Virus record (IMG/VR): IMGVR_UViG_3300030376_006603
Location: 1 to 33,901 of that record
Length of the DNA: 33,901 nt
Strand: one strand, 5' to 3'
Origin: a virus
Lineage: Duplodnaviria > Caudoviricetes
Positions 1 to 33,901 of the stretch are shown here, piece by piece. A program made the translations under genes and the position numbers. The notes under the pieces are model-generated. The model searched no databases. It was not told the origin of the DNA and saw only the letters and a program-made list of their open reading frames with translations. Every line of letters begins with the position of its first letter. Within the stretch, counting starts at the first letter, position 1.

Positions 1-40
1 TTTATTTGATCTTATTTGATCTGGCCTTATAGTTATTTAG

Positions 41-529
41 TCAAGATCTCACGACCTGCAACTTACCATATGTTTCTTTCTTTCTGCCTCTTAAAGAAAT
101 ACAATCCCAATTCTGCCTTTTAGGTCGGCGGTGATAGTATCGATAGACCTCACCTGTTTCTTTATTAATGAGTTTCCATTTACCCTTGATTGTCTTTACT
201 GTGCCACCATTATCTTCTGATGCATAACAACGTTCGGGTCGTGCGCCCACCTTTACACACATCCGCTTCCACACAGCGTCGTGTCCATGCCCTGGGCCTG
301 TCAATGCATGGGCAATCTCATGAAGAACAACATCTTTTGTTTCCTCAAGAGTATTAATGTTCGCAAGTTTCTTGGTAATGCCGATCTCCTTACTTCCATA
401 TCGGCACTGCCCGTATCTTCGAACAGCTCTAGTGTCCCATACAAATTTCCAACCTATTCCTGTTAAGCACCATTCCTCCATCTTCTCTAATGCGAAGAGT
501 TTTACTTGGTGTAATTTAATTAAGTCCAT
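41..529 (-). CDS. SprT-like zinc metalloprotease domain protein
   Basis: HExxH motif (LHEIAHAL), followed by GHGHDAVWKRMC..VGA and preceded by RRYGQC, typical of SprT-like proteins. Start moved to ATG at 529 (MDLIK) to avoid overlap with the upstream gene. Confidence 0.85.
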   Translation of the reverse strand: MDLIKLHQVKLFALEKMEEWCLTGIGWKFVWDTRAVRRYGQCRYGSKEIGITKKLANINTLEETKDVVLHEIAHALTGPGHGHDAVWKRMCVKVGARPERCYASEDNGGTVKTIKGKWKLINKETGEVYRYYHRRPKRQNWDCISLRGRKKETYGKLQVVRS

Positions 530-578
530 TTTCTTAGGGTCTGTATAAACAATAATATTAGCAGTAATAAGGTCTCTA

Positions 579-863
579 TCACTGGGTGACGATGTGTTCG
601 ATGTGCTTCTCAATATATTGCTCGAAGTCGGCTATATTATCCAGATGCTTATCCCTCTCTGCTCTTGCTCTTACATATGAGGTGTCTATCCCAACATTAT
701 GATCTTGAACGTAATAATCTCTGCCGTGGAATTGACAAGAACCAATGGCTTCCCTTAATTCATTAATAGCAGATAGTATTTTAACATTACCCTGCAATAA
801 AGATTCTTTTGGTGTGCCGTTAAGGTGAACTGTCGGCAGTGGATACTCTTGTGTTTCAGTCAT
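579..863 (-). CDS. hypothetical phage protein
   Basis: 94-aa ORF with PTVHLNGT and HGRDYY motifs; sigma70-like promoter directly upstream. Confidence 0.8.
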   Translation of the reverse strand: MTETQEYPLPTVHLNGTPKESLLQGNVKILSAINELREAIGSCQFHGRDYYVQDHNVGIDTSYVRARAERDKHLDNIADFEQYIEKHIEHIVTQ

Positions 864-869
864 GCGGAA

Positions 870-898
870 ACTATACTCCCCACCTACGGTGGGGTCAA
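870..898 (-). promoter_or_regulatory. sigma70-like promoter, leaderless, with inverted repeat in spacer
   Basis: TTGACC-17 nt-TATAGT-6 nt-ATG on the minus strand; AT-rich upstream tract; CCCCACC-GTA-GGTGGGG at 878-894. Confidence 0.7.
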
Positions 899-935
899 GT
901 AATTAAAATAAAAAAAATTAAATTAAATTCCGCAG

Positions 936-1012
936 TGGCGCACCCATCAGGACTCGAACCTGAAACCCTCGCATTAGAAGTGCGATGCTCTATCCAGTTG
1001 AGCTATGGGCGC
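936..1012 (-). tRNA. tRNA-Arg(TCT)
   Basis: GCGCCCA acceptor, anticodon arm TCGCA-CTTCTAA-TGCGA, GTTCGAGTC T-loop, encoded CCA; 77 nt. Confidence 0.97.
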
Positions 1013-1091
1013 ATCAACATTATTATTAAGCGTAATATGCTACGACCTGCGATTATTTAGTTATTTACGTTCGATCCCACGATCTGGGGGT

Positions 1092-1167
<76 letters not shown>

Positions 1168-1207
1168 ATTATGTTTATTTAGATTATTTGGATTGATCTG
1201 GACGATC

Positions 1208-1281
1208 TAGGTGCGGTGGGATTCGAACCCACACTGGACGGATTTTAAGTCCGTTGTCTCTGCCAGTTGGACTACGCACCC
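1208..1281 (-). tRNA. tRNA-Leu(TAA), short variable loop, no encoded CCA
   Basis: GGGTGCG/CGCACCT acceptor, discriminator A, anticodon arm ACGGA-CTTAAAA-TCCGT, variable region CCAGT, T arm GTGGG-TTCGAAT-CCCAC. Confidence 0.92.
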
Positions 1282-1295
1282 TAGAGTGGTCTCAT

Positions 1296-1324
1296 ATCCT
1301 AACCATCAGACCAGTAATCGTCAA
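1296..1324 (-). promoter_or_regulatory. putative sigma70-like promoter for the tRNA cluster
   Basis: TTGACG-17 nt-TAGGAT, 14 nt upstream of the tRNA-Leu 5' end. Confidence 0.55.
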
Positions 1325-1600
1325 TCTCTTCGTCTCTATGTGATGTCTTTTCTCCCCTACTATAAGCAAGTAAAACAAAAGAAAAAAAGAGAATAATAGT
1401 TCCCCAAGGGGTTCCGTCTTCCATAAACTATTTAAAAATAATAAAAATGTTATTTAATTAATTAAAAAGGGTAGGTTGTAAGCTATCCTGCTAATAAAGA
1501 CAAATCCTTATGGTTACAGTATATTCTTTTATATTCTCCCCTATAAGTATCTTATCCTCTTGGTAATTGTAAATGCGTAAAAGAAAAGGTGTTTTTATAA

Positions 1601-1813
1601 TTACAAACGGTCATTGAATAAATCTATATTCTTCGCTTTAGAGAATTGGTTATTGTATTCTACTATCTCTTTTACTCTGTATATCTCTCCTAGAGTCTCT
1701 GTGGTTCTACCAGAGTTGTCTACCTGACGTAGTGCTATGAGATCTGCTTCAGCAGATGACAGGACGTTCAGAAGCTCTCTGATAAGCTCATCGGGGGATA
1801 GATACTCACTCAT
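1601..1813 (-). CDS. hypothetical protein
   Basis: Start moved to MSEYLSPDEL (ATG 1813), overlapping the end of the upstream small ORF. Confidence 0.7.
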   Translation of the reverse strand: MSEYLSPDELIRELLNVLSSAEADLIALRQVDNSGRTTETLGEIYRVKEIVEYNNQFSKAKNIDLFNDRL

Positions 1814-1958
1814 TGAGTTGTTCTTGAATATATTCTCTAATCTCAACAAAGAAATCATCAGACAAATCCATCTGCTCACACAGGTCTTCTGGTATTGAAG
1901 CACAAGCTATTCTAGCCATCTCCAATATCTTTACATCGTATAGTTCTTCTACCATCAT
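1806..1958 (-). CDS. small acidic hypothetical protein (50 aa, not in ORF track)
   Basis: MMVEELYDVKILEMARIACASIPEDLCEQMDLSDDFFVEIREYIQEQLNE*; fills the gap between co-oriented genes. Confidence 0.7.
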   Translation of the reverse strand: MMVEELYDVKILEMARIACASIPEDLCEQMDLSDDFFVEIREYIQEQLNE

Positions 1959-1968
1959 AGCATCTGAA

Positions 1969-2271
1969 TTAATCATTAATAAGAATGATAATCTTGCCCC
2001 GATTCTTTTTGAGTGTTACTGTATCTCCTGCTTCTGCTTGGTGCTTTAGCTTGGTAATAGAGATTCTCTTATCTCCTCTGGTCTTAGCCTTATAGAAGGT
2101 CACCTTTGCTTCTGTCCCATCTGGATACTTACCAGATACAAGATGTTTTTCTCCGCATTCAGCTTCTGAATAATCAAAAGAGAATTGCTTGGCTAGTTCA
2201 CAAACTGATTTGTTTGCGTCTATGATACTCTTGTTGAGCATGGTGTCTGTTATGTTTATGGTTGCTTTCAT
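1969..2271 (-). CDS. stand-alone B3-like/restriction-enzyme-type DNA-binding domain (putative)
   Basis: ITDTMLNKSIIDAN...FYKAKTRGDKRISI..LKHQAEAGD resembles the N-terminal accessory domain seen in MvaI/BcnI-family restriction proteins; basic, 100 aa. Confidence 0.55.
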   Translation of the reverse strand: MKATINITDTMLNKSIIDANKSVCELAKQFSFDYSEAECGEKHLVSGKYPDGTEAKVTFYKAKTRGDKRISITKLKHQAEAGDTVTLKKNRGKIIILIND

Positions 2272-2286
2272 GTTTTTGGTTTGCTG

Positions 2287-2562
2287 TTAATTAATCTCGT
2301 AAACTGATGTTACTGTCTCTATCTCATGATCTGGGTTGTCGCTGCCATCCCAAGTCTTTCCTACTAAATCTGTGTCTTCTGATAACTCTGCTTTCTCGAA
2401 GTAATAAGAGATAGTGCCATCCATAGCAACTAAATCTAAATCTTCTACTTTGTCGTGATCGAAGTCTTTGATGTCTTCTGAAAATTTATCATCCCCCAAC
2501 CAACAAACGGTTGAAGCATGTCCTATCTTATCTGTGACTGTAATTATCTTGCTCCTCTGCAT
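2287..2562 (-). CDS. small highly acidic hypothetical protein
   Basis: 91 aa with about 23 D/E versus 8 K/R. Confidence 0.75.
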   Translation of the reverse strand: MQRSKIITVTDKIGHASTVCWLGDDKFSEDIKDFDHDKVEDLDLVAMDGTISYYFEKAELSEDTDLVGKTWDGSDNPDHEIETVTSVYEIN

Positions 2563-2719
2563 TTTCTGTTTTTATGTTACTATCTGCTAATATCTGGTCT
2601 TCTGTCCCCAATAATTCTGTAAGGACTAGGCTTTCTGCTCTGTTGCAAGCATCTGTATTGTTTCCTGCTATCACTCGAACATCTTGAGTTACGGTGACTT
2701 TTACTGTATACCATTTCAT
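2528..2719 (-). CDS. hypothetical protein
   Basis: 63 aa; ATGA overlap with the upstream gene; YTVKVTVTQDVRV.A..DA..A pattern common in small phage proteins. Confidence 0.65.
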   Translation of the reverse strand: MKWYTVKVTVTQDVRVIAGNNTDACNRAESLVLTELLGTEDQILADSNIKTENAEEQDNYSHR

Positions 2720-3036
2720 TTGCCGTTAATATACCTCTTGTATTCTGCTTTGACAAGTGGAATAACCATATAATCCACAATTCTTACTAAAGCCTCTTCT
2801 GTATTATCGCAATCGAGAATGTTAGATAACCCGCCAACTCCTAAAGCTGCATGATGAGCTTCATGAATCAAAGTATCTAACTGCTCCTCTGGACTAAGAC
2901 CTTTTCTGATCATAATAACCCTCTTGTCAAAATCCATTTGCCCGAAATCATCCATCTCTTTGAATACAACTTTGAACTTCATCCCTCCCACATTTATTGT
3001 GGAAGGGGGCTTGTAAATCTTTTTTCTTTGTGCCAT
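2716..3036 (-). CDS. HExxH metallopeptidase-like phage protein
   Basis: FGQMDFDKRVIMI...DTLIHEAHHA...EEALV; TAATG coupling to ruvB. Confidence 0.75.
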   Translation of the reverse strand: MAQRKKIYKPPSTINVGGMKFKVVFKEMDDFGQMDFDKRVIMIRKGLSPEEQLDTLIHEAHHAALGVGGLSNILDCDNTEEALVRIVDYMVIPLVKAEYKRYINGK

Positions 3037-3956
3037 TACCCTATCTTTTCTAATGCTTTAACTCCTTTACCTGTGATCTCTCTCTTGCCATCGATTTTCA
3101 TAAACCCATTCTTCAAGAGAAATACCTCTGAATCTTTTTGTAATGCAGTCCTAGACATACCAGTAACAGCAGACAACATCTGCAAGGTGCAAGCTCCTCG
3201 ATCTTTCAAGATCCGCATCACCTGCAACTCGGTGTTATTGATACCATATGGCATAATGCCTAGCATGTCACATAAATTATTCCACTCTTTTTTGCCAAAT
3301 CGAGATTTGTTATTGACTTCAGCCCATGCGCTGATCTCCAATGCTCTCTTGATAGCAGATCTCGCATTACTTCGAACCGTCTGGCAGATCTCTTTAAGAA
3401 CATTATCCTCGAACTTAATCCAGTCTAATTTTCTTTGCAGTATGCCACCCAACTGCTCTGCACTGTAAGGCTCGAAATCAAGTTGAGTAAGGCGATCTTT
3501 AAACGGAGGGAAGAGTTTATCAAGCTCTGTAGTAGCGAACAGGAAAGTCTGACGCTCGAACTCGAAGAACAATGTGGATTCACCGAACTCAAATCTCTTT
3601 GTCTTTGCTCCCTCTACGTTAAATATTGTAAGGAATGCCATCTCCAGATCTTTCGGTAGTGCGTGACACTCATCCAAAAGAATGGTAACGTCCTTATCTA
3701 AAATAGCAGGAATAAAAACTTGCTCAAAGAACTGCTCCGCATTTCGAATGGTAGAACAGTTGATTTCGATCATTGGTTTCTTAAGAGACTGGGCAAAAGC
3801 TTTTGCGAACTCTGTCTTACCTAGTCCCTTGGCTCCGTTAAAAAGAATAAAAGGAAGCGTTCCTGTAGCTTTCTTTGCTCTGCTGTAAAACTTGAGACGC
3901 TTTTTAAGTGTCTCCTGTCCAATCAGCCCATCAAACATATCAGTGGTATTGCTCAT
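3036..3956 (-). CDS. ruvB: RuvB-like Holliday junction branch-migration AAA+ ATPase
   Basis: FDGLIGQ, Walker A GAKGLGKT, Walker B LLDECH, sensor-1 FATT, Arg-finger KDRL, sensor-2 SNAR, C-terminal winged-helix region (EVFLLKNGFM..GKREIT); 306 aa. Confidence 0.88.
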   Translation of the reverse strand: MSNTTDMFDGLIGQETLKKRLKFYSRAKKATGTLPFILFNGAKGLGKTEFAKAFAQSLKKPMIEINCSTIRNAEQFFEQVFIPAILDKDVTILLDECHALPKDLEMAFLTIFNVEGAKTKRFEFGESTLFFEFERQTFLFATTELDKLFPPFKDRLTQLDFEPYSAEQLGGILQRKLDWIKFEDNVLKEICQTVRSNARSAIKRALEISAWAEVNNKSRFGKKEWNNLCDMLGIMPYGINNTELQVMRILKDRGACTLQMLSAVTGMSRTALQKDSEVFLLKNGFMKIDGKREITGKGVKALEKIG

Positions 3957-4201
3957 TACTCAAATGTGTTTACGGTAAATTCGATTCTCTCTTCTGTTTC
4001 TTCTACTTTAGCGGGGACAGGATCGATTGTCAAGGATTCTTGCGCTTCGATTACATCTTCCAGCCAACGCTTGGATACTACAATGGTCGCTTGATTGGTC
4101 ATACCTACATTACGCAAGCGATCAGACAAGTCTTTGAGTCTGATCTTAGTGAATGAAGTAGAACCTTTCTTGCGTCCTCTTTTCTTTGGTGTTTCGCTCA
4201 T
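3956..4201 (-). CDS. small protein with AT-hook-like basic N-terminus and acidic C-terminus
   Basis: MSETPKKRGRKKGSTSF...EETEERIEF; start set at ATG 4201, just downstream of a promoter; TAATG coupling to ruvB. Confidence 0.75.
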   Translation of the reverse strand: MSETPKKRGRKKGSTSFTKIRLKDLSDRLRNVGMTNQATIVVSKRWLEDVIEAQESLTIDPVPAKVEETEERIEFTVNTFE

Positions 4202-4210
4202 ATGGTGGGT

Positions 4211-4238
4211 ATTATACATGGCTCGAAACCCTTCGCAA
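4211..4238 (-). promoter_or_regulatory. sigma70-like promoter of the ruvB operon
   Basis: TTGCGA-16 nt-TATAAT-9 nt-ATG with an upstream A-tract. Confidence 0.6.
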
Positions 4239-4468
4239 GTCTTTTTTTGCATTTTAATTATTTTTTTTTCCCATAAATGTAATTGATATAATATTCTTAC
4301 AACGATTTTAATCGGATGTAATTAGATAGGCCGACCGCAACAACACAAAAAAAATGCGTAACTAACTTTTAACTAATTACGCAAAAAAAATATCTTGATA
4401 AGATTTAAAATTTAATTTAATTTTTTTTTATTCTTTTTTAAAAATTTTAATTCTTTTATTTGAAAAAA

Positions 4469-4515
4469 AATCATTCGATCTGGGACTTATTTGGCTCACA
4501 ATCATTCGATCTGGG
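4469..4515. repeat. 16-bp direct repeat AATCATTCGATCTGGG
   Basis: Exact copies at 4469-4484 and 4500-4515; the second includes the formyltransferase stop codon. Confidence 0.85.
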
Positions 4516-5302
4516 GGTCTATCCATTTAGGATAAGGAGCATTATTAGATATTTTAAAAATCTTCTTAAAATCATCACTCCAATCGTTATTTATCAAAGA
4601 ATCTTTAGGAGTTCTTGGTGGCATGTATACATTTAGCCCATTAGATAATGAATTGTTCAAAATATTTACAGCATGGAAGCTATCTGTATGTTTGTTTATC
4701 TTTACATCCCATTTAGTATTTTCTTGAGGGACGTAATTTCCATCTAAAACATCTCGTAAAGCTTCTATTGTTAAATCATCACACCTCTCGGTAAATTCTA
4801 ACTCGGAGCAGTTGCTATTGTAATTAAATTTTTTTACTTTTAGAATTCTACCAGAATCTATCTTCTTGTCTATTTCCATTATAGACACTCCCCACTCGCC
4901 AATATTAAGCATCCTACCCCAAACTAATGATGCTCCTCCTTGCACATCAGGGAGGACAGCGCCATGATTGCCTATAACATCAAAAGAATTTATAATGTAT
5001 TCAGGAATAATTCTCGAATCACCTAATGTGATAATTAAATCAACTTTTTTGTCAGTGCAAATCTTGTAAAACAAATCCCAATCATCTGACTTTATAAGTT
5101 TCGGGGCTTTTTTACAGTCATAAGAATCAATAAAATGATCTAATGATACAGAATTTACTTTTTTGATAAGAGATTGTTCATTTAGACCAAGCACAACTTC
5201 TAAACTAATAGAAGGCATAACCCTTAAGGCTGCGAGACCTTTAAGAGTTAAACGTGTGCTGCCTACAACTGCTACTTTAATGACAGAATCTTTTTCGACC
5301 AT
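4502..5302 (-). CDS. formyltransferase family protein (Formyl_trans_N; probably sugar-nucleotide N-formyltransferase)
   Basis: GNHGAVLPDVQGGASLVW and GVSIMEIDKKIDSGRIL match the N10-formyl-THF transferase N/H/D motifs; no Fmt-type C-terminal domain recognisable. Confidence 0.85.
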   Translation of the reverse strand: MVEKDSVIKVAVVGSTRLTLKGLAALRVMPSISLEVVLGLNEQSLIKKVNSVSLDHFIDSYDCKKAPKLIKSDDWDLFYKICTDKKVDLIITLGDSRIIPEYIINSFDVIGNHGAVLPDVQGGASLVWGRMLNIGEWGVSIMEIDKKIDSGRILKVKKFNYNSNCSELEFTERCDDLTIEALRDVLDGNYVPQENTKWDVKINKHTDSFHAVNILNNSLSNGLNVYMPPRTPKDSLINNDWSDDFKKIFKISNNAPYPKWIDPQIE

Positions 5303-5826
5303 CTCTTAGCCATCTCATTGTAACCTTCGTGAGTAAAATGAACCCCGTCAATCAAATATTTTTCCATATCGTCCATACAACAGATATCAAATTCAAGACG
5401 TTTAGACAAGTTATCAATAACTTTATTATACTTTGTAGTCCAATTTCTATTTTTTGCGTAGTAAGGGCTAAAAGTCAAAGCGGGTAGAGTCCCGACGATA
5501 GGAATCATTCCATTAACCTTAATAGACTTGATGATTTGTGTTAAATTATCCTCATAAATGTCAAGTGGAGTGGGTTTTTTAGTATCATTCGTGCCTATAA
5601 GAAGTAAACATATTTTACAATCTTTATTAGACTTTATAATATTCCAAGATCTTCTAAGTAAATCAGAGCTTGTTTCTCCATTTATTCCATAATTATGACA
5701 GATATAAAACTCTTCAGTTTCTTCCGATAAAATCTTACCCAATTCAGCAGGATAAGAACGTCCGTATCTATCTCTAGCTCCATAAGTTAAAGAGTCTCCG
5801 AGGCATAGTATCTCATTCCAGATCAT
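5272..5826 (-). CDS. SGNH/GDSL hydrolase
   Basis: Blocks GDSLT, GING, GTND and DGVH all present. Confidence 0.93.
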   Translation of the reverse strand: MIWNEILCLGDSLTYGARDRYGRSYPAELGKILSEETEEFYICHNYGINGETSSDLLRRSWNIIKSNKDCKICLLLIGTNDTKKPTPLDIYEDNLTQIIKSIKVNGMIPIVGTLPALTFSPYYAKNRNWTTKYNKVIDNLSKRLEFDICCMDDMEKYLIDGVHFTHEGYNEMAKRWSKKILSLK

Positions 5827-5843
5827 TTTATTATTATATATGA

Positions 5844-6314
5844 TTAAACGACTCTTTCAAACCAAGAAGGGATTTCTCTTTTGCTCCATTTAGCGAAGTA
5901 AGCTTTTTCTCCGTTGTAATAAGAACGATAAGCTGTGACAGAGCATTCGTTTTTGTATTCATCTGGCATTGCTTGAGCAAACTTGGTCAGACCAATACGT
6001 GGTAGATCTAATTTGTGGTAGTTGCATCCACACCAATGGATAGCTTGTAAAGATTTATGAACCTTACCATAGCGTCTAGTATACTCTTGGCACATAGCGT
6101 AAGCGTGAGAAAGTAGCCATTCGTAATTTTCTTCTGATTCTCTTGCCCATTTAGTGCATGGGTGGTTGTAGAAGGCTCGTTTGTATGGAGCATCTCCCTT
6201 GGGAAAGACAGCGCAAAGCATTTGAGCTGATTCAAGAATCATTTTCACTACATGCTTATCGCACAATTGTTGCGCGGCTATCTTGGGGTCGGTATCTACT
6301 GCGAATATGTTCAT
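5844..6314 (-). CDS. pyrimidine-dimer DNA glycosylase-like phage protein
   Basis: MNIF...DKHVVKMILESAQML...NHPCTKW...EYTRRYGKVH...FAQAMPDEYK, a widespread phage family; start at ATG 6314. Confidence 0.75.
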   Translation of the reverse strand: MNIFAVDTDPKIAAQQLCDKHVVKMILESAQMLCAVFPKGDAPYKRAFYNHPCTKWARESEENYEWLLSHAYAMCQEYTRRYGKVHKSLQAIHWCGCNYHKLDLPRIGLTKFAQAMPDEYKNECSVTAYRSYYNGEKAYFAKWSKREIPSWFERVV

Positions 6315-6319
6315 GTCGC

Positions 6320-7093
6320 TCAAATAATAGACCAATCGCATTTCCAGTCAAGCAATTGTTGTTTTGTTTTTTTCGTATATGGAGTTCGGAAAGATAAATC
6401 TTTTTGTATGTATTCAGCTCTCTTTGCCTCTTTTACCACAGAGCTGTGAACGTTATTTTCGTGAAATCTGTAGTAATAAAGCCCGTCTGTAACATAAAAA
6501 CATTTATTTTCCCCTGCCATTTCGACCATTGGTATACACAGAGCTACATCGACTCCATATTCAAAAAAGTTATTGTTTTTATCTCTTAAATCTACATTTT
6601 TAATGTTCTTTAATAAGAAAAATTTATAGGATCTCAAATGTGTTAAACAAAAAGTTTGATTCCTTAATGATACAGACCAATTTATTTCTGAATAAAAGTC
6701 TTCTGGACATCGAAAACGTGAAGAATGGGTAATTCCACCGTAAGTAAACCAATAACCTTTTGAGTATATTTCTTTTACATACGATAGAACGTTTGGATGA
6801 AGGAAATAGTCATCACCATCTAAAATAATAATTACATCTTCGTCATTAGGTTCGGCGTGGTGAACAAAATTTAATGTCTGATTAAATGTTAATCCATTAT
6901 TGTTCTTGTTACTAAGGATTTTTATTCTTGAGTCACCATTGGATGCTTTTTTTGCTACCTTTACAGTATTATCAGTGCTTGCATCCTCTATAATATACAT
7001 CTCCCATTCACTCTCATTTTGAGCTAACACACTTTCGATGCACTCTTTTATAAATGCTTCGCAATTGTAACAGGTAGTAAGTATTTTAAACAT
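6320..7093 (-). CDS. glycosyltransferase family 2 (GT-A fold)
   Basis: TCYNCEAFIKECIESVLAQ, EDASTDNT, LDGDD (DxD), LYYYRFH. Confidence 0.92.
   Translation of the reverse strand: MFKILTTCYNCEAFIKECIESVLAQNESEWEMYIIEDASTDNTVKVAKKASNGDSRIKILSNKNNNGLTFNQTLNFVHHAEPNDEDVIIILDGDDYFLHPNVLSYVKEIYSKGYWFTYGGITHSSRFRCPEDFYSEINWSVSLRNQTFCLTHLRSYKFFLLKNIKNVDLRDKNNNFFEYGVDVALCIPMVEMAGENKCFYVTDGLYYYRFHENNVHSSVVKEAKRAEYIQKDLSFRTPYTKKTKQQLLDWKCDWSII
6324..6351 (-). promoter_or_regulatory. sigma70-like promoter inside the 3' end of the GT2 gene
   Basis: TTGACT-16 nt-TATTAT-9 nt-ATG. Confidence 0.55.
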
Positions 7094-7304
7094 CTTCTTT
7101 CAATATCTTTTCGATATCGTATTCGTAGAACCTTAAACCAAGAACAACGCAATCCCAAAGAAAAGTTTCTAAAGTGGGACTGGGATTTATTTCTTCTTTT
7201 AAAGAATTATAAATATTTTTTTTCTCTTTATTAGAATCTATGTCAATCTGACGGATTTTTTCTGATGCTTCCTTAATTAAAGCTAGTTTTTCTTCAGCGT
7301 TCAT
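7086..7304 (-). CDS. hypothetical protein
   Basis: MNAEEKLAL...; TAATG coupling with the upstream small ORF. Confidence 0.7.
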   Translation of the reverse strand: MNAEEKLALIKEASEKIRQIDIDSNKEKKNIYNSLKEEINPSPTLETFLWDCVVLGLRFYEYDIEKILKEDV

Positions 7305-7459
7305 TACCAATTCTTTATAATATTAGCTATAATAAATAAATTACAGACAATAGCCTGAAAAATAATTAGAGTTCTGATAAAAGCTACACAATCAGCTTCA
7401 TGGTCTTTACCCTGCTTTTCTCCTAATGCTTTTGCCCACAACCTCCAAACATTTTTCAC
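7304..7459 (-). CDS. small membrane protein of a common aquatic-phage family (51 aa, not in ORF track)
   Basis: GTG start; MKNVWRLWAKALGEKQGKDHEADCVAFIRTLIIFQAIVCNLFIIANIIKNW*; GTGA and TAATG overlaps with neighbours. Confidence 0.8.
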   Translation of the reverse strand: MKNVWRLWAKALGEKQGKDHEADCVAFIRTLIIFQAIVCNLFIIANIIKNW

Positions 7460-7914
7460 GGCATATCTCCTTCTCCGACAGCATACGTTTGCTTATAATG
7501 AAGACCTTCGTTACCGTTTTGCCCGATAACATTCATACGCTTCTCTGCTTGAATCTCTTCTTCACCAGTTGGTAATTTGGAAACTTGTTGTTCGATCTGG
7601 GATCTTTCTTCCATCAACATCGCTTTAGCTAATATCGCGTAATTTACGATATCATCGCAAGCGTCCTCTACTGTTTCATTTGGAACAGAAAGTTCTTTAT
7701 CGTTAGTGAATGAGCGGATTCTTTGAATCTTATCAATCACACGCAACAACAACCCTTGAACTGGGTGGATGCCTAGCATTTTAGATGCATTAAAATTAGC
7801 AAACACATCAGTTGCGCCTTTGCCACCAGTGTAATCGCTATTTTTTTGTTTCATGATCGCCTTGCAAGCATTGCAAGTGTCATCGTGGAGTTGTAGTAGT
7901 TCTTTATTTGTCAT
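7456..7914 (-). CDS. DUF1599 / nucleotide-modification-associated domain 1-like protein
   Basis: KNSDY...FANF...LLRVIDKIQRI...ETVEDACDDIVNYAIL; extra C-terminal RMNVIGQNGNEGLHY motif. Confidence 0.75.
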   Translation of the reverse strand: MTNKELLQLHDDTCNACKAIMKQKNSDYTGGKGATDVFANFNASKMLGIHPVQGLLLRVIDKIQRIRSFTNDKELSVPNETVEDACDDIVNYAILAKAMLMEERSQIEQQVSKLPTGEEEIQAEKRMNVIGQNGNEGLHYKQTYAVGEGDMP

Positions 7915-7930
7915 TTTTTAAATATTCCAG

Positions 7931-8596
7931 TTAAATTTCTTTTTCCTTTCGGTAATATATGGTAACTTCTATATCGTCTTTTTTAGTAATTCCTATCCAA
8001 TATATATAATGATTTTTGTATGTATTCAGCCATTTATCTATATTTTCAATATTACATTTATAATTTGACAATAATGATTTTATCTTGGATTTGTAATCAT
8101 TTATTTTATATGAATTAATAAGAAAATGATACGAATTCAATATGTAACTATGTGTTTGATCATATTTTTCATATACCCCTGTTTCATCTTTTATATCGAA
8201 TAAAGTGTAAAATAATGATGATTTATCGCGTCCTATAAAAGTGTCTAATTCATACTTTTTAAACTTTTCGATGAATTCATAATGACGAATTGAATATTTA
8301 TCCTTACGTTTTTCCATACCATATATCATCTCATTAAATTTAGATGTAATATATAGTTTCGAAACAGATGTAGTTTTATCAATACCATAAATTATTTCGA
8401 GTTTATCCATTGATTTAAACAAATCATTATAGATAAATACCAATTTATCATCAACATCATGTTTTTTGAAAATATTTTCGACAGTTATATCATTATCTAT
8501 ATTATTTGTATAAGCATATGTGATTCTGTTATTATTGTATAGGGTTGAACGTGTAAATTTTATTGAACGTTCGACAATGACAGATTCTCCATGCAT
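7931..8596 (-). CDS. hypothetical protein, compositionally foreign (very AT-rich)
   Basis: 221-aa ORF rich in K/N/Y/I; no motif recognised. Confidence 0.75.
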   Translation of the reverse strand: MHGESVIVERSIKFTRSTLYNNNRITYAYTNNIDNDITVENIFKKHDVDDKLVFIYNDLFKSMDKLEIIYGIDKTTSVSKLYITSKFNEMIYGMEKRKDKYSIRHYEFIEKFKKYELDTFIGRDKSSLFYTLFDIKDETGVYEKYDQTHSYILNSYHFLINSYKINDYKSKIKSLLSNYKCNIENIDKWLNTYKNHYIYWIGITKKDDIEVTIYYRKEKEI

Positions 8597-8611
8597 TCTA
8601 AATATATAAGG

Positions 8612-8920
8612 TTATTCAATTGGCTTCCTCGCTAGATGCGTAGAAGAAATATTATATTCTTTTGAATGCTTATTACTCTTAGCTATAGATGTAAAGGTAA
8701 GACTGTCTTGGGGTGCAGCAGGACCACCGTAGCCACTATCTTCATCGATCATGTTTAGCATTTTCTCCAGTTGATACTTGGTAAGAGTGACCTTTACTGG
8801 AATTTCTTTTTGTCTGTTGTAAGTCACAACGAATTCTTCATTAAAAATAATTTTATCTTTTTTAAGATAAATTAAAGTAGCGGCAGTCGCAATTCCTGCG
8901 GATAGTAATATGTATTTCAT
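8612..8920 (-). CDS. hypothetical protein with N-terminal hydrophobic segment
   Basis: MKYILLSAGIATAATLIYL; TAATG coupling. Confidence 0.75.
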   Translation of the reverse strand: MKYILLSAGIATAATLIYLKKDKIIFNEEFVVTYNRQKEIPVKVTLTKYQLEKMLNMIDEDSGYGGPAAPQDSLTFTSIAKSNKHSKEYNISSTHLARKPIE

Positions 8921-9156
8921 TAGTCTATTAGTAATTCTACTATTTCTTCGTCTGTGAACCTTTCGGGGTATTCAGATGCTTCAATCAGTAAATTAAGTTT
9001 TTCTTGTTCGCATTTATCCTCAACGGTGTCTTCTATTATAGTATTATAATCTATTTGATCCTCAATAAAATATAAAAATATTTGGACAAATACAAATACT
9101 AAAAGGCCGAATAGAATACCTACTGTGAAAGCTTTTAAAAACTCTTTCTTAGACAT
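8920..9156 (-). CDS. single-pass membrane protein with acidic tail
   Basis: AFTVGILFGLLVFVFVQIFLYFI hydrophobic run. Confidence 0.75.
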   Translation of the reverse strand: MSKKEFLKAFTVGILFGLLVFVFVQIFLYFIEDQIDYNTIIEDTVEDKCEQEKLNLLIEASEYPERFTDEEIVELLID

Positions 9157-9466
9157 CTTTTACAAACTTGCCATCGACCATCTTGCCAGTTCTGTCTTTG
9201 ATTTCGTTGTATGCTTGCTCCAGACAAGTGGTAGGATCAAGATCCATCATTTTGGCAGCGATGATAATAGTCACAAGCATATCGCCAATACCATCAGCTA
9301 TTTCAGCATGATCATTGCCATGAAAATCATTCTTTACTGCCTCTATTGTTTCATTCAACTCTTCTTGAGTCTTATCTAATTGAGCCAAAGGATCTCCATC
9401 ATTGAAAATACCTCTCTCTTCTGCCCATTTTATGACATACAAACTTAATTCGTAAAACGATTTCAT
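9149..9466 (-). CDS. MazG-like nucleotide pyrophosphohydrolase
   Basis: WAEERGI...QLDKTQEELNE...ADGIGDMLVT...AYNEIKDRTGKMVDGKFVK (EExxE...DxxGD). Confidence 0.88.
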   Translation of the reverse strand: MKSFYELSLYVIKWAEERGIFNDGDPLAQLDKTQEELNETIEAVKNDFHGNDHAEIADGIGDMLVTIIIAAKMMDLDPTTCLEQAYNEIKDRTGKMVDGKFVKDV

Positions 9467-9768
9467 TAGTTATTATTATTGTTGTTCTTTTTTTGTTCCA
9501 TTCTTTGGATATGTTTATCCCAAATAGATTCTTCTTGAGGGGGAACTTGAAAGTCAGCACGTTGAAAATCTTTAGAGACACCAAAAATTCTCTTTAACCT
9601 TCTAGCCCGATGCGCTTCTACAGACTTCTTGTAGATTTGCAAGGGAAATATAACAAGGGAATTAAAAAAAGCACAAATCCCAATAAATATTGCCAAAAGC
9701 AAACCCACTGTCAATCCTGCCACTAGGCTAAATAAACCGTATCCTAATTTTGCGTAATCATATTTCAT
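9466..9768 (-). CDS. membrane protein
   Basis: Start MKYDYAK at 9768; long hydrophobic stretch followed by a basic tail. Confidence 0.7.
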   Translation of the reverse strand: MKYDYAKLGYGLFSLVAGLTVGLLLAIFIGICAFFNSLVIFPLQIYKKSVEAHRARRLKRIFGVSKDFQRADFQVPPQEESIWDKHIQRMEQKKNNNNNN

Positions 9769-9982
9769 AAACAACTGTGTAATTATCAGGTTTGATGCCA
9801 ACAACATTGAACTCAATGTATTCAGCAGCTTCGTCTACATTCATGCCAGACTTAGAAAAATAGTCAAGCATTTTTTTATGAGAATAAACAAGAAGCCCTC
9901 TTTGGTCAGTCCCAATGATGCAATCATCTAGGCCATCAAACTTTATAGCCTCCTCGCATAAATTAAATTCCTCTAATTCCAT
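9758..9982 (-). CDS. hypothetical phage protein
   Basis: FDGLDDCIIG...VYS...DEAAEYIEFNVVG pattern common in aquatic phages. Confidence 0.8.
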   Translation of the reverse strand: MELEEFNLCEEAIKFDGLDDCIIGTDQRGLLVYSHKKMLDYFSKSGMNVDEAAEYIEFNVVGIKPDNYTVVYEI

Positions 9983-10083
9983 ATAAAATAATTAGTCAGC
10001 ATGTAAAAACAATAAAGTAAAAAAGCTAAATAAACAAAAGATTCAAGTCTAGACATGTCGATTTTAATGGTAATGTTCGACAT
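9973..10083 (-). CDS. possible small membrane peptide (36 aa, not in ORF track)
   Basis: MSNITIKIDMSRLESFVYLAFLLYCFYMLTNYFIWN*; fills the gap between co-oriented genes. Confidence 0.45.
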   Translation of the reverse strand: MSNITIKIDMSRLESFVYLAFLLYCFYMLTNYFIWN

Positions 10084-10092
10084 GTATTACAT

Positions 10093-10326
10093 TCATGCGT
10101 TCACATTCGACGCATGTTCTTCAGGAAAATACCTGCGAAGACAATCCAAACGATCATCTGCATCAACCAAAAGTTCCAGAGCTTGCCTTGCATTCTTCCA
10201 GTAATCGTCTGTAGAATGATCGCCAATGCCTACGGCATGGTCAGATAGTAGATCAAGAGAAAGCAATGCCTTGTTTCTCTCCGCAATAGCTTCGCTATGA
10301 AGCATTTCATATAGGTTTTTTTTCAT
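10093..10326 (-). CDS. hypothetical phage protein
   Basis: 77-aa helical protein with VGIGDHS motif; ATGA overlap with the upstream ORF. Confidence 0.8.
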   Translation of the reverse strand: MKKNLYEMLHSEAIAERNKALLSLDLLSDHAVGIGDHSTDDYWKNARQALELLVDADDRLDCLRRYFPEEHASNVNA

Positions 10327-10454
10327 TTATTTTCTTCTTTTTTTCTTTGCTGCTCCTCAATAAAGCGTTCTTGTTGTGTATTAAGTCCTAAAAAACGGCA
10401 CACAAATAGAACAAAGGCTATCCAGGCGATAATAATAAATATCCATAGTAGCAT
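10323..10454 (-). CDS. small single-pass membrane protein (43 aa, not in ORF track)
   Basis: MLLWIFIIIAWIAFVLFVCRFLGLNTQQERFIEEQQRKKEENK*; starts 7 nt after a consensus -10. Confidence 0.7.
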   Translation of the reverse strand: MLLWIFIIIAWIAFVLFVCRFLGLNTQQERFIEEQQRKKEENK

Positions 10455-10461
10455 GGAGTCA

Positions 10462-10489
10462 ATTATACTTAGAATTAGAGTCGTGTCAA
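10462..10489 (-). promoter_or_regulatory. consensus sigma70 promoter
   Basis: TTGACA-16 nt-TATAAT-7 nt-ATG. Confidence 0.75.
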
Positions 10490-10517
10490 TAGATTTTTTC
10501 AAGAATCTAAATCATCC

Positions 10518-11054
10518 TCAAACACTCTCTATAGGTAGATCATATTCCTGATACGGAAGAATCCAATGTTCGCAATCTGCGATAAATATGTCTTGTAGAG
10601 TCACCATTGACATCAAATCTTTCCTACCTTTTCTCCTGTAACCTTTGTAAAGACACTCATTTACTTTTGTTACAGTGTCTCTTAAGTCGCATTTTTTCTT
10701 TGCCAACTGGTATAAATCAGAGTTTTTAACATGCAAAAAGAAGGCTCCTACATCAAAAGCGATCCAGACTGGAGTCCCACTTTCATTGCACCAACCAGTT
10801 TTGCCAGCTACATTCAAAAATTCTAAGAGTATTTTGCCTTCTCTTGTAGAGTTTTTTAAACCTTTTAGATCTACAGTCTCGCCCTCTACAACAAAGTCCA
10901 CATGTCCGATATCTTGGGCCTTACCTGTCTTTTTAATAGATAAACCCGCTGATAAACAAGAGTGGTGATACCTCCTCACAGACTCATCCATCAATTTTTT
11001 TGTATGAGCCACATGGCTTAAACCAGACAAGCCTTTAGCTTTATTAGATATCAT
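10518..11054 (-). CDS. PD-(D/E)XK-like nuclease, phage family
   Basis: GHVDFVV...VDLKG...LLEFLNVAGKTGW...WIAF. Confidence 0.65.
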   Translation of the reverse strand: MISNKAKGLSGLSHVAHTKKLMDESVRRYHHSCLSAGLSIKKTGKAQDIGHVDFVVEGETVDLKGLKNSTREGKILLEFLNVAGKTGWCNESGTPVWIAFDVGAFFLHVKNSDLYQLAKKKCDLRDTVTKVNECLYKGYRRKGRKDLMSMVTLQDIFIADCEHWILPYQEYDLPIESV

Positions 11055-11061
11055 GAGTTGT

Positions 11062-11089
11062 ATTGTAACATTAAATTAATTTAAGTCAA
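11062..11089 (-). promoter_or_regulatory. sigma70-like promoter with extended -10
   Basis: TTGACT-16 nt (ending TGT)-TACAAT-7 nt-ATG. Confidence 0.65.
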
Positions 11090-11102
11090 GTAAATATACA
11101 GC

Positions 11103-11130
11103 AAAACCCCCTACCCATAAGGAAGGGGGT
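11103..11130 (-). terminator. rho-independent terminator
   Basis: ACCCCCT...AGGGGGT stem followed by a T-run on the minus strand, downstream of the 11163-11345 gene. Confidence 0.7.
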
Positions 11131-11162
11131 GTCTAGAGATTAATCTAAAAATAACCCGTAGA

Positions 11163-11345
11163 CTATTTCTGCTTGGCTTTCCCGATATTTAACGCAGCCC
11201 AATCAATTATAGAATAGATTTTGGACCAAATCGTCCCCTCTTTAGGAGTTGGGGTGGCAGCAGCGATTGCAGACGCAAAAGCAATACCAGCAGTCACTAC
11301 ACCAAACCAAGGGTTATCTTGAACTAGTTGAAGAATGATATCCAT
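11163..11345 (-). CDS. small membrane protein, possibly holin-like
   Basis: MDIILQL...GVVTAGIAFASAIAAATPTPK...IDWAALNIGKAK; GTGTAA motif 8 nt upstream of the ATG. Confidence 0.7.
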   Translation of the reverse strand: MDIILQLVQDNPWFGVVTAGIAFASAIAAATPTPKEGTIWSKIYSIIDWAALNIGKAKQK

Positions 11346-11382
11346 ACTATTATTTACACTATTAAGCATGATTATGAAGTGA

Positions 11383-12132
11383 TTAGTTTTCTCTTATCTC
11401 ATTATTGTATGACCTAGCACAGTCAATAATAGACAAAAAACTGCCGTATTTTTCAGAAGTTTTGACTAATGCAGAAGTATCTTTTGGAAAGCAATGACCC
11501 CCAAAACCTCTTTGATCTGTAATAAATGAATGACTTTCTCCTATACGATTATCAGCAGTTGTATGCTTTCTAACTTCTTCGTAATCTATATTCATTTTAT
11601 CGCACAAATCATAGAGCTGATTAAAGAATGAGACTTTTAGTGCTAAAAAATTATTTTTAGCATATTTTGTCATTATTAACGATTCTGGATCAGACTCTAC
11701 ACATTCTAGAAATCTAAATATTTTTGACCAGAACTCAAACCCCTCACCGCCAATAAGGATAGACTTCATGCTATCAATATCTTGCTCCCAAGAATCCTGC
11801 CTTAAGAATTCTGGGCTAAAGCTTATATTGTGATTAGGGAATAGATCCGTTAACTCTCGCCATCCTTCTAAACAGATAGTGCTTTTAATTAAGATGGGAA
11901 CATCTGGACTCTCGTTAATCACATCTTTAACATGCCCCATATAACAAGAACCGTCCTCTTGTTGGGGAGTAGCGACACAAATAACAACTGCGTCTGTGTC
12001 GCTAGGTATCCCATTATTATATGTGAGAAACGCTGGGTCACTTATTGTGACACCGCACTCTTGATCATTATCAGTAATTAATTTCTCGTAAGCCTTACCT
12101 ACAAACCCATATCCTGCGATTGTTATGTTCAT
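11383..12132 (-). CDS. UDP-glucose/GDP-mannose dehydrogenase family, short form lacking the C-terminal domain
   Basis: GYGFVG, ICVATP, IKST, SPEFLR, KYAKNNFLALKVSFFN, GFGGHCFPKD (catalytic Cys); 249 aa. Confidence 0.92.
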   Translation of the reverse strand: MNITIAGYGFVGKAYEKLITDNDQECGVTISDPAFLTYNNGIPSDTDAVVICVATPQQEDGSCYMGHVKDVINESPDVPILIKSTICLEGWRELTDLFPNHNISFSPEFLRQDSWEQDIDSMKSILIGGEGFEFWSKIFRFLECVESDPESLIMTKYAKNNFLALKVSFFNQLYDLCDKMNIDYEEVRKHTTADNRIGESHSFITDQRGFGGHCFPKDTSALVKTSEKYGSFLSIIDCARSYNNEIREN

Positions 12133-12139
12133 ATATTTT

Positions 12140-12637
12140 TTAACTAAATTCGTTCAAGTCTTCGTTTTTTATCTCCCAATTATCTGCTCTCAAAGGGAAA
12201 GGCTCTCTACCTCTCATGCGAACCGTCCCTTTAGGATAGAAAGATGCCCTCTTTTTAAAATCTTTTTTAGAAACCCAACCACAGATAGAGAGGTTTTTCT
12301 TTTTGGTATTCAAAGAAGTAAAAATGTAAGCCTCTGATTTGTGTTTCAATTGCACATCAAAAACATTATTTATGTAAAAAGGTTTAGGATCTACAGTCCT
12401 ATTCATAGACTTTATATCAGCCTTCTGTCCTTTATACATTATATCATAACCACCATCAAACCCTTTAGGCTCAATCAAAGGTAGCTCTAAATATTGCCTC
12501 ACCATATTTTCGGAAAGTATCCCAATAAATTGTTCTTTGGGACTCCCATCATCTTTGCCTCTTTGCCCGAAGTTATTTTCTTCTACTAATTTTTTACTAT
12601 AATCGTAAATTTCTTTCTTGATAGGTAACGTTATCAT
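12140..12637 (-). CDS. PD-(D/E)XK restriction-endonuclease-like protein
   Basis: GILSENMV...FDGGYDI...ADIKSM...YIF...ICGW. Confidence 0.6.
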   Translation of the reverse strand: MITLPIKKEIYDYSKKLVEENNFGQRGKDDGSPKEQFIGILSENMVRQYLELPLIEPKGFDGGYDIMYKGQKADIKSMNRTVDPKPFYINNVFDVQLKHKSEAYIFTSLNTKKKNLSICGWVSKKDFKKRASFYPKGTVRMRGREPFPLRADNWEIKNEDLNEFS

Positions 12638-13632
12638 TTATTAATCGAATTAAAGTCTGCTTCAGTAACCGTATAGTTTGTTGATACACCCGCCTGTATA
12701 TCAGCGGTCGTAATCATAGCGTTAATATCTGAAATATAATCTGCCACAGGGGTTCCACCTCCTGCACCGCCATATGTCCAGACAGTCACAAGCACAAGCT
12801 CGCCGTCAAAAACTAAAAATGCAGGGTTGCCACTGTCACCTCCAATTTTGTTCTCATGGAAAATACGTCTTTTAGAATCTGTAGGTGTTCGCATTCGACC
12901 ACCAGCACTCCAATCTATGATGAGAGCCTTTTCTTCTTGGTCCAACCCAAGGCAAGGTATCTTGATTTTAGATGTATTATCTAAATAACTCTTGTAATTG
13001 CTAGGCATTACAGAGCAAGGCTTTATCGTGGAGGGCAGGTCACTGTCCAAAGTATAGATTGTTAAGTCTGGATAGTGAGGTTTATAGTCGGGGTGTCTAG
13101 CTTTTCCTGTCACGGTGCGGTCATGCACTGTGCCATTCTTCTCTACAAACCTAACTACTGCCCCGACAGAATACTCGTAGTGAGCGGCTCCTATAACGTG
13201 TCTTGGAGTTAATAGTGTTCCTGCTTTCTTATGGCCCCCACTACTATTCCACGGAGACAAGCATGTAATATCTAAGTCTGCACACCATAAATCTTCGTTT
13301 CTCATATAACCAGAAGTTGCATGATCTTGAGAGATGTATACCTTACCGTTGACCTCCATACTCATGGACTCATTTAGTAGGTCATCAATTTGTTTGGAAC
13401 AATGAAGAGCAAAGGAAAATGGCTGACTAGTCGAACCGATACCAACGCTGGTCGAACCAATGCCGACACTCGTCGAACCGATGCCAACGCTCGTCGAACC
13501 GATACCGACGCTCGTCGAACCGATACCGACGCTCGTCGAACCGATACCGACTCTTGGATAAACGACTTCGTTAACCGCTTTCTTGTAACTTTTAAGTAAG
13601 TTAATTATTTTTTTTATAAATCCAAAAAACAT
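12634..13632 (-). CDS. trypsin-like serine protease with N-terminal VGIGSTS repeats
   Basis: GTLLTPRHVIGAAH (His), PDLTI (Asp), GGDSGNP (Ser). Confidence 0.8.
   Translation of the reverse strand: MFFGFIKKIINLLKSYKKAVNEVVYPRVGIGSTSVGIGSTSVGIGSTSVGIGSTSVGIGSTSVGIGSTSQPFSFALHCSKQIDDLLNESMSMEVNGKVYISQDHATSGYMRNEDLWCADLDITCLSPWNSSGGHKKAGTLLTPRHVIGAAHYEYSVGAVVRFVEKNGTVHDRTVTGKARHPDYKPHYPDLTIYTLDSDLPSTIKPCSVMPSNYKSYLDNTSKIKIPCLGLDQEEKALIIDWSAGGRMRTPTDSKRRIFHENKIGGDSGNPAFLVFDGELVLVTVWTYGGAGGGTPVADYISDINAMITTADIQAGVSTNYTVTEADFNSINK
13426..13551. repeat. 6 x 21-bp coding tandem repeat (VGIGSTS)
   Basis: Units such as GCTCGTCGAACCGATACCGAC; three identical, three with synonymous changes only. Confidence 0.97.
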
Positions 13633-13635
13633 TTT

Positions 13636-13932
13636 TTAATTATTTAATATAACATATTGTGGTGCGATTTCACAAATTTCTTCGCAAAGACTTTCTACCT
13701 CCCTTTTTTTCATTTTGCGAGATAATTTTTTTAGTTTAGTTACTTCCGAACAGAATTTTTCGTATTCTTCTGTTTGAAAAACATTTTCTTTTGTTTTACT
13801 ATCGTAGATAAAGGTATCGAAAGTTTCATACCTTGTTGGATCAATACATCTTTCGATAGGATCAAAGACGGAACTACCGACAACCCAATTGAAAATGTCA
13901 TACCTATTAACCTCGATGTTAAATTTATTCAT
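13636..13932 (-). CDS. hypothetical protein
   Basis: 98-aa ORF from ATG 13932, 5 nt after a TATAAT. Confidence 0.75.
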   Translation of the reverse strand: MNKFNIEVNRYDIFNWVVGSSVFDPIERCIDPTRYETFDTFIYDSKTKENVFQTEEYEKFCSEVTKLKKLSRKMKKREVESLCEEICEIAPQYVILNN

Positions 13933-13937
13933 CAAGT

Positions 13938-13965
13938 ATTATACAGCAAGGTAGGGATATGTCTA
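13938..13965 (-). promoter_or_regulatory. sigma70-like promoter
   Basis: TAGACA-16 nt-TATAAT-5 nt-ATG. Confidence 0.6.
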
Positions 13966-14586
13966 CTGGACTATTCTGATTCTACTTCTTATTTTAGAAA
14001 CATGACGTTTCTTTTCTAAGACAGAACCACCCTCCCTGCTTCCAGCTCCATTTGTATTACCTTCGATAGTAACTACATAACCACTTGAGTCGATATCTTT
14101 AACAGCTAGACCTATATGAGAGAATGAAAAAACAACAATGTCACCAGCTTTTATGTCCTCATTGCTTGGCTTGCGGAGATCTACCCCTTTGCCGTCCTGT
14201 TGTTTAGCCCAATTTTCGAAGTCCCAAGCCCCCGCAGTTCTAGGACGTTTGAAAGAAACATCTTCTCCTTCTATAGCTTCTCTGACCAACCAACAAATAA
14301 AAGCGGCACACCAAGGCCAACCTTTATCTGCATCTAACCAAGTAGCAGCTTTATATTGATCAACTCTAGGACCGCAATTGCTACCATCTACTTCTGAAAC
14401 ACCTATTTCTCCTCTCGCCAAAGAAACCATTTTTTCTGCAATATCTCCTTTGGGAGTTGTTTCATTCTTAGTGGATATTCGAGCTAATATAGCATTCCAA
14501 GTTACAGGCCCATCGACACCATCAGCAGAAACACCAAGGAGTTTTTGAACAGCTTTTACAACTTCTTTTTTACCTTTAAAATTCAT
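13963..14586 (-). CDS. endolysin: peptidoglycan-binding domain plus CHAP amidase/peptidase
   Basis: VKAVQKLLGVSADGVDGPVTW (PG-binding), PWCAAFI (Cys), SHIGL (His), TIEGNT; start MNFKG, TAATG-coupled to the upstream gene. Confidence 0.9.
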   Translation of the reverse strand: MNFKGKKEVVKAVQKLLGVSADGVDGPVTWNAILARISTKNETTPKGDIAEKMVSLARGEIGVSEVDGSNCGPRVDQYKAATWLDADKGWPWCAAFICWLVREAIEGEDVSFKRPRTAGAWDFENWAKQQDGKGVDLRKPSNEDIKAGDIVVFSFSHIGLAVKDIDSSGYVVTIEGNTNGAGSREGGSVLEKKRHVSKIRSRIRIVQ

Positions 14587-15191
14587 TACGCACATTTTCT
14601 ACTAAATCCAGTACATATCGACATTACAACACATAATACGATAGCCAAGATCATAAAATCTCTATAAGTCGAAATTTCATTATTTAAAATTTCAGATTGA
14701 GCTTCATTATAATACATTTTTATATCCATTATTTGATTAATAGCGTCAATCGTGGGGTCGGTCATCTCATACATTACAGGAACTGAAGCTTTAATTTTAT
14801 CTACCTCACCAGCTTGACCCCATTTAATTAACTTATCTACATACAAAGTTATTTTTTCTTCTTGATCAAAAACAAATTGAGCGAATTCTTTTTCTTCAAA
14901 AGTAACATTTTTTTTATAATCTTTTAGAAGTTTATCTTTATTAGCCCTTTCTTCTTCTAAAACATCCACCATTTCTAAAGGAGTAATGACTCCATGAGAA
15001 GTTTTAACTACGGAATCGACTATAATTACTCCATACCAATCGAAACACATCCCTATTTCCATAATAGAAGACTCCGATTGCCTAGCATTTTCTTTTAAGG
15101 TTGATTCGATATTCTCCGTAAGAATTAAACCTTTCCAAGCAAAGCAAAGGGAAATAGCAGCTAAACAGTAAACTATAAATTTAGGTCTCAT
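14586..15191 (-). CDS. two-TM membrane protein with chemoreceptor-type four-helix-bundle periplasmic domain, no cytoplasmic output domain
   Basis: TM1 FIVYCLAAISLCFAW, TM2 FMILAIVLCVVMSICTGF, about 155 helical residues between them; DWYGVIIVD...HG, Y.....EEK and MY...DP motifs recall 4HB_MCP/Tar-type sensors. Confidence 0.7.
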   Translation of the reverse strand: MRPKFIVYCLAAISLCFAWKGLILTENIESTLKENARQSESSIMEIGMCFDWYGVIIVDSVVKTSHGVITPLEMVDVLEEERANKDKLLKDYKKNVTFEEKEFAQFVFDQEEKITLYVDKLIKWGQAGEVDKIKASVPVMYEMTDPTIDAINQIMDIKMYYNEAQSEILNNEISTYRDFMILAIVLCVVMSICTGFSRKCA

Positions 15192-15505
15192 CTTTTAATA
15201 AATTTCGCTGGGTTTTTAGCGAATTTTTCTCCTAGACGCACAATTCCAGCAATTATTTCAGGGCTAATTACACCAATAATACCATAAGTAACTGCTTTCG
15301 TAAGAGAGGATACATCTGTTTGCTCTAAAACAAACCAAGCAATACCAGCAGATATGGCTGCTGTTAATACTCTTTTTAATTGTTGTTTAATCGATAATCC
15401 ATTATCACCAGACAAAAGTCTAGCAAACATAGCTGCCGCACCGACTAGAGGCACTAACCATCCCCCATTTAAAAACTCTTTTAAAATAGACTTTTCAGGT
15501 TCCAT
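15188..15505 (-). CDS. putative holin
   Basis: 105 aa, 2-3 hydrophobic segments, basic C-terminus, first gene of the unit ending in the endolysin. Confidence 0.65.
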   Translation of the reverse strand: MEPEKSILKEFLNGGWLVPLVGAAAMFARLLSGDNGLSIKQQLKRVLTAAISAGIAWFVLEQTDVSSLTKAVTYGIIGVISPEIIAGIVRLGEKFAKNPAKFIKR

Positions 15506-15515
15506 GTTTAATTAA

Positions 15516-15521
15516 TTACAC
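15516..15521 (-). promoter_or_regulatory. GTGTAA putative late-promoter motif
   Basis: 10 nt upstream of the holin ATG and directly downstream of a terminator; same motif precedes three other late-type genes. Confidence 0.5.
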
Positions 15522-15528
15522 GGAATAT

Positions 15529-15557
15529 AAAAAAAGCCCCCCTTTCGGGAGGCTTTT
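15529..15557. terminator. rho-independent terminator (bidirectional shape)
   Basis: AAAAAAAGCCCCCC-TTTC-GGGAGGCTTTT downstream of the beta-barrel gene. Confidence 0.85.
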
Positions 15558-15581
15558 AATAACAATTTTTTTAATCTGTTA

Positions 15582-16274
15582 TTAGAATTTGTATTTAAAT
15601 CCTAGTCCAAAGTTCCAATCATGATCAAGACTGTATGGTGAGTTGTCTACATCATTATGGTTATAAGTAGCTTTAGCTGCAACTGAAAGCCCATTGCCAA
15701 AATCATAATCAACGACAGTTCCAACCTCTACTGCATTATAAGAGTTAGCGAAGTTAGATGTGATGAATGGAATGACACTAAGATTAGCGACAGGAGTTTC
15801 AAAGATGCGTGAGACAGTAAGTTCTACACCGTAAGAAGCGCTTGATCCAAGCTCATGCCAAACAGTTGTGCTTACGTCAGCTAACTCATGAGAGTAAGCT
15901 AAACCCAAACCAACCTGCTCCCAGTCACCAAAATCAGTTTCCACCTTTTGAAAAGATACTTTAGCATCGAAAGCTCGACCCAAAAGATCAACACCTTTAC
16001 TCCAAGAGACATCAACCTGTGAATCAGTGTCATCATCTGTTTCGAAGAGACCTACACCAGCAGAAAGAGATCCTCCTCCGACCGAAGTGCCGAGAAGAAG
16101 AGAATAATTAAATGCATCATCTCTTACTTTCAGACCCCTAGTGTTTGTTAATTCAGTATGAGAAACTCCAATATCTACAGCAATACCTTGAGTAAGATTA
16201 GAAGAAGTTTCAGTTCCCGCGCTACTAAAAGCAGCGCCCAATACAGTCATAAGACCAATTACTAGTTTTTTCAT
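15582..16274 (-). CDS. outer-membrane beta-barrel protein (porin-like)
   Basis: Sec signal MKKLVIGLMTVLGAAFSSA, alternating amphipathic strands, C-terminal BAM signal FGLGFKYKF. Confidence 0.85.
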   Translation of the reverse strand: MKKLVIGLMTVLGAAFSSAGTETSSNLTQGIAVDIGVSHTELTNTRGLKVRDDAFNYSLLLGTSVGGGSLSAGVGLFETDDDTDSQVDVSWSKGVDLLGRAFDAKVSFQKVETDFGDWEQVGLGLAYSHELADVSTTVWHELGSSASYGVELTVSRIFETPVANLSVIPFITSNFANSYNAVEVGTVVDYDFGNGLSVAAKATYNHNDVDNSPYSLDHDWNFGLGFKYKF

Positions 16275-16330
16275 ATACGTTTTTTATTATTACAGTTTTT
16301 TAATTTCAGTCAAGAAAAACTTGACAAAAG

Positions 16331-16573
16331 TTATTTTTCAGAGTAAATCTCTCTTTCCAAGCGCCTAAACCGCGCATCTGAATGCCAAGTTTCATCAGTT
16401 TGAGGTGTATAGACACCCTCTTTAGTCTGTATCGGAAGACCCTGCTTCAGTTTTAGAGTAGAAGGCTGATAAATGTTTAAACTGTTTACGTTCATCAGCG
16501 AGTCGCTGGCGCAAGAGGTCAGCCCTATCAGCGTCATGATTAGTGCCAGTTTGCCTAAGTTTTTCAATTTCAT
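16331..16573 (-). CDS. lipoprotein, putative o-spanin (Rz1-like)
   Basis: Basic N-terminus, hydrophobic core, lipobox LTSC; begins inside the upstream ORF in its +1 frame. Confidence 0.65.
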   Translation of the reverse strand: MKLKNLGKLALIMTLIGLTSCASDSLMNVNSLNIYQPSTLKLKQGLPIQTKEGVYTPQTDETWHSDARFRRLEREIYSEK

Positions 16574-16691
16574 CGATAATTTGGTCTTCTGTTTTTTGAT
16601 GTTCTTTATGTAAGTCGTAATAAAATTTATTATTTTTTATATTTAAAAATAATTCTAAAGATTTTAAAATAGATTTAATTATAGCAAACAC
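16422..16691 (-). CDS. helical protein, putative i-spanin (Rz-like)
   Basis: GTG start, amphipathic N-terminus, coiled-coil-like body, overlaps the lipoprotein gene by 152 nt; TM segment is weak. Confidence 0.5.
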   Translation of the reverse strand: MFAIIKSILKSLELFLNIKNNKFYYDLHKEHQKTEDQIIDEIEKLRQTGTNHDADRADLLRQRLADERKQFKHLSAFYSKTEAGSSDTD

Positions 16692-16888
16692 TACTTTTTA
16701 GCTTTGTAATTAGAATCAAAAATAAGCTTTTCTGTGATATCGCCATCATAGACTTCTTTTACAATACCTCGAACTGCTTTAGCGCAATCAATAGCCCAAT
16801 CGCGAGATCCGTTTAACTCTGCACTATAGCCATGATGATACTCGCCCTTCTTTGTGTATACCCTGTAAAGGATAGGTTTCGATTTCAT
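16691..16888 (-). CDS. hypothetical protein
   Basis: 65-aa ORF abutting both neighbours. Confidence 0.7.
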   Translation of the reverse strand: MKSKPILYRVYTKKGEYHHGYSAELNGSRDWAIDCAKAVRGIVKEVYDGDITEKLIFDSNYKAKK

Positions 16889-17605
16889 TTATTTATGCGG
16901 TTGGAATTCTAATGCTATTTTACCTACGTTTTCTTTGTCATCTGATAGGTATCCGTGTATTAAAACACGGTCAACTAAGAAATCAACACTTTTTTCATCA
17001 AAAAGATATTTTTTATTATCAAAGAATAATTCTCTTATTACTGTTCTTGAGTTTTTCCTCACAAAACCCATTTCTGATTTTTTACCCATCAGATGCTCTG
17101 TGGTCTTATTAGCTCCTACCACTTTAAATATTACACTCATACGATTTCTTTTACACCAAATTAATGTTTTTTCTGTGTCTTCTAGAAAGATAACTCGTTT
17201 TTGAAATATTTCAATCCATTTTTTAAATGGCTCTACATTGTGTATACGTGCTATTTCGCCCCTCGAATAGTTTTTATTGTATTTTGTTTGTAGTGAATCC
17301 AATAATTCATATGCCCCCAACCCAAATTTCTTATTAGAGAAACCAGCTTTACTGCTCATAGCAAAGGCAAAATGTAAATGTATGTTTATTTCTTCTACAG
17401 ATATGAAATAGTAAGCTATCGGCCCTTCTACACCTATTAAAGAATAGATCTGACAATCGCAAAGTTCTGCGAATATGCTTTTTATTTTTAAGTTTCTTAA
17501 TTTTGGAGATTTAAAACTGCAAAAACTATATGGCTTTGATTTTACACAAAACTCATAAAAATATGGCCATACTTCAGCAGGGTCTTTTACCTGTGTAATT
17601 TTCAC
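16889..17605 (-). CDS. hypothetical protein (N-terminal part possibly GNAT-like)
   Basis: 238 aa, GTG start after TATAAT; IAYYFI...IHLHFAF pattern only weakly suggests an acyltransferase fold. Confidence 0.65.
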   Translation of the reverse strand: MKITQVKDPAEVWPYFYEFCVKSKPYSFCSFKSPKLRNLKIKSIFAELCDCQIYSLIGVEGPIAYYFISVEEINIHLHFAFAMSSKAGFSNKKFGLGAYELLDSLQTKYNKNYSRGEIARIHNVEPFKKWIEIFQKRVIFLEDTEKTLIWCKRNRMSVIFKVVGANKTTEHLMGKKSEMGFVRKNSRTVIRELFFDNKKYLFDEKSVDFLVDRVLIHGYLSDDKENVGKIALEFQPHK

Positions 17606-17632
17606 TTCTTTTTTATATTATATAATAATAAA

Positions 17633-17638
17633 GTGTAA
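17633..17638 (+). promoter_or_regulatory. GTGTAA putative late-promoter motif
   Basis: 8 nt upstream of the tail operon ATG at the strand-switch point; second copy at 17593-17598. Confidence 0.5.
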
Positions 17639-17646
17639 TTTAAAAT

Positions 17647-19806
17647 ATGGCGGCAGAAGGAAAAAACAAAGTAGCAAGTAGTCTATTAGACCTACAACCA
17701 ACCGCCATATTAGAATTGTTTAGGATTTTCCCTGACAGAATTAACAAGCCTACTTTGTTTTTAGGTTTTCACGGAGGCGCTGTTTACGACAAATCAGTTG
17801 TTTGGCAAGGTGTTGAGTATTTGCCATTAGCGATAGAAACAGAGGGTTTTGATATATTAGCGGATGGAAAATTAGCTAGACCAAAAATAAAAGTAGCCAA
17901 TGAAAATAATATTATTACCAATTTCCTGCAAAATTACAATGATTTTAAGAACGCCAAGATAGTAAGAAAAAGAGTCTCTATAAAATTTATAGACGATGTA
18001 AACTTTGAAGGGGGAAACCCTTTTGGTTCAGCAGACCCTAAAGCGGAGCTAACAGATGAAACATGGTTGATGGGTAGAAAAACCCAAGAATCAAAGGTAT
18101 TCGCAGAATTTGAGTTAAACTCGCCATTAGATTTAGAGAATTTTTCAGTCAATAATAGAAATATCGTATCTAAGTTCTGTTACTGGCAATATCGAGGAGA
18201 GGGGTGCAGATACGCTGGAATCCCTATAGAGAGAGCGGATGGCGAAGCGTTCCTTGACCCAACTGGAGGACCAGTAGTCCCTAGATATAGGCCAGAAGGA
18301 AATGCAGACCCTGCCGCTGCTGCGTCTCCAACATATTTTTTGGCTGATCCAAATGCGATATGGAACCCCACAAAAGGATACATAAAAGGAGATATAGCTG
18401 TCACTGAAAGCCCGACGATTCTTTTGCCTAGCCAAGATCCTAATAATAAGGGTCAACCTTTAAAAACAATTTTTGTCTGTGTATCTGGTAACACTGGTCA
18501 ATCTCCAGAAGGTAATCCTACATATTGGCAAAAAGATGGTTGCACTAAGAAACTATCAGCTTGTCGCAAAAGATTTAATGATATTGACTTAGTAAGTTTT
18601 GTATCTGCACAAAATATACAAAGTGGTTTTAGTGGAGTCAGGATATCTGGTATGCCAAGTGAAGATAATCCTTTGATTCCAGCTCATACAGGATTGTTCC
18701 ATTCTAAAGAACAAGGATTAACTGGCCATTTCACAGGAGCATGGACAATTATGGGATGGGTGAATGTTAACTCGAACAGCCCTGTAGGTGCTGGGGTCTT
18801 AAGCACAACACCAAGAGATGATCAGAATTGGCCTAATATGCAATTCTTAAACATCAATGCTAATACAACCACACAAACACAAGATGGTAGTAGCTCAAGA
18901 AAAAGAAGAGGTGATAAAACAAATACAATTGCCGCTAACTATTTAGGCTATAAAATTAGTAGTACAAGCACAAATGCCGACAAGAACGCTTTTAGAAATG
19001 TCGCCCTTAACGAAGAACAAGATGGGGGAGACTCAAGAGAATGGGTTCAATATGTGATAACTAACAGCACAGGAACAGCTAATTTTGTTAATGGTGAGGA
19101 TGCAGAACAAGACACACTTATAAAATTCTTTGTAAACGGTGTCAGTAAATCTGCTGATAATACTACTAGGTTTGCTAGACATGGACTGGATCGGGAAAAC
19201 CAAAATTTATCACGGAATCTTGGGAACTTCGGCAGTTTAGCAGAGAGATTAGCTACAACCAGTCTATCTCACATGCCTGTCGCCTTGCCAGCATTACCTC
19301 AAACATTTATGTTGGGAGCAGTTGAATATTACCCAGGAAGGATAGGTTACGATACCAGACACGGAGGTGTTACAACCCCTTACACTACTTCTATGAACGG
19401 ATGCATAGGACCGTGGGCTGTTTGGAACAGAGCTATTAATCAAGAAGAGATAGATTTCTTATACAAAAGAGTCAGAACTCCAAATGAAGTCACAAATGTT
19501 TTAGATTTTGCACCAAGGGAGTATTATGAATGCACAGGAACATACAGTGGAGTGACTGGAGATGGTTTAGTAGCTTGGTGGGATGCTAGCACGGGAATAG
19601 TTGACGGCGGTTCTACTTTAGGAATGTTGGATATACATACTGTCGGCCCATATCATTTAACAGGTAGCGGAGAATTCCAAGGTTTTAAAGAAACCTATGA
19701 AGAAGGACCGCAAACACTTTTACCCAACCCAACACCTAAACAACCAAGATTTGGTGGATTTCCAGGAACTGATGGATTTAGTTATGGCAGAAACGCACAA
19801 ATGTAA
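17647..19806 (+). CDS. tail tip protein, lambda gpL-like, with inserted LamG-like domain
   Basis: ILELF, WQGVEYLP..IE..GF, RPKI, FEL.SPLD, CYWQYRGEGC, CTKKLSACRKRF (4 Cys), terminal FGGFPG. Confidence 0.9.
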   Translation: MAAEGKNKVASSLLDLQPTAILELFRIFPDRINKPTLFLGFHGGAVYDKSVVWQGVEYLPLAIETEGFDILADGKLARPKIKVANENNIITNFLQNYNDFKNAKIVRKRVSIKFIDDVNFEGGNPFGSADPKAELTDETWLMGRKTQESKVFAEFELNSPLDLENFSVNNRNIVSKFCYWQYRGEGCRYAGIPIERADGEAFLDPTGGPVVPRYRPEGNADPAAAASPTYFLADPNAIWNPTKGYIKGDIAVTESPTILLPSQDPNNKGQPLKTIFVCVSGNTGQSPEGNPTYWQKDGCTKKLSACRKRFNDIDLVSFVSAQNIQSGFSGVRISGMPSEDNPLIPAHTGLFHSKEQGLTGHFTGAWTIMGWVNVNSNSPVGAGVLSTTPRDDQNWPNMQFLNINANTTTQTQDGSSSRKRRGDKTNTIAANYLGYKISSTSTNADKNAFRNVALNEEQDGGDSREWVQYVITNSTGTANFVNGEDAEQDTLIKFFVNGVSKSADNTTRFARHGLDRENQNLSRNLGNFGSLAERLATTSLSHMPVALPALPQTFMLGAVEYYPGRIGYDTRHGGVTTPYTTSMNGCIGPWAVWNRAINQEEIDFLYKRVRTPNEVTNVLDFAPREYYECTGTYSGVTGDGLVAWWDASTGIVDGGSTLGMLDIHTVGPYHLTGSGEFQGFKETYEEGPQTLLPNPTPKQPRFGGFPGTDGFSYGRNAQM

Positions 19807-20191
19807 AGGGGAAGTTTCAGCTCTCCATAAGATAAAAGAAATAGCCCATAAGCATTTCACAAAGGAAATATGTGGCTTTCTTGGGTATGATCATGAAAGT
19901 AGAGAATTTATCGTTCAATTAGAAGATAATGATTCCGAAGACCCTAAATCATATTTCTTAATCAACCCTTTGAGTTATCTTTTATTCAAAGATTCCTATG
20001 ATATGGTAGCTATTTTCCATAGTCATATACTAGGAGATGAAACAGAATCAGATTTTGACATTAAAATGTCAGACAATTGTTGCCAACCTTTTCTTATTTA
20101 TAGCCTTAACACAAAAAAAATAAATATTTATACGCCCAAAACCATAGAAGCTGATGTAAATATACTAGAAAGGATTAAGGCAGTAGCATGA
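19784..20191 (+). CDS. tail assembly protein, lambda gpK-like JAB/MPN domain only
   Basis: EICGF...FHSH......S..D JAMM motif; start MAETH at 19784; no NlpC/P60 domain. Confidence 0.85.
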   Translation: MAETHKCKGEVSALHKIKEIAHKHFTKEICGFLGYDHESREFIVQLEDNDSEDPKSYFLINPLSYLLFKDSYDMVAIFHSHILGDETESDFDIKMSDNCCQPFLIYSLNTKKINIYTPKTIEADVNILERIKAVA

Positions 20192-20784
20192 CACAAGTAT
20201 ACATACATGGAATTTTGGCTCGGGAATACGGCGATAATTTTAAATTGAGCCTACCAAACCCTAAAGATGTATTAGAGGCTATAGATTGTAACAGAAGTGG
20301 TTTTATTCAAAGGTTAGTGGAATTACAAAAACAAGGATTCTGTTATGATATTATAATCAATAAAGAAAGGGTCACTCAAGAAGAACATATTTCTAGAATA
20401 AAAAACCCTAAAACTATAGATTTAGTTCCTGCTATAGCTGGGTCGGGACCAGCATTTTTTTTACCACTCGTAGGAGGAAGTAAGTTGTTAGCTACTATCG
20501 CAAGCGCATTATTTTTCGCAGCAGTTTCTTACGCCTTGACCCCAAAACCTGAAATAGAAGCTTTAGAAATTGAAGCAGATAGCTCCAAATCTTCTTTAAT
20601 ATTTTCTAATACAGTAAACGTAGCTAGTCAAGGATCTCCAGTTCCAATTGGATATGGTAGATTAAAGGTAGGCTCGCAAGTAATTCAGGCTACAATTAAA
20701 TCATTTCCTCAACACCAAACACCAAAAGAATCTTTAGGAGGAGTTGGAAACCCTGTTTTCGTAGGAAATAAAGTGGGCCTCTAA
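20188..20784 (+). CDS. tail assembly protein, lambda gpI-like
   Basis: VYIHGILAREYG, IDLVPAIAGSG, NVASQGSPVPIGYGRLKVGS. Confidence 0.9.
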   Translation: MTQVYIHGILAREYGDNFKLSLPNPKDVLEAIDCNRSGFIQRLVELQKQGFCYDIIINKERVTQEEHISRIKNPKTIDLVPAIAGSGPAFFLPLVGGSKLLATIASALFFAAVSYALTPKPEIEALEIEADSSKSSLIFSNTVNVASQGSPVPIGYGRLKVGSQVIQATIKSFPQHQTPKESLGGVGNPVFVGNKVGL

Positions 20785-20788
20785 TATA

Positions 20789-23700
20789 ATGAAACACTTA
20801 CTAAAAAAACTTAGCATCGCTGGCGCTGGCAAAGGTAGTAAAAAACCTAAACCTCCCATCTATAAACCTCCTGTGATGGGAGAATTGCAATACGGCGCTT
20901 CATTTAGTTATGCAGAAACTTTAGATTTAATTAGTGATGGACCCATTGAGGGAATAGTAAATGCAAATGGAAAAATTGTAGATGGATTAGAAATGTTACA
21001 AGGTATTTATTTAGATGATACCGCTGTAGCAGTAACTACAGAATCCGATACGACTGGAGATGAGTTAACTAGTTTAGAACTAGAAACTATAGAAACTCTC
21101 AATATGGGGTTGGATAGCACTAAAGGTGTCGCATTTTGTAGCGAGTTTTTCCAAGAATTAAAAGAAGCTCCTAGACGTAGCTCTGATGGAAAAATAACAG
21201 CTCTTCCATCTAGCACTCCTGGAGGAGTTGACAATAAGGAAGCGTCTTCTAATCCAGATGTGGCTATGGTTTATTTGACAGAAGAAGGACAAAGCCACAC
21301 AACTGTAGGTGGCATACGAGTTTATAATAAGATTGATCTCTTTATTAGAGGTTTTGTAAAATACAGAGGTAGCGCTGGAGATCAAACTTTCCAATGGTAT
21401 TTAAATGGAGAACAACAAACTGGCTATAGTGATTCTAATGCAGCTTTCAGAGGTTTAGACACACCCATAGGGACGCTTAACAGTCTTATCTGGGCAGACA
21501 GCTCTTTAGCTTCATCTAAATTTATTTTTGCCTTTCAACCCGCTTACGCCAGCTCCTCAATGTTACTCGGGGGGTGGGCGTTGAGAAATGCGGGGGGACA
21601 GAATGAAGCTAGAAACGCAGCATTTTCTCAAAATGAAACCAGAATTAATGAAGCAGTTTCTAGTGAGTTAGATACTATCTACGAATTATTCTCTAATAAT
21701 AACCAAGAAGGAGGCAATAGACTACAAAAAAGATTAGCTGAAAAAGCTTTAGAAGCTTTAAATTTTACTGGAGATAGTGTAAACAATTTAATTTTAGATT
21801 ACTTAAATCCAGAAGAATACGGGGGAGTTATTATAGTAAAAGTAGAAGATTTAAATAGCGATTTAGATAAATCTATTTTAGACGGTAATCAATTGTTTGG
21901 TATGACCACTTTTCCAGTTGGGACACAGAGTGGTTTCAACTTAATCGCAGCAATGAAAAATGCGAATATGAGAGTCACAGATGTAACATGCCCTGAAATA
22001 AATTCTGATGGGACTTTAACTGGGACTATGCATGGATTTTTGATTTTTGAATTCCCAATCGAACTTGATCCTCTAACAGAACCAATCGGAGGGGGGTGGA
22101 GTAGAGCGATAGCCAATGGTCAGATGAGCAATCCGTTGGGTGATGAATTTGGCAATAGACGGCAAACTGCCGCTGCATCTTTTACTTACAAAATACCTAA
22201 AGAAGTAATTGCAGCACTAAGTGATTTAAATTCTTTTAAATATGCAAAAACTCTTGATACAAACCAAATTATAGAGACAAATGCTACTGTAAATAATTTT
22301 AATGCTATTAATTTAAAGTACAATTATAGTAATGTTTTAGCTGAATTTAAAAAAGGAGAAGAGTCACAAGACGCATTCAAATATTTTAACAAAGTTTTTA
22401 TCGATCATCTGTATGATAGAGAGCTTTTTGGACCTTTCGGAACTGCGAGAGCCGAAGGAAACCCAAACGCCCTGAATGAACAGTCAAATGCTCCTCAAAG
22501 GGTTCAGATTGGCACTTCGATGTTAAATAGGAGCAGAGTTTTAGGAGAAACCGCAGATTTTTATAATACAGATTTAGTGGATGGTTTGCCTTTAAACGAG
22601 GGTAGTGATGACGAAAGACGAGACGCTAGAGGTACGGTAAGAAATTATTCAAGTTGGGGAGCAAATTCATTCGCAAATTTTGATGAACAAGAGATACCTG
22701 TTGTTCATACAATATATAATCCTAATGTAGACGAAGTATTTGTCACCCTAGACGTATCAGCTTTAAAAGATACTTTAATTAAAGATGTAGATAATGTCTT
22801 TACGGGAAGAAATAAAGACGATCAAGATTTAAAAATAGGCACTACATTCCCATCAGTTCTAAACATCAAAATAGAGACGGGGGCTATACGCGAAAATGGA
22901 GGTTTAAAAAAACATAAAGAATACACATATCGTATAGTAGCTCTTATCGAAGGAAATACCTTAATTGATTTAGGAAATCCTGATTATAAAACTTCAAGTG
23001 GCAGAGAATTTGTAATTCAACTTAATGGCGCAGATGATAACCTTAATTATTTATCTAAGCCTTTTGAATTGCCGCAATCTAAGATTACAAATAAAGAAGT
23101 TTTAAGTGCTGATGGTGAAGTGGGTATAGAAGCTGGGACTTTAGAGCAAGATAGCAATGAAAAAAGGTATGTAAGAATTAGTAAACTTTCCTATGAAACA
23201 AACTCCGCTTTGTTGTCCAAAGTAGTCTCCGTAAAAAAGGTGACAGAAATAATTCCAGTTGATCTTCCTTACCCTTACTCTGCGATAGTAGGAACAAAAT
23301 TAGATTCAAGAGCTTTTGGTAACATACCTAGAAGAAGCTTTGACTGTAAATTAAAAAAAGTCAAAGTCCCGAGTAATTACTTCCCCACAAAAAGAGGGAG
23401 AGATAAAAGATATTATAACAATCAAGAACTTTTCGATAATACGAGTAGAAAAGATAAGTTAATTTACAAAGGAGATTGGGATGGGTCTTTTAGAAATGAA
23501 TTAGTATGGACAGATAACCCAGCTTGGATCTTATATGATTTACTCACAAGCTCTAGGTATGGCATGGGTACTCATATAGATAGTGACACTATTAATAAGT
23601 GGCAACTATATAAAATAGGAAGATTTTGTGATGCTGTAGACGAGGACGGATATTTCGAAGGAGTAACTGATGGAAGAGGAGGTAAGGAACCTAGATATTC

Positions 23701-25474
23701 TTGCAATATTGTATTCGATCAAGGACAAAAGATTTTTGACGCAATAAACACTATTGCAGCTTTATTCAGAGGCAGAACATTCTTTAGTAATTCAGAAATT
23801 AATTTTGTAGACGATAGACCAAGAGGAGCGGTCAACTTGTTCACAAATGAAAGCGTCAAAGATGGTCTTTTCTTTTACTCTAACAACAGAAGAGATGAGC
23901 AGTTTAATTGTATAGAAGTAGGATATCGAGATCGATTTGATAATTTTTCACCTAAAATAGAGGTGGTAGAAGATGAAGAAGATATTAGAGAGAGAGGTAT
24001 TTTTAAGAAAAAAATAGAAGGTATTGGTATCACATCTAGAGCGATGGCTCGCAGAACTGCACAACATCAAATATTTTCTAAGATAAAAGAGAATCAACAA
24101 GTTGCATTTACCGCAGGACTAGAAAGCCTATTGTGTAAACCTGGGGATCTTGTTATAATTGAAGATGAATTAAAAACTAATATAGCCAATTTCGGAAAGG
24201 TATTAGCTGTAGATTTAGAAGCGGAAACTATTAGATTAACAAACCAATTTAACTCTTCATCAATGGAGGGAGTCTTAAGTGTTTATAATCCTACTGGTTC
24301 TGATTCTTACTTAGAATTAGAGGAAACAGCTAACACTAGAAGACAAAGATATGACAACTTCACAGTAACAGGTATAGGTAGTGATAGTTGGTCAAGATAC
24401 ACAGGACAATATTCTTTTTCAGGTTATACTCAAGGATATTCTGAAGCCACAGGATCAGGCGAAGCCAGATTTCAACAATATGCATCTTATACAGGTCTAC
24501 CCGAAAGTGGCACAATCCTTTACTTTGACACTGGTGTCACTGGTTGGATATTCGCTTCAGGCACAGGAGAAGGAAACGCGAGAGCTATTGATTTAAGATC
24601 TGGCGATTTAATATCTGAATGGACTGGCGCTCAAACATTATCTGATTTTAATACTGGTAAGATAGCCGTTTACGATGTGCCAAATAAAACAAGAAAAACA
24701 TCACCAGCACCTACCTTCTTTAGCGGTATAACTGATTTTGAAGTTTCAACAAGGGGTATAACTGAATCTGAACTTTCAGTGGCGAGTCCAGATCAGATAT
24801 CTATCTTAAGCGTTACAGGATCTATTATAGATCAAGATTATGGATCGATAGTTTCTGGTTTTAGTGACCCAAGCATATTACCTTTTGTTAAATTAGGTAG
24901 TCCCGCGAAATTTGAAATAAAACAAGCCAGCCCATTTTTCTATAAAGTCATTTCTATGCAGGAGGAAGCCACTAATGAATACTTGGTTACTGCTACGAAA
25001 TACGATACAGGCAAGTTTAATTTAATTGATAAAAATATAAGTATAGAAAACGAAGTAAATACCTTTAGTTATCAAGTAGCTCAAACAATCAATGGAGTCA
25101 CATATAAAACATTAGATGCTCCCACTCTTGACAATGTTACAACAGGAGTCCCTAACGCTTCAGATGGAACCTTCACTATCACAGGTATGTGGACTGGAAT
25201 CACTCCAGCTAACACTGTCACAGGATATAATATGGTTTTAGGTTTACCTAATGGGCAATCTTTAAGTGAATTTATAACAACTACTGGAGGAGAATTTACA
25301 GGTCTTAATCAGGTGGGTGTATATAATTTCAAGGTGAATGCATTAGGAAATAGAGGTGGTGGTGGTGGTGACGCATATTTCGATTCTGATTATTCATCAT
25401 CAGGTATATTTGTGCTTTACGAAGAATCTTTAACATTTTCTAAATCATTTTTAGATAGAATTACCATCATATAA
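20789..25474 (+). CDS. tail tip/host-specificity protein, lambda gpJ-like
   Basis: DLISDGPIEG, YPYSAIVG, VKVPSNY, WDGSF..VWTDNPAWILYDLLT..RYG, EPRYSCN, PGDLVII; 1561 aa. Confidence 0.92.
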   Translation: MKHLLKKLSIAGAGKGSKKPKPPIYKPPVMGELQYGASFSYAETLDLISDGPIEGIVNANGKIVDGLEMLQGIYLDDTAVAVTTESDTTGDELTSLELETIETLNMGLDSTKGVAFCSEFFQELKEAPRRSSDGKITALPSSTPGGVDNKEASSNPDVAMVYLTEEGQSHTTVGGIRVYNKIDLFIRGFVKYRGSAGDQTFQWYLNGEQQTGYSDSNAAFRGLDTPIGTLNSLIWADSSLASSKFIFAFQPAYASSSMLLGGWALRNAGGQNEARNAAFSQNETRINEAVSSELDTIYELFSNNNQEGGNRLQKRLAEKALEALNFTGDSVNNLILDYLNPEEYGGVIIVKVEDLNSDLDKSILDGNQLFGMTTFPVGTQSGFNLIAAMKNANMRVTDVTCPEINSDGTLTGTMHGFLIFEFPIELDPLTEPIGGGWSRAIANGQMSNPLGDEFGNRRQTAAASFTYKIPKEVIAALSDLNSFKYAKTLDTNQIIETNATVNNFNAINLKYNYSNVLAEFKKGEESQDAFKYFNKVFIDHLYDRELFGPFGTARAEGNPNALNEQSNAPQRVQIGTSMLNRSRVLGETADFYNTDLVDGLPLNEGSDDERRDARGTVRNYSSWGANSFANFDEQEIPVVHTIYNPNVDEVFVTLDVSALKDTLIKDVDNVFTGRNKDDQDLKIGTTFPSVLNIKIETGAIRENGGLKKHKEYTYRIVALIEGNTLIDLGNPDYKTSSGREFVIQLNGADDNLNYLSKPFELPQSKITNKEVLSADGEVGIEAGTLEQDSNEKRYVRISKLSYETNSALLSKVVSVKKVTEIIPVDLPYPYSAIVGTKLDSRAFGNIPRRSFDCKLKKVKVPSNYFPTKRGRDKRYYNNQELFDNTSRKDKLIYKGDWDGSFRNELVWTDNPAWILYDLLTSSRYGMGTHIDSDTINKWQLYKIGRFCDAVDEDGYFEGVTDGRGGKEPRYSCNIVFDQGQKIFDAINTIAALFRGRTFFSNSEINFVDDRPRGAVNLFTNESVKDGLFFYSNNRRDEQFNCIEVGYRDRFDNFSPKIEVVEDEEDIRERGIFKKKIEGIGITSRAMARRTAQHQIFSKIKENQQVAFTAGLESLLCKPGDLVIIEDELKTNIANFGKVLAVDLEAETIRLTNQFNSSSMEGVLSVYNPTGSDSYLELEETANTRRQRYDNFTVTGIGSDSWSRYTGQYSFSGYTQGYSEATGSGEARFQQYASYTGLPESGTILYFDTGVTGWIFASGTGEGNARAIDLRSGDLISEWTGAQTLSDFNTGKIAVYDVPNKTRKTSPAPTFFSGITDFEVSTRGITESELSVASPDQISILSVTGSIIDQDYGSIVSGFSDPSILPFVKLGSPAKFEIKQASPFFYKVISMQEEATNEYLVTATKYDTGKFNLIDKNISIENEVNTFSYQVAQTINGVTYKTLDAPTLDNVTTGVPNASDGTFTITGMWTGITPANTVTGYNMVLGLPNGQSLSEFITTTGGEFTGLNQVGVYNFKVNALGNRGGGGGDAYFDSDYSSSGIFVLYEESLTFSKSFLDRITII

Positions 25475-28400
25475 TGAACCAAACAGGCTATACAGTATTA
25501 AAAATACCCAAGACTGGGGCAGCTTTTGCATACGCAAAAGAAGCTAGAGATTTTGCCACTGGAGCCACAGGAGCAGGAGGATATTTGAACGCTTCTGCAA
25601 CAGCTAAAACATGGACAGATGTTGAGTTCGTAAGCGCGATTGGAACTGGCTATGCTGTTTTACCTATATCTATAGGAGGAACTGAAACTAATATTTACAC
25701 TGGATCAGCCACAGTTATCGGTGGGGCCACTCCTATTGGAGATTTAAGGTCAGAAAATGGACCTTACGTTAATGTAGGAGGCTCCACTTTATACAATACA
25801 GAAAAAGATCAAGAATATAAAGCAGCTTTTTATGCTACATATATCGGAGGAACTAATTCATCACCAACAAAAATAGGCATTGGAACAACCGCTGGTGATA
25901 TCTCTACATCTGGGTATTATGAAGGATCTTTTACAACCAACAATATCCATGAGTTCCAAACATCTTTTGATGCCGATTCTACAGATTTATCTAAAATTAC
26001 AACTGGAAGCGGAGTTTACACCGAAGGATCTGATGTAACTTTACAGTTTAATATTTTAAACAGAAATGGAGAGCAATTATCTTCAGCGGCACAAATAGCT
26101 GCTGACCCATTTGTAAGTGGGCAGAAAATAAGTATTTTAAATACAGACGGGACTGTAGCTTTCGCAGATTATAGAATTGGTGGAGACTCAACTTTTACTT
26201 TTTCTAGTTCGCAAAACATAGATGTCTTCGGATCTTTCACTAGAAATTTCGGAATTAGAAATCAGGTGGTAAACCAAGACGGGGGTGTCCATACCAGTGA
26301 GTTTTACTTATATGCTAATACGGCTACTTTCGATAAAGTATTTGTTAGGTCTTCGGGACAAACAGTTTTAAATGAAAGTTATACAAATAATAGCCCACCA
26401 GACACTGGTAGTATATCCTCCGCTGCTGATAGAGCTGATGCTATCAAATATTTTAACAATCAACCTATAAATGATTCAGGTGTCACTGGGTTTATCGAAT
26501 TTGATTTGGGGTTTAATGAATCACCAAACTTCACAAGTTTAGGAGATGTTGTTTTATTTCATGGAACTGGTGAAGACTTCACGACAAATAGAGGATCTCT
26601 AGTAGGAAACTTCCCCCTTAATTCTGTGCAAGAAGGGCAAAGAATTAGACTAACAGCCAATGATGGAATTCCAGAGGGAACAGGTCTATTTTTTAAATTA
26701 GCTGCCGATACTGAAGTAGGATTTAATGAGGAATTATTTACTGTAGGGCCATTTACTCTTGAACCGACAGTAGAAGGACCAGATTTAAATCTTTATAACC
26801 AAGGAGATCAAACTCTTGTAGGAGATTTTACAATCGAAGGAGGATTAGAAGGAGATGACGCAGACGGGGGTAATCTCAATGTTAGTGGTAATGCGTTAGG
26901 AACAGGAGATGCAGGAAGATTAACTGGTCCGACAGGTATACCTTATTTACTTTCTGGAGATGCCGCAGGAACGGAATCAGATACTTTACAAACTGTCACT
27001 GACAGAGGTAATACTACAACCCAGAGCGTAGGAATAGGGACAACAAGCATTTCAACTAGTAAATTAGAAGTAGTAGGAAATAGTGTCGAAGTAAAAATAG
27101 CTACAAGCGATGGCTATTCAATTCAATCTGAACAAAAAGCTGTAATAGCGGGAATAGGAGCCTCGATTTTTTCCACAGGATCAGCGATTTTAGGTGGATC
27201 AGGTCATCACATCAGTGGAGATTATGATACTATTGCTGGAGGAACACTTAATAACATATCAGGAGGTGACTTTAACTTTATTGGAGGTGGTTCGCAAATT
27301 GACATCACAGGTAGCCAATATTCTTCAAGTGTCGGAGGAAGAAACAATGATATTTTAAATTCTAATCATTCCACAATTGGGGGTGGTGTAAACAATAAAA
27401 TAGAAAATGCGTCTAGTAGTGTTATCGCTGGAGGAGAAACAAATGAAGTCCATGATCCTGTATCCGCTATAGTTGGAGGTAACTCGCACATAATTTCAGG
27501 AGGAAATGGTTACTCTTTTATTGGAGGTGGAGAAGAAAACGAGGTTCATGGAACGTTCAGCTCTGTATTAGGGGGAGAGGGAAATAAAGTTTACGGCAGT
27601 GATTCGGTTACTTTAGGTGGTTGGTTTACCGAATCATCAGGTCGGTTCGCCCTTGTAGGTCCAGGAGAAGCCTCCAAAGTTAGTGGAGACTATGCTGTTG
27701 CTTTAGGAAACAAAGTAGAGATACCAGTAGCTCACACTGGAGCGACAGTTTTAGCAGACGGTCAAGATAGAGTCCATGCTTCTAGCGGGATGCATACAGC
27801 TACTTTAGATTTTGCTAGTGGCGTTTATGTTCCTACGATTGGATATTTTGGAGAAGGACTGCATGTCAGTGGTGTTCCTGTCCTTACTGGTGAGAATAAT
27901 CCAGCGGAAGCTGATACGTTACAAACTGTTACTACTCGCGGTAATACAACAACAACCTCTATTGGTATAGGGATAGCCAGTCCATCTGAAAAACTTGACG
28001 TTTCAGGAAATATTCTCGTAACTGGGGCTGGGAGTGCTGGCCCACACCTTAAATTAGCGGGGACATACACTACTTGGGAGATCGAAAACCAATATGCTGG
28101 TGGAGCTAATAATGACATGTTCCGCATTAGGAACACAGCGTTAGCCGACGATGCTCTTGTTATAAATAGAGGTAATAATAAGGTCGGAATAGGAACAACT
28201 AATCCGACGAATGATTTGCACGTTGTTGGAACGATGCAGCTAGATAATAGTGTTAGTGATGCCTTTAAAATTAGACTAAATGGAGGGGTAGGGTTAGCGT
28301 TAGATCACAATAGTATAAAAAGCACTAACGCTGGCACTGACATAGAGATCGCCGCTGGTAGGGAGTTGATATTCAAGACATACGATGGAGGCTTCCAAGA

Positions 28401-31400
28401 AGCAATGCGTATCGACACCTCTGGTAGAGTTGGAATAGGAACAGATGATCCAGCTTCAGCATTAGAGGTAGTAGGAAATATTGAACTATTAAATAGCACA
28501 ACGGGTGTTGAACTTGGAACTCTTAACAACGCTGATGGAAAGCAATCGGTAGCTCTTGGTTATGACAATGATGCTTTAGCAATTCAGTCAAGTGCAGTTG
28601 GTTATCTTAATAATGCCACTGGCAATCAAGCCACAGCATATGGAAATTCCAATTCAGCAGCCGTTGAAGGAACAGCAATTGGATGTGGTAATAGTGTTAC
28701 AGCGTCTAGAGGAACAGCAGTAGGAAGAGCTAATAGTGCTGCTCAAGAATCTACAGCGATAGGATATAATGCACAAGTAGCAGGAATTAGATCTATCGGT
28801 ATAGGTAGGAATATTACAGCTAGCGCCCAATCTAGTATAGCTATAGGTGATACTGCTAAAGCTACAGGAAGCAACGCTCTAGCTCTTGGACTCTCTGCTG
28901 AAGCTGGGGCGTATAGATCAACAGCAGTTGGTTATGATACTACTACTGATGCTGTAGCTTCAAATTCTATGGCGTTTGGTTATACTAGCCGAGCAGCCAA
29001 AAGCAGTGCTGGAGCCTTTGGTTATGAGGTTTTAGCTAGCGGAGAGAAATCATTTGGTTTCGGTTATTACACTACAATTGGAGTAGGTAATATTACAGAG
29101 CTAGGTCAGTATACAAGCAGTAGGGAGAGAAGTGCCGCAGTCCGTATCAATGGAGGCACTAGCACCCGTGTCCCTGTTGCTATAACCATACACTCTGGCA
29201 CAAACGCGCCGTTAGCAAGTTCAGCAGCCGATGGATATGAAGATGGCTTTAGTTTGGCATCTGACATGTATTCCATTCAAAGGAATGGTTCTGATTATAT
29301 ATTGTATCATAACCTTGGAGGCTCCATAGAAACCACTACCTTGGGCGCTGCTGAAGCAGATACTCTACAGAGTGTTACGACTCGCGGGAATGAAACAACC
29401 ACATCGATCATCTCTACAGGACCATACATTTCTGGCGTTACAGGATTGTTTTCAAACAAAGTTGGGATAGGAACAAATAGTCCAAGCGACCTGCTTACCC
29501 TTAAGTCCTCTGTTGCTGGGGCTGATGATATCTTTGTCGTAAAAGCAGATGATGATGGAAACGTATTCAGAGTCGGTAAGGACAATAGCGACAATGGATA
29601 TGTCGAAATGTTTGACGGTGCAGCCAACAAGGATATAGTGCTTAATACAGCAGGGAATAGTTATTTCAATGGCGGTCAAGTCGCGATAGGAACATTATCC
29701 CCTCGCGCTGCACTTCATGTCGATAATGGTGCTGGAGCGACTACGGGATTCTTAGTAGAGAATAGCTCAAACAAAAATATCTTATGGGCCGAAGATAATG
29801 AATCAATTAATGCAAGATCCACATTCAACGTATATCATACCACTGTAGCATCACGCTACTTACAATTAGGTTGGGGTTCTATCTTTGCTAATGATAACGG
29901 TAATGAACTAACATTAGGTTCTAACTATTCTAGTAATAGTGCCACACGAATTTTTGTAGGAGCAGAAGGAGCTACTAATGTTCCCGCGAATACCATCCAA
30001 ATGCAAGCCAATCATGGCTTGGCTGTATTTTCGGGTGTCTCTACAGATACCTTCGACCCGACAGCATTGCTTGATGTAAGAGGAGACGCTTATATCTCTG
30101 GTGATGTAGAAGGCACGGGGGCAGGGAACCGTATAACAAATAACGGTGTTCCTTATCTTCTCTCTGGTGACTCTCCTGCGGAGAATGACACTTTGCAAGA
30201 TGTCACGACTCGCGGTAATACCACAAACACTTCAATCATCTCTACAGGACCACATATTTCTGGTGTTACAGGATTGTTTGAAGATGTATTAGCTAAAGGA
30301 GCTTTCGGTATACACGGATGGCAAGGAGATCCTGATACCCACATGAAGGGTTTTGGTGATCGTATTGTGTTTACTGCTGGAGGACTTACCTTCGCAGATT
30401 TCTCTGAAGGAACTCAAGATTTAATTCATTTTAATGGCAACGAAAACCAAGACATAGATTTCCGTGTTGGATATAATGGTGGCGCTTCAATTTTCTCAAG
30501 AGGGTCTGACGGTAATGTAGGCATAGGGACAACGAGTCCGTCTGATAAACTTCATATCGAACAAGATGGTGGCACAGTAGCAATAGGATCTCCGACTACG
30601 AGTTATGGTGGTATTGGATTTGAAGATACAGCATTAACCGCTGCAAATTCTGCTCTTTACGGCGTAGCATCACAAACTGTTATCGGTGTTAAGGCAGGAG
30701 GTGCGATTGAGATGAAGATCGCCAATAATTCAAGTCTCGGATTATTGAAAATGGAGCAAGATAAGCTTCACTATACTGATGGAGATGTTGGTATAGGAAC
30801 AACCGCTCCCGCTGCTAAATTAGAGCTTTTAGGGAAACAAATGATTACAACGGGGGCCAATGCGAGTCCTCAAACAGAAGACTATTTATACATTGGCGGT
30901 GATGGTTTGGCAGGTGCAGACGCTGCAATATACATAGGTAATAGAGGTAATGGTTCTGGTTATGGTTGGAGAATGTTCTATGAGGGAACAGGAAGTGGTA
31001 ATAACAATAAATTAAAATTCAAATCTGAAAATCTTGGAAGTCCTGTCGATGTAATAACAATGCTCCAAGATGGTAAGGTCGGCATAGGAGCAACCGAGCC
31101 ATCAGTAGGGTTACAGCTTGGAAATAGCACATCAGGACAAACAAAAACTGCCATATTTAATTCAGAGGGCGGCGCAGAAGTTGGTCTCACAATAAAATCT
31201 AGAACCAATAGAGCCAAACTAGCTGTATCTGATAATGATACTACTGCTTATGTGGTAGCAGAAGGAACTATAGCCTCGTTTGGAAGAGCGGATACAGCAG
31301 CGACCACTAACATATCTGTATTAGCTAACGGTGACGTTGGTATAGGAACGACTGGTCCGTCTAACAATCTGGAGATCAAGGGATCAGGTGGAGGCACTGA

Positions 31401-31974
31401 TGTGCTAAATCTAAATAAAGGGACTGGACAAGGTGGTATCAAATTTACATTTAATGGAACCAATTTTGTCTCTTACATAAGGACTCATGAAGCTGCTGCT
31501 GTAGCAGACAACTTCATGGCTCTGGGTGTTTCTAATGGAAATAATACCACTGGCGCTGAAGTCATGCGACTCAAGGGTGACGGTAAAGTTGGTATAGGAA
31601 CAACAAATCCAAGTAACGCTTTAGATGTTGTAGGTCACTTCTCCGCTACCAGTAAGTCCTTCCTTATTGATCACCCAACCAAAGAAAACAAAAAGCTTCA
31701 ATACGCATCTTTGGAGGGTCCAGAAAACGGAGTCTATGTCAGAGGAACAACGGACAAAGAAACAATAGAGCTTCCAGAATACTGGTCAGAACTTGTGCAT
31801 GAGAACTCTATAACTGTCGTTCTTACCCCAATCGGTAAAAAACAAGATTTATTTATTAAAGAAAAATCAAATAAATTAATAAAAATTGGAGGATCGGAAG
31901 GATCTTTTGATTATGTAGTCTATGGAGAGCGTAAAGACATAGACAAACTAGAAATAGAACCATTAAAAGTGTAA
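25474..31974 (+). CDS. long modular tail fibre / adhesin-like virion protein
   Basis: 2166 aa; repeated VGIGT..P and DTLQ.VT.RG motifs, GGxxN repeats (~27130-27810), YadA-head-like AVG/AIG repeats (~28500-29100), C-terminal KSFLIDHP...LEGPENGVYVRG domain. Confidence 0.88.
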   Translation: MNQTGYTVLKIPKTGAAFAYAKEARDFATGATGAGGYLNASATAKTWTDVEFVSAIGTGYAVLPISIGGTETNIYTGSATVIGGATPIGDLRSENGPYVNVGGSTLYNTEKDQEYKAAFYATYIGGTNSSPTKIGIGTTAGDISTSGYYEGSFTTNNIHEFQTSFDADSTDLSKITTGSGVYTEGSDVTLQFNILNRNGEQLSSAAQIAADPFVSGQKISILNTDGTVAFADYRIGGDSTFTFSSSQNIDVFGSFTRNFGIRNQVVNQDGGVHTSEFYLYANTATFDKVFVRSSGQTVLNESYTNNSPPDTGSISSAADRADAIKYFNNQPINDSGVTGFIEFDLGFNESPNFTSLGDVVLFHGTGEDFTTNRGSLVGNFPLNSVQEGQRIRLTANDGIPEGTGLFFKLAADTEVGFNEELFTVGPFTLEPTVEGPDLNLYNQGDQTLVGDFTIEGGLEGDDADGGNLNVSGNALGTGDAGRLTGPTGIPYLLSGDAAGTESDTLQTVTDRGNTTTQSVGIGTTSISTSKLEVVGNSVEVKIATSDGYSIQSEQKAVIAGIGASIFSTGSAILGGSGHHISGDYDTIAGGTLNNISGGDFNFIGGGSQIDITGSQYSSSVGGRNNDILNSNHSTIGGGVNNKIENASSSVIAGGETNEVHDPVSAIVGGNSHIISGGNGYSFIGGGEENEVHGTFSSVLGGEGNKVYGSDSVTLGGWFTESSGRFALVGPGEASKVSGDYAVALGNKVEIPVAHTGATVLADGQDRVHASSGMHTATLDFASGVYVPTIGYFGEGLHVSGVPVLTGENNPAEADTLQTVTTRGNTTTTSIGIGIASPSEKLDVSGNILVTGAGSAGPHLKLAGTYTTWEIENQYAGGANNDMFRIRNTALADDALVINRGNNKVGIGTTNPTNDLHVVGTMQLDNSVSDAFKIRLNGGVGLALDHNSIKSTNAGTDIEIAAGRELIFKTYDGGFQEAMRIDTSGRVGIGTDDPASALEVVGNIELLNSTTGVELGTLNNADGKQSVALGYDNDALAIQSSAVGYLNNATGNQATAYGNSNSAAVEGTAIGCGNSVTASRGTAVGRANSAAQESTAIGYNAQVAGIRSIGIGRNITASAQSSIAIGDTAKATGSNALALGLSAEAGAYRSTAVGYDTTTDAVASNSMAFGYTSRAAKSSAGAFGYEVLASGEKSFGFGYYTTIGVGNITELGQYTSSRERSAAVRINGGTSTRVPVAITIHSGTNAPLASSAADGYEDGFSLASDMYSIQRNGSDYILYHNLGGSIETTTLGAAEADTLQSVTTRGNETTTSIISTGPYISGVTGLFSNKVGIGTNSPSDLLTLKSSVAGADDIFVVKADDDGNVFRVGKDNSDNGYVEMFDGAANKDIVLNTAGNSYFNGGQVAIGTLSPRAALHVDNGAGATTGFLVENSSNKNILWAEDNESINARSTFNVYHTTVASRYLQLGWGSIFANDNGNELTLGSNYSSNSATRIFVGAEGATNVPANTIQMQANHGLAVFSGVSTDTFDPTALLDVRGDAYISGDVEGTGAGNRITNNGVPYLLSGDSPAENDTLQDVTTRGNTTNTSIISTGPHISGVTGLFEDVLAKGAFGIHGWQGDPDTHMKGFGDRIVFTAGGLTFADFSEGTQDLIHFNGNENQDIDFRVGYNGGASIFSRGSDGNVGIGTTSPSDKLHIEQDGGTVAIGSPTTSYGGIGFEDTALTAANSALYGVASQTVIGVKAGGAIEMKIANNSSLGLLKMEQDKLHYTDGDVGIGTTAPAAKLELLGKQMITTGANASPQTEDYLYIGGDGLAGADAAIYIGNRGNGSGYGWRMFYEGTGSGNNNKLKFKSENLGSPVDVITMLQDGKVGIGATEPSVGLQLGNSTSGQTKTAIFNSEGGAEVGLTIKSRTNRAKLAVSDNDTTAYVVAEGTIASFGRADTAATTNISVLANGDVGIGTTGPSNNLEIKGSGGGTDVLNLNKGTGQGGIKFTFNGTNFVSYIRTHEAAAVADNFMALGVSNGNNTTGAEVMRLKGDGKVGIGTTNPSNALDVVGHFSATSKSFLIDHPTKENKKLQYASLEGPENGVYVRGTTDKETIELPEYWSELVHENSITVVLTPIGKKQDLFIKEKSNKLIKIGGSEGSFDYVVYGERKDIDKLEIEPLKV
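31969..31974 (+). promoter_or_regulatory. GTGTAA putative late-promoter motif
   Basis: Overlaps the fibre stop codon; 9 nt upstream of ATG 31984. Confidence 0.4.
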
Positions 31975-31983
31975 TAAAATACG

Positions 31984-33901
31984 ATGTCCAATATTATTAT
32001 CAGCCCAGAGTCAGGCATTTTAGAATTTAATAATAATTCTCCAAGTGGAGCCGCGATTGGATCTGCTACAGCTCCCATAAGGCTAGATGCTACGGGTGGT
32101 AATAGTTTTATTACTGGTAGTAATTTTGGTATAGGGACAAACAATCCTCAATTTACACTAGATGTAGATGGCGCTATTCATGGCACAAGTGGAAATTTCC
32201 AAACAGCAATAACTGTTGGTGGTAATCCTGTAATGACAGGGGCATCACCAGAAGCAGATACTTTACAAACTGTTACAGATAGGGGAGCGACTACTACTAA
32301 GGCTATCACTATTAATAATACATTAGATGTCAGCGGTATAGCAACAGCAGATGCTCTACGAGCAAGAGCAGGTAATATTAATTATAATTTAATTACCAGA
32401 AATGATGCTGCTTATTCACTATATGTTCAAGCTTCACAATCTGCTACCCAGCAGCAAATTGCATCATTTAGATATGGAGACGGTGCAGCGGGACAAGGCA
32501 CAGAAGTATTAAGTGTGAAGAGAGGGGTAAGCTACTTCAATAATTCATTTTTAGGTATAGGAAAAGCTGGTGCGGATACAGAGTTAGACGTTGCAGGAGT
32601 TACAACTAGTCTTGGGTTTAAAACAAGCACAGCAAATACTACTTTTAATCTACTTAGCAGAGACAGCGCAGGTAGTTCACCGCTTTATGTTCAGTCTGCT
32701 AATAGCAACACGGATCAGCCAATAGCCTTCTTTAGTTATGGTAGTGCTTCAGCAAATGCTGGGCAGAAAGTATTAAAAGTAGGAAAAGATACAAGTTACT
32801 TTGACAATACTAATGTTGGTATTGGGACAGTTAGTCCAGATTCAAAACTCCATGTCGCGAGTGGTAACGTTTTAATAAGTAATAATCAATTCTATACAGC
32901 GGAGAATACTGGAGGGACTAATTATAAGTTAGCTGGGTTAACTAGTGGTAATGTAATTCAAATAGGTGCTATAGATTATACATCAGCATCTACAGTATTT
33001 GCTGGTGGCGATAATTTAAGGCTTACTACAGGTGGAGCTTCTGGCACAACCCGCTTGTATATTAATTCTTCTGGCAACGTTGGTATAGGAACAAACGCAC
33101 CATCTTCATTATTACATTTAGAGGCTGCTGCAAGTCCAGCTTTACAAATAAAAGATACAACAAACAACGTAACCTTTAAAGCTTACGCTCAAGATAGTAA
33201 TTCACACTTAGCTAACACTAGCAATCATGATTTATTCATAGATACTAATAATACATCACGCATTACAGTAAAAGCCGCTGGCAATGTTGGTATAGGAATA
33301 ACTAATCCTACCAGAAAGTTAATTGTAGCAGGAACTGCTGCTACTGATGGAATAGGCGTAGGGACACCTACTTCTCCGAATGGTTTAGAACTAACCTCAA
33401 ATGGAGCGAACTATGAAGCTTATGTGCTTGGGCATAGCTTTTTAGCTTTTGGAACCAACCATTTGAACGTAGGAACAACTGCCTCCGAAAGAATGCGTAT
33501 TGATTCTGCTGGTAACGTTGGTATAGGAATAACCAATCCAACTGTAAAACTCCATGTAGATGGTGGCATAAATGTAGCAGGTCATATAATACCAACCACG
33601 GATAATTCTTTTGATTTAGGGTCTACAAATTCTTTAGATTTTAGAACTTTATACATTAGAGAAATTGATGTATTCAACCAAAGGTTAAGGATAGACTACA
33701 CTGGCACTACAGCAAGGTTTCAAGATCACGGCTCGGTAGGAGATGGTTTTCAGTTTTTACATTTAGGAACAGAAATATTACGACTTGGTAATGATACTAG
33801 CACAACAGCAACTTTTGCAGGTGATGTAACAATTTCTAACGCAAGCCCGTCTCTCACTTTAACAGACACAGACAACTCAAGTAATATTGCATTTTCATCT
33901 G
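31984..33901 (+). CDS. second tail fibre protein, truncated by window end (not in ORF track)
   Basis: Open frame from MSNIIISPESGILEF to the window end, with the same EADTLQTVTDRG and GNVGIGT motifs. Confidence 0.88.
   Translation, partial: MSNIIISPESGILEFNNNSPSGAAIGSATAPIRLDATGGNSFITGSNFGIGTNNPQFTLDVDGAIHGTSGNFQTAITVGGNPVMTGASPEADTLQTVTDRGATTTKAITINNTLDVSGIATADALRARAGNINYNLITRNDAAYSLYVQASQSATQQQIASFRYGDGAAGQGTEVLSVKRGVSYFNNSFLGIGKAGADTELDVAGVTTSLGFKTSTANTTFNLLSRDSAGSSPLYVQSANSNTDQPIAFFSYGSASANAGQKVLKVGKDTSYFDNTNVGIGTVSPDSKLHVASGNVLISNNQFYTAENTGGTNYKLAGLTSGNVIQIGAIDYTSASTVFAGGDNLRLTTGGASGTTRLYINSSGNVGIGTNAPSSLLHLEAAASPALQIKDTTNNVTFKAYAQDSNSHLANTSNHDLFIDTNNTSRITVKAAGNVGIGITNPTRKLIVAGTAATDGIGVGTPTSPNGLELTSNGANYEAYVLGHSFLAFGTNHLNVGTTASERMRIDSAGNVGIGITNPTVKLHVDGGINVAGHIIPTTDNSFDLGSTNSLDFRTLYIREIDVFNQRLRIDYTGTTARFQDHGSVGDGFQFLHLGTEILRLGNDTSTTATFAGDVTISNASPSLTLTDTDNSSNIAFSS

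Follow-up and report, generated by a model that had tools for sequence, protein, structure and literature searches.

Where lysis timing is known to be set from outside, as in phages T4 and ICP1, superinfection is the cue and lysis inhibition the response. In T4, RI inhibits the holin T on superinfection, and does so also when membrane-anchored (PMC11413866, available portion); in ICP1, ArrA is a non-essential antiholin, with TeaA as its partner (PMC7182436, likewise in part). In P1, LydB antagonises LydA, and is described in the accessible text of that report as having no predicted transmembrane (TM) domain and an unknown mechanism (PMC9025707). Extra lysis regulators include phiKZ gp143, Mu releasin gp25 and CSP1_021 (PMC12894885, PMC9239132 and PMC13577005, in the portions available), and N4 shows a further one (bioRxiv 2025.11.12.688109, in part). 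Among chemoreceptors, ligand binding in Tar slides helix 4 into TM2, and the MCP2201 dimer is joined through helices 1 and 4 (PMC10735184, available portion). The locus described here, in a linear virus record of 33.9 kb (33,901 nucleotides, the whole of which is called the window below; 31% complete), encodes a probable holin in overlap with a stand-alone chemoreceptor-type sensor.

Layout of the locus

The window carries lambda-type tail genes on its plus strand; the holin, sensor and lysin genes are on the minus strand, with the following features:

15532..15557, minus: terminator-like hairpin (11 base pairs followed by a T run) at the end of the upstream beta-barrel gene
15516..15521, minus: GTGTAA motif, 10 nt before the holin start (from the sequence)
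15188..15505, minus: holin-like membrane protein, 105 aa, related to LydA and holin superfamily III (from relatives, Atlas, AF2 and BFVD)
14586..15191, minus: stand-alone chemoreceptor-type sensor, 201 aa, consisting of TM1, four-helix bundle, TM2 and a 5-residue tail
15120..15176, minus: sensor TM1, residues 6-24 (from hydropathy; retained in hairpin-only variants)
14697..15071, minus: sensor periplasmic four-helix bundle, about residues 41-165, with helices 1 and 4 most constrained
14601..14657, minus: sensor TM2, residues 179-197 (from hydropathy; retained in hairpin-only variants)
13963..14586, minus: endolysin, 207 aa from its TAATG start, weak PG-binding plus CHAP (from Pfam, PHROG and relatives)

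An earlier note on this DNA had listed a terminator, a GTGTAA motif, a holin-like gene, a 201-aa gene and a CHAP endolysin gene linked by ATGA and TAATG overlaps, and all of these are in the sequence, the holin/sensor ATGA at 15191-15188 and the sensor/lysin TAATG at 14588-14584. The ORF tool starts the lysin at 14595; relatives use the ATG of TAATG at 14586 (207 aa), in agreement with the overlapping start that had been proposed. The same note's reading of the lysin as PG-binding plus CHAP holds for the CHAP domain (E 6.8e-8), with PHROG endolysin families matching at E 5e-16, and only weakly for the PG-binding part (E 0.056).

Hairpins comparable to the one 5' of the holin are also found in close relatives of the window. 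Across the whole window GTGTAA has 23 matches against a chance mean of 16.3, and 8 of 100 shuffles reach 23, so that it is not clearly enriched overall; within 30 nt of the holin start it is found in 26 of 69 representative loci, the background being about 0.009 per such stretch. ATAAATA, the core of the T4 late promoter, lies upstream of the holin in eight of the 69. GTGTAA is probably a phage promoter element (a literature search for the motif gave unrelated papers only), and its conserved position, together with the eight ATAAATA loci, suggests that the holin probably heads a separate late transcription unit.

Directly upstream of the holin, at 15582-16274 (minus strand), is a gene whose 230-aa product starts with a signal peptide, ends in an aromatic residue and is likely a beta-barrel of the outer membrane. 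It holds this place in nearly all close relatives, at 36-98% identity, and is far more variable than the holin; since it also lies beside the hairpin-only variants described below, it is not tied to the sensor. At 16331-16691 (minus), overlapping genes for an 89-aa coiled-coil-like protein, with no clear TM helix, and an 80-aa predicted lipoprotein form a spanin-like pair that is conserved upstream in relatives. At 12634-13632 (minus), a 332-aa ORF has about six tandem 7-residue repeats near its N-terminus, their number differing among relatives, followed by what looks by eye like a trypsin-like region. The stretch 3036-12132 (minus) holds RuvB-like ATPase, formyltransferase-like, SGNH esterase-like, glycosyltransferase and nucleotide-sugar dehydrogenase-like genes, all under NCBIfam cut-offs, possibly a surface or virion glycosylation cluster. 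In several freshwater phages, guessed to infect Bacteroidota, a gene for a 144-aa secreted, beta-strand-rich protein with no Pfam or NCBIfam match lies 3' of the sensor (L349:3282-3716, L351:5989-6423, L346:6097-6531, L336:6078-6515).

The sensing half of a chemoreceptor

Neither the 201-aa nor the 105-aa protein of the window has a meaningful Pfam, PHROG or NCBIfam match, and their identities therefore come from relatives, profiles and folds. Hydropathy of the 201-aa protein peaks at residues 6-24 and 179-197; its ends are short and basic, the C-terminal tail being SRKCA, and the loop between the TM helices is acidic (30 D/E vs. 16 K/R). Among 330 candidates, 197 are close relatives, nearly all of exactly 201 aa among the matches listed. 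A profile (A1) built from 59 close relatives and searched against 1.84 billion proteins found 53: distant stand-alone forms of 195-257 aa, fragments, and seven bacterial chemoreceptors or chemoreceptor fragments. These seven are matched via their N-terminal sensors (E 3e-6 to 1e-3), which are 4HB_MCP_1 domains according to Pfam (1e-10 to 1e-24). Alignment of the profile with the seven methyl-accepting chemotaxis proteins (MCPs) by hhalign (98.5%, E 1.8e-15, 144 columns) confirms the register more than it provides an independent test, because the seven had been chosen with the same profile. Independently of that choice, twenty of 65 diverse family members match PF12729 (4HB_MCP_1) directly at E<=0.01 (best 1.5e-11), several of them exceeding the 27-bit cut-off; the window's own protein has no match. 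In the Atlas, also independently, 4HB_MCP_1 and TarH clusters resemble the window sensor at 0.95-0.96. Residues D51, G67, Y92, E100, Y141 and P146 align to invariant MCP columns, the family being about 24% identical to the nearest MCP profile, and the closest cellular relatives are proteobacterial MCPs.

Atlas ranks 2 and 5 are clusters of 208-aa bacterial look-alikes, one of them 4HB_MCP_1/TarH, with Verrucomicrobiota commonest; these may be stand-alone cellular sensors or fragments.

The AF2 model (pLDDT 85) has continuous helices arranged as an antiparallel four-helix bundle. Its top seven matches among 48,161 chains are all sensor bundles (the Vc1313, MCP2201, PcaY_PP, Adeh_2942, PilJ, Tsr and HK9 sensor domains; Z 12.5-13.6, rmsd 2.2-2.7 A, 121-155 residues), with unrelated helical bundles close behind at Z 12.4 and common bundles able to reach Z of about 13. 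Foldseek of the model against the PDB gave no match at E<=0.001, NarQ, Adeh_2942 and MCP2201 ranking top; PDB sequence searches matched only designed helical repeats with the sensor-family profile and nothing with a related MCP. The best viral fold match in BFVD, A0A8S5L4P1, is a 249-aa fragment with a 4HB MCP domain (E 1.9e-3, TM score 0.68) assigned to an ssRNA phage contig; it is either chimeric or was genuinely captured by an RNA phage.

After TM2 the cytoplasmic tail has five residues in the window and a median of 12 (maximum 43, strongly basic) in 65 relatives. There is no HAMP, MCP or kinase domain, and the next gene is the lysin; a full methyl-accepting chemotaxis protein or sensor kinase was rejected on the five-residue tail and the absence of HAMP and output domains. 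What the 201-aa protein represents is a class I chemoreceptor's sensing half on its own, the signalling half being absent. This sustains the earlier note on several points: the order of TM1, helical region, TM2 and SRKCA agrees with the hydropathy peaks and the helical model; the attribution to four-helix-bundle chemoreceptor sensors agrees with profile, PF12729 family matches and predicted fold; the absence of HAMP and output domains is matched by the short tails of relatives; and where an extended coiled coil had been raised as the contrary outcome, the model is a compact four-helix bundle.

In a quick tree, 46 stand-alone forms lie on one side of a branch from the seven MCPs (SH-aLRT 98), the outgroup of seven being small and 14 of the 46 being proteins without shown genomic context. 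A single capture event is plausible for the stand-alone sensors, judging from these sequences.

A probable holin as partner

The 105-aa protein is probably a holin, as predicted from its relatives and its model. PF16083 (LydA) is matched by 22 of 65 relatives at E<=0.01 (best 2e-6), at scores of 22-26 bits, under the 28.4 cut-off, with the window protein itself unmatched. Atlas look-alikes (0.91-0.92) have holin Pfams on 10-46% of members, and the named BFVD matches of the AF2 model (pLDDT 89) are mostly holins; the best PDB match (Z 6.9) is uninformative. The protein is small, multi-helix in the model, basic at its C-terminus and encoded beside a lysin. Its TM count rests on the model, because only one helix passes 1.5 in a 19-residue hydropathy scan. 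For a holin it is unusually conserved, at 35-60% across distant phages and with 17 invariant columns in 65 sequences.

About 680 IMG/VR stretches carry the holin patterns, the best 80 being kept in each of three scans; of the metagenome matches, 80 of 462 were kept. In a high-GC lineage with no lysin nearby, a second holin-like gene adjoins or runs into the start of the LydA-like one (L242:1104-1502, L286:4526-4984); these second genes have no holin family match at E<=0.01.

The conserved unit

The holin-like gene lies upstream of the sensor in all 80 of the closest loci, and a CHAP lysin downstream in 77 (one of the other three ends with its contig, and two lack the lysin). The same LydA-like gene is directly upstream of 95 of 96 distinct sensor proteins, which come from loci fetched by sensor queries; the remaining one is at a contig end. 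The 95 junctions comprise 85 ATGA, nine TAATG and one longer overlap. Lambda-tailed, T4-like and other phages have the pair, in the company of T4-like neck genes, RNA ligase, dUTPase and sigma-like genes, or capsid-like genes, and also within lysis cassettes of other makeup, where M15 or GH19 lysins, spanin-like pairs and at times a second and clearer holin (PF05105, E 8e-10) accompany it; in one complete 68-kb record an M15 lysin, the holin and the sensor stand in a row. Such widely differing gene contexts indicate a mobile two-gene module.

By a count with five lysin queries, 34 of the 69 representatives have a lysin, belonging to one of four types, no more than 2 kb away: 23 of 45 with a sensor (8 CHAP, 9 GH19, 6 M15), 6 of 11 with a hairpin and 5 of 13 with no partner. 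A further 20 have none detected within 2 kb despite long flanks, 15 of the sensor-bearing representatives among them, and 15 have short flanks. The same five queries matched no lysin in the large, incomplete records G001, G002, G004, G005 and G006 of the unlinked lineages, and two large pair-bearing records (64% and 88% complete) yielded no gene of CHAP, 3D, PG-binding or M15 type. What is conserved as a unit is the two-gene pair of holin and sensor, whose neighbouring lysin varies or is not nearby. Of the three-gene lysis cassette in the earlier note, the holin-sensor link stands and the lysin does not, its type and nearness varying across relatives; as for linkage of the homologs to lysis genes, synteny gives holin coupling across distant phages, and neither of these two contrary outcomes named in the note, unlinked homologs or an extended coiled coil, was borne out.

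The pair is carried by many uncultured aquatic phages. Neither sensor nor holin has a match among 50,697 GenBank phage records, and there is thus no cultured member and no host. Among 185,579 cellular genomes the holin patterns found one locus only, on a 1.8-kb MAG contig, 74% identical to the window's holin and probably phage DNA; in RNA runs, matches were only on short scattered contigs.

Hairpin-only variants

In 454 loci, 446 holin ORFs are followed by a full sensor (360), a hairpin (31), nothing related (28), a contig end (26) or a broken partner (1), two rows having been recoded by hand; the 420 with enough flank thus include 31 with a hairpin only, 28 with no partner and one broken, and as these loci repeat contigs and were partly fetched by sensor queries, the numbers are counts and not frequencies. 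The hairpin-only partners are two-helix proteins of 71-93 aa. On a holin tree of 69 representatives (27 ORFs of <95 aa and one frameshifted row excluded), the three partner states need 15 changes; well-supported branches force at least three to hairpin and at least three to absence, and parsimony gives eight for hairpin.

The 77-aa hairpin of L218 matches residues 1-34 and 170-212 of the 212-aa L148 sensor (45 of 77 identical), beside holins that are 94% identical. That of L438 matches marine sensors (42/81), and two hairpins of 71-72 aa match no clade clearly. Resemblance to local sensors indicates at least two independent in-frame deletions of the bundle that left both TM helices in place, and a job of its own for the TM pair beside the holin. 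The holin consensus residues are nearly identical whether a partner is present or not, A24 being the one that relaxes. Relatives can do without the sensor domain, and the partner is optional. In L214 (5318-5599), the periplasmic loop of a 93-aa hairpin has C-x-x-C-x-x-x-H where the bundle would be; this may be a redox site or bind a metal.

Selection on the sensor

In the marine clade, 102 distinct genes (357 non-independent pairs at 82-97% identity, dS partly saturated) give dN/dS values of 0.016 for helix 1 (residues 41-67), 0.034 for helix 4, 0.046-0.081 for helices 2-3, 0.071 for TM1 and 0.115 for TM2, with 0.041 for the holin. Within this clade purifying selection acts strongly on the sensor domain, and so the bundle is not a decaying relic. 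Residues 43-54 are invariant there on all helix faces, acidic and aromatic ones included. Held across distant clades are G21, F50, D51, Y53, G54, Y92, E100, P146, N152, F179, L186 and a few hydrophobic sites; polar helix-1 residues besides D51 and Y53 are not, which makes one shared ligand doubtful. The constraint on helices 1 and 4 fits signalling, and equally dimerisation alone. C49 (15045-15047, minus), in helix 1, is the sole cysteine of the periplasmic domain, invariant in the marine clade and lost in distant ones; it could form a disulfide across a dimer.

Possible modes of action

The reading that we prefer, tentatively and at somewhat less than an even chance, is that the 201-aa protein is a cue-responsive holin regulator. 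For it speak the homology and fold, the fixed overlap with one holin family, nearby lysins of three unrelated types in 23 of 45 sensor-bearing representatives, the selection on helices 1 and 4, the retained hairpins and the precedents of T4 RI and P1 LydB. Against it count the dispensability of the partner, holin residues that hardly track its presence, the 15 sensor-bearing representatives with no lysin detected within 2 kb, the cassettes with a second holin, the variable polar residues of helix 1, and fold scores within reach of common helical bundles. The sequences suggest that sensor and holin likely pair, and the partner is likely a dispensable regulator of the holin, docking by way of its hairpin in the membrane and taking its input from a co-opted sensor. 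Overlap of the genes would give matched amounts of the two proteins; the sensor's two TM helices would pack against the 105-aa protein, which would form the lytic holes; and the periplasmic bundle, where kept, would modulate the contact between hairpin and holin. With a cytoplasmic tail of median 12 residues, the membrane is the only obvious output. A cue could move helix 4 and with it TM2, as in Tar and MCP2201, and so change holin oligomerisation. The default effect would be an antiholin-like delay, a guess from antiholin precedent, with delay and trigger both possible. Candidate cues are small metabolites and signals from the envelope or from superinfection; by analogy, a cue outside the inner membrane may set when the infected cell bursts. 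The narrower proposal that a small periplasmic molecule gates lysis, moving helix 4 and TM2 to hold or trigger the holes with no transcription or phosphorelay, is somewhat unlikely.

Another possibility, which we consider rather unlikely, is a constitutive holin accessory: the hairpin would bind the holin, as a fixed delay or an assembly aid, and the bundle would serve dimerisation or stability, with no sensing. The repeated origin of hairpin-only variants (at least three supported, eight by parsimony) speaks for this, as does their place in the same holin-to-CHAP slot in 6 of 11; so do helices 1 and 4, the most constrained ones, being also the dimer interface in MCP2201 (PMC10735184, in part) and P1 LydB being an antiholin with no known input in the available text (PMC9025707). 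A plain dimer, however, needs no invariance of residues 43-54 on all faces, and the 150-residue domain is kept in 45 of 69 lineages though a 77-residue hairpin exists.

A non-lytic membrane module, in which the 105-aa protein is a holin-fold channel or depolariser gated by the sensor for superinfection exclusion or host energy control, is unlikely. Nearness to lysis genes would then often be mere late expression, and the high conservation of the 105-aa protein, the location of the pair among neck, capsid, RNA ligase or dUTPase genes in several lineages, the two large records with none of the lysin matches sought and the cassettes that already have another holin would all fit. Lysins of four unrelated types nevertheless have the 105-aa gene as a neighbour, at 2 kb or less, in 34 of 69 representatives, 5 of the 13 partnerless ones among them, and the family and fold matches of the gene's product are holins. 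Distance from a lysin is also no obstacle to being a holin: the T4 holin is unlinked from its endolysin. Among other unlinked holins is that of P1 (PMC9025707, available portion).

The poisoning of host receptors, offered as an alternative in the earlier note, would make the protein a dominant-negative decoy or a ligand sink, forming dead heterodimers with host chemoreceptors or kinases or soaking up ligand. A receptor half with no output whose closest cellular relatives are proteobacterial MCPs is what such a decoy might look like, but it would need no overlap with one holin family in 95 of 96 cases, its identity to the nearest MCP profile is only about 24%, and hairpin-only variants lack the very part required. 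Divergence of the phage sensors moreover goes in step with that of the holin (r 0.95 over 2,080 pairs, mostly reflecting clade structure), and the fixed holin coupling and the hairpin-only variants leave this reading improbable. A spanin-like or structural envelope protein, suggested by the long helices and the place in a lysis cassette, is hardly credible: two inner-membrane helices round a compact four-helix bundle, with no lipobox or beta-barrel, are not a single anchor with an extended coiled coil or a lipoprotein partner, and a separate coiled-coil and lipoprotein pair is encoded upstream at 16331-16691.

If the cue-responsive reading is true, lytic phages would adjust the moment of lysis to the chemistry of nutrient-poor waters, with consequences for burst size and for the release of carbon in the sea and in fresh water. 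A ligand-gated holin of this kind would be without precedent as a holin under small-molecule control, and its sensor without precedent as a chemoreceptor module passing a signal laterally to a distinct membrane protein; synthetic biology, too, could make use of a holin that can be gated. Near-identical holins are found with the complete sensor, with the hairpin alone and with neither, and provide natural controls. The weaker, constitutive reading would still give a new, undescribed family of lysis accessory proteins.

Comparison with known systems

In the open-licence literature, supplements (whose annotation tables could name such genes) being outside its scope, no holin with a 4HB sensor was found, in line with the earlier note, which knew of no described lysis cassette with such a component. 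The locus is real and conserved, and its likely form of holin regulation, with a chemoreceptor-derived part, is apparently undescribed in print.

With the 4HB_MCP_1/TarH modules (MCP2201, PcaY_PP, Tsr, Tar, Vc1313, NarQ) the phage sensor shares the TM1-bundle-TM2 layout, fold, sequence homology, a helix-1 D-x-Y-x-x-x-I-V-D pattern and the Y92/E100 signature; unlike these receptors, it has no HAMP, MCP or kinase part, falls in one clade apart from the seven MCPs compared, and its gene overlaps that of a holin-family protein. The phiKZ, Mu and CSP1_021 regulators likewise tune holin or endolysin from genes in or near lysis cassettes, but in the available portions of the reports they are cytoplasmic or cytoplasm-facing where described, and none is a chemoreceptor-type sensor (PMC12894885, PMC9239132, PMC13577005). 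P1 LydA/LydB offers a holin of the LydA family that is transcribed together with its regulator and is not linked to the endolysin (PMC9025707, in part); in contrast to LydB, the partner here has two TM helices and a sensor bundle.

T4 T/RI and ICP1 TeaA/ArrA likewise have a periplasm-facing, optional holin partner, one that responds to an outside event (PMC11413866 and PMC7182436, portions available), and Pfam and PHROG searches detected no homology of the sensor to RI or ArrA. RI, in the same portion of its report, binds the periplasmic domain of T, whereas the 105-aa holin has only short loops, so that contact with the sensor must be mostly in the membrane, and the partner here is a co-opted small-molecule receptor domain.
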